A DNA stretch of 64,000 nt. Source: Luteibacter sp. GTDB taxonomy: Bacteria; Pseudomonadota; Gammaproteobacteria; Xanthomonadales; Rhodanobacteraceae. The notes beneath the pieces are model-generated. The model was not told where the DNA came from, searched no databases, and saw only the letters and a list, made by a program, of their open reading frames with translations. The position numbers were made by a program, and so were the translations under genes. Below, in pieces: positions 1 to 64,000 of the stretch. Each line of letters begins with the position of its first letter. Position 1 is the stretch's first letter. The DNA lies in the NCBI GenBank assembly GCA_036009745.1, contig DASYLE010000147.1, forward strand, positions 17,400 to 81,399. The letters run 5' to 3'.

Positions 1-66
1 TTCGATAGCGAACGCGGCTCGGTCGAACGGGTGATGCGCCTGGTCGATCGGATGCTGGAGGAATAG
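1..66 (+). CDS. 3' end of a CDS entering the window (possibly WaaA/KdtA C-terminus)
   Basis: Frame 1 is open from base 1 to TAG at 64-66 (FDSERGSVERVMRLVDRMLEE*). It loosely resembles WaaA C-termini, and waaA is often next to tolC in Xanthomonadales. Too short to be sure. Confidence 0.3.
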   Translation, partial: FDSERGSVERVMRLVDRMLEE

Positions 67-194
67 AGCAGAAGCGTGGGTAGGCAGCGAGCGGCCTGCC
101 AGTAGCTCTCCGGGCGAACTGCGAGACGTCGGCAATGCACGCTCTGCTTACCCTTCGCAGGCCGCTTGCGGCTGACTTACGCTCTGGCCTCTCC

Positions 195-226
195 AAAAAA
201 AGGCGCCCTTCAAGGGCGCCTTTTTT
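195..226. terminator. Bidirectional intrinsic terminator
   Basis: A7-GGCGCCCTT-C-AAGGGCGCC-T6: perfect hairpin with A and T tracts, just downstream of the tolC stop. Confidence 0.85.
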
Positions 227-244
227 CATCGGATGCCTGCCTTC

Positions 245-1621
245 TTACTGCAGCAGCGCGTTCGCCGCTTCCAGGTCCTTGACGTCGATATTGCCGGCGG
301 TCTGCTTCAGCAACAGCTTGTTGAGGATGAACTGGTGGCGGGCGAGCGAGTAGTTGCTCTGCGCCTGGGTCAGGTTCTGCTGGGCGATCAGCACGTCGAC
401 GATGGTACGGGTACCGACCTCGAAACCGGCCTGGGTCGCGTCGCGGGCGCTCTGTGCGGAAATCACCGCGGCCTTGGTCGCCTCGACCTCGCTGATGCCG
501 GCCACTACGGAACGGAAGAAGTTCAGCGTGCTGCGGACGACGCCGCGACGGGTCGCTTCCAGTGAGTCCTGTGCGGAGTCGCGCTGGTAGATCGACTGGC
601 GGACCAGCGACTGGGTTGCGCCGCCGGAGAAGATCGGCACGTTAAGGGTCAGGCCAACCGTGGTCTGGCCACGGCCATTGCCGGTGCCGCCGGTATCCAG
701 GTCGGCACCCGGCACGCGGTTCTGCAGCCAGGTCGTGTTCTTGCCGTACGAGGCGCTGGCTTCGAGGGTCGGCAGGTGACCGGAGCGGGCGGCGGTGATG
801 CTGTGCTCGGCGGACTGGACGGTGAACTGCGCGGCGGCGATCGTCGGGCTGGTCTGCACGGCGGTGTCGACCCAGGCCTTGGCGTCGTTCGGCGAGGGCG
901 GATCCATCGGCAGGTCTTCGCGCAGCTTCTTGAGGTTATCCGCTGGCGCGCCGGTGATCTGGGTCAGCGCTTCGCGGGCATCGGCCAGCGTGTTCTGCGC
1001 GGTGATGACCTGGGCCACAGCGGTGTCGTGCTGGGCTTTGGCATCCTGCACGTCGGTGATCGCGGACAGGCCGACGTCGAAACGCTGCTGGGCTTGCTCG
1101 AGCTGGCGCGACAGCGCCTGTTCGTTAGCCTTGGCGAAGGTCAGTGCATCGTCGCTGGTCAGCACGGTGAAGTAGGCCGTGGTCACGCGCGTGGCCAGTG
1201 CCTGCAGCGCCGCCTCATAGGTGGCGTCCTGCGCGCTCAGCTGCGAGTGCGCCGCCTGCAGATTGGCGATCTTGCTGAAGTCGAACACCGTCTGGCTGGC
1301 ATTGATGCCGATGCTGCGGTTACGCGAGTGCCCGGTGTCCGGCGACAGGATGGTCGTGCTGCCGTCGGGGTTCTGGGTGGCGACGGGCGTCGAGCCGGAA
1401 ACCTGCGTCTGGCTGATGCTGGCCGTTCCGCTGACCTGCGGGAGCAGCAGGGCGCGCGACTGCACGACGGTTTCGCCGGTGGCCAGGCGGGTCGAGTCGG
1501 CCTGCGACAGGACCGGGTCGTTGGCCCGTGCCTGGCGGTAGGCGTCGAGCAGGTCTTCCGCCTGGACTAGCATCGGGCACGCCGCCAGTGCCAGCGCAAC
1601 GGTGAGAAGCTTCAAACGCAT
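245..1621 (-). CDS. tolC: TolC family type I secretion/efflux outer membrane channel
   Basis: Signal peptide followed by EDLLDAYRQARANDP; QRFDVGLSAITDV and GFEVGTRTIVDVL repeats typical of the OEP family. Confidence 0.96.
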   Translation of the reverse strand: MRLKLLTVALALAACPMLVQAEDLLDAYRQARANDPVLSQADSTRLATGETVVQSRALLLPQVSGTASISQTQVSGSTPVATQNPDGSTTILSPDTGHSRNRSIGINASQTVFDFSKIANLQAAHSQLSAQDATYEAALQALATRVTTAYFTVLTSDDALTFAKANEQALSRQLEQAQQRFDVGLSAITDVQDAKAQHDTAVAQVITAQNTLADAREALTQITGAPADNLKKLREDLPMDPPSPNDAKAWVDTAVQTSPTIAAAQFTVQSAEHSITAARSGHLPTLEASASYGKNTTWLQNRVPGADLDTGGTGNGRGQTTVGLTLNVPIFSGGATQSLVRQSIYQRDSAQDSLEATRRGVVRSTLNFFRSVVAGISEVEATKAAVISAQSARDATQAGFEVGTRTIVDVLIAQQNLTQAQSNYSLARHQFILNKLLLKQTAGNIDVKDLEAANALLQ

Positions 1622-1653
1622 GGTGTCGCCTCGGTAAGGGGTGAAAAAGTGGA

Positions 1654-2313
1654 TCAGAGCACGAAGCGCTTGGCCGGCGCGGCATGCGCCAGGTAAGGCA
1701 GATCGGTCTCGAACAGGGATTCTTCGCGGTAGCGGCCGTCGCCTTCGTGGGTCAGCAGGAGGGCCTGCTGCGCCGGCGAATCGCCGCGTACCACGAACAT
1801 GCGGCCGCCCGTCTTCAGCCAGCGCACGAAATGCTCAGGCACGATGTGAACGGCACCGGTAACGACCACCGCATCGAAAACGCCTCGCGGCTGGTAGGCG
1901 TTGACCGCCTCGGCCACTTCCAGGCGCACGTTGGCGATGCCGGCCTTGCCCAGGCGCTCACCGGCGGTAGCGATGAAGTCGGCATGGATGTCGACGCTGG
2001 TGACCTGGCGGGCGAGCTTTGCCATGCAGGCGGTAAGGAAGCCCGCGCCGGTGCCGATTTCCAGCACCTCGTCGGTGTCCTGCAATTCCAGCGCCTGCAG
2101 CACGCGCCCTTCGACCACCGGCTTCATCATCACCTCGCCGTGGCCCAGCGGCAGACCGAGGTCGGCGAAGGCCATATTGCGGTGGGCGGGCGCGACGAAA
2201 TCCTCGCGACGGACCTGGGCCAGGACGTCGAGCACGCGCAGGTCGAGGACTTCCCACGGCCGGACCTGGTTTTCGACCATGTTCTGCCGTGCCTGCTCGA
2301 AGTTCATAGCCAT
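1654..2313 (-). CDS. pcm: Protein-L-isoaspartate O-methyltransferase family
   Basis: ARQNMVENQVRPW N-terminus and VLEIGTGAGF SAM-binding motif; the pcm-tolC arrangement is typical. Confidence 0.92.
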   Translation of the reverse strand: MAMNFEQARQNMVENQVRPWEVLDLRVLDVLAQVRREDFVAPAHRNMAFADLGLPLGHGEVMMKPVVEGRVLQALELQDTDEVLEIGTGAGFLTACMAKLARQVTSVDIHADFIATAGERLGKAGIANVRLEVAEAVNAYQPRGVFDAVVVTGAVHIVPEHFVRWLKTGGRMFVVRGDSPAQQALLLTHEGDGRYREESLFETDLPYLAHAAPAKRFVL

Positions 2314-2542
2314 CTGTGCGTCCCGTGCGAATCGGTAAAAAAGGTCAGAAATGATAAGTGCTTAGGCGCGGTCCGACAATGCCAAGGCTGCGGCTTTCAT
2401 GCTCGTTCACGAAGTGCCGGAAGTCATCGCGCTCACCTGACGGACGTCATGCCGGCACGATGAAAACCCCTTTCCGGCGGCTTGCAGCTTACCCCGTTGG
2501 CACTGGAAAAAGCCGCAGGCGCCCCCATAAATGCTAAGGTGA

Positions 2543-2872
2543 TCAGGCGCTAAGTCGCAGACGCTGGCCCTCGAGGGCCGCCGTCGCCGGCAGCAGGTCG
2601 AGCGCTTCGTCGACGTCCGCATACAGGCTGCCATCGAGGCGCCGGATGCGACCGAGCAGGGAATCGTCGCCACGGCTGACATTGGCGATGCAGAGCCAGG
2701 CCAGCCAGCGGGCCAGGCGGCCCAGTTCAACGGCTTCGAGTGCCGAAAGCGTGCCGCGGGCGGCGAAAGCCTGGCGTCGCGCGGCGGCACCGGTCTGCTC
2801 GATCCACAGCGCGATCGCGCGCTGGGCGTGGCGGTAACCCGGGCTGAGAATCAGTTCGACCGTGGTAGGCAT
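2543..2872 (-). CDS. Hypothetical protein (109 aa, helical)
   Basis: ATG-initiated ORF with GC-typical codon use filling the gap divergent from the TetR gene; no recognisable motif. Confidence 0.55.
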   Translation of the reverse strand: MPTTVELILSPGYRHAQRAIALWIEQTGAAARRQAFAARGTLSALEAVELGRLARWLAWLCIANVSRGDDSLLGRIRRLDGSLYADVDEALDLLPATAALEGQRLRLSA

Positions 2873-2934
2873 ATGGGACCAGTGCGTTTTGCTGGTGTTC
2901 TGGAAATAACTAAACCGACGCGTATAATAAAGCC

Positions 2935-3621
2935 ATGTCTTCTGTTTGTGAAGGTGCCAGCATGAACGCCAGCCCGAAAATGAAAGCTCAGGGTCCGGGG
3001 CGTCCCAAGGATATGGAGAAGCGCGCGGCCATCCTGGATGCCGCCAAGGCGCTCTTCGTCCAGACCGGTTTCGGCGGCACCAGCATGGACAACGTGGCCG
3101 CGGCCGCGGGTGTGTCCAAGCTGACGGTCTACAGCCACTTCGGGGACAAGGACAACCTGTTCCGCGAAGTCGTTCGCGCGCACATCCAGGATCGCCTGCC
3201 GGACGATATGTTCGCCGCGGTGCCCGGCGGCGATATCCGCGTGCGCCTGGTCAACATCGCCCATGCCTATGCCGGCATGGAAACGAATTCGGACACGGTC
3301 GGCACCTTCCGCGCCATCCTCAGCGACTGCCAGCAGGGCGGCAACCCGCGCTTCGGCCGGCTGCTCTGGGAAGAAGGCCCGGCGCGCACCCATGCGCTGA
3401 TGCAGAGGCTGCTGCAGCAGGGCGTGGACGACGGCGCCCTGGTCATTACCGACGTTTCGCGTGCGGCGACCCAGTTCCAGGCCCTGCTCAAGGGCGACCT
3501 GCTGCTGCGCCGGCTGTTCGGCTGCGAGGACTGCGTGGTGAAATTCGCCGACGAGGTGACCACCAACGCGCTGGCCGCGGTCGACATGTTCCTGCTGGCC
3601 TATAGCGCCGACCGGCACTGA
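2935..3621 (+). CDS. TetR/AcrR family transcriptional regulator
   Basis: GRPKD...ILDAAKALF...GFGGTSMDNVAAAAGVSKLTVYSHFGDKDNLF helix-turn-helix. The start may be ATG 2962. Confidence 0.93.
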   Translation: MSSVCEGASMNASPKMKAQGPGRPKDMEKRAAILDAAKALFVQTGFGGTSMDNVAAAAGVSKLTVYSHFGDKDNLFREVVRAHIQDRLPDDMFAAVPGGDIRVRLVNIAHAYAGMETNSDTVGTFRAILSDCQQGGNPRFGRLLWEEGPARTHALMQRLLQQGVDDGALVITDVSRAATQFQALLKGDLLLRRLFGCEDCVVKFADEVTTNALAAVDMFLLAYSADRH

Positions 3622-3641
3622 CTTTCCCCGGCGGTGAACCG

Positions 3642-3672
3642 AAGGGCGATGTTTTGCGACATCGCCCTTTTT
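3642..3672 (+). terminator. Intrinsic terminator of the TetR gene
   Basis: AAGGGCGATGT-TTTGCG-ACATCGCCCTT followed by TTT. Confidence 0.75.
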
Positions 3673-3690
3673 CGTGGGCGCTCCGCCACT

Positions 3691-3784
3691 GGCCCCCGGC
3701 CTGCACCGGGCGACGGTGAGGAACGCTGGGATATTTCCTCACCGCCCATAGCCCTCACCGTCGCCCCGGCGCAGGCCGGGGCCC
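3691..3784. repeat. Long imperfect inverted repeat (~30-bp arms)
   Basis: CCGGCCTGCACCGGGCGACGGTGAGG pairs with CCTCACCGTCGCCCCGGCGCAGGCCGG; intergenic between tetR and the TPP riboswitch. Confidence 0.7.
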
Positions 3785-3859
3785 AGTGGCGATGCACCGG
3801 ATCCTCGCCGGGCGCATGGGCCGTTCGCTCTTCCCTCCGTTTTCTGCTTGAATAGGCGG

Positions 3860-5886
<2,027 letters not shown>

Positions 5887-6017
5887 TTCGCGAACGCCTT
5901 TCATTCGCGCAACCGTTCACCTGTTCTTTCCATCGGCGCGCCTAACGTGGCCGGGCCAGCCGACACCCCAGGGTGTCGGCGCAACCCATTCCCACCCACT
6001 CACCGAGGAGGCAGGTC

Positions 6018-6569
6018 ATGGCCAGCAACGCCAAGCCATTCGCGACCGATATCGAAAACATCCGCAAGCGGGCGCGCGAGCATATCGACAAGGGCGCGGT
6101 CACCAGCGGTTACAAGGCCGATCGCGAGACGGTGGTGAAAGTATTGAACGAGGCGCTGGCGACCGAGATCGTCTGCGTGCTGCGTTACAAGTACCACTAC
6201 TACATGGCGCCGGGTATTCACTCGCAATCGGTCAAGGCCGAGTTCCTCGAACATGCAAATGAGGAACAGGTGCATGCTGACCGCATCGCCGAGCGCATCA
6301 CCCAGCTCGACGGCGCGCCCAACTTCAATCCGGAAGGCCTGCTCAGCCGCAGCCATGCCGATTACGTCGAAGGCACCACCCTGGTCGACATGATCAAGGA
6401 AGACCTGGTTGCCGAACGCATCGCCATCGACAGCTACCGCGAAATCATCGACTACATCGGCAGCGACGATCCGACCACGCGCCGGATCATGGAAGAGATC
6501 CTCGCCCAGGAAGAAGAACACGCCGAGGACATGGCCACCCTGCTCGAAAACCTCGGCGCCACGGCCTAG
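6018..6569 (+). CDS. Ferritin-like/bacterioferritin family diiron protein
   Basis: RBS GAGGAG; ferroxidase-type motifs NEALATE, EEQVHAD, EDLVAERIAI, EEEHAED. Confidence 0.9.
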   Translation: MASNAKPFATDIENIRKRAREHIDKGAVTSGYKADRETVVKVLNEALATEIVCVLRYKYHYYMAPGIHSQSVKAEFLEHANEEQVHADRIAERITQLDGAPNFNPEGLLSRSHADYVEGTTLVDMIKEDLVAERIAIDSYREIIDYIGSDDPTTRRIMEEILAQEEEHAEDMATLLENLGATA

Positions 6570-6861
6570 GGAGCCTCTGATCTATTCCGCGCAGGCGTCA
6601 CCGTTACTGTAAGCGCGCAGATCGGCGTTGGGATGGCGAAGGCAGACTGGACGTCTTTCGAGCCAGCCCGGCGGCGAGCTGCGCGCTTACAGCAACGGCC
6701 CCCACGTCTTGCTTTATAGATGATGGGGTGATGTCCAGAAGGCTCGCTACCGGCACCGCCCGGCTTGGTAAGGGAGCCACCCTTGCCGGCGCCGGGCAGC
6801 ACCGGTGGCGAGCCTTCTGGACATCATGCCGCCTGCGTGGAATAGATCAGAGGCTCCCTAG
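6566..6861. mobile_element. Putative non-autonomous MITE-like element with ~32-bp terminal inverted repeats bounded by CTAG
   Basis: CTAGGGAGCCTCTGATCTATTCCGCGCAGGCG (6566-6597) versus CGCCTGCGTGGAATAGATCAGAGGCTCCCTAG (6830-6861), 1 mismatch; internal hairpins; no convincing gene inside. Confidence 0.6.
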
Positions 6862-6876
6862 GGGCCTCTGATCTAG

Positions 6877-7293
6877 CTATTCCACGTCGACGCGCCTGAC
6901 CTGTTCGAGCCAGTGATCGAGGTTGTAATAGTTCGTCACGCGGGAAATCCTGCCGTCACGGACATCGAAGAAGGCGCCCGCCGGAAGCACATAGGCCTGC
7001 CCCCGGGCCGGCGGCAAGCCTTCGTCGGTGTTCCTGTATTCGCCATGCACGACGAATTCGGCTGCCGCATGCGTGCCGTCCTGACTGGCCATGATGGCGA
7101 TACCGCGCAATTCCTCGCGATAGCAGCGCTCCATCCGCGCAAGGAAGGCGGCGAAGGCCTCGCGGCCGTGCTCGCGACCGCCCTGGTTGATGTCATGGAC
7201 CACGTCATCGCTGAGTTCGGCGAGCATGCCCGCCCAGTCGCCATTGTTGAATGCCGCGTAGTAGCGGCCGATGAGATCGAGGGTGGTTGCCAT
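6877..7293 (-). CDS. SnoaL/NTF2-like (ketosteroid isomerase-related) protein
   Basis: RYYAAFNNGDWAGMLAELSDDVVHD...GREAF...DGRISRVTNYYN pattern; immediately follows frmA. Confidence 0.85.
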   Translation of the reverse strand: MATTLDLIGRYYAAFNNGDWAGMLAELSDDVVHDINQGGREHGREAFAAFLARMERCYREELRGIAIMASQDGTHAAAEFVVHGEYRNTDEGLPPARGQAYVLPAGAFFDVRDGRISRVTNYYNLDHWLEQVRRVDVE

Positions 7294-7294
7294 A

Positions 7295-8431
<1,137 letters not shown>

Positions 8432-8439
8432 CTAGTGTA

Positions 8440-8461
8440 GTAGGAGCGCGCCTGTGCGCGA
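8440..8461 (+). repeat. REP-like palindrome (GTRG family)
   Basis: GTAGGAGCGCGCCTGTGCGCGA; related copies at ~12543, 17591, 48259, 48341 and 54052. Confidence 0.7.
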
Positions 8462-8919
8462 AAAGCCAGCAGCACCCGGAAGCCGCGAAGCCATGCCCGC
8501 GCGCTGAACTGCCCCTGGCAGCCGCCGACGACGGCCCCCTGCAAAGCGCCCCGGTTTCGGCCATATTTGTCTTCCGATCATTCAAGCCCGCGGCGTGGGG
8601 GGCTTGGCAATGCTGTCTTCGCGGCTGTGCCAACGGGCGGGCCATGCACAGCCCGACCTCCCGTCGCGGCGGCGTTCGCCGGCGACCGGTGGCCCGCGCG
8701 TACATCCCGACAAGGCCAGGAACGACAGACGTCCTGCCACCGGAACAGGTAGTCAACCATATCCAACCGTCGCGCATACGTCGCGACCGGTCGTCGCCTT
8801 CAGCGAAGGCGCTCCAGGCGATTTCGGAACCATCCGGTTCCGGATCCGATCCGGCGCGGATGTCCCGCCGGGTCGTCGCAACACCACCAACCCGTAGTGA
8901 ACCTACCCAGGAGAGTTTG

Positions 8920-9696
8920 ATGAACACGCATTTCGAACGTACCGGCGCCCTGACTGAATTGAGCAGCTATCCGCAGTGGGCCCAGGACATGGTGGCCTCT
9001 TGCGAAGACGCGAAGCACGGCGTGGTCGGGCATGAGTTGTGGACGCTCATGCGCGCCGCACAGGTCGATCCGGTGACCACCCGGCATTTCATGGTCGGCA
9101 TCTGGCCGGTCATCGAGCGGTTTCCCGGCTACATGTCGCATAACTTGCTGAAAACACGCTTTGGTCGCAGTGCGGGTGACAATCTGGCCCGGCGCTGGCT
9201 GGTGCGGAATATCCGTGTCGAGCAGAACCACGCCGAGTATTGGCTGAACTGGGCCGAAGGTGCGGGGGTGCAGCGCCATGACGTCCTGGAGGGCTTGCCG
9301 CCGCAAGGCAGCCAGACCCTGGCCGATTGGTGCGAGGAGGTCAGCGCCAGGGATTCCCTGGCCGCCGGCATCGCCGCAACCAATTACGCCGTCGAAGGGG
9401 CGACCGGGGAATGGTCCCAGTTGATCTATGAAAGCGCCACGTATGCCGAAAGCTTCAGTCCCAAGGCCCGGGCGGGTAGCCTGCGCTGGCTCCAGTTGCA
9501 CGCTGCCTACGACGACACCCATCCCTGGGAGGCCCTGGAAATCGTCTGTACCCTCATGGGAATGGCCCCACCTGCCGATGAAGTGGAACATATCGGCGAA
9601 TGCATCAAGCGCAGTTACACCAGCATGCGTATTACCCTAGACCGGTGCATGGATGCCTATCGCTCGCTGAATGCTGTCAACGACGTCGCAGCTTGA
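8920..9696 (+). CDS. undA: UndA-like fatty-acid oxidative decarboxylase (heme-oxygenase-like diiron enzyme, 1-alkene forming)
   Basis: Colinear, by recall, with Pseudomonas UndA: F.RTG.L.E..SYP.W, ARRWLVRNIRVEQNHAEYW, AATNYAVEGATGEWS, WLQLHAAYDDTHPWEALEI. RBS CAGGAG. Confidence 0.87.
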   Translation: MNTHFERTGALTELSSYPQWAQDMVASCEDAKHGVVGHELWTLMRAAQVDPVTTRHFMVGIWPVIERFPGYMSHNLLKTRFGRSAGDNLARRWLVRNIRVEQNHAEYWLNWAEGAGVQRHDVLEGLPPQGSQTLADWCEEVSARDSLAAGIAATNYAVEGATGEWSQLIYESATYAESFSPKARAGSLRWLQLHAAYDDTHPWEALEIVCTLMGMAPPADEVEHIGECIKRSYTSMRITLDRCMDAYRSLNAVNDVAA

Positions 9697-9758
9697 CGAG
9701 TCCAGTCGTGGCAAGGTGCGCGGAACGAAAGCCAATGCGTTAGGAACCGTAGGACGCA

Positions 9759-12509
9759 ATGCCACACAGCCAAGCCACCTCGCCACGACCGCTTTCCAGG
9801 CGCCTCATGCCCCTGGCGTACGCGCTCGTGGCCGTGGTGGGGCTCATCCTGGCCCTGACTTGGGGAGCCCTGCAGATTCAGGTCACTCTCGCCGGATTTC
9901 TGAACGGCGAGAGTGTCTGGTCCAAGGCACAGAAACAGGGCGTCATCGACCTGGAAGCCTATGCCCGAAGCGGCAACCAGGCTCACCTGGACAGTTTCCG
10001 ACGCAATGCCGCCATCCTGGCCCACGACCGCTGGGCCCGCGACGCGATCGCCAGCGGCCATTTCGACCATGCCGCGGTCGAACAAGCCTTTGCCGATGGC
10101 AGTGTCATCACCGACGCCATTCCCGGCATGGTGTTCATCCTGCAGTACTTTTCCGACATGCCGTATATGAAGGAAGCGGTGCGGGCCTGGCGCTCGACCG
10201 ATACCTCCATCGACGAATTCGAGCGCATGGCCGACCGCTTGCAGGCGTCCTATGCCAAAGGCGACCTCTCGCCGGCACAGGTCGAGCAGCAAAGCGAGCG
10301 GATCAAGGCGCTCAACCGCTTCATCGAACCGCGCAGCAACCTCTTCTCCGTGGAGATCGCCAATGGCGCCTCCTGGCTCGGCCGCGTACTGTTCAGCGCC
10401 GTGCTGCTGGTCGCCACCCTCGCCTCCCTGCTATGGATGAGCATGGCCCGGCGCATCCTGAAGACCATACGCGGCACCGAGGAACGTTACAGCCTGCTCT
10501 ACGACAGCGCCGGCGATGCCATCGTCATGGTCGACGAGGCCAGTGGGCGCATCCTGGACGTCAACCGCACGACCTCGAGCTGGACCGGGCGCGAAAAAGA
10601 GGAACTGGTCGGCCGTGACTTCGCCGATCTCTATGTGGATATCGCCCCGCATCGCGACCGTTCGGCGATCGGTGTACTGCGCGGCCAGGGCGACCGGCCG
10701 ATTCCCGTCGAGACGCAGAGCAGCCAGACCCGCTGGGGCAATCTCGCCGTACGCCAGGCGATCATCCGCGATATTTCCGAGCGGGTGGCCATGGAGCAGG
10801 AACGCCGCGTCGCCGCGGAGGCCCTGGCCAGCATCGCCGAGGGCGTGATCATCGCCGATGCCGACCGGCGTATCGTCAACGCCAACGCCGCGCTCGGTGA
10901 GTTGACCGGCTATACCCTGCTCGAATTGCTCGGCACGCGTTTCGACGATACCCGCAGCATGCCCGATGGCCGGCCGATGCCCGCTTACATCTGGGAGGCC
11001 GTCGCGACCGAAGGCAACTGGCTGGGCGAGGTCGCAAGCCGCCGGCTTGACGGTACCGTCTACGCCGAATCGCTCAGCATCAGCAGCATCCGCGATGCCC
11101 GCGGCGTGGCGCAGCACTACGTCGCCGTATTCACCGATATCACTTCCAGCAAGGCCGACCAGTTGCGGCTGGAACACCTGGCCACACACGATCCGTTGAC
11201 CGGCCTGGTCACCCGCGCCGAGTTCGAGCGACGCTGCGCACTGGCCATCCTCGATGCCCGGCGCAACCATGGTGCCGCTGCCGTACTGTTTGTCGACCTG
11301 GACGCCTTCAAGGTCGTCAACGACAGCTATAGCCACGCGATCGGCGATACCTTGCTGACCGAAGTCGCGCGACGGATCAACGGCCAGCTTGGCGAAGGTG
11401 ATCTCGCCGGGCGCATCGGCGGCGATGAGTTCACCGTGCTCCTGACCAACATCGGCATCCGCGAGCGCGCCCACGATGTCGCTGGCCGGCTGCTCCAGAC
11501 CCTCGCCGAGCCGTTCAACGTCGCCGACTACGAAATCTATATGAGCGCGAGTATCGGTATCGCCGGCTATCCGCTGGATGGCGGCGACCCGGTCACCCTG
11601 ATCGCCAATGCCGACGCGGCGATGTACGCGGCCAAGACCGAGGAACGCAACGCCTTCCGTTTCTACACGCCCAAGATGCACGCCGATGCGCGGCGGCGCC
11701 TGCAACTGGCCGCCGAACTTCGCCAGGCGCTGGCCGGCGACGAATTCCGGCTGGTCTACCAGCCGAGCGTGGAGCTGCGTACGGGACGCATCGTCGCCGT
11801 CGAGGCGCTACTGCGATGGAAGCATCCGGAGCGCGGCGAGGTCTATCCGGACGAATTCATCCCGATCGCCGAGAGTCTCGGCCTGATCCGGCATATCGAC
11901 GATTGGGTCATGCGCACCGCCTGCAAACAGCTGTGCCGCTGGGACCAGGCGCGGATGCCGCCGATCCGGCTCGCGGTCAACGTCTCGGCCGGCTCCTTCG
12001 CCCATCCCGAACTGGTCGACCATGTCAGTGAGGTGCTGGCCGACACCGGGCTCGCCCCGCAGCGCCTGCTTCTGGAAATCACCGAAAGCGCCATCCTGCG
12101 CCTGGGCGAGGACACCGAACAGACCATGCGGTCCCTGCATGAACTCGGCGTCGGCGTGGCCATCGACGATTTCGGCACCGGATATTCCTCACTGGCCTAC
12201 CTGAAACTGCCGGCGGTGGCCTTCCTGAAGATCGACCGATCCTTTGTCACTGGCCTGCCCGGCCACGCCAATGATGCGGCGATCACTGAAGCAATGATCG
12301 CGATGTCGAAGACGCTTGGTCTGTGCACCATCGCCGAAGGTATCGAGAACCTTGCCCAACAGGAATTCCTGCTCCGCGCCGGCTGCATCGAAGGCCAGGG
12401 TTACCTGTTCTCGCGCCCGTTGCCGCCGGCGGACATCGAACGCCTGCTTTCGCCGAGCACGAAACATTCGGCCGCCAGGCTGACCGTCGTGCCACCGCGC
12501 CGCGCCTGA
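9759..12509 (+). CDS. Membrane-anchored PAS-PAS-GGDEF-EAL c-di-GMP enzyme
   Basis: Two TM helices flank a sensor region (NGESVWSKAQK), then two PAS domains, RIGGDEF, VEALLRW and DDFGTGYSSL. Confidence 0.96.
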   Translation: MPHSQATSPRPLSRRLMPLAYALVAVVGLILALTWGALQIQVTLAGFLNGESVWSKAQKQGVIDLEAYARSGNQAHLDSFRRNAAILAHDRWARDAIASGHFDHAAVEQAFADGSVITDAIPGMVFILQYFSDMPYMKEAVRAWRSTDTSIDEFERMADRLQASYAKGDLSPAQVEQQSERIKALNRFIEPRSNLFSVEIANGASWLGRVLFSAVLLVATLASLLWMSMARRILKTIRGTEERYSLLYDSAGDAIVMVDEASGRILDVNRTTSSWTGREKEELVGRDFADLYVDIAPHRDRSAIGVLRGQGDRPIPVETQSSQTRWGNLAVRQAIIRDISERVAMEQERRVAAEALASIAEGVIIADADRRIVNANAALGELTGYTLLELLGTRFDDTRSMPDGRPMPAYIWEAVATEGNWLGEVASRRLDGTVYAESLSISSIRDARGVAQHYVAVFTDITSSKADQLRLEHLATHDPLTGLVTRAEFERRCALAILDARRNHGAAAVLFVDLDAFKVVNDSYSHAIGDTLLTEVARRINGQLGEGDLAGRIGGDEFTVLLTNIGIRERAHDVAGRLLQTLAEPFNVADYEIYMSASIGIAGYPLDGGDPVTLIANADAAMYAAKTEERNAFRFYTPKMHADARRRLQLAAELRQALAGDEFRLVYQPSVELRTGRIVAVEALLRWKHPERGEVYPDEFIPIAESLGLIRHIDDWVMRTACKQLCRWDQARMPPIRLAVNVSAGSFAHPELVDHVSEVLADTGLAPQRLLLEITESAILRLGEDTEQTMRSLHELGVGVAIDDFGTGYSSLAYLKLPAVAFLKIDRSFVTGLPGHANDAAITEAMIAMSKTLGLCTIAEGIENLAQQEFLLRAGCIEGQGYLFSRPLPPADIERLLSPSTKHSAARLTVVPPRRA

Positions 12510-12528
12510 TCGGGATCGCAAGAAGCGG

Positions 12529-12557
12529 AGGGTCTCCTCGTCGGGCGCTCCCTACAG
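12529..12557 (-). repeat. Degenerate REP-like element
   Basis: Reverse strand reads CTGTAGGGAGCGCCCGACGAGG..., in the intergenic gap. Confidence 0.45.
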
Positions 12558-12591
12558 TGGGTGACAGACCTTTCCACTGACGAGATCCGCC

Positions 12592-13311
12592 ATGACCCGC
12601 TCGCGAGCCGAAGCCCTTCTCCCCGGCCTTGTCGACGGGCCCCTGCTTGAAGCCGAACTGGACGCCTGTGGCGCGGCAATAATCAAGGGCCTGCTCTCCC
12701 CGGATGCGTGTCATACCCTGGCAGCGTCGTACTTGCGCAACGATATCTTCCGCAGCCGGGTTGTCATGGGCCGCCACGGCTTCGGTCGCGGCGAATACAA
12801 GTATTTCTCCTATCCGCTCCCCGAACCGGTCGCCGGCTTGCGTAGCGCGCTTTACCCGCACCTCGTGCCGATCGCCAATCGCTGGAACCAGACAATGGGC
12901 ATCGCCACGCGTTTTCCGCCGGAGCACGGCGATTTCATCGCGCGCTGTCACGCGGCCGGCCAGACACGGCCGACGCCACTGCTGCTCCAATACGGGCCGT
13001 ACGACTTCAACTGCCTGCACCAGGACCTTTACGGCGAACAGGTCTTCCCGCTGCAGGTAGCGATCCTGCTCTCCGAACCGGGCGAGGATTTCACCGGCGG
13101 CGAGTTCGTGATGACCGAACAACGGCCGCGCATGCAATCGCGTCCGCAGGTCATTCCCCTGCGCCGCGGCGATGCCGTCGTCTTCGCCGTCCATCATCGA
13201 CCCGTGCAAGGCAGTCGGGGCGTCTACCGCGTCAACCTGCGCCATGGCGTCAGCCGCGTGCATACCGGTCACCGGCACACGGCCGGCATCATCTTCCACG
13301 ACGCGACGTAA
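12592..13311 (+). CDS. 2OG-Fe(II) oxygenase (prolyl-4-hydroxylase-like, often DNA-repair associated)
   Basis: CLHQDLYGE (HxD), NLRHGVS, RHTAGIIFHDA; GRGEYKYF motif. Confidence 0.9.
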   Translation: MTRSRAEALLPGLVDGPLLEAELDACGAAIIKGLLSPDACHTLAASYLRNDIFRSRVVMGRHGFGRGEYKYFSYPLPEPVAGLRSALYPHLVPIANRWNQTMGIATRFPPEHGDFIARCHAAGQTRPTPLLLQYGPYDFNCLHQDLYGEQVFPLQVAILLSEPGEDFTGGEFVMTEQRPRMQSRPQVIPLRRGDAVVFAVHHRPVQGSRGVYRVNLRHGVSRVHTGHRHTAGIIFHDAT

Positions 13312-13403
13312 CCTGAAAGAGCGACAGATCTTAATAGGGCACAAATCGCCCTATTACCGGCTTAGCCTGAACCTGTCGCCCCTATCGAAAGCAGCCGGAC
13401 GCC

Positions 13404-14048
13404 ATGACCGAATACGCACACCTGTGGCTGTTCTTCGCCGTCGTCCTCGGGGTGATTATCCTGCCCGGCATGGACATGGCCTTTGTGATGGGCTCGGCGC
13501 TGGCCGGCGGGCGCCGTCGCGGCATGCTCGCCGTCGCCGGCATTGTTGCCGGAGGCATCTGCCATGTCAGCATGACGGTGCTCGGGATCAGCGTCTTGCT
13601 GCGTGCCTACCCGTGGGCGTTCAACCTCCTGCTCGCCGCCGGCACCTTGTACATCGCCTATATCGGCTTCACGCTGACGACGAGCCGTCCCTCGCAAACC
13701 CAGCCGTCTCCCGAACCCGTCGTCGTACCCCAGGGGCGCATTTTCCGACAGGCGGCCATGACCGCCCTGCTCAATCCGAAAGCCTACCTTTTCATGCTGG
13801 CGATCTTCCCGCAGTTCCTGCGGCCGTCGTATGGGTCGATCGGTGTCCAGGCCGTCGTGCTGTGGACCATCATCGCGGTGACCCAGCTGACGGTCTACGG
13901 CGCACTGGCGCTGATGGCGGGCCGCCTGCGCGAGCGATTCCAGCGACAAGGCCGTTCCACCACCGGCCTGGTCCGCGGCGTCGGCATCGTGCTTATCCTT
14001 GCCGCGGTCGCGACCGGCGTCGAAAGCTGGCGACGCTTCAGCGGATGA
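13404..14048 (+). CDS. LysE family translocator
   Basis: ILPGMDMAFV, hydrophobic helices, LLNPKAYLF. Confidence 0.92.
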   Translation: MTEYAHLWLFFAVVLGVIILPGMDMAFVMGSALAGGRRRGMLAVAGIVAGGICHVSMTVLGISVLLRAYPWAFNLLLAAGTLYIAYIGFTLTTSRPSQTQPSPEPVVVPQGRIFRQAAMTALLNPKAYLFMLAIFPQFLRPSYGSIGVQAVVLWTIIAVTQLTVYGALALMAGRLRERFQRQGRSTTGLVRGVGIVLILAAVATGVESWRRFSG

Positions 14049-14128
14049 CATCCGCACCACGCGCCCCTCACACCGTATAAACAGGGGCCACGTGCAGCAT
14101 GGCGCATCATTCCGGAGGGAGTTTCGCC

Positions 14129-14284
14129 ATGCTCGTCACCATCCTGATCGTCGTCCTTATCCTGGCCCTCGTCGGTGGCCTGCCGACCTGGGGTTATTCC
14201 CGCTCGTGGGGCTATGGCCCGAGCGGCGGCATCGGTCTGGTCCTGGTGATCCTGCTCGTGCTTTACCTGCTGGGCATGCTTTGA
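14129..14284 (+). CDS. DUF3309 family small membrane protein
   Basis: MLVTILIVVLILALVGGLPTWGYSRSWGYGPSGGIGLVLVILLVLYLLGML; RBS GGAGGG. Confidence 0.9.
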   Translation: MLVTILIVVLILALVGGLPTWGYSRSWGYGPSGGIGLVLVILLVLYLLGML

Positions 14285-14291
14285 ACCGGAT

Positions 14292-16901
14292 TCACCGATA
14301 AAGCAACTCGCCGAAGTGGCGCTTCTGCTCCGCCGTGAGTGGCGTGGCATCGACCAGGGCGGTCAATCCATCGAAGCGCTCGTCGAACGCGGCCACGCAG
14401 GAAGCAAAACGTGCGCCGCGTCCGGCATCGTCACCGGACATCGCATAGGCCAGGATCTGCGCGGATTGCGCGGCAAGCTCGATAGCCTCGGGCAAGGCGG
14501 AGATATCGCCCCACACTTTCTTCATGAAGGCACCCGCTTCCCTGGCCCGCTTCATCCGGTGGAACAGATCGTCGGCGATCGCGCAGGCAGGGTCGAAGTG
14601 AATCGTCAGCTCGTGCGCATACTGTGTGGACGCGGCATCCACTTCGATGCGAACCGCCATGCGCCAGGCATCGTAACGCCAGCTGTCGGGGCCGCCGTCC
14701 TCATCGTATGGCACACGCTGCCCATCCCGGTACACCGCTTCGGGCAAGCCCGCATTCGGTAGTTCCACCAGATAGCTCCGTGCGTCGGGACGGCCGCGAT
14801 AGTCGCCTTCCATCGCGCCGATGACGATGCGGTGCGTATCCCGGTCCGACTCACTTTCGACCAGCGTTCGGGCGAAGCCGCCGCGCTGGTAGGCCTGCGA
14901 GACGCCGTCATCGTCGTAGATCGACGTCTCGCCGCCCGCGCCCGGATAGATGCGCAAGACCATGCAGGCCGGCGCCCGCGCCAGATGCTTCAGTCCATCC
15001 CGGTAAAGCGGCAGGACACTGCCGGCGCGGATAAACACCGGCGTTTCCTCCAGCGTGTATCCCCGCTCGAACATGCGGTCGCCTTCGAAGGCCTCCGCCG
15101 CGTCGCGGCTGTACCACACGCCAGGCGGCAGCCAGATGGCGACCTGGGCCACGTCCTCGACCATCGGCGCGGTCACCGGTGCAACCAGCAGCGCGTCGCC
15201 GAACATGTACTGTCCCGGCACCTCATACGCGACGTCTTCGCGCGGCCAGTCGTAATACATCGGCCGCACCAGCGACACGCCGGTATCGTAGGCCTCGCGC
15301 GAGGCCGCATAGATATACGGCGCCAGCCGGTAACGCAGGCGGATCGCCGCATTGATCGCTTCGCCATAAGGCGGGCCGAAATGCCACGGCTCCTTGTGCA
15401 GGCTCGCCTCTTTCGCCGAATGCGTGCGCAGCACCGGGCTGAACACGCCGTACTGCACCCAGCGCACGTACAACTCCGGATCCAGCCGCCGCTTGCTCCG
15501 CGGAATCGCCTTGTCGAAGGTGTGCCCACCGATATCGTGGCTCCAGTAGCCATAGAGCACGTTCGATGCCGTCGCCGTGAAGTACGGCTGGTAAGCCAGC
15601 GAGGCCCAGGAAATCACGCTGTCGCCGGAGAACCCGATCGGGTACCGATGATTCCCGATACCGCCCCAGCGGTGATAGATCAGCCCACGCGCATCGTCAT
15701 GGCGCTGCATATCGTTGAAGAACGCATGGTTCAGCCACCACACATTGCTCAATCCGGGCAAGGCCTTCGACTCGGGCCATTGCTGGTAATCGAGCCACCA
15801 GAAATCGACGCCCTCGCGCTGCAACGGATGCAGGATCGTTTCGAACAGTGCATCCATATACCGTCGTGACGCCGCCTCGAAGGGAATCGGCTCACGCGTC
15901 GACGGGTCGAGATCCAGCGCGCCGGCCATCGCCTCGTAGCGCTCCTCGGTCGGCGGCACGCCGGAAGCCGGATGCAGGTTCAAGGTGACCTTCAGGTCCT
16001 CGCCATGCGCCCAGTCGAGGAAGGCCGGCGGATCGGGAAACAGGCTGCGATTGAAGGTATAGCCGGTCCAGCCGGACGGCTCGCCGAAGCTGTCCGTCAC
16101 CTCTTCTCCCGGCCGCAGCGACAGACCTGGCGTCGTATGCCAGTCCATATCCAGCACGATCACATCCAGCGGCAGGTGCTCACGCTCGAACCGGGCGACG
16201 AGCGTGCGCAGTTCCTGATCGGAATAATTCCAGTAACGCGACCACCAGTAACCGAATACGAAGCGCGGCGGCATGGGCTGTGGGCCGGAGACCGCGGCAA
16301 AGTCGGCAAGCGCGCCACGAAAATCAAAACCATAGCCAAAGAAATACAGGTCCTTCGCCTCGCCCTCGGCGCGCGGAGCGACCCAGCCCTTCTCGTCGAA
16401 GAGGAAACCCCGCGAATCGTCCACCACATGCCAGCCCCGTCGCGACAAGATGCCCTCCTCCAGGGGCAGCTTCGTGCCGTCCGTCCAGGTATCGCCGTCA
16501 TAGCGATCCAGCGTCCGATAGGTGCCGCCGAGATTGGCATCGTCGACCGAGTCCGGCGTCCAGGTGCCACCCTCGCGAACGACTATACGCAGGTTGCCGG
16601 CACCCGGAGCGTCATTGCCCTTGGCGTGGACAAGCCGGAGCACACCCGTATCGATCGACAATTGCCGCTCGTCCTCCGATACCTCGAACGTGGGTACCGA
16701 CAATGCCCGACGCACGGCGAACTGCGTTTTCGCGTCGTTGAAGCGCCCGGCAGGATCCCATTCGATGCGGATCAACCGGGGTGTCAGTACCGTGAAACGG
16801 AACGGTCCGCGCACGAATACCGCGCGATCGTCAGCCAGCCCATCGCTCTCCCGGCTCGGGGAGGACGGCGACTCATAGGAGATAGCGGGGAGCATCGTCA
16901 A
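14292..16901 (-). CDS. Glycoside hydrolase family 31 (alpha-glucosidase/xylosidase-like)
   Basis: YWWSRYW, LDMDWH, DFWWLDY nucleophile region, WSHDIGG, QYMFGDALLVAPV. Confidence 0.93.
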   Translation of the reverse strand: MTMLPAISYESPSSPSRESDGLADDRAVFVRGPFRFTVLTPRLIRIEWDPAGRFNDAKTQFAVRRALSVPTFEVSEDERQLSIDTGVLRLVHAKGNDAPGAGNLRIVVREGGTWTPDSVDDANLGGTYRTLDRYDGDTWTDGTKLPLEEGILSRRGWHVVDDSRGFLFDEKGWVAPRAEGEAKDLYFFGYGFDFRGALADFAAVSGPQPMPPRFVFGYWWSRYWNYSDQELRTLVARFEREHLPLDVIVLDMDWHTTPGLSLRPGEEVTDSFGEPSGWTGYTFNRSLFPDPPAFLDWAHGEDLKVTLNLHPASGVPPTEERYEAMAGALDLDPSTREPIPFEAASRRYMDALFETILHPLQREGVDFWWLDYQQWPESKALPGLSNVWWLNHAFFNDMQRHDDARGLIYHRWGGIGNHRYPIGFSGDSVISWASLAYQPYFTATASNVLYGYWSHDIGGHTFDKAIPRSKRRLDPELYVRWVQYGVFSPVLRTHSAKEASLHKEPWHFGPPYGEAINAAIRLRYRLAPYIYAASREAYDTGVSLVRPMYYDWPREDVAYEVPGQYMFGDALLVAPVTAPMVEDVAQVAIWLPPGVWYSRDAAEAFEGDRMFERGYTLEETPVFIRAGSVLPLYRDGLKHLARAPACMVLRIYPGAGGETSIYDDDGVSQAYQRGGFARTLVESESDRDTHRIVIGAMEGDYRGRPDARSYLVELPNAGLPEAVYRDGQRVPYDEDGGPDSWRYDAWRMAVRIEVDAASTQYAHELTIHFDPACAIADDLFHRMKRAREAGAFMKKVWGDISALPEAIELAAQSAQILAYAMSGDDAGRGARFASCVAAFDERFDGLTALVDATPLTAEQKRHFGELLYR

Positions 16902-16966
16902 CTATCGGAAGCAGGCACAAGCCGCTATGGATAACCCAGGGCACGCGTGAAGTGCAAGGTCGATGT

Positions 16967-17479
16967 TTATACCGTGCCGAGGCGGCGCTCGTACGCGGCG
17001 CGGTCCGCCGCCGAAAAACAGCAGAAGATCACTTCACGCAAGGCACTGTCATTTTCCCCGGCATCGGCGACGGAAGCCACCGCGATCCAGGTCGCCAGTT
17101 CGATCGGATAGCCATAGATGCCCGTACTGATCGCGGGAAACGCGATAGTGGCCAACTGGTACTCACCGGCAAGCTCCAGCGAACGGCGATAGCAGGACGC
17201 GAGCAAGCCGGGCTCGCCCTTTTCGCCGCCGTGCCAGACCGGCCCGACGGCGTGGATGACGTAGCGTGCCGGCAGACGGAAGCCCGGGGTGATCTTCGCA
17301 TCCCCGGTATCGCAGCCGCCGAGTTCGCGGCAGGCCTGCAGCAGTTGCGGACCAGCGGCGCGATGGATAGCACCGTCCACGCCACCTCCGCCCAGCAGCG
17401 AGCTATTGGCCGCATTGACGATCGCATCGACCTTCAGCGTGGTGATGTCCGCGTGCACGGCGCGCATGGTGAAGGCCAT
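16967..17479 (-). CDS. Macrodomain O-acetyl-ADP-ribose deacetylase (YmdB-like)
   Basis: [52 protein letters not shown]. Confidence 0.95.
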
Positions 17480-17589
17480 TGTTATCTCCGCCCTATGCGC
17501 CTGCCTGATCGCTGACGTCGATCGCCGAACGATTGCAGGCATTACGCCGGGTAATGGTTCATCAATTCGTGCCTGCAGTGTACTGCCGT

Positions 17590-17648
17590 CTGTGGGAGCG
17601 AACCCTGTTCGCTCCCACAGACGGGGCCCCGCAATGCGGGGCCCCGTC
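17590..17648. repeat. Two adjacent perfect hairpins (REP-derived plus GC hairpin; likely 3' end structure of the M1 peptidase gene)
   Basis: CTGTGGGAGCGAAC-CCT-GTTCGCTCCCACAG then GACGGGGCCCCGCA-A-TGCGGGGCCCCGTC. Confidence 0.75.
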
Positions 17649-17650
17649 CC

Positions 17651-20290
17651 TCAGCCCTGGTTCTTCTTCAACCAGGCGTCGATCGCAGGCAAACGCTCAT
17701 CGCGAACCTTGGTGCGATAACGGATATTGGCCATCGCGCTTTCGGCGGCACGACGCGAGCCGGCGGCGATATGGGCATCGGCGTAGACCTTGATCTTGTC
17801 CACCATGGCCAGGTCCAGCGAGCTGTTGCCGAGCACCGGGTAGTAACGGCTGCTCGAGGTCGAATCGACCAGCTTGTCGACTTCGGCACGGTGGGCAACG
17901 GCAAAGTCGAAAGCCATGTCCGGATGCTGACGGGCGACAATCGCGATCATGCCGGAACTGTTGGTCGCGCCGGGCTCGTCGGTCAAGGCGAGATCGAGCG
18001 CGCGCCTGGCCTGGACATTGTCCTTGACGGTGGACAGCAAGGCATACAGTTCGTCCTTGACCAACGGGGTCTTTTCCGCTTTTGCCTCGGCGCGCAGCTT
18101 GTCCCAGGTGGCCGCATCGGCATGATTGGCCACGACCGCAAGGATCGACTTGCGCAATTCGGCGGGCATGTCATTCGCCGCATAACGACGCTGGGCCTCG
18201 GCGACGACCGCCTTGTCCCCGAGCATGCCGAGCGTCTGGATCAACTGGGTACGCAGGACCGTGGTCGGTGCGGACTCGCCCGCCTTGGCTGTCCAGCCGA
18301 CGCGCTCGAATACCGGATGCAGCTTCGATACGGCGAAAGCACTGAAGTTGGCCTGCCTCGCGTCGTCGCCACGATAATAGGCATAAAGACTGCCCAGGCT
18401 CCCCGCCACATCGCCCCAGATCTGCGGCTCGGCATCGACCGGCGTAGCCTTGACCAGATCCAGGTAATCGGATGCGGGCTGTAATCCTGTCATGCCCAGC
18501 GCCCAGGTGTCGGCCATCAGGCCGAGCTGGTCGATCGGTGCCAGCTTGTTGAAGCCATCACGAACCTCGGCGAATTGCGCTGGCGCGTAGAGCGTGCGGT
18601 AGTAGCCACTCTGCCCCGCATTGACCACGACCGCGCCGCAGCCGGGCACGACCAGGTTGGCCTGGCCATCGACCACGGTATTTACGGGAGTGCCACCGAT
18701 CGTCTGCGCGATCACCGGCACGTGCCACCTGAGCGGCGTCTTGTCCGGACGATCGCGGGTGAACTCGCCCTGGGTCAGCTTCAGCGTGGTCTTGCCCGCG
18801 CTGCAGGTGGCCGATTCGACGCGGATCATCGGAATGCCGGGCTGCAAGGTGAAGTCGTGGGCGATCCGGGTGACCGGCTTGCCGGCGGCGGCCACTTCCA
18901 CTTCGCGCCACAGGTCGTCCGAGGCCGTATTGCCGTAGGCATGAGCCTTGATGTACCGGCGTACGCCGTTACGCCAGGTATCCGCGCCGACATAGCCCTC
19001 GAGCATGCGGATGACCGCCTCACCCTTTGAGTAAGTAATGGCATCGAACGCCTGGCTGGCCTGCTCGACGGTTTCCACGTGCTGCACGACCGGGTGCGTG
19101 GTCGCCACCGCATCCTGCGACATCGCCTGGTCGCGCACGTCCACGGCGTCCAGCTCGGTATGCCATTCCGGATGCAGTTTCTCGGTAGTGCGACCGGCCA
19201 TCCACGAGGCGAAGCCTTCGTTGAGCCAGAGATCGTCCCACCAGCGCATCGTCACCAGGTCGCCGAACCACTGGTGGGCCATTTCGTGGGCGGCGATCGA
19301 GAAGACTTCCTGTTTGTCCGACAACGTCGAAATCGACGGATCGAGCAGCAAGGCATACTCGAAGGTGTAGATCGCGCCCCAGTTCTCCATCGCGCCAAAG
19401 AACTGGCTGCGGCCGGGCGAGGCGATATTGTCGAGCTTGGGCAGCGGGTATGGCACGCCGAAGTAATCGTTGTATTCGTGCAGCACGGCCTTGGCCGATG
19501 CCAGTGCGAAGCTGGCCTGTCCGGTCATGCCCTTCTGGGTAACCACGCCGATCTCGGTGCCATCGGAGGTGGTGGTAGCGCGGTCGAATTCACCCAGGCC
19601 GAAGAACAGCAGATACGTCGACATTTTCGGCGACGGCGCGAAAGTCACGCGGGTCAGGCCCTTGCCGACTTCCGTTTTCGACGCGGCAGGCATATTGCTC
19701 ACCGCCATCTCGCCGCTCGGCACGGTGGCATCCAGGTTGAACGTCGCCTTGTAGGCCGGCTCGTCCCATGAGGGAATGAAGCGGCGCGCGTCGGAATTCT
19801 CGAACTGGGTATACAGGGCGCGCTTCTTGCCGGCCTTGGTATCGTAGTCGATGGCGAACAGGCCATTGGCCTGGGTACCGATCTTGCCGGTGTACGTCAT
19901 GGCCAGGCGGTAGCTGCCGGCGGGCACCGCCTGGGCGAAGGTAAAGGTGGCTGTCTGCGCGGCGGCATCGACAGCGACCTTGGGCGCCGCGAAGGTAAGC
20001 TTGCCGGCGACGGGTGCAAGGCCGACCGACGAGAAGCTCATGTCGATCGCGTTGAGGGTAATGCTGGTGGTCGGCTCGAGGACATCGATGGTGACTGTCA
20101 CCTTGCCATCGAAGCTCAGCGACCCGGCATGCGGCACCACGGAGACGTCGTAATGGGTAGGCCGCACGCTACGCGGCAGCTGGGTGGTGGCAAGCGTCGC
20201 GGCGGGCGCGGCGGGCGCGGCGGCAACAGTCGTCATCGAAACGCCGGCGAGCGCCAGGGCGATCGCGGAAACCAGGTAACAACGCAACAT
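17651..20290 (-). CDS. Secreted M1 family zinc aminopeptidase (ERAP1-like C-terminal domain)
   Basis: Signal peptide; GAMENWG; AHEMAHQWFG...WLNEGFA (HExxH-18-E); YSKG. Confidence 0.96.
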   Translation of the reverse strand: MLRCYLVSAIALALAGVSMTTVAAAPAAPAATLATTQLPRSVRPTHYDVSVVPHAGSLSFDGKVTVTIDVLEPTTSITLNAIDMSFSSVGLAPVAGKLTFAAPKVAVDAAAQTATFTFAQAVPAGSYRLAMTYTGKIGTQANGLFAIDYDTKAGKKRALYTQFENSDARRFIPSWDEPAYKATFNLDATVPSGEMAVSNMPAASKTEVGKGLTRVTFAPSPKMSTYLLFFGLGEFDRATTTSDGTEIGVVTQKGMTGQASFALASAKAVLHEYNDYFGVPYPLPKLDNIASPGRSQFFGAMENWGAIYTFEYALLLDPSISTLSDKQEVFSIAAHEMAHQWFGDLVTMRWWDDLWLNEGFASWMAGRTTEKLHPEWHTELDAVDVRDQAMSQDAVATTHPVVQHVETVEQASQAFDAITYSKGEAVIRMLEGYVGADTWRNGVRRYIKAHAYGNTASDDLWREVEVAAAGKPVTRIAHDFTLQPGIPMIRVESATCSAGKTTLKLTQGEFTRDRPDKTPLRWHVPVIAQTIGGTPVNTVVDGQANLVVPGCGAVVVNAGQSGYYRTLYAPAQFAEVRDGFNKLAPIDQLGLMADTWALGMTGLQPASDYLDLVKATPVDAEPQIWGDVAGSLGSLYAYYRGDDARQANFSAFAVSKLHPVFERVGWTAKAGESAPTTVLRTQLIQTLGMLGDKAVVAEAQRRYAANDMPAELRKSILAVVANHADAATWDKLRAEAKAEKTPLVKDELYALLSTVKDNVQARRALDLALTDEPGATNSSGMIAIVARQHPDMAFDFAVAHRAEVDKLVDSTSSSRYYPVLGNSSLDLAMVDKIKVYADAHIAAGSRRAAESAMANIRYRTKVRDERLPAIDAWLKKNQG

Positions 20291-20447
20291 GACATCCCCT
20301 CGAAGATTCTACGAAGCAGCGGAATTATTCACGGACGAGATCCAGCCATTCGTCCCCCCGGGCGATAGTGACGCCTGGCATGGGTAGCCAGACACCGCCG
20401 GAAGTCATGGGAGGACGCGCCGACCGCGGTTCGCCCGAGGGTCGAAG

Positions 20448-20828
20448 TCAGGCGTAGGTAGCCTCGCCCAGGCCGAACGACCAGTTCTCCTTGGGCACTT
20501 CGACCAGATTGACAATGACATCCTCCTTGCGGATGCCGGTCAACGCATGGGCGCCATCGACGATGGCCCGATAGAACGCCTTCTTCATCTCGACCGTGCG
20601 ACCGGCGTTGAGGGTGACCTGGATCAGGACACAGTCGGGGCTATGCTCGATACCGAGGTAACTCGGCGCGATGACCAGGCCGGACGCCGGATGCTCGGTA
20701 ATGACCATGAAGCGATCGTCGGCGGGTACGTTGATCGTGCCGATCATCGCGTCATAGACCGCCTTGCCCAGCGCGGACCGGTAACTCTCGGGTTTTCCTT
20801 CGCGGAGGTCGATTCTTACCAGGGGCAT
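20448..20828 (-). CDS. Tautomerase family protein
   Basis: N-terminal Pro after Met (MPLVRIDL), beta-alpha-beta repeat, ENWSFGLG end. Confidence 0.9.
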   Translation of the reverse strand: MPLVRIDLREGKPESYRSALGKAVYDAMIGTINVPADDRFMVITEHPASGLVIAPSYLGIEHSPDCVLIQVTLNAGRTVEMKKAFYRAIVDGAHALTGIRKEDVIVNLVEVPKENWSFGLGEATYA

Positions 20829-20916
20829 GATGGTGTTCCTCGGGAACGTGTGGGCGAAAACAACGAAGGCGCACCCCGCCATGCGGAATACGCCCTCGTT
20901 TTACCTCACTCGGGTC

Positions 20917-22854
20917 TCAGAGGAAGCCGAACAGGCCGGTACGGATGTACAGGTCCAGGTTGGCGACATCGAGCGTACCGATGCCGGCACCCGGCTCGTA
21001 GCCGCCGATACCCTTATAGAACCAGTTGTCGCCCGCCTTGATATCGTTGAACGGCGTGAACTTGCCGTAGCCGAAGAGCAGTTGCATCGCATACACCTGT
21101 GGGTTCCACAGGCCGATACGATGGCCGCTACTCTGGCGCAGCAAGGCACTGATGCCGTTAAGCTGCGGCGCCACGAAGCTGGTGCCACCCTCGCCGGACA
21201 GCAGGCCACCGTCGGATGTCGACACGAAGATATAGCCGGTCTCCGGGTCCGCGTTCAACGAGATGTCCGGCAGGTTGCGGCCATGGAAATTTGCCGGCAG
21301 CTTCAGCAAGGTCGTCGGCCCCGCGGCGGGATCGTTGAACACGAGCGACTGCTTGGTCTCGCTATTGCGGATGCCCTTGGTGAACAGCTGGTAGAACGGC
21401 GTCCGCCAGTACACGCTGACACCGCCACCGCCACCCGATGCGAACAGGTCGATCGATCCCGGGCCGACGTTCTTGTCGAAATAGTCCTGGATGTAGCGCC
21501 AGCTCCAGACGCTTTCCTTGGTAATGGCCGCCGTCGGGCCGCCGCGGAAACTATAGGTAAACGGCACGGTGGTGCCGCCGGCACCCGTGATGTACGGATC
21601 GGAGGCCGGCGAATCCACGGTCAACGGCGCGCTGAACTCATTGGGCCCGGTACCGGTGCCCAGGCCACGTACCGTGTCGTACGCGCCGGAATCGCCGGTT
21701 GCGGCGAATACGGACTGGCCTTGCGCGGCGGCTTCCATGAAGAGCTGGTGGAATGCGACCAGGTCGCCGACGTCGGTGGTATCGGTATTCTTCGCGCCAT
21801 CGACGTTCAGTGCGGCGAAGTTGAAGATTTCCGGCGAGCCCCAACTGGTTGAAATGCTTTCAGCCTTGTTGTCCGAAATCGCCTGGGCAAAGGCGTCGGT
21901 GAAGCCGTTGCCGGCATTCGGCGCGTCATAGACGATGATGTTCGCGAACGGTGCCAGGCCGCCGGACTGCTCCACATCGAGCGCGGTCTCGCCGCTACCG
22001 TCGTCGATCACGCCACCGCCGTCGACGTGGACCCGGGTGATGCGGTTCGCCTTGGTCGCCAACCCGATCGTGGTCCAGTACGTCGTCGCATCCTCGGGGA
22101 AGAAGTCCGATAACGTCACGATCGCAAGCGTGCTGCCCTTACCGGTGATGCCCCGCTTGTAAAGCGGGTTGATATCGTACATGTCAGCGACATCGCCGAC
22201 GGTGAAGCTTCCAGGCTCGCCGGTGGCGGTCGGATTACTGGTGGGATTCTGCGGCGGCGTGACCTTGGCCGCCGACTTCGCATTCAGTGTCGGCGTACTC
22301 GGAAAGGACGGCGAACGCATGCGATGCGAAAGATACGTCCTCTCGTTGCTGAGACCGGACGTGGAAACCACGAGGTTGGCGATCGACGAGGGCAATACCA
22401 CTGACTTCGCCGGCCGATGGAAGCGCTGCCCTGTCGGCGAGACGTAGTCGTGGATGGAGGTCTGGAACGCGGCACCGAACTGCGCCAGTGTGCCGGTGAC
22501 CCGGATCGCCTGATGGCTGTCGAGCACCAGGCCGGTCAGCCCCTGCTTCTTCAGGAAGGCCTGCACCTGGGCGATTTCCGCATTGGTCGCGCCATACTTG
22601 CTGGCGAAATCGGCGGTACTGATGAATTTCTGGAAATTGCGGTTTCCCGGAGTGACGGTGTCCTGGATGTACTGCTCCAGTGCGTCCTGGTTGTGCAGGC
22701 GCAACATCAGGGTAACCGTGGTGGCCTGGGTGTTGCTCGCCGCGCCCATGTCGGTGCTGGGCAGGGTATCGGCGGCGGACGCCAGCGTCGCAAGGCCGGA
22801 GAGAATGAGCGCGAGGGATGCGGCCAGGGCGGTGCGATGAAGTTTGCTGTTCAT
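20917..22854 (-). CDS. S53 (sedolisin/kumamolisin) peptidase, copy 1
   Basis: Signal peptide and prodomain; catalytic GETALDVE (E..D), ATGDSGA, GGTSFVAP; Ca-site GYEPGAGIGT. Confidence 0.95.
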   Translation of the reverse strand: MNSKLHRTALAASLALILSGLATLASAADTLPSTDMGAASNTQATTVTLMLRLHNQDALEQYIQDTVTPGNRNFQKFISTADFASKYGATNAEIAQVQAFLKKQGLTGLVLDSHQAIRVTGTLAQFGAAFQTSIHDYVSPTGQRFHRPAKSVVLPSSIANLVVSTSGLSNERTYLSHRMRSPSFPSTPTLNAKSAAKVTPPQNPTSNPTATGEPGSFTVGDVADMYDINPLYKRGITGKGSTLAIVTLSDFFPEDATTYWTTIGLATKANRITRVHVDGGGVIDDGSGETALDVEQSGGLAPFANIIVYDAPNAGNGFTDAFAQAISDNKAESISTSWGSPEIFNFAALNVDGAKNTDTTDVGDLVAFHQLFMEAAAQGQSVFAATGDSGAYDTVRGLGTGTGPNEFSAPLTVDSPASDPYITGAGGTTVPFTYSFRGGPTAAITKESVWSWRYIQDYFDKNVGPGSIDLFASGGGGGVSVYWRTPFYQLFTKGIRNSETKQSLVFNDPAAGPTTLLKLPANFHGRNLPDISLNADPETGYIFVSTSDGGLLSGEGGTSFVAPQLNGISALLRQSSGHRIGLWNPQVYAMQLLFGYGKFTPFNDIKAGDNWFYKGIGGYEPGAGIGTLDVANLDLYIRTGLFGFL

Positions 22855-23101
22855 CGGAATTCCTTGAAGACGGACGAATGGAGCTGACCGGTACTTCGGC
22901 ACCTGCCCCGGCCTCCCGGCCACGGCGGTGTCGCTTTCCGGCCAGGCCGTAAAGCGTTGCATCGAAAGAAAACCCTATGGCGGCGGGGCGCATCCCCCTG
23001 TGCAAACAACGCGCCTCACCGACTGATGAAAGCTAACGCAGTGTCGTGTGAAATTGGGGCAATTTCGAATCGAAAGTTTTTACGAATAATTCTTGGCTCA
23101 T

Positions 23102-23135
23102 AAAAAAACCGGGACGCCCTTCGCGTCCCGGTTTT
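23102..23135 (-). terminator. Intrinsic terminator of S53 copy 2
   Basis: A7-CCGGGACGC-CCTTC-GCGTCCCGG-TTTT; gives a U-tract on the minus strand, 15 nt from the stop. Confidence 0.85.
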
Positions 23136-23149
23136 CTTCACGACAACGA

Positions 23150-25084
23150 TCAGAAATGGATATTGAACAAGCCGCTGCGGATATACAGGTCCAGGGTCGC
23201 CACATCGAGCGTGCCGATGCCCGCGCCCGGCTCATAGCCGGCCTTGCCGTCGTAGAACCAGTTGTCGCCCGTCTTCACATCGGCGAACGGCGACAGGCTG
23301 CCGTAACCGAGTGCGAACTGCATCAGGTACATTTGCGAATTCAGCAGGCCGACGCGGTGCCCGGCGCTCTGCCGCAGCAACGCGCTGATACCATTCAGCT
23401 GCGGGGCGACAAAGCTCGTGCCACCCTCACCCGAGACCAGGGCGCCGGACGATACGATCAGATAGCCGGTGTTCGGATCGGCATTGAGCGAGACATCCGG
23501 CAAATTGCGACCGCGGAATTTCGAGGGCAACTGGACGAGCGTGGTCGGGCCATTGTCCGGGTCGTTGAATACCAGCGCCTGGCCGCTCTCGCTCTTCTTG
23601 ATACCGCTGGTCAGCAACTGGTAGCTCGGCATCGGCCAGTACACGCTGACGCCACCACCACTACCGGTGGCGAACGTGTTGAACGACGCACCGAAGTTGG
23701 CCTCGAAGTAATCCTGAACGTAACGCCAGCCCCACACGCCTTCCTTCGAGAAAATCTCGTCGGCGCCACCGGGAATATTGAAGGTGAAGGGACGCGTGGT
23801 GCCACCGGCGGCAGTGATGTAGGGATCCGAGGCAGGCGAATCGACCGCCAACGGCGCGTTGAAGAAGCCGATATCAGTGCCGGTTCCGAGCTTCTCCACG
23901 GTGTCGTACGCGCCCGAATCGCCAGTGGCCGCGAATACCGATTGGCCCTGCGCGGCAGCTTCCATGAAGAGCTGGTGCAACGCCATCAGATCGCCAACGT
24001 CCGTGGTGTCGGTAACAGCGGCGCCGGGGATGTTCAGCGCGGCGAAATTGAACAGTTCCGGCGTACCGAAGCTGGTCGAGATGCTATCTGCCTGGTTGTC
24101 CGAAACGGCTTGCGCGAAGGCGTCCACGAAGCCGGTACCACCACTCGGAGCGTGGTACACGAGAATGTCGGCGAACGGCGCAAGACCACCGGCCTGTTCG
24201 ACGTCAAGCGCCGTCTCGGCGCTATTGCCATCGATCGCGCCACCGCCGTCGACGGGGATCTCGGTAATGCGGTTCGGCTTCGTAGCAAGACCGATCTGGC
24301 TCCAGTAGCTGACCGCATCATTGGGATCGAAGTCGGACAAGGTGACGATAGCCACCGTGCTACCTTCGCCAGTGATGCCGCGCTTGTACAGCGGGTTGAT
24401 ATTGTAGAAATCGGCAACGTCACCCACCGTGAAGCTGCCCGGCGTGCCAGTGGCGGTCGGATTGGTGGTGTTCGTCTTTGGCGCCTTCGCAGCGCTTTTC
24501 GCGTTGAAGGAAAGCGAATGTGGTGCCAGCGGGAATTGCGGTGCGCTAAGCCGATGGGAAACGTACTTCGGTTCGTTGCTCAGACCCGTCGTGGCAACCA
24601 CGAGGTTGGCGATCGACGATGGCAGCAAGGCAGCCTTGACCGGGCGATGGAAACGCTCACCCTTCGACGAGACGAAGTCGTGGATCGGGGCCTGGAACGC
24701 GGCGCTGAACTGGGCGAGGCTGCCGTTGACGCGGATCGCCTGGCGGCTATCCATGACCTGGCCGGTCAGGCCCTGCTTGCGCAGGAACGCCTGCACCTGG
24801 GCGACGTCGGCATCGGTGGCGCCGTACTTGCTGGCGAATTCGGCGGTACTCAGGAACTTCTGGAAATGGGCGCTGCCCGGCGTGACGGTGTCCTGGATGT
24901 ACTTCTCCAGGTCGGCCTGGTTGCGCAGGCGGAGCATCAGGGTGACGGTGGTGGTCTGCGCGTTGCTGGCTACGCCGACATCGGTGGCCGGCAAGGTGTT
25001 GGCGGCAGCGGCAACCGTGGCGACGCCGGACAGGCAAAGCGCGAGAGACGCGGCCAGGGCGGTACGATGAAATTTGCTGTACAT
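23150..25084 (-). CDS. S53 (sedolisin/kumamolisin) peptidase, copy 2
   Basis: Same architecture and catalytic motifs (AETALDVE, ATGDSGA, GGTSFVAP); tandem paralogue of copy 1. Confidence 0.95.
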   Translation of the reverse strand: MYSKFHRTALAASLALCLSGVATVAAAANTLPATDVGVASNAQTTTVTLMLRLRNQADLEKYIQDTVTPGSAHFQKFLSTAEFASKYGATDADVAQVQAFLRKQGLTGQVMDSRQAIRVNGSLAQFSAAFQAPIHDFVSSKGERFHRPVKAALLPSSIANLVVATTGLSNEPKYVSHRLSAPQFPLAPHSLSFNAKSAAKAPKTNTTNPTATGTPGSFTVGDVADFYNINPLYKRGITGEGSTVAIVTLSDFDPNDAVSYWSQIGLATKPNRITEIPVDGGGAIDGNSAETALDVEQAGGLAPFADILVYHAPSGGTGFVDAFAQAVSDNQADSISTSFGTPELFNFAALNIPGAAVTDTTDVGDLMALHQLFMEAAAQGQSVFAATGDSGAYDTVEKLGTGTDIGFFNAPLAVDSPASDPYITAAGGTTRPFTFNIPGGADEIFSKEGVWGWRYVQDYFEANFGASFNTFATGSGGGVSVYWPMPSYQLLTSGIKKSESGQALVFNDPDNGPTTLVQLPSKFRGRNLPDVSLNADPNTGYLIVSSGALVSGEGGTSFVAPQLNGISALLRQSAGHRVGLLNSQMYLMQFALGYGSLSPFADVKTGDNWFYDGKAGYEPGAGIGTLDVATLDLYIRSGLFNIHF

Positions 25085-25462
25085 CGGAATTCCTCGGGAG
25101 GGACGAATAAGCTGGCCGGTTTTTCGGCGCCTGTCCTGGTCATGCGGCCACGGCGGCGCCGCTCTCCGGTCAGAACCGTAAAGCGATGCGTTGAAAGGAC
25201 GACCCTATGGCGGCGGGACGAATCCCCCAAGAGCTAACGAAACGTCGCGCCGACTCCGTGAACGCTATTCCGGGGTGATGACAGTGCGGCGGCATTCCGA
25301 CGCAAAATAAAATGACAAAGCCGTGGCATGGCGGGTATTTGACGACGGCGAATTGCAACACAGACTGTCATCGCACATGTCGTCCAAGCCCGTCAGGCCT
25401 TTAGCTCGCACACATGCAATAAGACGACTAATCTTGCGCCACCTGATGCAGGAATCCGCATA

Positions 25463-26359
25463 ATGCAGCGCACCGGCCTTTTTGAACTGAACGCGGTTGT
25501 CGCGGTGTCGACCCATCGCAACTTTCGCCAGGCAGCCATCGAACTGGGAATGTCGCCGTCGGCGCTCAGCCATGCGATCGCCGCGCTCGAAAAACGCATG
25601 GGCGTCAGACTGTTCAACCGCACCACGCGAAGCGTGTCCCTGTCCGAAGCAGGCGAGCACTTCCTCACGCGTGTACGACCGGCTTTGCGTGAAATCGCCG
25701 ATGCCATGGAGGCGGTCAACGCCTTTCGCGACACCCCGACCGGCGTGCTGCGGATCAATACTTCCGAAGGTGGCGCGCAGCGCATCCTCGCACCCGTCGT
25801 GCTCGAGTTCCTCAGGCGCTACCCTGACATGCAGGTGGAGATTGCCACCGAGGGACGCCTGGTCGACATCGTTGCCGACGGTTTCGACGCCGGTATCCGG
25901 CTCAGCGAAGCCCTGCCGCAGGACATGGTCGCCGTCGCGTTTGGTCCGCGCGTGAGCTTCGCCGTGGTCGGCTCGCCGGGCTATTTCATGTCGCATTCGA
26001 CACCGCTCACGCCAGCCGACCTGGCCTCGCACGAATGCATCCGCAACCGCATGCCGAGCGGCAAGCTATTCCCTTGGGAATTCGAAATGCACGGCCAGGA
26101 AGTCGCTGTCGACGTCAAAGGCCAGCTGACGCTAGACAACCATACCCTGATGATTGAAGCCGCCATCCACGGCGCAGGGCTGATCTGGACCAGCGAGTGG
26201 GCAGTGGAGGCGCCCATTGCCGACGGACGCCTGGTGCGGGTTCTCGAAGACTGGACGCCACCCTATCCGGGCCTGTGCCTGTACTACCCGGGCCATCGCC
26301 ATGTACCGGCGGGGCTACGCGCGTTTATCGAGGTACTGCGCGAAACGACGAGTCAATAG
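25463..26359 (+). CDS. LysR family transcriptional regulator
   Basis: NFRQAAIELGMSPSALSHAIAALEKRMGVRLFNRTTRSVSLSEAG; DIVADGFDAGIR. Confidence 0.96.
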   Translation: MQRTGLFELNAVVAVSTHRNFRQAAIELGMSPSALSHAIAALEKRMGVRLFNRTTRSVSLSEAGEHFLTRVRPALREIADAMEAVNAFRDTPTGVLRINTSEGGAQRILAPVVLEFLRRYPDMQVEIATEGRLVDIVADGFDAGIRLSEALPQDMVAVAFGPRVSFAVVGSPGYFMSHSTPLTPADLASHECIRNRMPSGKLFPWEFEMHGQEVAVDVKGQLTLDNHTLMIEAAIHGAGLIWTSEWAVEAPIADGRLVRVLEDWTPPYPGLCLYYPGHRHVPAGLRAFIEVLRETTSQ

Positions 26360-26370
26360 CGCACATGTGC

Positions 26371-26401
26371 TTGACCCTCACGCAACGTCAGGCCGTAACG
26401 T
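26371..26401 (+). promoter_or_regulatory. MerR-type promoter with 19-bp spacer and dyad operator
   Basis: TTGACC-19bp-TAACGT; the spacer holds CCTCACG-CAA-CGTCAGG, a TipA-like dyad. Confidence 0.85.
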
Positions 26402-26430
26402 CCGTTCCACGCAGACAGGAGAACAGGCAA

Positions 26431-27459
26431 ATGCTGTTGAAAATAGGTGAGTTGGCCAAACGCACGGGACTCACCGTGCGCACGCTGCATCACTACGACA
26501 GTATCGGCCTGCTCAAACCTTCCGCGCGTTCCGATGCCGGCTACCGGCTGTACGACCGGACGGATATCGCCAGGCTGCATCAGATCCAGGCCCTGCGCCG
26601 GCTGGCCATGTCGCTGTCGGCCATCGGAGCCCTCATGGCGGGAACGGGACCCGGCCTGCCCACGATCATCGACCAGCAGCTCCGCCTACTGGGAGAACAG
26701 ATCGAGCGGACCGAAAGACTTCGAGACCGACTCGGTCAACTGCGCCAGCAGCTGACTGACGGCCAGGAGCCCGAACTCGCCGACTGGTTGACCACTCTGG
26801 AGCTGATGACCATGTACGACCGCTATTTCTCCACCGAAGAACTGCAAAGGCTGGCTTTTGTCGGAACCGACACCGATCGAAAATCGGCGTGGGCGGCCAA
26901 TGTCACCGTGGCGCGGGCGATGATCGACCGCGGCGTCTCGCCGAGCGATGCCGAAGCGCAGATCCTCGCCGCACGCTGGATGGGCATGCTCGAAGAGGAT
27001 ACGGATGCCGACCCCCGCCTTTTCCATAAGCTCAACCATATGTTCGGCGAAGAGCCTGGGATACGCGAGCAGACCGGTATCTCGGCGGAAGTTACGGCGT
27101 TTATTCATAGCGCATTCGCCGAAAGCCGGCTCGCCCTTTACGAAAAATATCTTTCGCCGGACGAATACGCATTCATGCGTACGAACTTTCCTGGACATTC
27201 GAGCGATTGGCCCGAACTGATCGCGTCGGTTCGACAGCATATGGACCACGGCGTCTCCCCGGAGGACCCCGAGGTCAGGGCTCTCGCGGAACGTTGGTTC
27301 ACGATGTTCCGCCGCTACGCCGGCGATGATCCAGCCACATGGATGAAAATCCGCCTGGCACATGAAAAAGAGCCCGGCCTGCTCAAGGCTGCATGGATCG
27401 ACGAGGCCATGATCACGTTCATTGGCAAGGCGATTGGCAGGGATCGCACACCTTCGTAG
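26431..27459 (+). CDS. MerR-family regulator with tandem TipAS-like drug-binding domains (AlbA-like)
   Basis: LKIGELAKRTGLTVRTLHHYDSIGLL HTH; two repeats (MYDRYFS..EL / LYEKYLSPDE; LAARWMG / LAERWFT) resembling Klebsiella AlbA. Confidence 0.9.
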   Translation: MLLKIGELAKRTGLTVRTLHHYDSIGLLKPSARSDAGYRLYDRTDIARLHQIQALRRLAMSLSAIGALMAGTGPGLPTIIDQQLRLLGEQIERTERLRDRLGQLRQQLTDGQEPELADWLTTLELMTMYDRYFSTEELQRLAFVGTDTDRKSAWAANVTVARAMIDRGVSPSDAEAQILAARWMGMLEEDTDADPRLFHKLNHMFGEEPGIREQTGISAEVTAFIHSAFAESRLALYEKYLSPDEYAFMRTNFPGHSSDWPELIASVRQHMDHGVSPEDPEVRALAERWFTMFRRYAGDDPATWMKIRLAHEKEPGLLKAAWIDEAMITFIGKAIGRDRTPS

Positions 27460-27550
27460 CGGTCCGTACCATCCTGCCTCTAAACCCTAATCTTCAACTC
27501 ATGGCTGCAAGATCGCGGGTTTTGAAAAAGAGTTGTTCTTCAGCTTCTGA

Positions 27551-27787
27551 TCACTCATCCATCGTGATCAGTTTTTCGATATCGTCGATGGCGAAGGCGT
27601 GGGCGATGCGTTCGCGATCGGATTCGTCCATCAGGTAGCACACCGCGTCGAGTGCACGCCGCGTGCGCAGGGCCTCGCCGCGCCTGACCAGGTAACCGTC
27701 CGCGCCATAGGTCACGGTATAGATCGCCCGCTCTCCATGTCGCCGGCGATATTCGATCGTGCGGTATTGCGTCGTGCCTGTATCCAT
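27551..27787 (-). CDS. Hypothetical protein (78 aa)
   Basis: RBS GGAGG before ATG; compact ORF MDTGTTQYRTIEY...DDIEKLITMDE. Confidence 0.65.
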   Translation of the reverse strand: MDTGTTQYRTIEYRRRHGERAIYTVTYGADGYLVRRGEALRTRRALDAVCYLMDESDRERIAHAFAIDDIEKLITMDE

Positions 27788-27985
27788 GTCCGCCTCCGCT
27801 CGGCGGCCATCCTTGCGTTCCCCCGCAATACACAAAGCATACCGACCGCCAATTACCGATTCGTGAAGTTGGCGGCATGATCGTGTTACGAATCTTTTCC
27901 GCGTGCCAAGAACGCCTTCACTCGAAAGCCACGGTTTCTTTGGCTGCGGCGGGCGATGCTTGCAGCACTATCGGAGGAGAACATC

Positions 27986-28138
27986 GTGGCAACGAAGAAA
28001 AGCGATCAAGGCAAGCAACCACCCGCCCCAAAGGAGACAGGCCGCGATACGCCCAAACGGCCCGAGGACACCACGAGTTCCGGCGATGCCCGCAATGGCG
28101 CCGGCGAGGACAATCACGCGTCGCCAGATAAGCGCTGA
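27986..28138 (+). CDS. Small hydrophilic hypothetical protein
   Basis: Strong RBS GGAGGAG, GTG start, disordered 50-aa product. Confidence 0.5.
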   Translation: MATKKSDQGKQPPAPKETGRDTPKRPEDTTSSGDARNGAGEDNHASPDKR

Positions 28139-28163
28139 CCTTATCCACCGGAGATCATCCCTC

Positions 28164-28346
28164 ATGTCCGATGACCTGAAGAAGACCCAACCGCAGGACG
28201 CCAGCAAGGTCAATGTCCACGAAAGCTGGGAAGTGGCTTACTGGACGAAAAAATTCGGTTGCACCGAGGCCGGTTTGCAGGCAGCCGTCAAAGCCGTTGG
28301 CACCGGCGCCAATGCGGTTGAAAGCTATCTGAAGCGCAATAAGTAA
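28164..28346 (+). CDS. DUF3606 family protein
   Basis: MSDDLKKTQPQDASKVNVHESWEVAYWTKKFGCTEAGLQAAVKAVG pattern; RBS GGAG. Confidence 0.88.
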   Translation: MSDDLKKTQPQDASKVNVHESWEVAYWTKKFGCTEAGLQAAVKAVGTGANAVESYLKRNK

Positions 28347-28350
28347 CGCA

Positions 28351-28644
28351 TTACGGCTTGACGGTGCACTCGTAGATCGCCTGGTAGTCGTATCTCGGGG
28401 CGCTGGTTTGGCCAACCGACTGCGTCATCGGCAATTCGACGCGGGACTTGATCGCGCGAAGCCGGGCGTCGCCACCGCAGGTCGTTCGTGCCATGGAGGC
28501 GCAGGGTGCCGTACTGGTCGCCTCGGCCGTGCATCCGACGGTCAGCAGCGGGCGCGAATTGTCATTCCGCTTCGGCAGGCTGTCGCAGCCGGCAAGCAGA
28601 CCGATGGTCGCGACGAGGAGCCATCCCCCTTGGAAAATCATCAT
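28351..28644 (-). CDS. Small putative lipoprotein
   Basis: Lipobox LLAGC after a hydrophobic stretch; four further Cys. Confidence 0.65.
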   Translation of the reverse strand: MMIFQGGWLLVATIGLLAGCDSLPKRNDNSRPLLTVGCTAEATSTAPCASMARTTCGGDARLRAIKSRVELPMTQSVGQTSAPRYDYQAIYECTVKP

Positions 28645-28747
28645 ACGCGCCATTGGTGCAACCTCTGCTTCAGCCAACACCCATTATCGGCGCGGGCCTA
28701 TGACGGGGCAATGGCGGGCCAGTGACATGGCTCGGGGGAAGGACCGG

Positions 28748-28975
28748 CTAGGTCAGGTGGTCCAGCCCATGGTGGATCGAAAGATGCGCCTTCTGCTCCG
28801 GCGAGCCCTCGACGGCGTGGGCGATATCGGCCAGCTTGATGTTCGCCGGCCGGCCGTTTTCGTCGACGACGCGCAGGTTCTGGATAGTCGCCGTCTCGCC
28901 GTGCATGACGAGGAAACCGGTGTAGGTATAGGTATGTCCGTTCTGTGCGGTGTACTGGTCCCGGATAGCCGTCAT
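28748..28975 (-). CDS. Hypothetical protein (75 aa)
   Basis: MTAIRDQYTAQNGHTYTYTG...; plausible codon use; no motif. Confidence 0.55.
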   Translation of the reverse strand: MTAIRDQYTAQNGHTYTYTGFLVMHGETATIQNLRVVDENGRPANIKLADIAHAVEGSPEQKAHLSIHHGLDHLT

Positions 28976-29115
28976 ACGCGTATGCCCTGTTCGATGCGGT
29001 GCCCCATAGTCCGCGCCAATCGCTTCGACCGCAAGCCGCCCCCCTGAAACCATGACAATCAGGCAACATCCCCGGCGTTAGGCTATGCCGTTACCGCAAA
29101 GGCAAAGGCTACCCC

Positions 29116-29916
29116 ATGGACCTCAAGCTCGCCGGCAAGTCCGCCCTGGTGACCGGCTCCACCGCCGGCATCGGCCTGGAAATCGCCAGGCGCCTTTCGG
29201 CTGAAGGCGTCGGTGTCGTCCTCGCCGGTCGATCGAAGGCGAAGCTCGACGACGCCGCGGCTTCCGTGGCGGCGCTCGCCCCGAAGGGCGCTCCGCCAAC
29301 CCGCGCCATCCTCGCCGACGTCGCCACGTCCGAGGGTGCAGCGACGATCATCCGCGAACTCGCCGAGGTGGACATCCTGGTCAACAACCTCGGGATCTAC
29401 GAAGCCAAGCCCTTTGCCGAGATCACCGACGAGGACTGGCACACGCTCTTCGAGGTCAACCTCGTCAGTGGCGCGCGCCTGGCCCGCCACTATTTTCCCG
29501 GCATGCTCGCCCGCGACTGGGGCCGGGTCATTTTCATCGCCAGCGAATCGGCGGTCATGATTCCTTCGGAGATGATCCATTACGGCCTGACCAAGACCGC
29601 CCAGCTCTCGCTATCGCGTGGCCTTGCCGCACTCAGCAAGGGCAGCAAGGTCACGGTCAATGCGGTCATGCCAGGTCCCACGCAATCGGAAGGCATCGCC
29701 GACTTCCTGCGCAGCGTCGCCAGCGATCCCAAAGCACCGCTGAAAGAGCTCGAGGCGGAGTTCTTCCGCATACATCGCCCGACCTCGCTGATCCAACGGA
29801 TGATCGAAGCCGACGAAATCGCCTCGCTCGTCGCCTACGTGGCCAGTCCGCTGTCGGCGGCCATCAATGGAGCCGCGTTACGCGTGGATGGAGGCATCAC
29901 ACCGACCATCGTCTAG
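29116..29916 (+). CDS. SDR family NAD(P)-dependent oxidoreductase
   Basis: TGSTAGIG, DILVNNLG, YGLTK, NAVMPGPT. Confidence 0.95.
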   Translation: MDLKLAGKSALVTGSTAGIGLEIARRLSAEGVGVVLAGRSKAKLDDAAASVAALAPKGAPPTRAILADVATSEGAATIIRELAEVDILVNNLGIYEAKPFAEITDEDWHTLFEVNLVSGARLARHYFPGMLARDWGRVIFIASESAVMIPSEMIHYGLTKTAQLSLSRGLAALSKGSKVTVNAVMPGPTQSEGIADFLRSVASDPKAPLKELEAEFFRIHRPTSLIQRMIEADEIASLVAYVASPLSAAINGAALRVDGGITPTIV

Positions 29917-29981
29917 CCCCGTCATGCGGCGATATTCGGTCGATGGCATCATGCCGGCTCCATATCCATCAGGGGAAGGTA

Positions 29982-30230
29982 GTGAAACCTGTTGTCCTGT
30001 TCAGTCTTGCTCTGCGCATTATCGGTGCGTGGACGCTGGTCTCGGGCCTCGAGTTCGTCGTTTCCTGGTTCGACGTGCGCATGGGTCTTTCGCAAATGAC
30101 TAATTACCAGGCGACGGCGTTCATCAACCAGGCGATAGCCCATGTCGTGATTGCCATGGTCCTGTTGACCTTCGCGCCGTATTTTGCGAGCCGCTGTTAT
30201 CCGGCGCGTTCCGTCGATCCGGAAGCCTGA
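29982..30230 (+). CDS. Small two-TM hypothetical protein
   Basis: RBS AGGGGAAGG, GTG start, two hydrophobic helices. Confidence 0.55.
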   Translation: MKPVVLFSLALRIIGAWTLVSGLEFVVSWFDVRMGLSQMTNYQATAFINQAIAHVVIAMVLLTFAPYFASRCYPARSVDPEA

Positions 30231-30266
30231 TGGGCGTTGGCGAGTCCTTTCGCCGCACGCCGGAGG

Positions 30267-30794
30267 TTAGGCCGATCGCAATGGTTCGATGAAGTTGAGC
30301 CGGTTGCCGAACGGATCGATGACCGTGGTGGTCCGTCCCCACGGCAAGTCCTCGATACCGGGATTCATGTACTTGTAGCGCTTCGTTGAAATCTCGCGCT
30401 GGAACGCATCCACGCCATGGATGGTGATGTTCGCCGATGCGCCCGGACTGCCGTCACCGTGGTGTTCGGACAGGTGCAGGGTCAGCCCCGAGCGCGAGAC
30501 CTGTGCGAATACCGGGCCCTGGGAGTTGTCGTCCCAATCCCAGTGGAAACCCAGCCAGTCGACATAGAACTCACGCGCCTTTTCGACGGAGAATATGCGA
30601 AAGATCGGTGTGGCCCCGGCGAAGACGATGCCGTCCGCCGCGGCGATCCTTGCCGACAAAGTGTTCCAGTCCGCCACTCCGAACTGGTGGGCGACGATTT
30701 CCAGGCATTCGCCATGGGTGATGTCGATATCCCGTGTGGCGAATGCCTCCCGCAATGACTTGGCCATTGCCTTGGCTTGCTGATACGTACGCAT
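30267..30794 (-). CDS. Glyoxalase/bleomycin-resistance (VOC) protein with N-terminal glyoxalase-superfamily helical domain
   Basis: AKAMAKSLR...HGECLEIVAHQFGVADWNTLSA; TPIFRIFSVEKAREFYVDWLGF; LHLSEHHGDGSPG; DPFGNRL. Confidence 0.92.
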   Translation of the reverse strand: MRTYQQAKAMAKSLREAFATRDIDITHGECLEIVAHQFGVADWNTLSARIAAADGIVFAGATPIFRIFSVEKAREFYVDWLGFHWDWDDNSQGPVFAQVSRSGLTLHLSEHHGDGSPGASANITIHGVDAFQREISTKRYKYMNPGIEDLPWGRTTTVIDPFGNRLNFIEPLRSA

Positions 30795-30977
30795 GGTGAG
30801 CCTCGCTGACGCGACGGAACCTGGGGCGGCGCCTGCGTTACCGTCTCATCCGCCGCTCTGCAAAGGCCAGGTCAGGGATTGGATACATTCACCATGACCC
30901 GGAGGTCGCAGGCGGCTGGCTGCATCGGCCGACGCGGAATATGCGTCTGCCCAGACAGACCTGTCAATGGACGAAGG

Positions 30978-31301
30978 TCATGCCTCGCTATAAATCCCCA
31001 TGTCGGCGCGCACGCCCAGCGCGAGCATGAAAACGGCCGGATCGAAGCCTTCTTCGGCATATTTTTTTTGCACGACGTCCTTGGCCTCGACGATGGCCTG
31101 GGGACTCGCCCATTCGACCACGGTCATCACGTTGTATTCGCCGGGTCCGACCAGCTGGGTCAGGACCAGGTTCTGCCGGCAACCCGGGATGGCGTCCAGG
31201 GTCTGCTTGGTGCGCTGGAGTTGTTCGACGAAGGTCGGCAACGCATGGCCGGGGACGACGAACTTGTCGACACGAAAGACCGACGATGATTCGCTCGGCA
31301 T
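30978..31301 (-). CDS. Antibiotic-biosynthesis-monooxygenase (ABM)-like protein
   Basis: FRVDKFVVP...PGCRQN...YNVMTVVEWAS dimeric alpha-beta barrel pattern; SoxR-type promoter upstream. Confidence 0.8.
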   Translation of the reverse strand: MPSESSSVFRVDKFVVPGHALPTFVEQLQRTKQTLDAIPGCRQNLVLTQLVGPGEYNVMTVVEWASPQAIVEAKDVVQKKYAEEGFDPAVFMLALGVRADMGIYSEA

Positions 31302-31345
31302 GATGGCATTCCTCGGTGGTGCGCTTGATGCGCCAGGGAATTGCC

Positions 31346-31376
31346 ACTATAAAACCTCAAGTTAACTCGAGGTCAA
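31346..31376 (-). promoter_or_regulatory. SoxR box within a 19-bp-spacer promoter
   Basis: CCTCAAGTTAACTCGAGG (31355-31372), one mismatch to the canonical soxbox; minus-strand TTGACC-19bp-TATAGT points at the ABM gene. Confidence 0.92.
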
Positions 31377-31384
31377 TAGCCATC

Positions 31385-31858
31385 GTGACACAGGAACGAG
31401 CCGGATTGCCCACGATACTCTCGGTCGGAGACGTCGCACGCCGCAGCGGCGTGACCGTGTCCACCTTGCACTTCTACGAGACCAAGGGGCTGATAAGCAG
31501 CCAGCGCACGCACGGCAACCAGCGACGCTACGCGCGCGACGTGCTTCGACGCGTCGCTTTCATCCGTGTGGCGCAACGCGTCGGCATCGCCCTGGCCGAT
31601 ATCGAAACGGCACTGGCCTCGCTCCCGGCAACAGCCGCTCCCAGCCGTGCCGATTGGGAAAAGCTCTCCACGGCCTGGCGCGCGGAGCTGGACGAGCGCA
31701 TGGCACAGCTGAAGAAGTTGCGCGACACGCTCGACGACTGCATCGGTTGCGGCTGCCTGTCCATCGACCGTTGCCGGCTGCGCAATCCCGGGGACAAGCT
31801 CGCGACGAAGGGACCGGGGCCGCAACGCCTGTGGATCGGTACGCAGGCTGGGGAATAA
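31385..31858 (+). CDS. soxR: Redox-sensing transcriptional activator SoxR
   Basis: SVGDVARRSGVTVSTLHFYETKGLI..R..GNQRRY; [2Fe-2S] motif CIGCGCLSIDRC. Confidence 0.97.
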   Translation: MTQERAGLPTILSVGDVARRSGVTVSTLHFYETKGLISSQRTHGNQRRYARDVLRRVAFIRVAQRVGIALADIETALASLPATAAPSRADWEKLSTAWRAELDERMAQLKKLRDTLDDCIGCGCLSIDRCRLRNPGDKLATKGPGPQRLWIGTQAGE

Positions 31859-31861
31859 AAC

Positions 31862-32512
31862 CTATCCCTGTACCGCCAGCGCCGCTTCGTGCTCGCTGGC
31901 GCGCATCGCATCGGCCTCGGAAACCCGCGCGAAGGCCGGTCGTGCCGCGATCCGCGCCGCATATTCCACAAGCAGCGGATGCTCGGGCACGATCTTGAAC
32001 AACATGCCCCACTGCAACGCCGTGCCCCACAGGACATCGGCGGCCGAGATGGTCTCGCCGAGCAGGTAAGGTGCCTCGCCAAGCCGCTGGATCAACGTGC
32101 CGAGCACGGTCTCGAAATCGCCGTACGGCGACATCGCGGGCGGACCCGGTTCGCGCTTCAAGGCGACGTCCACCATGCCGGGCTCATAACAGGCGGCGTA
32201 GAACACCAGCCAGCGAAGGTACGGGCCACGTCGCGGATCGCCTGGGTGCGGGGCCAGCCCCGCTTCGGGGAAAAGATCGGCCAGGTAAATGAAACAGGCC
32301 ACCTGTTCGGTAACCAGCTCCCCCCGATGCAGGATCGCCGGCACCTTACCCATCGGATTGATCGCGAGAAAGGCGCTCTGGCGCTGCTCGCCTGCTTTCA
32401 TGTTCAACACATGCAGATCGTAAGGAACGCCTAGCTCCTCGAGCAGGGTCAGGGTCGCCGACGAGCGGGACTGCGGAGCATGGAACAGGGTAATGACGTC
32501 GCTTGTGGTCAT
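31862..32512 (-). CDS. Glutathione S-transferase family protein
   Basis: LFHAPQSRS, INPMGKVPAI, LVTEQVA, YLLGETISAADV. Confidence 0.94.
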   Translation of the reverse strand: MTTSDVITLFHAPQSRSSATLTLLEELGVPYDLHVLNMKAGEQRQSAFLAINPMGKVPAILHRGELVTEQVACFIYLADLFPEAGLAPHPGDPRRGPYLRWLVFYAACYEPGMVDVALKREPGPPAMSPYGDFETVLGTLIQRLGEAPYLLGETISAADVLWGTALQWGMLFKIVPEHPLLVEYAARIAARPAFARVSEADAMRASEHEAALAVQG

Positions 32513-32582
32513 GGGATCGGCCCTCCGGTGAGATGAGTTCAGTGCCGGGGTCGATCCCGGCGAGGCCAGCTTGCGCCCGCAT

Positions 32583-32603
32583 ACCTGTCATCTTTTGTCA
32601 GGT
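32583..32603. promoter_or_regulatory. Candidate operator dyad between GST and WYL genes
   Basis: ACCTGTCA-N5-TGTCAGGT (1 mismatch) in the 108-bp divergent intergenic region. Confidence 0.55.
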
Positions 32604-32620
32604 TGGTTTAGGCTCCGGGC

Positions 32621-33619
32621 ATGCGCGCGAGCCGACTGCTATCGATCCTGACCACCCTGCAGGCGCGGGGTCGGGTCACCGCGGCCGAACTGGCCATGGA
32701 ATGCGAGGTATCGCTGCGCACCATCTACCGGGATGTCGAAGCGCTCGGCGCGGCTGGCATTCCGGTGCAGAGCGAGCGCGGCTCGGACGGCGGCTATCGG
32801 CTGCTCGACGGTTACCGGACCCGGCTTAACGGACTTTCGGCGCGTGAAGCCGAAGCACTTTTCATGATCGGCCTGTCGGGGCCCGCGACGGATCTGGGGC
32901 TGGGTTCCGTCATGGCCGCGGCGCACGACAAGCTGCTGTCCGCGATGCCGATATCGCTTCGGGCCGGCGCCGAGCAGATGCGCATGCGCTTCCATCTGGA
33001 CGCACCCGCGTGGTTCGCCCAGGCCGAACAACCGCCACACCTGCGGCCGATCGCCGCCGCGGTATGGGAGCAGCGCCCCGTCCGTATCCGCTACCAGGCC
33101 TGGCATGCGGAAAAGAATCGCGTCGTCGAACCCCTGGGCATCGTGCTCAAGGGCGGCGCCTGGTACCTCGTCGGCCAGGTCGATGGTGGTGCGCGCACCT
33201 ACCGGATATCGCGAATCCTCGACCTGGAAATACTGGAGCAGCGATTCGAGCGGCCGCCAACCTTCGATCTTGAGGGTTACTGGAAGGCCGGAACCCAACG
33301 CCTGGAAGAGGACCTGCACAGGAACCATGCCACGGTGCGGCTGTCGCCCCTGGGCGTGAGGATGCTGGAGGCCTTTCTTTCGCCCTTCGTCCTGGCGGCG
33401 ACCCGGCTCGAGGACGGCGCCGATGCCGACGGTTGGCGCAAGGCAGTCATCCCTGTCGGCTCCACACGACAGGCCTGCGGCACGTTGCTAGCCTTCGGCG
33501 CCGAGGTCGAGGCACTCGACCCGCCCGAGGTGCGCGACATGATGATCGACATCACCACCGGCATGAAGGCGCTCTATGACCACTACCCGACCATGACACG
33601 CCACAGGCAGTCCATGTGA
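32621..33619 (+). CDS. WYL-domain (YafY-like) wHTH transcriptional regulator
   Basis: MRASRLLSIL...ELAMECEVSLRTIYRDVEAL...G..GGY; VEPLGIVLKGGAWYLVG...RTYRISRI. Confidence 0.95.
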   Translation: MRASRLLSILTTLQARGRVTAAELAMECEVSLRTIYRDVEALGAAGIPVQSERGSDGGYRLLDGYRTRLNGLSAREAEALFMIGLSGPATDLGLGSVMAAAHDKLLSAMPISLRAGAEQMRMRFHLDAPAWFAQAEQPPHLRPIAAAVWEQRPVRIRYQAWHAEKNRVVEPLGIVLKGGAWYLVGQVDGGARTYRISRILDLEILEQRFERPPTFDLEGYWKAGTQRLEEDLHRNHATVRLSPLGVRMLEAFLSPFVLAATRLEDGADADGWRKAVIPVGSTRQACGTLLAFGAEVEALDPPEVRDMMIDITTGMKALYDHYPTMTRHRQSM

Positions 33620-34002
33620 GCCAGATCCGCATCATCGCCGTAATCTGCATCGCCATCGTTATTGCCGCGCTCGCCTTTACCCGCCGCGCGACGGTGCCTG
33701 ATTTTCACGGTGCCAGGGCCAGCGAGATCGCGACCCCAGGCCAGGGCGACTACGACGAGGCCGGGCACGATCTCGGCTTCTTCAGCGGCGCCATTCAGGT
33801 CGCCCTTCCCGCGCACATCGCCGAAGGCCAGACGATCACGCTCTCATACGCGAAAGACGGTGCTACCCGACACGACGCCTTTGCCGTGGTACGCATCTCG
33901 GCGAAGAAATCGCTTTGCCGTCTATACGACAGGGAAAACGCCGTGGATAGCCGCGTTCCAGGCAAGGTCATCTCCATCAAGGACTGCAAGGTGCTCCGCT
34001 AG
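33616..34002 (+). CDS. Exported hypothetical protein
   Basis: GTG start overlapping the WYL gene stop; N-terminal signal anchor; CRL/DCK Cys pair. Confidence 0.6.
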   Translation: MSQIRIIAVICIAIVIAALAFTRRATVPDFHGARASEIATPGQGDYDEAGHDLGFFSGAIQVALPAHIAEGQTITLSYAKDGATRHDAFAVVRISAKKSLCRLYDRENAVDSRVPGKVISIKDCKVLR

Positions 34003-35234
34003 ACCGAACGCAACGCCTGCGTCGGCGCCACCCGTGAAGCACGCAAGGCGGGCACGGTCGCCGCGCATTGCCCAAGCAAGACGACCACGAGGCCGCATAA
34101 CCACACTTCCCCTACCGGCAGACGACTGACGCCGTAGTGGCTCCAGAGCCAGACGTTGAGGCCTTGCGCGAGGATGACGCCAAACAATACGCCGGAAAGG
34201 CAAAGCACCGCATTCTCGACCAGGAAATACCTGACGATGGCCATCCGGGTTGCACCGAGGGCACGCCGGATGCCGATCTGCCGTTTGCGGCGCGCGACCC
34301 AGAAACTGGTCAGGCCGACGATGCCCAGCGCCGTCACCAGCACCAGCACGCCACAGACCACGCCAAGCGCGATCGCCATCGAGCGATCCTTGCGATAAGC
34401 GCTGCTTCGTACCTCATCGAACGGGCGGAACTTGCCGAATATCCGCTGGGGATTGACCTTGACCAGGGCCTCCCGCACCGCAGGCATCGTCGCCTCGAGG
34501 ACACCGGGCTTCACTCGTACGACGAAGAGGCCAAACTGCCCGGCGCTGACGATCGGCACGATGACCGAATACTCGCTCGTCGAGGGATCGATCGTGCCGG
34601 CGGCCTCGGCGGTCTGAAGTCGCGCCACGACGCCGACGACGGTCATCGGCTTGCTCACGTCCGACGTCAGGAAAATGGTCTTGCCCAAGGCATCGCCAGC
34701 GGGAAACAGCCGCTGTGCCAGCGCCTTGCTGATCATGGCCGCAGCCGGCATGGGACCGGCATTGAAATGCCCCTCCATGGTTTCCTCGGGCGTGAAGTTC
34801 CTTCCCTCGGCCAGGGTCAGGCCCAGGGTGCCGACGGCATGGTGATCCATCGCGTACACCGCCGTCTGTGCAATCTGCTCACGAACGCTCGACGCACCCG
34901 GCTGCAGGCTCACCCCTTCGGTCCAACCCGTCCCACGTAAGGGATAGGTATTGGCCGCGACCGCATCGACGACATCGGGAACAGCGCGTATACGGGCCAG
35001 ATCCGTCTTGAGCTCCGGAAGACTCCCTTCGCCTTGCGTCAGCCGGTAGCCGAGCGCGAACAGATGCTGCTCGTCCGTTCCCGTCGGCCGCAGGATCAGG
35101 GCCGTGCGCTCGCCGATGATGGAAATGACGTTGCTGACAATGGCCAGGGTCAGCGCTACCTGGATGACCACCAGCACGGCACCGGTCTTGCTTCGCTTCA
35201 ACGCCGCCAGAATCGGTATGACCTGCATGTTCAT
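33999..35234 (-). CDS. ABC transporter permease (MacB/FtsX-like)
   Basis: PILAALKRSKTG N-terminus, large periplasmic loop, QIGIRRALGATRMAIVRYFLVEN, PALRASRVAP end. Confidence 0.93.
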   Translation of the reverse strand: MNMQVIPILAALKRSKTGAVLVVIQVALTLAIVSNVISIIGERTALILRPTGTDEQHLFALGYRLTQGEGSLPELKTDLARIRAVPDVVDAVAANTYPLRGTGWTEGVSLQPGASSVREQIAQTAVYAMDHHAVGTLGLTLAEGRNFTPEETMEGHFNAGPMPAAAMISKALAQRLFPAGDALGKTIFLTSDVSKPMTVVGVVARLQTAEAAGTIDPSTSEYSVIVPIVSAGQFGLFVVRVKPGVLEATMPAVREALVKVNPQRIFGKFRPFDEVRSSAYRKDRSMAIALGVVCGVLVLVTALGIVGLTSFWVARRKRQIGIRRALGATRMAIVRYFLVENAVLCLSGVLFGVILAQGLNVWLWSHYGVSRLPVGEVWLCGLVVVLLGQCAATVPALRASRVAPTQALRSV

Positions 35235-35241
35235 GGCGCTC

Positions 35242-36558
35242 CTAGCCGACCTTGAGTTGCAACGCGGGCGCGACGCGCATCGCCCGCCATGCGGGATAGA
35301 GTCCGGCGAACAGCGTCGCCGTCGCGGCCAGGGCAACCGTCGTTGCAAACAGTGAAGTGTCCATGTTCGCGACGCGCCCCATGCCATCGGGAAACAGCGC
35401 ACGCATCGCCCATAGTCCTGCAAGGGTCAGGCCCAAACCGAACAGACCCCCGAGCAAACCAACCACCCCGGACTCGACGATCGCCTGCGTGAAGATATGT
35501 CGGCCGCTGGCGCCCAGGGCACGCCGAAGACCGTATTCGCCCGCCCGCTCCAACGACTTTGCCAGCATCAGTCCCAGGGCACAGACCAGGCAGACCATGA
35601 AGAAGCTAAAGGCGACGATCGCCGAAAGCCTGACGTCATCAGGCACGATTTTTTGTGCGACGAGCCAGTCGCGCACGTTGCGCAGGCGGGCATTCGGCGC
35701 CCAGGTGAAACGTCCCGACTGTTGCTGGTCGCGCGCATAGTTCGTCAGGAAGTTCCGGTACGCCACGACGTCGGCAGCGGTGGGTAGCTCGGCCCAGTAC
35801 TGCAGCCACACGCATTCGGACCGGATCAGGTCATCGAAATCCTCGCCCCTTGGGCCTGCGTCGCAGAACTCGTATTCGGACGTGGACATCTGTTTACCGA
35901 TCGTCAGCGTCAATGGCAGGTAGGCATCCTCGCCCGTCTCGAAATCCTGGCCATTGATGACATCGTAGAAACGTGGCTTTGGATCCCACGCGTCGGTAAC
36001 ACCGATGACCCGGTAAGCGTCTCCGTTCAGGCGCAGGTCCTTACCGATGCTGTTTGCGCCGCCAAAAAGACGCTCGTTGAGCGCCCGGCTCAGGACAACC
36101 ACGGCCGCGCCATTCGTATCGTCGGCTACGTTCCAGCCCTGCCCGTACAGCATCGGCACATCGAACATCGCGAAGAAATCCGGCGAGGTCGCCCGCGCGG
36201 CGATCGAGAACGGTTTCAGGCCGCGATCGTCCGGCGCCACCGTCAGCGATACCTGGTGCATGGCCACCTGGCGGATTGCGGCGTGCGAGGCGAGCAAGGC
36301 CATCGCGTCGCGGTAAGTGAGTTGCGTGGCAGGCTCATCGTCCCCGGCTTTGCGGCTGCGCGGACCGCCGTTGTCGATCTGCACCGCGAACAACTGACCC
36401 GACTTCTGCGGGATCGGATCGCGCGCCATGACGAACAGGATAGTGAACGCGGTCATCGTCATGGCCACGCCAAAGGCGATGGCCAGCACCATCAGGCCAG
36501 TAAGTACCGGATTCCGGCGAAAGCTGATCAAGGCCAGCCGGAAATAGTATTGCCCCAT
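35242..36558 (-). CDS. ABC transporter permease (MacB/FtsX-like)
   Basis: YFRLALISFRRNPVLTGLMV, QIDN...QLTYRDA, EYGLRRALGAS, YPAWRAMRVAPALQLK. Confidence 0.93.
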   Translation of the reverse strand: MGQYYFRLALISFRRNPVLTGLMVLAIAFGVAMTMTAFTILFVMARDPIPQKSGQLFAVQIDNGGPRSRKAGDDEPATQLTYRDAMALLASHAAIRQVAMHQVSLTVAPDDRGLKPFSIAARATSPDFFAMFDVPMLYGQGWNVADDTNGAAVVVLSRALNERLFGGANSIGKDLRLNGDAYRVIGVTDAWDPKPRFYDVINGQDFETGEDAYLPLTLTIGKQMSTSEYEFCDAGPRGEDFDDLIRSECVWLQYWAELPTAADVVAYRNFLTNYARDQQQSGRFTWAPNARLRNVRDWLVAQKIVPDDVRLSAIVAFSFFMVCLVCALGLMLAKSLERAGEYGLRRALGASGRHIFTQAIVESGVVGLLGGLFGLGLTLAGLWAMRALFPDGMGRVANMDTSLFATTVALAATATLFAGLYPAWRAMRVAPALQLKVG

Positions 36559-36622
36559 TGAATCTCCCTCCCCCTTGGTGCCGCTTCCCAGGTACGGCAC
36601 ATCCTCACCAGTGAGGGTGACA

Positions 36623-36637
36623 GCATAAGTCGTGCCA
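36623..36637 (-). promoter_or_regulatory. Sigma54 (-24/-12) promoter
   Basis: Minus strand TGGCACGACTTATGC: GG-N10-GC, 65 nt upstream of the permease start. Confidence 0.7.
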
Positions 36638-36784
36638 ATCACCGCAAGCGTGATGCAGCGGGCCTTCGACGCAGGGGAGGCACTGTCCGCGGACAATTTC
36701 GCCATCGCGCGGACGTCCGCGACGCGGTCCACCTAAAACCAACAGCCGATGATCCCCGGCGTGAAAACGGCGTATACCTGAGGT

Positions 36785-37198
36785 ATGGAAAGCGCGATGC
36801 AAACCCCGGTCCTGATCATCGACCCGGCGCCGCTGGTGGCCGAATCGATCGCGGCCGGCCTTTCCTCGCGCGGATTCTTTCCCGTGGTGGCGCTGACCCG
36901 TGAAGCCGCACAACGGATCGTCCGGGCCAAGGCCGTGGAGGTACTCATCGCCCACGGGCATATTCCTGGCGACGAGGCGCCCTTCCAGTTCGCCAAGGAG
37001 GCGGGCGACGCCTGCCCGGCCCTGGCCATCGTCGCGGTCACCAGCGATGCCCACACCGACCATCCCTTCGTGCCCGGCCGGGCACGTATCCTCGCCAAGC
37101 CTTTTGGCCTCGACGACCTGCTCAGCGCCATCGGCGATGCGCAGCGCATTGCCAGGGGCCGTCTGGTAGCGGACAGGAACACGACCATCAAACTCTAA
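36785..37198 (+). CDS. Atypical single-domain response-regulator receiver (no phosphoacceptor Asp)
   Basis: VLIIDP...VLIAHG...VTSD...LAKPF: receiver fold motifs with the acidic pocket and beta3 Asp altered. Confidence 0.75.
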   Translation: MESAMQTPVLIIDPAPLVAESIAAGLSSRGFFPVVALTREAAQRIVRAKAVEVLIAHGHIPGDEAPFQFAKEAGDACPALAIVAVTSDAHTDHPFVPGRARILAKPFGLDDLLSAIGDAQRIARGRLVADRNTTIKL

Positions 37199-37502
37199 CG
37201 AATTCACGGTAGCGCTGGGGTGTCCTGATCGCTGAGCCCATCGATGGCATACCGTTACCGTCATGACGATCCGGTGGCGCAGCGACGGGGACTCGAGACA
37301 GGCTACGCTCGATGGCAACGCGACCGTATTTGCACACATCGCTTCGGTAGCGGAGGCTGGCCGTTGCAATGGAAGCCAAGTCAATCGATAACGGCATCAT
37401 GCAATGGCCATCGCTCAGTATCTGTGTCGCCAGCGGGTTTTTCCGTGAAGTACTGTCGAGTACAGTGCAAGACTCCGACGTCCTCGGTGAGGAAACCACG
37501 CA

Positions 37503-38342
37503 ATGCCCTTTTTTCGTCGTCCCTTGCTGCTGTCCCTTCTGGCGATCCTGACGATCGTCGGGCTTCCCGCACAGGCTCAGAATCTGAATGTCATGACGTT
37601 CAACGTGCGCCTGCCCGTTGCCGCCGATGGGCCGAACCGGTGGGAAGCACGACGCGACCTGATGGCGAGCGTCATCCGCGAAGCGCATCCGGACGTCTTC
37701 GGCACCCAGGAACTCTTCCGCCTGCAAGGCGACGACCTCGTCGCGCGCCTGCCGGAATACACCTGGTTCGGGCGCGGTCGCTATGGCGACGACGGCGACG
37801 AGCACATGGGTGTGTTCTATCGTCGTGATCGCCTGCAGGTCCTGGAGTCCGGCAACTTCTGGCTCTCCGATACACCCGACGTAGCGGGCAGCATCACCTG
37901 GGGCCATCCCCTGCCACGTATGGTGACCTGGGCGCTGTTCAAACGCATCGCCGACGGCAAGCGCTTCTATTACTTCAATACCCACCTGCCCTATCGCGAC
38001 GAAGACGAACCGGCACGAGTGAAAGGCGGCAAGGAAATCCTGGCACGCCTCAAGACCTTGCCCAAGGATGTGCCGGTGATCCTGACCGGCGACTTCAACA
38101 CCGGTCCGGAAAGCCTGGTTCACCAGACCCTGACCAGCGTACTGCAGGACGCATGGCTGACCGCACCGCAAAAAAGTGGCCCCGAAGGCACCTTCCACGC
38201 CTTCACTGGCAAGCCGGAGAAGCGCATCGACTGGATCATGTTCCGTGGCGTGAAGGCCAACAGCGTCCGCGTCATCACGACGTCGAAGGATGGCCGCTAC
38301 CCGTCCGACCACTTCCCGGTAGACGCCACATTGACCCTCTGA
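37503..38342 (+). CDS. Secreted endonuclease/exonuclease/phosphatase family protein
   Basis: Signal peptide; MTFNVR, GTQE, NTHL, LTGDFN, RIDWI, PSDHFPV. Confidence 0.93.
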   Translation: MPFFRRPLLLSLLAILTIVGLPAQAQNLNVMTFNVRLPVAADGPNRWEARRDLMASVIREAHPDVFGTQELFRLQGDDLVARLPEYTWFGRGRYGDDGDEHMGVFYRRDRLQVLESGNFWLSDTPDVAGSITWGHPLPRMVTWALFKRIADGKRFYYFNTHLPYRDEDEPARVKGGKEILARLKTLPKDVPVILTGDFNTGPESLVHQTLTSVLQDAWLTAPQKSGPEGTFHAFTGKPEKRIDWIMFRGVKANSVRVITTSKDGRYPSDHFPVDATLTL

Positions 38343-38394
38343 CACATGGCCGGATCCATTCCGGCATCGTTGGCAAAGGAACGCGTGCAAAGGC

Positions 38395-39519
38395 TTAGTG
38401 CAACAGCAAAGTCACCGCGATTTCCAGCACGATAAGCAGCACGATGGTGATTTCCAGCAGCTCGGCCCGGCGGCTGGAGGCTTCATCGTAGAGCGCGGCA
38501 TACGTGTCGCGGATGATCGACAGCTTCCGGTCCACCGAGGCACTGAGCGTCGGCACGCGGAATACACTGAGTGCCGAAGTATAGACACGGGCGAGATAGA
38601 CATCCTCGGTCACCTGCAAGGCGTTGTCGACCTTCTCGGTCAGCTGGGTGACCTCGGCTACCAGCGTGTACAGGTGACGCGCGAGATGGGCGAAACGGCG
38701 TGACGCCAACAGCGACACGGCATGGCGGGCCGCCTCGACGCGCTCGTACATGCGCGGCAGCTCGTCGTCCAGGAGAGTGTCGTAGTAGCGGAACTCCACG
38801 AGCTGCGCATTGGCCACCTCGATCACGTCCGCCACATCCGAATCGCCGCGCGGCTCATAGACGAAGGCGCGATCCCAGGTCAGCACTACCAGATCATCGT
38901 CGTAATACGAAAAACTGCGCGAGAGCAGGTCGCGCCGCGAGGCCGTCGACAGCGGACGGGTTTCACCGGATAGCAGCGCCGCCAGATCGACCCGTTCGCC
39001 CAGTGCCGCCGCGTCGAGCGGCTCGTCGAGCGCATGCACTGTCCCGATCAGGTAGTCCTCCTGCAGGCGCGTATCCAGCGCGGGCCGGTCCAGCGCCGCG
39101 GCAACCACCGAACGGACCCGGCCGAGCAGTTCGGTCCAGAATTCTGCCGGGTCGTTCGGCCCGACCGCCTGGTCGAGCGCATTGAATCGCGCCGCGAAGA
39201 TGTCCCACGGGACATCGGTCACCGGCACGCGCACGGCCAGCGCCGCGACACCGAAGTCATACAAGCGCACCGATACCTCGGCGGCCACGTCCTGCGTTCC
39301 CAGGAGCAAGGTCACCGGATCGAGCGACAGCCGCAGTGGCGGCACGCCGAAGGCAACGGCCTTGGTCGGTGTGCTGGCCAGTCGGGTCCGGCTGGTCGAT
39401 CCGCCGACATGCGCCGCCCACAGCGACTCCGAACGGGTCAGGTCGATCGCGTAGGCGATGTCGAAAAGGCGCAGCGCGACGAGCTCCCCCGAGCGGATCG
39501 TGATGGCAGGGGCATTCAT
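38395..39519 (-). CDS. RMD1/DUF155-like protein with C-terminal TM helix
   Basis: LFDIAYAIDL, LYDFGV, DDLVVLTWDRAF, EVANAQLVEFRYYD, LLEITIVLLIVLEI end. Confidence 0.7.
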   Translation of the reverse strand: MNAPAITIRSGELVALRLFDIAYAIDLTRSESLWAAHVGGSTSRTRLASTPTKAVAFGVPPLRLSLDPVTLLLGTQDVAAEVSVRLYDFGVAALAVRVPVTDVPWDIFAARFNALDQAVGPNDPAEFWTELLGRVRSVVAAALDRPALDTRLQEDYLIGTVHALDEPLDAAALGERVDLAALLSGETRPLSTASRRDLLSRSFSYYDDDLVVLTWDRAFVYEPRGDSDVADVIEVANAQLVEFRYYDTLLDDELPRMYERVEAARHAVSLLASRRFAHLARHLYTLVAEVTQLTEKVDNALQVTEDVYLARVYTSALSVFRVPTLSASVDRKLSIIRDTYAALYDEASSRRAELLEITIVLLIVLEIAVTLLLH

Positions 39520-39679
39520 GGTGGACGCTCCGGTAGGAGAAAGCATGGCCAGGGGTATTGGACATGCGGGACGTTACAGCACTCCTGTCGCCCAGCCCTG
39601 CCCCAAATCAATCCGGCGGTGCTCCGCATAAAAGCGTACTGTAGCGGGCTACGTCACAAAGATCTGGCAGGTTATTCCT

Positions 39680-40075
39680 GTGGTTAGTCTGGAGAGTGAT
39701 CGGATCGTCGGGGCGCTCGGACGACGGGCGGGCGACGATCCCGGTATCGCTGGCGTCGTCCAGTCCATCGTTTCCATCTGGAACGAGATCGACACGACCC
39801 TGCGTCCCATACTGGGGCAGCGCGGCGTCGCCATGCTCTACAAGCGGAGCCTGTTCCTCACCGGTGCGGCCCATGGATGGCTACCCCGCGTGGCCGAGGT
39901 CCTGCCCGCCGCGCTGGACCTGGCGCCATTGCAAGCCGCATTGATGCAACAAGGCAACACGGTCGCCCTCGATGGCGGCAGCGCACTTCTTCGCACGTTC
40001 TACGAGCTGCTATCGAGCTTGGTCGGCCCCTCGTTGACGGAGCGACTGCTCCGTCCGATCTGGGACAACAGCTAA
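39680..40075 (+). CDS. Hypothetical helical protein, first gene of KaiC-like operon
   Basis: GTG start; L.PILGQRGVAMLYKRSL and LVGPSLTERLLRPIW motifs; 25 nt from the ATPase gene. Confidence 0.8.
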   Translation: MVSLESDRIVGALGRRAGDDPGIAGVVQSIVSIWNEIDTTLRPILGQRGVAMLYKRSLFLTGAAHGWLPRVAEVLPAALDLAPLQAALMQQGNTVALDGGSALLRTFYELLSSLVGPSLTERLLRPIWDNS

Positions 40076-40100
40076 ACCGGTTCATGCAGGACATTCCACA

Positions 40101-41585
40101 ATGAGCACCCGATCGACAATCACTCGCCTGGCTACCGGCGTGCCGGGCCTGGACGAGGTGCTGGGCGGTGGCCTGCCCGAGTTTTCATTCAATCTCATCG
40201 CCGGACCGCCAGGCTGCGGCAAGACCACGCTCGCCCACCAGATCATGTTCTCGCTGGCCAAACCGGAACGTCCGACGCTTTATTTCACGGTGCTCGGCGA
40301 ACCGCCGCTCAAGATGCTGCGCTATCAGCAGCAGTTCGCCTTCTTCGACGCCGAGCTGGTCAATGGCTCGATCCATTTCATCAACCTGACCGATGAAACG
40401 CTCGCCGGCGACCTGGACCAGGTGCTGCACCGGATCGTCCTCGAGGTCGAAAAGCACAACCCGGCGCTCATCTTCGTCGACTCGTTCCGCTCGGTTGTCC
40501 TGGCGAACAATGCCGGCGGCAACGCGCACAACAGCTTGCAGCAGTTCGTGCAGCAACTGGGCATGGTGATGACGAGCTGGCAGGCCACTACCTTCCTGAT
40601 CGGCGAATACTTCACTGAAACCGATGCCAATCCCGTTTTCACCGTGGCCGACGGCCTGATCTGGCTTCGCCAGAGCGTCCAGCGCAATTCGATGGTCCGC
40701 AAGATCGAAATCATGAAGATGCGCGGCCAGCCGACCTTGCCCGGGCTACATACCTTCCGGATCGACACCAGCGGTATCAAGGTGTTCGCGCCTGCCCGGG
40801 TGTTGGCGCCCCTCTCGTCCAGCGCGCCGAAGGGCAACCCGGGATCACGCCTGGGCACCGGCGTGCCGAAACTCGATGCCATGATGGGTGGCGGGCTGCC
40901 CCAGGGCTATTCCCTCCTGGTCGCCGGTCCTTCCGGATCGGGCAAGAGCATCCTTGCGGCGGCTTTCCTGATCGAGGGAGCCGATCGCGGGGAAACCGGT
41001 GTCATCGCGGCTTTCGAGCAGGTCCCCAGCCGGGAGCGTTCACCCCTGCTCGCGCAGCTGATCGAACAGGACAAGATTGGCCTCGTCGATACGGAGGCAC
41101 CCGACCTCTCGATCGATGAAATCGTTCTTCTGCTCATCTCCGAAATCCGCCGCCTCGGTGCCACGCGCGTGGTCATCGATTCGCTTTCGGGCTTCGAACT
41201 TGCGCTGGCGCCGACCTTCCGGCCCGACTTCAGGGAATCGTTATCACGCATGGTATCCGCGCTCGCCGCGGAGGGCGTCTCCGTGCTGATGACCTCCGAA
41301 CTGGAGGATCGTTACACCGATCTGCGCTTCAGCCCGTACGGCACGGCGTTCATGACCGACGCCATCGTCGTGCAGCGTTACATCGAGGTCCAGAGCCGGC
41401 TCCTGCGCGTCATGGCGGTGGTCAAGGTCCGTGCCAGCGCGCATTCCAATGCCTTGTGTGTTTACGAAATCGATGACAAAGGCATACAGGTCGGTGCCAC
41501 GCTGCCCGAGCAGGAAGGACTCCTCGGCGGGCGGCCAACGAGGAAGCAACTATCCCGTACATCGCACGGCCTATCCGATGACTAA
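40101..41585 (+). CDS. KaiC-like double-domain RecA-fold ATPase
   Basis: Two TG.P.LD..GGG.P / Walker A units (GPPGCGKT, GPSGSGKS), Walker B IFVDS / VVIDS, Arg fingers KMRG / KVRA. Confidence 0.95.
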   Translation: MSTRSTITRLATGVPGLDEVLGGGLPEFSFNLIAGPPGCGKTTLAHQIMFSLAKPERPTLYFTVLGEPPLKMLRYQQQFAFFDAELVNGSIHFINLTDETLAGDLDQVLHRIVLEVEKHNPALIFVDSFRSVVLANNAGGNAHNSLQQFVQQLGMVMTSWQATTFLIGEYFTETDANPVFTVADGLIWLRQSVQRNSMVRKIEIMKMRGQPTLPGLHTFRIDTSGIKVFAPARVLAPLSSSAPKGNPGSRLGTGVPKLDAMMGGGLPQGYSLLVAGPSGSGKSILAAAFLIEGADRGETGVIAAFEQVPSRERSPLLAQLIEQDKIGLVDTEAPDLSIDEIVLLLISEIRRLGATRVVIDSLSGFELALAPTFRPDFRESLSRMVSALAAEGVSVLMTSELEDRYTDLRFSPYGTAFMTDAIVVQRYIEVQSRLLRVMAVVKVRASAHSNALCVYEIDDKGIQVGATLPEQEGLLGGRPTRKQLSRTSHGLSDD

Positions 41586-41588
41586 GTC

Positions 41589-42635
41589 GTGACGAAACGC
41601 GATACGCCAGACACGCCCCCTGTCATCAGCGAAGAGGCGCGCGCCGCACTCACCACCGAAGCCGGCAGGCTGGCCGCGGGCAGCGGCTCACCGTTTGCCG
41701 CGCGCGTCGCGCAACTGGTCGCCGCGAACGAAGCACTGGTCCTCTCTTCACTGGAGATGCGCAAGGAAACCGACGCGGCCACGCAGGCACTGCACACCTT
41801 TTCCCTGTCCGCGGGGCTGGATCTCATTGCCCACGAGCGTCACTACGAACAGTTGCGCGAGGCGAATGAAAAATTGGTGCTAGCCGCGCTCAATGCACAC
41901 GAATTGCTGGCTGCCGCGGAACTTGCCCGGGTCCGCCATGCGGATTTCCTCGCCGTGCTTGCCCACGAGTTACGCACGCCATTGACCCCGATCCGCCTGG
42001 CTGCATCGATGCTCGATGACACGCGCCTGGAAGACCTGCCGAAGATGAAGGCTGTCATCGAGCGCCAGGTGCTGCATATCACTCGCTTGCTGGTGGATGT
42101 CCTGGAAGTCTCGCGCGCGGGCGTCGGCAAGTTGCGCCTGACGAAAAAGCGCCTTGATATCGCCGAAATCCTGGAACAGGCCGTCGATACCTGTGTCCCG
42201 GCCATGGATGTACGCAAACAGCGTTTTCACTCGAGCCTGTCGCCAACGCCGGTGATGATCCATGGCGATCCCGTGCGCCTCGCGCAGGTTTTCGTCAACC
42301 TGCTGGATAACGCCTCCAAGTACACGCCCCAGGGCGGCGAGATCGAACTGACCGTGGCCAATACCGGCAATGAACTGGTGATCACGGTGATCGACAGCGG
42401 CATAGGCATGACGACGGCCACGCTCGCCTCGATGTTCGAGCCCTTCGTGCAGGATCCGCAGGCAGTGGCCTTCAACGGCGATGGCCTGGGTATCGGCCTG
42501 ACCGTGGTCCGTGAACTGGTGGAGGCACATGGCGGCCAGGTGATAGCGACCAGCGCCGGCAGCGGCCATGGCAGCGAGTTCATCGTCACCCTGCCGATTG
42601 GTGACGAGTCCGCAATGGATGAAAGCGCAACGTGA
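41589..42635 (+). CDS. Cytoplasmic sensor histidine kinase
   Basis: LAHELRTPL (H-box), NLLDNASKY (N), DSGIG (G1), GLGIGL (G2); no TM segment. Confidence 0.95.
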   Translation: MTKRDTPDTPPVISEEARAALTTEAGRLAAGSGSPFAARVAQLVAANEALVLSSLEMRKETDAATQALHTFSLSAGLDLIAHERHYEQLREANEKLVLAALNAHELLAAAELARVRHADFLAVLAHELRTPLTPIRLAASMLDDTRLEDLPKMKAVIERQVLHITRLLVDVLEVSRAGVGKLRLTKKRLDIAEILEQAVDTCVPAMDVRKQRFHSSLSPTPVMIHGDPVRLAQVFVNLLDNASKYTPQGGEIELTVANTGNELVITVIDSGIGMTTATLASMFEPFVQDPQAVAFNGDGLGIGLTVVRELVEAHGGQVIATSAGSGHGSEFIVTLPIGDESAMDESAT

Positions 42636-42763
42636 TCGACCTTTCGCCGCAGGGCCTGGGAACCGATGACTATTCGGATATTGAAGCGGCAAGGTTCAGG
42701 CGACACTGTCGGGCATAACAAGGCCTTCCGCCAGACGGACCTTGGTTTTGCCGTGGATTCACC

Positions 42764-43018
42764 GTGCTCCCCAGCGGGAAAACCCGTTACATGGTCTTGC
42801 TCGACATTCCATTCCAACCCGACGCATCCGCCTGCTGGCGGATATCCGTGCCCGGTGAAGGCGTGCGGGTCTTCGCCGAAAGGCATGCGGCGTTGCGGTT
42901 CGCCATGGACCTGGCAAAAAAGCAGGACGAAACCGTGGGCCATGTGACCTACATCAGCCTGGAAGGCGCCGATGGCCGCTGGCGGCTTTTCGATGCCAAC
43001 TTTCGCACCGTCGATTGA
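42764..43018 (+). CDS. Small hypothetical protein (paralogue of 60086-60313)
   Basis: F..R.AA.RFAM..A...IS.EGADG.WR.FD motif shared with the second copy; start uncertain (42764 or ATG 42791). Confidence 0.7.
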   Translation: MLPSGKTRYMVLLDIPFQPDASACWRISVPGEGVRVFAERHAALRFAMDLAKKQDETVGHVTYISLEGADGRWRLFDANFRTVD

Positions 43019-43082
43019 CGCGGGCATTGACGACGCCCGCCTCGCCGACTGAAAGTCACGTTTTTGCGATCCGGACCACCCC

Positions 43083-43505
43083 ATGCTGATCACCGGGCGC
43101 TGCCACTGCGGCAATATCGCCTTCGCCCTCGACTGGACGCCGGAACCCCTGGAGATTCCAGCGCGTGCCTGCACTTGCACGTTCTGCACAAAGCATGGCG
43201 GTGTATGGACGGCGTGCCCGGAAGGCTCGCTTCGGGTAACCGTCGACGATCCCTCACGGGTGTCGAGGTACGCCTTCGAAACCAGGACGGCGGAGTTCCA
43301 CATCTGCACCGGCTGTGGCGTCGTGCCGCTGGCGACCAGCCGCATCGATGAATGCCTCTACGCGGTCGTCAACGTCAACACGTTCGAAGGCGTCGATCCG
43401 TCGCTACTCCGCCGGGCGCCCTCGGCACTCGATGGCGAGACCGGGAGCGATCGCCTGGCCCGGCGCAAACGGAACTGGATTGCCCGGGTCACGATACACG
43501 GCTGA
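43083..43505 (+). CDS. GFA/CENP-V family Zn-binding protein
   Basis: GRCHCG, CTCTFC, FHICTGCG, AVVNV. Confidence 0.9.
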   Translation: MLITGRCHCGNIAFALDWTPEPLEIPARACTCTFCTKHGGVWTACPEGSLRVTVDDPSRVSRYAFETRTAEFHICTGCGVVPLATSRIDECLYAVVNVNTFEGVDPSLLRRAPSALDGETGSDRLARRKRNWIARVTIHG

Positions 43506-43559
43506 CGGCCACGCCATGGCAGGCCACGGTCGCAGACGGCACGTTATTGACGCAATGCG

Positions 43560-43871
43560 TCAGGAACGCGACCGGGCCGAGGATCCCACCAGGGCCAGCG
43601 CCAGTACCAGGACATAGGGCCAGAGGAAGAGCAGCAGCGACGCCGGCCAATCCCAACCCCAGCCGGAATGGGCGCCGAGGATACCGGCCACTGTTCCCAC
43701 GAAGGGAATGTAGGCGAGGATCGCGGCTACCACGATCGACCAGATCGTCCCCAGGCCCCACCAGACGTGCGCCGCGGACATGATCGCGGCGAACTGCAGC
43801 ACGCCGACCAGAAAATAGATGAGTTTCACGAGCCCGCCAAACGCAAGTCCCTTCGCTTGAAAACCGCCCAT
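43560..43871 (-). CDS. Small integral membrane hypothetical protein
   Basis: Three to four hydrophobic helices (IYFLVGVLQFAAI..., AYIPFVGTVAG..WGW). Confidence 0.7.
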   Translation of the reverse strand: MGGFQAKGLAFGGLVKLIYFLVGVLQFAAIMSAAHVWWGLGTIWSIVVAAILAYIPFVGTVAGILGAHSGWGWDWPASLLLFLWPYVLVLALALVGSSARSRS

Positions 43872-44090
43872 CGTCCAGCCACCCCTGTTGAAAGTCGCGA
43901 AGTATGAAGCAAGGCCTATGCCATCGCCCAGCGCGCTTCTCTTCAGGTCGTCCCCGGGCGAATCATGCCGTATCTTGCGATGTACGCCTATCGTCGCCGA
44001 CACGCTTGACGGCACCGGTGTACCACGCGATATTCCTGCGGCCCCCTCCCCGGGCCGCCCTCGTCGCGGCCACCGATCCCCGGACACCCG

Positions 44091-44888
44091 ATGCCATATC
44101 GTGCAAGTGCGCCGTTTACCGCGCTATCGCTGACCGCCCTGGTCTTCGCCCTCGTTGCAACCGATGCACTTGCCGGACCGATCCAGGTCTACGGATACAC
44201 GGTCGTTCACAGCTATCCGCACGATACGCGGGCGTTCACCGAGGGATTGTTCTACGACAGTGGGTACCTGTACGAAAGCACCGGTGAGCCGGGTCAATCG
44301 TCCGTGCGCAAGGTCGAGCTGGAAACCGGCAAGGTGCTGACGCGGACCGACCTGCCGGCGACCTACTTCGGCGAGGGTATCGTCGCCTGGGACCATCGGC
44401 TGTACCAGGTTACCTGGCGCCAGCAGGTCGGCATCATCTACGACTTCGCCACGCTGAAGAAGACCGGCGACTTCACCTATGCCGGCGAAGGCTGGGCCAT
44501 GACGCACGATGCGAGCCATATTTATCTCAGCGACGGCACGCCCGACATACGCATCCTCGATCCGCATACCCTTGCGAACGTCGGAGCCATCCACGTCACG
44601 GCCAATGGCCGGCCGGTGAACAACATCAACGAACTGGAATGGGTGAAGGGCGAGATCTACGCCAATATCTGGCAGACCGATGTCATCGTCCGTATCGACC
44701 CGCTCAATGGCCAGGTTGTCGGCGTGATCGACCTGCATGGCCTGTTCGACCATGCCAGCCTGCCCGATCCGGTCGACGACGTGCCCAACGGCATCGCCTA
44801 CGATGAAAAACACGACCGCCTCTTCGTCACCGGCAAGCGCTGGCCGAAACTCTTCGAGATCAAGCTGAAGGCGCCGTCGGCGCCATGA
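44091..44888 (+). CDS. Glutaminyl-peptide cyclotransferase (type I, beta-propeller)
   Basis: YPHD.RAFTEGL, YESTG, FGEGI, EGWAMT, INELEWV.GEIYANIWQ, NGIAYD..LFVTGKRWP. Confidence 0.95.
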   Translation: MPYRASAPFTALSLTALVFALVATDALAGPIQVYGYTVVHSYPHDTRAFTEGLFYDSGYLYESTGEPGQSSVRKVELETGKVLTRTDLPATYFGEGIVAWDHRLYQVTWRQQVGIIYDFATLKKTGDFTYAGEGWAMTHDASHIYLSDGTPDIRILDPHTLANVGAIHVTANGRPVNNINELEWVKGEIYANIWQTDVIVRIDPLNGQVVGVIDLHGLFDHASLPDPVDDVPNGIAYDEKHDRLFVTGKRWPKLFEIKLKAPSAP

Positions 44889-45070
44889 CGCCCTTCGCAA
44901 GTTAATGCGCAAAACACCTCGCGCGAACAAACGGGAAATCATCCTGTCCAAGCAGCGGCCCAGGATCCCTCGCCTCCCGACACATCCTGGCGCAGCTTGC
45001 CAGCGTGCGTGAAACAGGAAACCCTTGCCCTTCGTGCGCCCCCTCTTCGGCCTGTGTGACTGGAGCTTCA

Positions 45071-47728
45071 GTGAAAAAGCATGTGATATCCGCCGCCATC
45101 GCGCTGGCCCTGATCGGCGCGGCATCGGTGAAGGCCGAAGATACCGACGTCACCCGGGCCACGCTCGATAACGGCTTGCGCGTGGTGATCGTGCGCGACG
45201 CGCTGGCGCCGGTGGTAACCACGGAGATGAATTACCTCGCCGGCTCGGACGAAGTGCCCGCCGCGTTCCCGGGAACCGCGCATGCCGTCGAGCACATGAT
45301 GTTCCGTGGCGGCCCTGGCCTGTCGAAGGACCAGCTGGCCGCCGTCGCGGCGAACATGGGCGGCGCATTCAATGCGCAGACCACGCAAAGTGTTACCCAG
45401 TATTACTTCGTTACCCCATCGCGTGACCTGGACGTGGCGCTGCATGTCGAGGCATCGCGCATGCGCGGCGTCGACATGGACCAGGCCGAATGGGCCAAGG
45501 AGCGCAATGCGATCGAACAGGAAGTGTCGCGCGATCTTTCCAGTCCCGATTTCAAGTTCTTCACCCAGCTGACCGGCCAGATGTTCGCCGGCACGCCGTA
45601 CGCGCATACCCCACTCGGCACCCGGGAGTCGTTCGACAAAACCACCGGCGCGATGCTCAAACAGTTCCACGACACCTGGTACACGCCCAACAACGCGATC
45701 CTGGTAATTGCCGGCGATGTCGACCCGGCGACCACGCTGGCCGAAGTGAAGGCCCGCTTCGGTGACATTCCGCGCAAGGATTTGCCGGCGCGACCAGGCT
45801 TCGATTTCAAACCCACCACCGCGCAAACCATCAAGCTGCCGACGGACAGTCCTTACGGTTCGGTATATCTCGGTTACCGCACGCCGGGCAAGCACTCGCC
45901 CGACTACGCCACCGCCCTAGTCATGACCAGTGCGCTTGGCTCTCAACGTGCCGCGCTCTATGGCATGGGTGTGGATGGCACCGCCTTGTATGGCGGCTTC
46001 GGCGATTCGACCATGCCCGAGGCCGGCGTCGGCATGGCCGTGGGTATCTTTCCGCGTGGCGGCAACCCACAACCCGTGCTGCAGCGCATGCAGGCCATCC
46101 TCGCCGAAGCGGCTGGCAAAGGCATCGATCCGGCCCTTGTTGAATCGGCCAAACGCAAGGCGATCGCCGGCCTGGAGTTCGAGAAGAATTCGGTAAACGG
46201 CCTGGCCAACGCATGGTCGGACGCGCTTGCCTTCGACGGCCAGGCGTCGCCCGACGCGATCAAGCAAGCCATCGAAGCCGTTACTCCCGCCGCGGTCGAC
46301 GCGCTGGCGAAAGACACCTTCGATCCGGCCCATGCCTTCACCGCGATCCTCACGCCGGAAAGTTCCGGAAAGTCCGTGGCCAGCAACGGCTTCGGCGGCG
46401 CCGAAAGCTTCGCCAGCAGCCCGGACAAGCCCGTCGCCCTCCCAGCGTGGGCCGAACAGGCCTTCGCCAAGCTCGATGTGCCACATTCGATGCTGCATCC
46501 GACGGCGTATACCTTGCCCAACGGACTGAAGCTGATCGTGCAGCCCGAGTCGGTGAGCGATACCGTCGAACTGATCGGGCAGATCCAGACCAATGCCGAT
46601 CTGCAGACCCCGAAGGGCGAGGAAGGTGCCAACGAAGTGCTGGATGGCATGTTCCAGTTTGGCACCGCCGACCTGGACCGGCTGGGCTTCCAGCAAGCGC
46701 TCGATGCGATCACCGCGCATGAGTCGGCCGGCGAACACTTCGCGCTTGGCGTACCGGCGGAACACTTCGCCGAAGGGCTGAAACTGCTCGCCGCCAATGA
46801 ACTGCATCCCGCCCTGCCGCAACAGGCGTTCTCGCTGATGCAAAAACAGCAGGCCGGACTCTGGGCCGGCGAAATCCAGTCGCCGGCCTTCCTCGACGAA
46901 CTCGGCATGGACCGCGCCCTGCTGCCGGCGAATGATCCGCAGCTTCGCCATGCCTCGCCGCAAAGCCTGTCCAGCCTGACCTACGATAAGGTCAAGCAGT
47001 ACTACGCGCAGGTGTTTCGTCCCGACATGACCACGATCGTCGTCGTCGGCAAGATCGACCCGGAGCGGGCAAAAGTCCTTGTCGAGCAAGCCTTCGGTGC
47101 CTGGCAGGCCAGCGGTTCGAAACCGGACGTCGATTACCCCGCCGTGCCGAACAACCTGGCGGGTGAATTGCATACACCCGATTCGAGCGCGAAGCAGGAC
47201 AGCGTGCGCATGGCTGAGGTCATCGACATTACCCGCGACGATCCGGCGCGTTATGCGCTCAGGCTCGGCGACGAAGTACTCGGCGGCGGCTTCTACGCCT
47301 CCTGGTTGTTCCGCGACCTGCGCGACAAGACCGGCCTGGTCTACAGCGTCGATACCGCGTTCGACCTGGACAAGCACCGCAGTGTCTACTCGGTAAGCTT
47401 CGGTGCCGATCCGGACAAGGTGAAGCCCGCCCGCGCGTTGATCCTGAAGGATCTCAAGCGGATCCAGAGCGAACCAATTGCCGATAGCGAGCTCCAGCGC
47501 GCCAAGGGTATCCTGCTGAGGCATATCCCGCTCGGCGAATCCAGCTTCGGCAGCATCGCCGGTCAGTTGCTCACCTATGCGACCTGGGGCCTGCCGCTCA
47601 ACCAGAACATCATCGCCGGACAACACTACCTCGATCTCACCGCCCCGGACATCCAGCAGGCATACGCCCGGCACATCCGTACCGATGCCTTCGTGACCGC
47701 GGTAAAAGGTCCGGCAGCAAAGAACTGA
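45071..47728 (+). CDS. Secreted M16 family (pitrilysin/insulinase-like) zinc peptidase
   Basis: Signal peptide; TLDNGLRVVI; GTAHAVEHMMFRG (HxxEH); NAQT; second degenerate half starting TLPNGLKLIV. Confidence 0.94.
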   Translation: MKKHVISAAIALALIGAASVKAEDTDVTRATLDNGLRVVIVRDALAPVVTTEMNYLAGSDEVPAAFPGTAHAVEHMMFRGGPGLSKDQLAAVAANMGGAFNAQTTQSVTQYYFVTPSRDLDVALHVEASRMRGVDMDQAEWAKERNAIEQEVSRDLSSPDFKFFTQLTGQMFAGTPYAHTPLGTRESFDKTTGAMLKQFHDTWYTPNNAILVIAGDVDPATTLAEVKARFGDIPRKDLPARPGFDFKPTTAQTIKLPTDSPYGSVYLGYRTPGKHSPDYATALVMTSALGSQRAALYGMGVDGTALYGGFGDSTMPEAGVGMAVGIFPRGGNPQPVLQRMQAILAEAAGKGIDPALVESAKRKAIAGLEFEKNSVNGLANAWSDALAFDGQASPDAIKQAIEAVTPAAVDALAKDTFDPAHAFTAILTPESSGKSVASNGFGGAESFASSPDKPVALPAWAEQAFAKLDVPHSMLHPTAYTLPNGLKLIVQPESVSDTVELIGQIQTNADLQTPKGEEGANEVLDGMFQFGTADLDRLGFQQALDAITAHESAGEHFALGVPAEHFAEGLKLLAANELHPALPQQAFSLMQKQQAGLWAGEIQSPAFLDELGMDRALLPANDPQLRHASPQSLSSLTYDKVKQYYAQVFRPDMTTIVVVGKIDPERAKVLVEQAFGAWQASGSKPDVDYPAVPNNLAGELHTPDSSAKQDSVRMAEVIDITRDDPARYALRLGDEVLGGGFYASWLFRDLRDKTGLVYSVDTAFDLDKHRSVYSVSFGADPDKVKPARALILKDLKRIQSEPIADSELQRAKGILLRHIPLGESSFGSIAGQLLTYATWGLPLNQNIIAGQHYLDLTAPDIQQAYARHIRTDAFVTAVKGPAAKN

Positions 47729-47741
47729 AGGATTCGCACCC

Positions 47742-48236
47742 ATGCTCAAACGAATGACCACACCCCTCGCCCTGCTCGCCTTCACCGGCATGTTGGCCAT
47801 CGCACCGCCATTCGCCCATGCAGCCGGCACCACGCCGGCCCTGCAGGCGTTCGGCAAGGGCGTGCAGGTCTACACCTGCACGGCAACCGGCAATGACTAC
47901 GCGTGGCATCTGAAGGCACCGGAGGCAACCTTGAGCGATGCGCAGGGAAAAGTCATCGGCAAGCATTTCGCCGGCCCGAGCTGGCGTGCCAACGACGGCA
48001 GCACGGTGGTCGGCGAGCCGCTGAATGCATCGCCATCGCCCAACCAGGGAGCGATTCCCTGGCTGGTCCTGCACGCGAAGTCGCACGATGGCAGTGGCGA
48101 CATGGCCAACGTCGCCTATATCGTCCGCACGCAGACGGAAGGCGGCGTCGCCCCGGCAACTGGCTGCGACGCCGGCCACGCGAACACCGAACTGCGCGTG
48201 CCATACACCGCCGTCTACCTCTTCTTCCGCGGCTGA
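47742..48236 (+). CDS. DUF3455 family exported protein
   Basis: GKGVQVYTC, APEATL, GKHFAGPSW, AIPWL, RTQTEGGVAP, VPYTAVYLF. Confidence 0.9.
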   Translation: MLKRMTTPLALLAFTGMLAIAPPFAHAAGTTPALQAFGKGVQVYTCTATGNDYAWHLKAPEATLSDAQGKVIGKHFAGPSWRANDGSTVVGEPLNASPSPNQGAIPWLVLHAKSHDGSGDMANVAYIVRTQTEGGVAPATGCDAGHANTELRVPYTAVYLFFRG

Positions 48237-48258
48237 TATACGGCTATCGGCGCACTGC

Positions 48259-48364
48259 GTGGGAGAGAACCCTGTTCTCGAGTCCCTTGGGGCCGTGACT
48301 TCCAAGAGCTGGCGACCGGGGACTCACCGCTACAAAGGATTCGCGAACAGTGTTCGCTCCCACA
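48259..48364. repeat. Inverted REP doublet (REPIN-like)
   Basis: GTGGGAGAGAACCCTGTTCTCGAG (48259-48282) faces TCGCGAACAGTGTTCGCTCCCACA (48341-48364), with 58 nt between. Confidence 0.7.
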
Positions 48365-48454
48365 ACAAAGGACTCGTGCGGCAGATTGCCAGCCAATCCA
48401 TGGCGGTCACCGGGTTGTGGCAATATCGGTGAGGCCATTGCCCAGGCATCCGTT

Positions 48455-48670
48455 GTGACCGTTCACCAGCGTCCCCATAGCACGTTCCATCTCGCCGGAC
48501 TGCTCCAGTTCGTCGCCTTCGTCACCCTGCTGAGCTGGGGCATCGCCACGCATTCGCATGCGCTGAATGTCGCCCTCGGGATCGTTTACCTGGTGTGGCT
48601 CGTCGTTGGCTCCGCCCTGATCCTACGGCGTCGATGGAAGCGGGGGGATGGCCAGGAGCGCAGGCCGTGA
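48455..48670 (+). CDS. Small two-TM hypothetical protein
   Basis: Two hydrophobic helices followed by RRRWKR; start uncertain. Confidence 0.5.
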   Translation: MTVHQRPHSTFHLAGLLQFVAFVTLLSWGIATHSHALNVALGIVYLVWLVVGSALILRRRWKRGDGQERRP

Positions 48671-48732
48671 GATCGGTTTCGTATTTCAGGCTCACGCCCT
48701 GCAATGACCTGGGGTGGGCATAGAATGACCGT

Positions 48733-49479
48733 ATGCCCATTCCGTATCTGCGCAGCCTGACCGACCGCAACCGTACGCCGCAGGCGGATCGACGCCTGGC
48801 CAGGTACCTCATTTTCATTGCCGGTGCCGCGAATGCCGGGGGATTTATCGCCGTCGGTCGGTATACCTCGCATATGACTGGCACCGTGTCCGCGATGGCG
48901 GACGACCTGGTCCTGGGCGCAGCCACGAGTGTCGTGGCCATCGGCCTGGTCGCCGTGGCGGCGTTTGTCTCCGGAGCCGCGAGCACGGCGCTCCTGGTCA
49001 ACTTCGGTCGCCGTCGCGAACTCCGCAGCCAGTACGCCCTGCCCCTGTTCCTCGAGGGCCTGCTCCTGACGGCCTTCGCCTTCAATTCCGGTCACGCCTT
49101 CGATCAGGCCAGTACCCTGCTGTGGACCGCCCTCCTCAGCTATGTCATGGGTTTGCAGAACGCCATGGTGACGAAGATTTCCAAGGCGGTCGTCCGCACG
49201 ACGCATATCACCGGGATGGTGACCGACATCGGTATCGAACTGGGAAAACTCGTCTACATCAATGAGCGGTCCTCGCGGCATACACCCGTCCGTGCGGACC
49301 GCGACAAGCTCCAGCTCCTCGGCTCGCTGGTCGCCTTGTTCTTTGTCGGCGGCATTGGCGGAGCCTTCGCCTTCGAGCGGTATGGTTATGCCTCGGCGCT
49401 GGTGCTGGCCGTGATGCTTTTCATGCTTGCCATCGTACCCATGGCGGACGATCTCTTCAGCATGCGTAGCGGCACCTGA
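48733..49479 (+). CDS. YoaK/DUF1275 family membrane protein
   Basis: AGAANAGGF, TSHMTG, MGLQNAMVT...VRTTHITGMVTDIG. Confidence 0.93.
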   Translation: MPIPYLRSLTDRNRTPQADRRLARYLIFIAGAANAGGFIAVGRYTSHMTGTVSAMADDLVLGAATSVVAIGLVAVAAFVSGAASTALLVNFGRRRELRSQYALPLFLEGLLLTAFAFNSGHAFDQASTLLWTALLSYVMGLQNAMVTKISKAVVRTTHITGMVTDIGIELGKLVYINERSSRHTPVRADRDKLQLLGSLVALFFVGGIGGAFAFERYGYASALVLAVMLFMLAIVPMADDLFSMRSGT

Positions 49480-49593
49480 CCGCCGAACTCTTTGCAAAGG
49501 TTTTACGCCGGCGCCGACACCCGCTGTAACCTCTTTACGCCCGCCGGCCCGAAGATGTCGCTACCGCAGATCCTGCGTCAGAGGCATTCGATA

Positions 49594-50010
49594 GTGACCA
49601 TTGCGATTATCCAGGGGCCGAGTGCACGCGTCGGCATGGTCGGAGCGGACCTTTTGACCGATCTCCAACGTGTGGCACGGGCTGCCGGCCAGACCCTGGT
49701 CGTCCTCACCTGCTCCGGCCTGAAGGAGCTGGTCGTCACTATCCGCGCGATCAGGCAGAGCCAGGACAACGTCATGCTGCTCGCCCCCGGCGACCTGGCC
49801 CAGCAGGCCGAGGATCATCCGGAAGAAGGTCTGGACGATGCCCTGGACGAGCTGCCAAGGCCGTATATCGAAATCCATACCGATAGCGATGCCACGCTAG
49901 GCCGCACCCACGGTCCGCACAGGCCCGCGCCGGCCACCGTATGCATCAACGGCGATCTGGCGACCAGTTACCGCATCGCCCTCGGGATCGCCTTGCGGCT
50001 GGAAGCCTGA
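49594..50010 (+). CDS. Degenerate type II 3-dehydroquinate dehydratase-like protein
   Basis: IAIIQGP, LLAPGD and PYIEIHTDS align to AroQ NGPNLN / NPAA / EVHISN, but the catalytic lid is missing. Start GTG 49594 or ATG 49555. Confidence 0.7.
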   Translation: MTIAIIQGPSARVGMVGADLLTDLQRVARAAGQTLVVLTCSGLKELVVTIRAIRQSQDNVMLLAPGDLAQQAEDHPEEGLDDALDELPRPYIEIHTDSDATLGRTHGPHRPAPATVCINGDLATSYRIALGIALRLEA

Positions 50011-50016
50011 CGGCCG

Positions 50017-51531
50017 TCACTCGACCACGATCGCCTCTTTGGCCTGGCCCGCGGGCCTTGCGAGTTTCTTCCGTGGGAGAAAGCTCGCCGCCACCAGGCC
50101 CAGCACGATGATTCCCAGCGACCACACGAAGGTGTGTCCGAAGGCATGCCCAAGCGCCGCGAGCACCGGTGCCGGCATGGCCGGAGCAGCACCGCCCACC
50201 GCGCGCATGCCGGCGATGCCGCCTACCGCGCCCGGCATGATCCGCGTTATCTGGTGCGACAGCACCACGGCCAGCAATGCCGTGCCCAGCGAACCACCGA
50301 CACGCTGGACCACGTTCATGCCACTGGTGACGCGCGCGATCTCATGACGCTCAAGGCTGCCCAGCGCCGCACTCATCGCCGGCATCATGGTTGAACCCAT
50401 GCCGAGACCGGTGAGGAAAAGCATGCCCTCGATGATCCACATCGGCGTATCGCTCTGGATCTGGGTGAGGCCAAGCGTGCCGAGTCCCACCAGGCCGAGG
50501 CCGACCAGCACGATGCGGCCAGGACCGGTCTTGTCGGTCATGTTCGCGGCGATCGGCATCGAGATCATCGCGCCAAAACCCTGCACCGCCAGCAGCAATC
50601 CGGCATCGAGTGCCGATTCACCGCGGACGAGCTGGAGGTACAGCGGCATCAGCAAAGCCATGCCGAAAAACGCCGTGCCGAAGAAGAACGAGGTCAGCGC
50701 CGCGGCACCGACGGTGCGTCGTCCAAACATTCGTACGTCGATCAGTGCGCCCTCGCGATGCCTGGCATGCCAGACGAATGCCGCGACAAGGACCAGTCCA
50801 CCGACCACGCCGCCGATTGCGTCGATCGACTGGAAGCCGCCACCGGCCGCGGTCTCGGCCAGTCCGTAAACGAAGAGGGCCAGACCCGGCGACAACATCA
50901 ACAGGCCGGCCCAGTCGAGCGCGTGATGCGGCTTCGGCTCGTCACGCTCGAGGATCCGCACCGCGGCGAACAACGCAATGGCACCGATCGGCAGGTTGAC
51001 GAAGAAAATCCAGCGCCAGGAGAAGTCGTCGACGAACCAGCCACCGAGGATCGGCCCGACGATCGGCGCCAGCAGCATCGGCACGCCGACGATGCCCATC
51101 ACCCGGCCCATGCGGTCGCGGCCTGCCGCATGCGAGAGGATGGTCATGCCGGCCGGCATGATCATGCCACCGCCGAAGCCTTGCAGTACGCGGAAGGCGA
51201 TCAGGGAGCCGGCCGACCACGCCATGCCGCATAACGCCGAACCCAGGATGAAGAGCAGGATCGAGCCGATGTACAGGCGCTTGGTACCGAAGCGATCGGC
51301 CGCCCAGCCGGTCAACGGAATCACCGTGGCCAGCGCCAACATGTAACCCGTGGACACCCATTGGGTGACCGTCAGCGACACGCCGAAGGAATGTGACAGC
51401 TCCTTGATGGCGACATTGACGATGGTCGTGTCGAGGATCGACATGAAGCTGCCGAGGACAACCACGGAAGCAATACGCAACAGGCGACGGTCGAGCGCCG
51501 TAACGGCGCCCGCCTTGGCGGGAGAAGTCAT
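50017..51531 (-). CDS. DHA2 (EmrB/QacA) family MFS efflux pump
   Basis: MSILDTTIVNVA, WVSTGYML, GWAADRFG, FRVLQGFGGG, SWRWIFFVNLPIG. Confidence 0.96.
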   Translation of the reverse strand: MTSPAKAGAVTALDRRLLRIASVVVLGSFMSILDTTIVNVAIKELSHSFGVSLTVTQWVSTGYMLALATVIPLTGWAADRFGTKRLYIGSILLFILGSALCGMAWSAGSLIAFRVLQGFGGGMIMPAGMTILSHAAGRDRMGRVMGIVGVPMLLAPIVGPILGGWFVDDFSWRWIFFVNLPIGAIALFAAVRILERDEPKPHHALDWAGLLMLSPGLALFVYGLAETAAGGGFQSIDAIGGVVGGLVLVAAFVWHARHREGALIDVRMFGRRTVGAAALTSFFFGTAFFGMALLMPLYLQLVRGESALDAGLLLAVQGFGAMISMPIAANMTDKTGPGRIVLVGLGLVGLGTLGLTQIQSDTPMWIIEGMLFLTGLGMGSTMMPAMSAALGSLERHEIARVTSGMNVVQRVGGSLGTALLAVVLSHQITRIMPGAVGGIAGMRAVGGAAPAMPAPVLAALGHAFGHTFVWSLGIIVLGLVAASFLPRKKLARPAGQAKEAIVVE

Positions 51532-52031
51532 GCGGAATTATCCGAAGGAGAGATAGGAAGCGTTACGAATACACCGGGAAAGTGGGCGCGAGTCAGGCTG
51601 CCGAGCGTGGCCACCGCACGGGTCAACGCAGCGCGCTCTTCCTCGGTCAGCGCGAGGACGAAACGCTCGGTCGCCCGTCGACGCGCCGTGCCGATCTGCT
51701 CGATCGCCCGGTGGCCATCCGGAGTAAGGGCAATGCGTTTGACGCGCCGGTCGTCGACGTCTTCGCGACGGGACAGCAAGCCGCTACGAACCATCGCATC
51801 GACCGCGCGACCCGCCGCGGCCATCGATAGCGACACCTGATCGGCCAGCTCATTGACCGCCAGATCGGCCTGGGCGTGATCGAGCACGAACATCATCCGC
51901 AACTGCGAAAGCGTCAGCTCAAACGTCGCCGTGGCCGCCATCACGTCCGCCTGGCTGCTCTTGATCAACGGCATGATCGCGCCGAGCAGGTCGGCGGCGA
52001 GTGGATCCATACCGGGAGGAATTTTGTGCAT
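51528..52031 (-). CDS. MarR family transcriptional regulator
   Basis: LTLSQLRMM...ELADQVSLS...VDAMVRSGLLSRREDVDDRRVKRIALT; ATGA overlap with the MFS gene. Confidence 0.94.
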   Translation of the reverse strand: MHKIPPGMDPLAADLLGAIMPLIKSSQADVMAATATFELTLSQLRMMFVLDHAQADLAVNELADQVSLSMAAAGRAVDAMVRSGLLSRREDVDDRRVKRIALTPDGHRAIEQIGTARRRATERFVLALTEEERAALTRAVATLGSLTRAHFPGVFVTLPISPSDNSA

Positions 52032-52136
52032 ACACGCAATAATACACGATTTCTATATAATTGCTATAACGCAACCTTTTATACAAAAACCAACCAAAAC
52101 AAAGGGGCCAGGCTGACCCGGCCCCTCTACCATGCG

Positions 52137-52586
52137 TCAAGCGGCGCGAATCAGACCGAGTTGCTGCAGGGCGGTCACGCCGTCATCGAGGCCGATTTCC
52201 TCGACGATCCGGCCATCCTGCAAACGAAGCACGGTCGTGCCGGTGAAGTGCATCTTGCGACCCGTGGCCGCAGGCAACGAGCCGACCAGGAAATCGCTGA
52301 ATGCCGGACCGGTATGCGTGCCGCCACCTTCCCAACGACCCACCACGTAATCGCCCTCGGCAATGAGGTCGGCGGCGCCCCAGAAATGGAGATCGGGGAA
52401 AGCCTCGCGGAAATCGGTCATGAAGGCCTTGATGTCATCGCGACCGTTTCGCGGTTCGTGCAGCGAGTACTGAAGGAGCATGTCGGGCGCGGCAAACTCG
52501 TCGACGATGCCGAGGTTGCATGTCTTGCCCCAGAAATCGTTGAACCAGCGACCGACGATGGCCTTGTTGTCTTCTTCTTTGGACAT
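52137..52586 (-). CDS. SnoaL-like polyketide/ester cyclase family protein
   Basis: MSKEEDNKAIVGRWF...FREAFPDL...IAEGDYVVGRWEGGGTHTG. Confidence 0.92.
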   Translation of the reverse strand: MSKEEDNKAIVGRWFNDFWGKTCNLGIVDEFAAPDMLLQYSLHEPRNGRDDIKAFMTDFREAFPDLHFWGAADLIAEGDYVVGRWEGGGTHTGPAFSDFLVGSLPAATGRKMHFTGTTVLRLQDGRIVEEIGLDDGVTALQQLGLIRAA

Positions 52587-52701
52587 GATGGTTTTCCTTG
52601 CGTGGCAGTGGCTGAAGGAAAAGCACGATCGCTCTTCCCTGCCTGCACGATATCCACGGGTCCGGCGCAAAACGCTCCGTTTCTTGTGATCATCGAAAGT
52701 G

Positions 52702-53346
52702 CTACGGCGTACACCGCCACAGATACCAGGTCGCCACGGTGCGATGCGGACTCCACGGCTTGCCGATTTCCCGCATCTGGCCGGGCGTCGGCGCGACATC
52801 GAGGCCTTTGAGTCGTCGGTAACCTTCGCGGACGCCGAAATCGTCCACGGGCAGCACGTCCGAGCGATCGAGTGCATAGATAAGCAACATCTCAACCGTC
52901 CAGCGACCGACGCCGCGGAGGGTGACCAGGCGGTCGATCAGGACATCGTCGGGCATCCCGACCGCCTCCTCCCGGCCCGGCACGAGACCGTCGATCCTCG
53001 CCTGCGCAATGCCGCGAATGGTCGCGAGCTTGTTCGCGGAGAAGCCGCAAGCGCGCTGCAGCGAGGGATCGGTCGCCAGCAATTGCTCCGGCGTTGGCAA
53101 GGCTACGCCCGGATACAGCGCCAGCAAGCGTCCATAGATAGCGTCGCCGGCTTTCGCATGCAACTGCTGGTAGGCAACGGCGCGAACCAGGGCTTCATAG
53201 GGTTCGCGAGCCGCCCGCGATTCGTGGCGGCATGGTCCGATGTCGGCGATATGACGGGCAAAGTCCTCGTCCAGGTTCGACAGGTGAACGGCGGCGCGCC
53301 GATAGGCTTTTCTGGATAGATCCGCGAATATCATTGCAGCATCCAT
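52702..53346 (-). CDS. DNA-3-methyladenine glycosylase II (AlkA-like HhH-GPD)
   Basis: LVRAVAYQQL, CGFSANK, LRGVGRWTVEMLLI...DVLPVDDFGVR; coupled to the cupin gene by a TGATG overlap. Confidence 0.93.
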   Translation of the reverse strand: MDAAMIFADLSRKAYRRAAVHLSNLDEDFARHIADIGPCRHESRAAREPYEALVRAVAYQQLHAKAGDAIYGRLLALYPGVALPTPEQLLATDPSLQRACGFSANKLATIRGIAQARIDGLVPGREEAVGMPDDVLIDRLVTLRGVGRWTVEMLLIYALDRSDVLPVDDFGVREGYRRLKGLDVAPTPGQMREIGKPWSPHRTVATWYLWRCTP

Positions 53347-53642
53347 CAGACGTCGATGATCACCAAGGTGCCTCGGCTACCTCTTCGCACCGAATGCGGA
53401 ACGCCCGCCTCGGCCAGGAACATCTGTCCCGCTTCCACGACGACTTCCTCACCCGCGACCTCCAGCAGCAGCTGGCCGGTCACGACGAGCAGCCCCTCGT
53501 TGTATTCGTGCGTCTCTTCTTCATAAGGCATCTCGTCCATCCGCAGGACCTTGACCTGCGCAGGTCCGACGCGCGCAACGATGGTGGACCTCCACGCCGC
53601 GGGCAACGCTTGCGCGACCGAATCAAAACGTACCAGGGGCAT
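53346..53642 (-). CDS. Cupin domain protein
   Basis: EETHEYNEGLLVVTG...GVPHSV cupin motifs. Confidence 0.85.
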   Translation of the reverse strand: MPLVRFDSVAQALPAAWRSTIVARVGPAQVKVLRMDEMPYEEETHEYNEGLLVVTGQLLLEVAGEEVVVEAGQMFLAEAGVPHSVRRGSRGTLVIIDV

Positions 53643-53783
53643 GCCGCGTCTCCACGATCAGTGAGTATGGGTCCAAAGAGGGCCGATCCGACGGTTATAC
53701 CGCGTGGACGAATGCACATACACGCGCTTGATCCCGGGAGGGGGACACTGGATATCCTCCCCTGCGGGAACCGGAGAATCGTC

Positions 53784-53963
53784 ATGGAAATCGATCATAA
53801 GTGTGCCCATGCCTTCTGCAACTGCCAAAAGCCCGAGACGGGCGAATACTGCGGCAGTTATTGCCAGGAGGCCGATGCCCGTGAAGCGGCGGATGGTGTC
53901 CCGGCTCTCCACTGCGGCTGTGGGCACGCGGACTGCGAGGCAGTGAGTTCACGCGAGGAATAG
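53784..53963 (+). CDS. Bacterial metallothionein-like protein (59 aa)
   Basis: RBS GGAGA; CAHAFCNC...YCGSYC...CGCGHADC (8 Cys, 4 His). Confidence 0.85.
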   Translation: MEIDHKCAHAFCNCQKPETGEYCGSYCQEADAREAADGVPALHCGCGHADCEAVSSREE

Positions 53964-54039
53964 CACGGCCCTCGCCTCGTCGTGTACACGTAGGCCGGCA
54001 TCCAGTAGCAGTAAGACAGACGGCGATCATGAATGCCCA

Positions 54040-54110
54040 GCTCCAACGGACTCGCGCACAGGGTGCGCTCCCACAAGTCCGCGGCACCCTCTGCGCGAGT
54101 CCGTTGGAGC
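54040..54110. repeat. 27-bp-arm hairpin containing a REP copy
   Basis: GCTCCAACGGACTCGCGCACAGGGTGC / GCACCCTCTGCGCGAGTCCGTTGGAGC; REP TGTGGGAGCGCACCCTGTGCGCGA on the minus strand at 54052-54074. Confidence 0.75.
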
Positions 54111-54288
54111 CGTGAGTTGATGATCGCTGCTTGGTCCTGCTTGCCACCCTCCCCACTGAATGGGCGTGGCCTCTCCCGCGGTTTCGGCTTCGTGTAGCAC
54201 GCTGATGCCGTCGATTGAGTCGAATACAACGGACAGAACTTGCAAGCCAGGCGGCTACCGTGTTGCACCCTTTGCTTGACTCTGACAG

Positions 54289-54312
54289 ATATTTCCATAA
54301 TTCTGGAAATAT
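54289..54312. promoter_or_regulatory. ArsR operator palindrome
   Basis: Perfect ATATTTCCA-N6-TGGAAATAT overlapping a CATAAT -10 box and the arsR start codon. Confidence 0.8.
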
Positions 54313-54652
54313 GAAATCAACTGACGCTCTCGCCTGCCTCGGCGCCCTGGCCCAGGAGCACCGCCTGAATCTGTTCCGCCTGCTTGTACAGGCGGGCGAT
54401 GAAGGCATGTCCGTCGGTGAACTGGCCGGAGTCACGGGTCTGGCCGGAGCCACGCTGACCAATCATCTGCACATTCTTCGTCGCGCCGGCATGGTCAGCG
54501 ACGAGCGGCGCGGCCGTGTCATTCAATGCCGGGCGAACTACACGCAAATGAACGGCTTGCTTGGCTTCCTGACGGAAAACTGCTGCGCCGGCTCCGCATC
54601 GAACGAATGCGCGCCCGCTGCCGGCTGCAAACCTACCCGGAAGGCCCGATGA
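54311..54652 (+). CDS. arsR: ArsR family arsenic-responsive repressor
   Basis: LGALAQEHRLNLFRLLVQAG...TLTNHL..LRRAG; C-terminal ENCC...C As(III) site. Confidence 0.93.
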   Translation: MKSTDALACLGALAQEHRLNLFRLLVQAGDEGMSVGELAGVTGLAGATLTNHLHILRRAGMVSDERRGRVIQCRANYTQMNGLLGFLTENCCAGSASNECAPAAGCKPTRKAR

Positions 54653-55167
54653 CGAGCGCCAGCAAACAACCCTATAGCGTGCTGTTTCTTTGCACCGGCA
54701 ATTCGGCACGCAGCGTGATGGCCGAAGCGCTTCTGAATGTACTCGGTGCCGGACGTTTCAATGCGTACAGCGCGGGGAGCTTTCCCAGCGGCACCGTGCA
54801 GCCGATCGCCATTGAGCTGGCGCGTGAACTTGGTTACACCGCACCCTTGCGCAGCAAGAGCTGGGACGAGTTCGCCCAACCGGAGTCGCCGGTCATCGAT
54901 ATGATCATTACCGTCTGCGACAACGCCGCCGGCGAGACCTGCCCGATCTGGCCGGGCCACCCCATGACCGCCCATTGGGGCGTACCCGATCCTGTTGCGA
55001 CGGAGGGTTCAGGGAACGAACATCGGGTGGCGTACCGGTCGGCGTGGTTGATGCTCAAGCGACGCATCGACCTTCTCCTGGCACTGCCACTGGAGAAACT
55101 CGACCGCATCGCGACCCAGCATGAGCTACGCGCCATTGGCCTTGTGGGCGCCCCCGATGGTTACTGA
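54649..55167 (+). CDS. arsC: Arsenate reductase (thioredoxin-coupled, LMW-PTP fold)
   Basis: FLCTGNSARS P-loop, ITVCDNAAGETCP.WPG.P, HWGVPDP. Confidence 0.95.
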   Translation: MTSASKQPYSVLFLCTGNSARSVMAEALLNVLGAGRFNAYSAGSFPSGTVQPIAIELARELGYTAPLRSKSWDEFAQPESPVIDMIITVCDNAAGETCPIWPGHPMTAHWGVPDPVATEGSGNEHRVAYRSAWLMLKRRIDLLLALPLEKLDRIATQHELRAIGLVGAPDGY

Positions 55168-56266
55168 ACTCGCCGGGCGCCAGCCGGAACCACCGGCAAT
55201 CAGCGGCTTTGCGCGCTACCTCAGCCTGTGGGTGGCCCTATGCATTGTTGTCGGCATCGCCCTGGGGCATGTCGCCCCCGGCGCGTTCGCCATCCTGGCC
55301 AATGCCGAAGTCAAGCAGATCAACCTGCCGATCGCCGTGCTCGTCTGGTTGATGATCGTACCGATGTTGCTGAAGGTCGATTTCGCCCAGCTCGCCGGCG
55401 TGCGTCATCAAGCGCGGGGCATCGGTATCACCTTGCTGGTGAACTGGGCAATCAAACCATTCTCAATGGCATGGCTCAGCTGGTTGTTCATCAGGCATGT
55501 TTTCGCCGCGTGGTTGCCCAGCGAACAGCACGATGCCTATATCGCCGGGCTGATCCTTCTTGCCGCCGCACCCTGCACCGCCATGGTCTTCGTCTGGTCG
55601 CGGCTCTGCGGTGGCGAACCCAACTTCACGCTCGCTCAAGTTGCCTTGAACGACACGATCATGGTGGTGGCCTTCGCGCCTATTGTCGGCATGCTCCTGG
55701 GTGTGGCCTCGATCCACGTACCGTGGGCGACTTTGCTCTTGTCCGTGCTGCTTTACATCGTCGTGCCCGTGATCGTCGCACAACTATGGCGCCGCCATCT
55801 CCTGCGCAGGCGCATACTGGAAAACACGCTACGCCGGCTCGACCCCTGGTCGACCAGCGCCTTGCTGGCGACGCTCGTCATGCTCTTCGGATTCCAGGGC
55901 GAACAAATCATCGAGCAACCGCTGGTGATCGTCCTGCTCGCCGTACCGATCGTGATTCAGGTCTACCTCAACGCCGGGATCGCTTACGGACTCAGCCGCT
56001 GGATGAGGGTGCCGCATTGCATTGCCGGGCCGGCTGCACTGATCGGTGCCAGCAATTTCTTCGAACTGGCGGTCGCTGCCGCCATCGGTATTTTCGGGTT
56101 GCGCTCCGGTGCCGCGCTGGCCACCGTTGTCGGCGTACTGGTCGAGGTACCCGTCATGTTGTCGGTGGTACGCATCGTTCAACGCACCAGAATCTGGTAC
56201 GAAGCTACGGGGCAAGCGTCGACAGCGACACAGCTTCCACCTTCACCGGTAACGCCTGGCCCTTGA
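55157..56266 (+). CDS. acr3: ACR3 family arsenite efflux transporter
   Basis: RYLSLWV, WLMIVPML, NWAIKPF, AAAPCTAMVFVWS, GASNFFELAVA, GVLVEVPVML. Confidence 0.96.
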   Translation: MVTELAGRQPEPPAISGFARYLSLWVALCIVVGIALGHVAPGAFAILANAEVKQINLPIAVLVWLMIVPMLLKVDFAQLAGVRHQARGIGITLLVNWAIKPFSMAWLSWLFIRHVFAAWLPSEQHDAYIAGLILLAAAPCTAMVFVWSRLCGGEPNFTLAQVALNDTIMVVAFAPIVGMLLGVASIHVPWATLLLSVLLYIVVPVIVAQLWRRHLLRRRILENTLRRLDPWSTSALLATLVMLFGFQGEQIIEQPLVIVLLAVPIVIQVYLNAGIAYGLSRWMRVPHCIAGPAALIGASNFFELAVAAAIGIFGLRSGAALATVVGVLVEVPVMLSVVRIVQRTRIWYEATGQASTATQLPPSPVTPGP

Positions 56267-57962
56267 GGAAAGGCGCGCGGGGCGTGATCTCCACGCGCAT
56301 GGCGTACGGCTCGTTCGCCTTGTCGCGGTCGACCTCGACGGACGCTGTCGCTGCGCCCTTACCGGCGGGAAGCGTCAGCGACTGGCTGTGACCATCGACG
56401 ATCAGGTCAATGAGCACTGGCTTCGTCGGTGCCTGATAACGGATCCTGGCGATGTAACGACCCGCGGGCAATGCGGCATGCCAGCGAAGCTTGTAGACCG
56501 TCGCGGGATCTTCGTAGCCGTAGCCGTTGTAGTTGAGGAAGTGTTCGGCCTTGTCCGCCTGCAAACGCAAAGTACCGTCTGGATCGGCGGTTGCCGCGAC
56601 GGGCCGGACATTGAGCCGACCATGGAATGCCAGTGCGATCACTGGAATGAAACGATCCTTTTGACCGCTCAGCAATGCATTGACATCGACTGAAGCACCG
56701 TCGTTGTCCTGCCGGACCTCCGCCCGCCTGCCGTCCTGCGCACCAAGGAGGGACGCACCGGCAAACGTGGTGTCGACGACGCCGGGAAGACGCAGCACGC
56801 CATCCCCAGGCACTTTCTCGACAAAGAGATACAACTTGCCCTCACCCACCGTCGCATGTCCGAACGGCAGCGCCGCGAAGGGCTGCGCCTTCGTGCCGTA
56901 GATCGCCTCGCCGTTGACCTTCGTCCACGCGCCAATACCACGCAGGACATCCGCTTCATACGGAACGACCGAGCCATCGCCCTCGGGGCCGATATTGAGG
57001 ATGTAGTTGCCGCCGGCGCTGACCACGCGTACCAGCCGTGCGATGTTCTCGCGCACCTTGCCCGGCAAGTCGTCGCGTTGTTGCCAGGCACGATAACCCC
57101 AGGTCTGCGGGAAGATCGAGGCTGGCGATTGCCAGGGCTCCTCGACCGCGACATCGGGTTCGGCGTTGTCGCCCATGACGGTGAAATCGCCCTGGTAGTT
57201 CCATACACGGCCCGACACCATGGTTTGCGGCTGCAGCTCATGCACGGTGCGTGCGAAGTGCGCGCTCTGCGCCGGCGTCGGCTTGCCCATGTCGAACCAG
57301 ATCTCGGCGATCGGACCGTAATGGCCGAGCAGCTCCTTCAACTGGGCGACGTTGAAAGCTTCCTGCCCCGCGGTTATCGGATTGCTGTTGCCTTCGATAT
57401 AGGTGTTGCCGCCGGGATGATGCCAGTCGATGGTCGAGTAATACACGCCAAAGGCCAGCCCACCACGCCGGCACGCGTCGGCCAGTTCCTTGACCACATC
57501 GCGCTTGAACGGCGTCGCGTCGACGATGTTGTAGTTCGTCTGTGCGGTATGGAACATGTTGAAGCCATCATGGTGCTTGGCAGTCACCACGATGAACTTC
57601 ATGCCCGCCGCCTTGGCCAGGGCGACGATGGCGTCGGCGTCGAACCTCACCGGATCGAACGTCGCCGCCATGGCGGCGTACCGATCGCCCTGCAAGGGCG
57701 CATTGGCGAGGATCTGTTCGCTGTAGCCGTTGTCGATGCGCTTGCCCTGCCACTCGCCACCCAGCATCGAATACAGGCCAAAGTGGATGAACAGGCCGAA
57801 TTTTCGGGCCTGCCATTGCTCGATGGTGGAGGCATCCGGGCGGGGGCCGCCAAGTGCATGCGGCTGGTCGACGGGCAACTCGGCCGCCGACACAGCGGCG
57901 GTGCACGTGGCAACGGCAAGCAGGGACGCGAAACAGGTTTTCGCCAGGAAGCGCAGAGTCAT
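56205..57962 (-). CDS. Secreted alpha-L-fucosidase (GH29)
   Basis: Signal peptide; KFGLFIHFGLYS, VTAKHHDGF, EIWFD nucleophile, NYILNIGP...W..VNGEAIYGT. Confidence 0.94.
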   Translation of the reverse strand: MTLRFLAKTCFASLLAVATCTAAVSAAELPVDQPHALGGPRPDASTIEQWQARKFGLFIHFGLYSMLGGEWQGKRIDNGYSEQILANAPLQGDRYAAMAATFDPVRFDADAIVALAKAAGMKFIVVTAKHHDGFNMFHTAQTNYNIVDATPFKRDVVKELADACRRGGLAFGVYYSTIDWHHPGGNTYIEGNSNPITAGQEAFNVAQLKELLGHYGPIAEIWFDMGKPTPAQSAHFARTVHELQPQTMVSGRVWNYQGDFTVMGDNAEPDVAVEEPWQSPASIFPQTWGYRAWQQRDDLPGKVRENIARLVRVVSAGGNYILNIGPEGDGSVVPYEADVLRGIGAWTKVNGEAIYGTKAQPFAALPFGHATVGEGKLYLFVEKVPGDGVLRLPGVVDTTFAGASLLGAQDGRRAEVRQDNDGASVDVNALLSGQKDRFIPVIALAFHGRLNVRPVAATADPDGTLRLQADKAEHFLNYNGYGYEDPATVYKLRWHAALPAGRYIARIRYQAPTKPVLIDLIVDGHSQSLTLPAGKGAATASVEVDRDKANEPYAMRVEITPRAPFLKGQALPVKVEAVSLSTLAP

Positions 57963-58053
57963 GGAAAGACACCGATCAGTCGACTAATTCGTATATGCAC
58001 CGACGATGCATATACGAACGAACCTAAACGATCGCATCGCCTGGCGCAATGAT

Positions 58054-58536
58054 CTATTTCAGTGAATCGAGAAGGCCCGTGGCACCGGGGCCAACGAACG
58101 CTTGCACCTGCTTGTTCTCCAGCAAGGTCCGCATCGCCTGCACGGCTCCGGCATCCTTGCTCGCGGCAATTTTTCTTACCAGGTCATCCAGCCGCGGATA
58201 AACGGTAGCCGCGACCCGCACCGGCGCAGCGACAGGACGGGCCTTTTCCGTTGGCGAACTCGTATGCGCCTGCGACGTCGTACCCTCGACCACCAAGGTC
58301 AGCAAATGCCGATGGTGCGTGCCGATGCCAAGTGAACCATTCGGCTGGAAGCTCACTTCCAGCACTTCAAGCGATACCTCGCTGCGCCCCACCTTCTGCG
58401 TGATGACATCGCCTACCGACACTTCCGGCTCGGTCGTATAAGGCACATTGACGCTACCCTCGTCGGCATCGCGTCGTGCCTTGAACTCCGTACCGTCGAT
58501 GATGACCCGGTCGGGCCATGCCGTTTTGGCGTCCAT
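58054..58536 (-). CDS. Hypothetical protein (beta-rich N-terminus, helical C-terminus)
   Basis: ATG with RBS GAGGA; 160-aa ORF with typical codon use; co-oriented with and downstream of the ART-like gene. Confidence 0.75.
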   Translation of the reverse strand: MDAKTAWPDRVIIDGTEFKARRDADEGSVNVPYTTEPEVSVGDVITQKVGRSEVSLEVLEVSFQPNGSLGIGTHHRHLLTLVVEGTTSQAHTSSPTEKARPVAAPVRVAATVYPRLDDLVRKIAASKDAGAVQAMRTLLENKQVQAFVGPGATGLLDSLK

Positions 58537-58630
58537 GGGCGTCCTCTCTAAGAGTCAACGATCTTGGCACGTCCCGGATGCTCATGACCGTGCGTCGTCG
58601 AATCCACCCGGTCCCGCAGTCAAAAACTCG

Positions 58631-64000: not shown

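What the first reader, a model, noticed from the sequence alone, without database searches (positions are those of the whole stretch)
39680..42635. Three-gene orf-KaiC-like ATPase-histidine kinase operon without KaiA/KaiB
Seen: tightly packed genes (25-nt and 3-nt gaps): a 131-aa helical protein, a double-domain KaiC-like ATPase, and a sensor-less cytoplasmic kinase. Both Walker A motifs and Arg fingers are intact. The cyanobacterial S431/T432 phosphosite region (ISTITD) reads TAFMTD, and the catalytic EE pairs read GE and EQ. Established: KaiC signals to the kinase SasA in cyanobacteria; most KaiC homologues outside cyanobacteria have poorly known roles. Inference: a non-circadian ATPase-based signalling switch in which the small protein is the input or adaptor and the kinase is the output. 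No intact cognate response regulator is adjacent.
Basis: partly seen in the sequence, partly recalled or inferred. Interest (0 to 1): 0.7.

Follow-up and report, generated by a model that had tools for sequence, protein, structure and literature searches.

The report
KaiC-like ATPase, small partner, kinase operon
This is a real three-gene signalling operon in which a non-clock relative of the cyanobacterial clock protein KaiC always travels with a small helical protein of no described family and with a sensor-less output enzyme. This copy is a trimmed version of a module widespread in Proteobacteria.

Summary
The three ORFs, the 25-nt and 3-nt gaps, both Walker A motifs, the GE and EQ pairs and TAFMTD are all as described.

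- **KaiC type.** It is the "group II" or "AF-type" KaiC-like ATPase already noted in Pseudomonas and Xanthomonadales (Terrettaz et al., bioRxiv 2022; De Luca et al. 2011). Those papers link it only to a histidine kinase.
- **Small protein.** The 131-aa protein belongs to a large family without a Pfam model (2,917 clusters). It sits directly before group II KaiC in 57 of 58 loci and in 16 of 16 KaiC-II genomes of the order. Its stop usually overlaps the kaiC start by 4 nt. The model is confident, with six helices and no fold match.
- **Kinase.** The usual output is coiled-coil–GGDEF–helix–HisKA–HATPase. Here the GGDEF block has been lost, which explains the "duplicated" QLxxANExLVL helix.
- **Genome.** A separate kaiB-kaiC operon lies on another contig, so "without KaiB" holds for the locus only. 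Most genomes carrying the module have no KaiB.

How the module works remains inference. The scan has met this module before on other genomes. I class it as a new variant of a known kind, of moderate interest.

The parts
39680..40075 (+). Small partner protein (131 aa). Six-helix, cytosolic, from an undescribed family with conserved motifs LxPIxGxRGVAxLYxRSL and FYELLxSLVGPSLTERLLRxxW.
   Evidence: ORF. 302 homologues in the word-indexed search and 2,917 50%-identity clusters. No Pfam or NCBIfam match. AlphaFold2 pLDDT 89.2, pTM 0.85. No PDB fold match below E=1. Always adjacent to group II KaiC.
40072..40104 (+). Relic of the ancestral C-terminal tail of the small protein (LNRFMQDIPQ*), now in another frame. 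It ends in the ATGA overlap with the kaiC start and contains the likely kaiC Shine-Dalgarno AGGA (40088-40091).
   Evidence: Sequence. Comparison with L014-L019 and with untruncated relatives. The 4-nt overlap is present in 42 of 52 loci.
40101..41585 (+). Group II ('AF-type') KaiC-like double-domain ATPase, 494 aa. Walker A at 40203-40226 and 40926-40949. G66-E67 (40296-40301) replaces E77-E78. E306-Q307 (41016-41021) replaces E318-E319. TAFMTD (41343-41360) replaces ISTITD. The CI loop at the KaiB/SasA docking site is shortened.
   Evidence: Pfam. Alignment to solved KaiC structures. Family-wide conservation of these residues. Alignment with the genome's other KaiC.
41589..42635 (+). Soluble histidine kinase, 348 aa. 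All-helical N-terminus with signalling helix 1 (aa 42-55, 41712-41753) and signalling helix 2 (aa 88-101, 41850-41891). H-box His126 (41964-41966). HisKA aa 118-177, HATPase_c aa 226-337. It is a derivative of a coiled-coil-GGDEF-helix-HisKA-HATPase protein that has lost the GGDEF block.
   Evidence: Pfam. Catalytic boxes. Alignment with long forms. GGDEF present in 33 of 49 evaluable loci. Motif specificity. Secondary structure of a low-confidence model: helix 79-141 carries motif 2 and His126.
39547..39679 (.). 133-nt divergent intergenic region, the presumed promoter region of the operon. No consensus sigma-70 site was found.
   Evidence: ORF map, sequence and consensus scan with 0 promoter-like sites. 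Assigning it as the promoter region is inference.

Best explanation
The locus is one copy of a conserved, horizontally mobile three-gene signalling module of Gamma- and Betaproteobacteria.

Shown:
1. A roughly 130-145-aa six-helix protein of an undescribed family is encoded immediately before a 'group II' KaiC-like ATPase. It is normally translationally coupled to it by an ATGA overlap.
2. This ATPase keeps both P-loops and both arginine fingers. It has only one Glu of each catalytic pair, and Ala-Phe in place of the clock phosphosites.
3. An output enzyme follows whose catalytic domains are each preceded by a module-specific helix (QLxEANExLVL). The commonest form is coiled-coil-GGDEF-helix-HisKA-HATPase.
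4. In this genome and its close relatives the GGDEF block and the small protein's C-terminal tail have been lost, leaving a plain soluble kinase.

Inferred mechanism:
1. The KaiC-like protein forms a hexamer. Its nucleotide state (ATP bound, hydrolysed or exchanged) acts as the switch, because autophosphorylation at the clock sites is impossible.
2. The small protein is an obligate stoichiometric partner that sets or reads that state, as a regulator or an adaptor.
3. The complex acts on the N-terminal helices of the dimeric output enzyme. It shifts the helix that runs into the phospho-accepting His126 and so turns kinase activity up or down. In the long form it would do the same to c-di-GMP synthesis.
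4. The kinase then signals to a response regulator encoded elsewhere.

The module does not need KaiA, KaiB or another KaiC.
For: - Identity of the parts.
- Co-conservation: 57 of 58 loci found through the small protein have a KaiC of 67-91% identity directly downstream. In a 401-genome sample of the order, all 16 genomes with this KaiC have the small gene adjacent. Only one further, fragmentary genome has the small gene alone.
- Coupling: a 4-nt overlap in 42 of 52 loci.
- Family-wide signature: VLGEPP, FEQ, and Ala-Phe at the S431/T432 positions in all 54 orthologues compared (RFSPYG[T/A]AF[M/L]TDAI).
- Output gene: of 49 evaluable loci, 29 have GGDEF plus kinase, 14 kinase only, 2 GGDEF plus a partial kinase, 2 GGDEF only and 2 neither. 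The GGDEF motif is intact in the loci that carry the domain. By eye, an RxxD site lies upstream of it in L024 (REEDTVCRYGGDEF).
- The window kinase aligns to the long form minus about 190 residues.
- The helix motif occurs only in this gene: twice in the whole 4.8-Mb genome, and 56 times in 674 kb of loci, always in the gene after kaiC.
- Autonomy: 11 of 16 module genomes lack KaiB. Two complete or near-complete genomes have this KaiC as their only KaiC. No KaiA was found.
- Precedent for KaiC-like proteins binding the neighbouring kinase: bacterial two-hybrid and co-immunoprecipitation for Pseudomonas groups I and III.
- No other gene is conserved in the neighbourhood.
Against: - No experiment or structure shows that any two of the three proteins touch.
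- Natural fusions that would support contact are rare and look like sequencing indels.
- Loss of the first Glu in CI may mean that domain does not hydrolyse ATP at all.
- No response regulator is linked, so the kinase's target is unknown.
- The kinase model is of low confidence (pLDDT 66.5).
- One locus (L061) has the small gene followed directly by the GGDEF gene with no KaiC, and two loci lack the kinase/cyclase gene. The parts can therefore be separated.
Confidence: 0.6

Rival explanations
1. The KaiC-like protein is a catalytically silent scaffold that only binds nucleotide. The small helical protein is the real sensor: a ligand-binding domain, possibly related to the FCD domain of GntR regulators. 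It passes a small-molecule signal through the scaffold to the kinase.
For: CI has lost the Glu equivalent to E77, and CII has E-Q instead of E-E. 23 of 98 small-protein homologues give weak partial FCD (PF07729) matches, best E=5.4e-4. One source annotated a homologue as GntR-family.
Against: The FCD matches are below Pfam's threshold (14-16 bits against 24.3), cover only about 50 residues, and are absent for the window protein. Foldseek found no FCD or any other fold at E<1. Both Walker A motifs, both arginine fingers and one Glu per domain are kept across the family, which argues for retained nucleotide turnover.
Confidence: 0.15
2. In this genome the module is a decaying remnant. It has lost the cyclase domain, the small protein's tail and the translational coupling, and may no longer signal.
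For: GGDEF block absent. A frameshift truncates the tail and leaves a 25-nt gap. The module is patchy in the genus, found in 3 of 24 congeners.
Against: The same reduced form is kept in at least six species or MAGs, with 74-87% (small protein), 88-91% (KaiC) and 73-84% (kinase) identity and open frames. All kinase catalytic boxes are intact. Short kinases without GGDEF occur in 14 of 49 loci, in several separate lineages. The whole helical core of the small protein is retained.
Confidence: 0.1
3. It is part of a KaiB-dependent hourglass or clock. The KaiB encoded on contig C52 also serves this KaiC, or the two KaiC proteins form mixed hexamers.
For: The genome has kaiB-kaiC on C52. KaiB is enriched among module-bearing genomes (5 of 16 against 7 of 385). 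Terrettaz et al. note that group II usually co-occurs with another KaiC in Pseudomonas and that KaiC homologues cross-interact.
Against: 11 of 16 module genomes have no KaiB, and two have no other KaiC. There are no phosphorylatable residues at the clock sites. The CI loop where KaiB and SasA dock is about 7 residues shorter than in the genome's KaiB-linked KaiC.
Confidence: 0.05
4. It is an anti-phage defence system built on a KaiC/RecA-like ATPase.
For: Patchy, horizontally moved distribution. Weak P-loop-level hits of the ATPase to PADLOC models (mad8 E=3.4e-11 over 58 residues).
Against: The PADLOC hits cover only the Walker A region, and the small protein has none. The outputs are standard signalling enzymes (GGDEF, HisKA). 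The flanks are not defence genes and vary between genomes. Base composition matches the surroundings.
Confidence: 0.03

Closest known systems
Group II KaiC-like proteins of Pseudomonas and Xanthomonadales (Terrettaz, Cabete, Geiser, Valentini, Gonzalez; bioRxiv 10.1101/2022.01.26.477890)
   Same: No phosphorylatable residues at the S431/T432 positions, with threonines nearby (T415, T419). The paper gives Xanthomonadales as the closest relatives outside Pseudomonas, and here the Pseudomonas loci are 75-78% identical. Associated with a histidine kinase and no adjacent response regulator.
   Different: The paper reports only the kinase association and did no experiments on group II. It does not mention the upstream small protein or a GGDEF domain. 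Here the small protein is a constant partner, the kinase is usually fused to a cyclase, and group II can be the only KaiC in a genome.
Third ('black') KaiC family with poorly conserved phosphosites, including the 'AF' type, in De Luca et al. 2011 (PMC3164672; Ramlibacter tataouinensis Rta_35460)
   Same: KaiC homologues unable to phosphorylate two residues, lying near signalling proteins (kinase, GGDEF/EAL). Ramlibacter and Caenimonas loci are among those recovered here (L065, L067).
   Different: That paper treats the family as heterogeneous and defines no partner. Here the AF type forms one tight, highly conserved module.
Cyanobacterial KaiC with its output kinase SasA
   Same: A double-domain KaiC-family hexameric ATPase paired with a soluble HisKA/HATPase kinase that has no ligand-binding sensor domain.
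   Different: No KaiA. KaiB is not needed. The phosphosites and one Glu of each pair are missing, and the docking loop in CI is shortened. The kinase has helices instead of SasA's KaiB-like thioredoxin-fold domain. An extra helical partner is present, and the gene order is fixed in one operon.
Pseudomonas putida and P. protegens KaiC-like / kinase / single-domain response regulator modules (groups III and I)
   Same: A KaiC-like protein binds the neighbouring kinase. Roles in stress resistance, and phosphorylation that is not circadian.
   Different: Those KaiC proteins are phosphorylated at the clock-equivalent sites, use PAS-domain kinases and have adjacent receivers. They have no small helical partner.

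Membership tests
Circadian KaiC (KaiABC oscillator core) | Two tandem KaiC/RecA-like domains, each with a Walker A motif | tested here: met
   PF06745 twice, E=3.7e-66. GPPGCGKT and GPSGSGKS.
Circadian KaiC (KaiABC oscillator core) | Catalytic Glu pairs E77/E78 and E318/E319 | tested here: not met
   They read G-E and E-Q in alignments to solved KaiC structures. The same holds in nearly all of the 54-55 orthologues compared, with one FEP exception in CII.
Circadian KaiC (KaiABC oscillator core) | Phosphorylatable S431/T432 | tested here: not met
   Ala416/Phe417, invariant in the family.
Circadian KaiC (KaiABC oscillator core) | KaiB (and KaiA) partners | tested here: not met
   None at the locus. 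KaiB elsewhere in the genome sits beside a different KaiC. 11 of 16 module genomes lack KaiB. No KaiA in the genome.
Group II KaiC-like (Terrettaz et al.) | No phosphorylatable residue at the S431/T432 positions, with threonines nearby | tested here: met
   T-A-F-M-T-D. T419 is invariant; T415 is Thr in 49 of 54 orthologues.
Group II KaiC-like (Terrettaz et al.) | Close relationship between Pseudomonas and Xanthomonadales members | tested here: met
   75-78% identity to the KaiC of Pseudomonas loci L021, L026, L028-L030, L034, L039, L053 and L069. No tree was built with the paper's own sequences.
Group II KaiC-like (Terrettaz et al.) | Followed by a histidine kinase, with no adjacent response regulator | tested here: met
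   Kinase 3 nt downstream. Kinase core present in 45 of 49 evaluable loci. No conserved receiver gene.
SasA-type KaiC-binding kinase | N-terminal KaiB-like (thioredoxin-fold) domain | tested here: not met
   No Pfam domain before HisKA. The N-terminal 141 residues are predicted all-helical in a low-confidence model. They align to the coiled-coil and helix regions of GGDEF-kinase fusions.
SasA-type KaiC-binding kinase | HisKA plus HATPase_c core with a phospho-accepting His | tested here: met
   H126, N, G1, F and G2 boxes.
KaiA or KaiB (for the small protein) | KaiB thioredoxin-like alpha/beta fold, or KaiA C-terminal helical-bundle fold or sequence | tested here: not met
   No Pfam or NCBIfam match. 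The model is all-helical, so it is not KaiB-like. No KaiA or other structure among the Foldseek PDB matches (best E=1.6). A profile search of PDB sequences found nothing below E=0.87.
FCD ligand-binding domain (PF07729) (for the small protein) | Match over the family threshold, and an FCD-like fold | tested here: not met
   The window protein has no match. 23 of 98 relatives give partial matches; the two inspected individually scored 14-16 bits against a 24.3-bit cut-off. No FCD structure was retrieved by Foldseek.
Diguanylate cyclase-histidine kinase fusion (majority output of the module) | GGDEF domain between the two signalling helices | tested here: not met
   Absent from the window protein: a gap of about 190 alignment columns. 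Present with an intact GGDEF motif in 33 of 49 evaluable related loci.

The most novel reading that the evidence does not exclude
The small six-helix protein is a new class of KaiC regulator, a functional counterpart of KaiA or KaiB with an unrelated fold. It controls nucleotide exchange or hydrolysis in a KaiC that cannot be phosphorylated. The complex would then work as an energy-state or slow-ATPase timer that drives both c-di-GMP synthesis and a phosphorelay through a module-specific signalling helix.
Probability: 0.3. Interest if true: 0.75.

Novelty: new variant of a known kind. Interest (0 to 1): 0.55.

Why it matters
Most KaiC homologues outside cyanobacteria have no known partners or mechanism. 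This subgroup offers a compact and very strongly conserved three-part system: the KaiC-like protein is about 77% identical on average across two proteobacterial classes. It has a defined obligate partner and defined enzymatic read-outs (kinase autophosphorylation and, in most relatives, c-di-GMP synthesis). That makes it possible to test directly what a KaiC does when it cannot phosphorylate itself. The small protein family has thousands of sequence clusters, no Pfam model and no structural relative, so it is a candidate for a new domain family. For this genome the practical result is an annotation: a reduced group II KaiC module, separate from the kaiBC operon elsewhere in the genome.

Tried and rejected
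- **Defence system:** PADLOC gave only P-loop-level hits. Rejected.
- **KaiA- or KaiB-like small protein:** no sequence or fold match. Rejected.
- **FCD-like small protein:** sub-threshold, partial matches, absent for the window protein. Kept only as a weak lead.
- **Natural fusions as evidence of contact:** L047 encodes an in-frame small-KaiC fusion. A length-aware search for others found one protein, P0272. Its C-terminal part is out-of-frame KaiC sequence, so these fusions are probably indel errors at the 4-nt overlap. Not used as evidence.
- **Conserved neighbours or a cognate response regulator:** clustering of ORFs in 58 loci found nothing beyond the triad, apart from a Crp-like gene in 7 loci.
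- **Empty-site comparison:** attempted through the upstream 383-aa gene in congeners. The flanks were not comparable within the fetched stretches.
- **Promoter and terminator scan:** no promoter-like site, and terminator-like sites at background level.
- **Kinase structure:** the model built on a 6-row alignment has low confidence. Only its secondary structure was used.
- **Base composition:** gives no sign of a foreign island.
Full report
**1. Observation**

The ORF list gives three co-oriented genes: 39680-40075 (131 aa, GTG), 40101-41585 (494 aa) and 41589-42635 (348 aa, GTG). They are separated by 25 and 3 nt.

- Pfam finds two KaiC domains in the middle protein and HisKA plus HATPase_c in the last one. 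It finds nothing in the first, and NCBIfam agrees.
- Alignments to solved KaiC structures place G66-E67 opposite E77-E78, E306-Q307 opposite E318-E319, and A416-F417 opposite S431-T432.
- Both Walker A motifs and both arginine-finger positions are kept.
- None of the three proteins has a hydrophobic segment long enough to span a membrane. The kinase has all catalytic boxes (H126, N, G1, F, G2).

**2. The genome has another Kai system**

A search of the whole assembly (96% complete) finds a second double-domain KaiC on contig C52. This one has FEE in both halves, Ser-Ser at the phosphosite and a long C-terminal coiled coil. It is followed by a KaiB gene. No KaiA is found. "Without KaiA/KaiB" is therefore true of the locus but not of the genome.

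**3. Which KaiC it is**

Terrettaz et al. (bioRxiv 10.1101/2022.01.26.477890) divide Pseudomonas KaiC homologues into three groups. Their group II has these properties:
- no phosphorylatable residues at the clock positions, with threonines nearby;
- closest relatives in Xanthomonadales;

It was not studied experimentally. De Luca et al. 2011 (PMC3164672) had already listed "AF"-type KaiCs in a heterogeneous third family near signalling genes. The window protein fits group II. It is 75-78% identical to KaiCs in Pseudomonas loci and carries TAFMTD.

Across the 54-55 orthologues compared, VLGEPP (CI), FEQ (CII) and RFSPYG[T/A]AF[M/L]TDAI are almost invariant. These are signatures of the family, not decay. 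Compared with the genome's KaiB-linked KaiC and with cyanobacterial KaiC, the CI loop where KaiB and SasA dock is about 6-7 residues shorter. The role of that loop is from my own knowledge of the Kai literature.

**4. The small protein**

- **Family size.** It has 302 homologues in the word-indexed database. It matches 2,917 clusters at 50% identity (1,591 at E<=1e-10) in the exhaustive search. It has no Pfam, NCBIfam or PADLOC match.
- **Adjacency to KaiC.** A scan of one genome per species returned 58 loci in Luteibacter, Pinirhizobacter, Pseudomonas, Lysobacteraceae, Burkholderiales, Rhodocyclales and Marinobacterium. In 57 of these a KaiC of 67-91% identity follows directly.
- **Reverse test.** In a 401-genome sample of the order, 16 genomes have this KaiC and all 16 have the small gene adjacent. 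One more, fragmentary genome has the small gene only.
- **Translational coupling.** In 42 of 52 loci the small gene's stop overlaps the kaiC ATG by 4 nt.
- **Structure.** The AlphaFold2 model is confident (pLDDT 89.2, pTM 0.85) and has six helices. Foldseek finds nothing in the PDB below E=1.6, and a profile search of PDB sequences finds nothing below E=0.87. It is therefore neither KaiA-like nor KaiB-like.
- **FCD lead.** Weak, partial FCD-domain matches in 23 of 98 relatives are below threshold.

In the window clade a frameshift after ...WDNS truncates the usual tail of about 11 residues. The old tail and the ATGA overlap can still be read in another frame at 40072-40104. In two relatives (L017, L019) that relic has acquired stops, so it is not translated. 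The "25-nt gap" is this relic. It includes AGGA nine nucleotides before the kaiC start.

**5. The kinase**

In most related loci the gene after kaiC encodes a protein of about 540 aa with this layout: N-terminal coiled coil, GGDEF, linker helix, HisKA, HATPase_c. Of 49 loci with enough sequence downstream:

| Output gene | Loci |
|---|---|
| GGDEF plus full kinase | 29 |
| Kinase only | 14 |
| GGDEF plus partial kinase | 2 |
| GGDEF only | 2 |
| Neither | 2 |

- The GGDEF motif is intact in the loci that carry the domain. By eye, an RxxD site lies just upstream of it in the L024 protein.
- The window kinase aligns to the long form with a single gap of about 190 columns covering the GGDEF block.
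They do not replace a sensor domain. They are what is left after the cyclase was lost.
- A strict version of the motif occurs only twice in all six frames of the 4.8-Mb genome, both times in this gene. It occurs 56 times in 674 kb of related loci, always in the gene after kaiC. About 0.4 chance hits would be expected in the genome, so the genome count alone is weak. The loci count is the stronger evidence.
- A low-confidence model (pLDDT 66.5) predicts residues 12-141 as three helices. The last one (79-141) carries motif 2 and runs into His126.

**6. Autonomy and mobility**

- KaiB is present in 5 of the 16 module-bearing genomes of the order sample, against 7 of the other 385. It is enriched but not required.
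- Two high-quality genomes have this KaiC as their only KaiC.
- Only 3 of 24 congeners carry the small gene. One of them carries a divergent version (small protein 48%, KaiC 70% identical).
- The flanking genes differ between genomes, and nothing but the triad is conserved.
- Base composition matches the surroundings.

The module behaves as a self-contained unit that is exchanged horizontally.

**7. How it probably works**

Shown:
- the three genes form a unit under strong selection, with mean identities of 77% (KaiC), 52% (small protein) and 54% (kinase);
- the ATPase keeps its nucleotide-binding elements but not the clock phosphosites;
- the output enzyme has module-specific helices in front of each catalytic domain.

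Established elsewhere: KaiC-like proteins of Pseudomonas groups I and III bind their neighbouring kinases.

Inferred:
1. The KaiC-like hexamer switches by nucleotide state rather than by phosphorylation.
2. The small protein is a stoichiometric regulator or adaptor of that state.
3. The complex acts on the N-terminal helices of the dimeric output enzyme and alters the helix leading to His126.
4. The kinase signals to an unlinked response regulator.

I put about 0.9 on the identification of the module and about 0.4-0.5 on this mechanism. That gives 0.6 for the statement as a whole.

**8. Rivals**

- **Silent scaffold with the small protein as ligand sensor (0.15).** It rests on the lost Glu residues and weak FCD hits. 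The retained Walker A motifs, arginine fingers and one Glu per domain argue against it.
- **Decaying remnant in this genome (0.1).** The same reduced form is kept across at least six species or MAGs, and short kinases occur in several separate lineages.
- **KaiB-dependent timer (0.05).** The module occurs mostly without KaiB.
- **Phage defence (0.03).** There is no supporting model hit or context.

**9. What led nowhere**

- Natural small-KaiC fusions (L047; P0272) look like indel artefacts.
- The empty-site comparison was uninformative.
- Consensus promoter and terminator scans were at background.

**10. Earlier notes of this scan**

Searches of the scan's own notes show that the same module was found before on other genomes: e1-4073885, e1-3951095, e1-4385008, e1-4223539, e1-5226167 and e1-3967078. 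Their conclusions were the same (undescribed helical partner, GGDEF-kinase output, module-specific helix). I reached my results from this window's own data before reading them. I took from them the lead to De Luca et al. and the idea of testing motif specificity, and I checked both.

**11. Verdict**

This is a real, ordinary-looking but mechanistically unexplored signalling operon. The KaiC-kinase pairing is known. The obligate small partner, the ancestral cyclase-kinase output and its reduction in this lineage are not described in the papers I could search. I class it as a new variant of a known kind, with interest 0.55.

Noticed in passing
own genome contig C52 (locus L001:80-2165, minus strand): Second Kai system: a 582-aa KaiC with FEE in both halves, Ser-Ser at the phosphosite and a long C-terminal coiled-coil extension. 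It is followed by a KaiB gene (PF07689, E=8.7e-24). It resembles the KaiBC hourglass type of purple bacteria.
   Followed up: partly
window 36785-37198 (+): 137-aa receiver-like protein below the Pfam threshold (21.1 against 30.2 bits). By eye it lacks the phospho-acceptor Asp (LIAHGH at that position), so it is a pseudo-receiver. It is conserved only in the closest relative (L014) and is not part of the module.
   Followed up: partly
window 38395-39546 (-): 383-aa protein with no Pfam, NCBIfam or PADLOC match and a single C-terminal hydrophobic helix (LEITIVLLIVLEIAVTLLL). Homologues occur in 22 of 37 congeners, not linked to the KaiC module.
   Followed up: partly
window 42764-43018 (+): 84-aa ORF just after the kinase with no family match. 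It is conserved (88% identity) only in the closest relative (L014), so it is probably a lineage-specific small gene.
   Followed up: no
L061:527-1653: In one Rhizobacter MAG the small gene is followed directly by the coiled-coil-GGDEF gene, with no KaiC between them. This is either a natural KaiC deletion or an assembly artefact.
   Followed up: no
L047:6986-8926: In-frame 646-aa fusion of the small protein and KaiC in a Lysobacteraceae MAG. The only other fusion found (P0272) contains out-of-frame KaiC sequence, so both are probably indels at the 4-nt overlap.
   Followed up: yes
L029:5331-6650 (-): In Pseudomonas arsenicoxydans a second KaiC paralogue (29% identical) lies divergently, immediately upstream of the small gene. 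This fits the reported co-occurrence of group II with another KaiC group.
   Followed up: no
L028:10671-13271, L062:9325-11916, L033 and L039 downstream: PAS-GGDEF-EAL proteins lie next to the module in several loci. In L062 one takes the place of the kinase gene, a further link of the module to c-di-GMP turnover. A Crp-like regulator gene recurs in 7 loci.
   Followed up: partly
G015:C1:2359197-2360996 (L013): A congener carries a divergent version of the module (small protein 48%, KaiC 70% identical). This points to independent acquisitions within one genus.
   Followed up: partly
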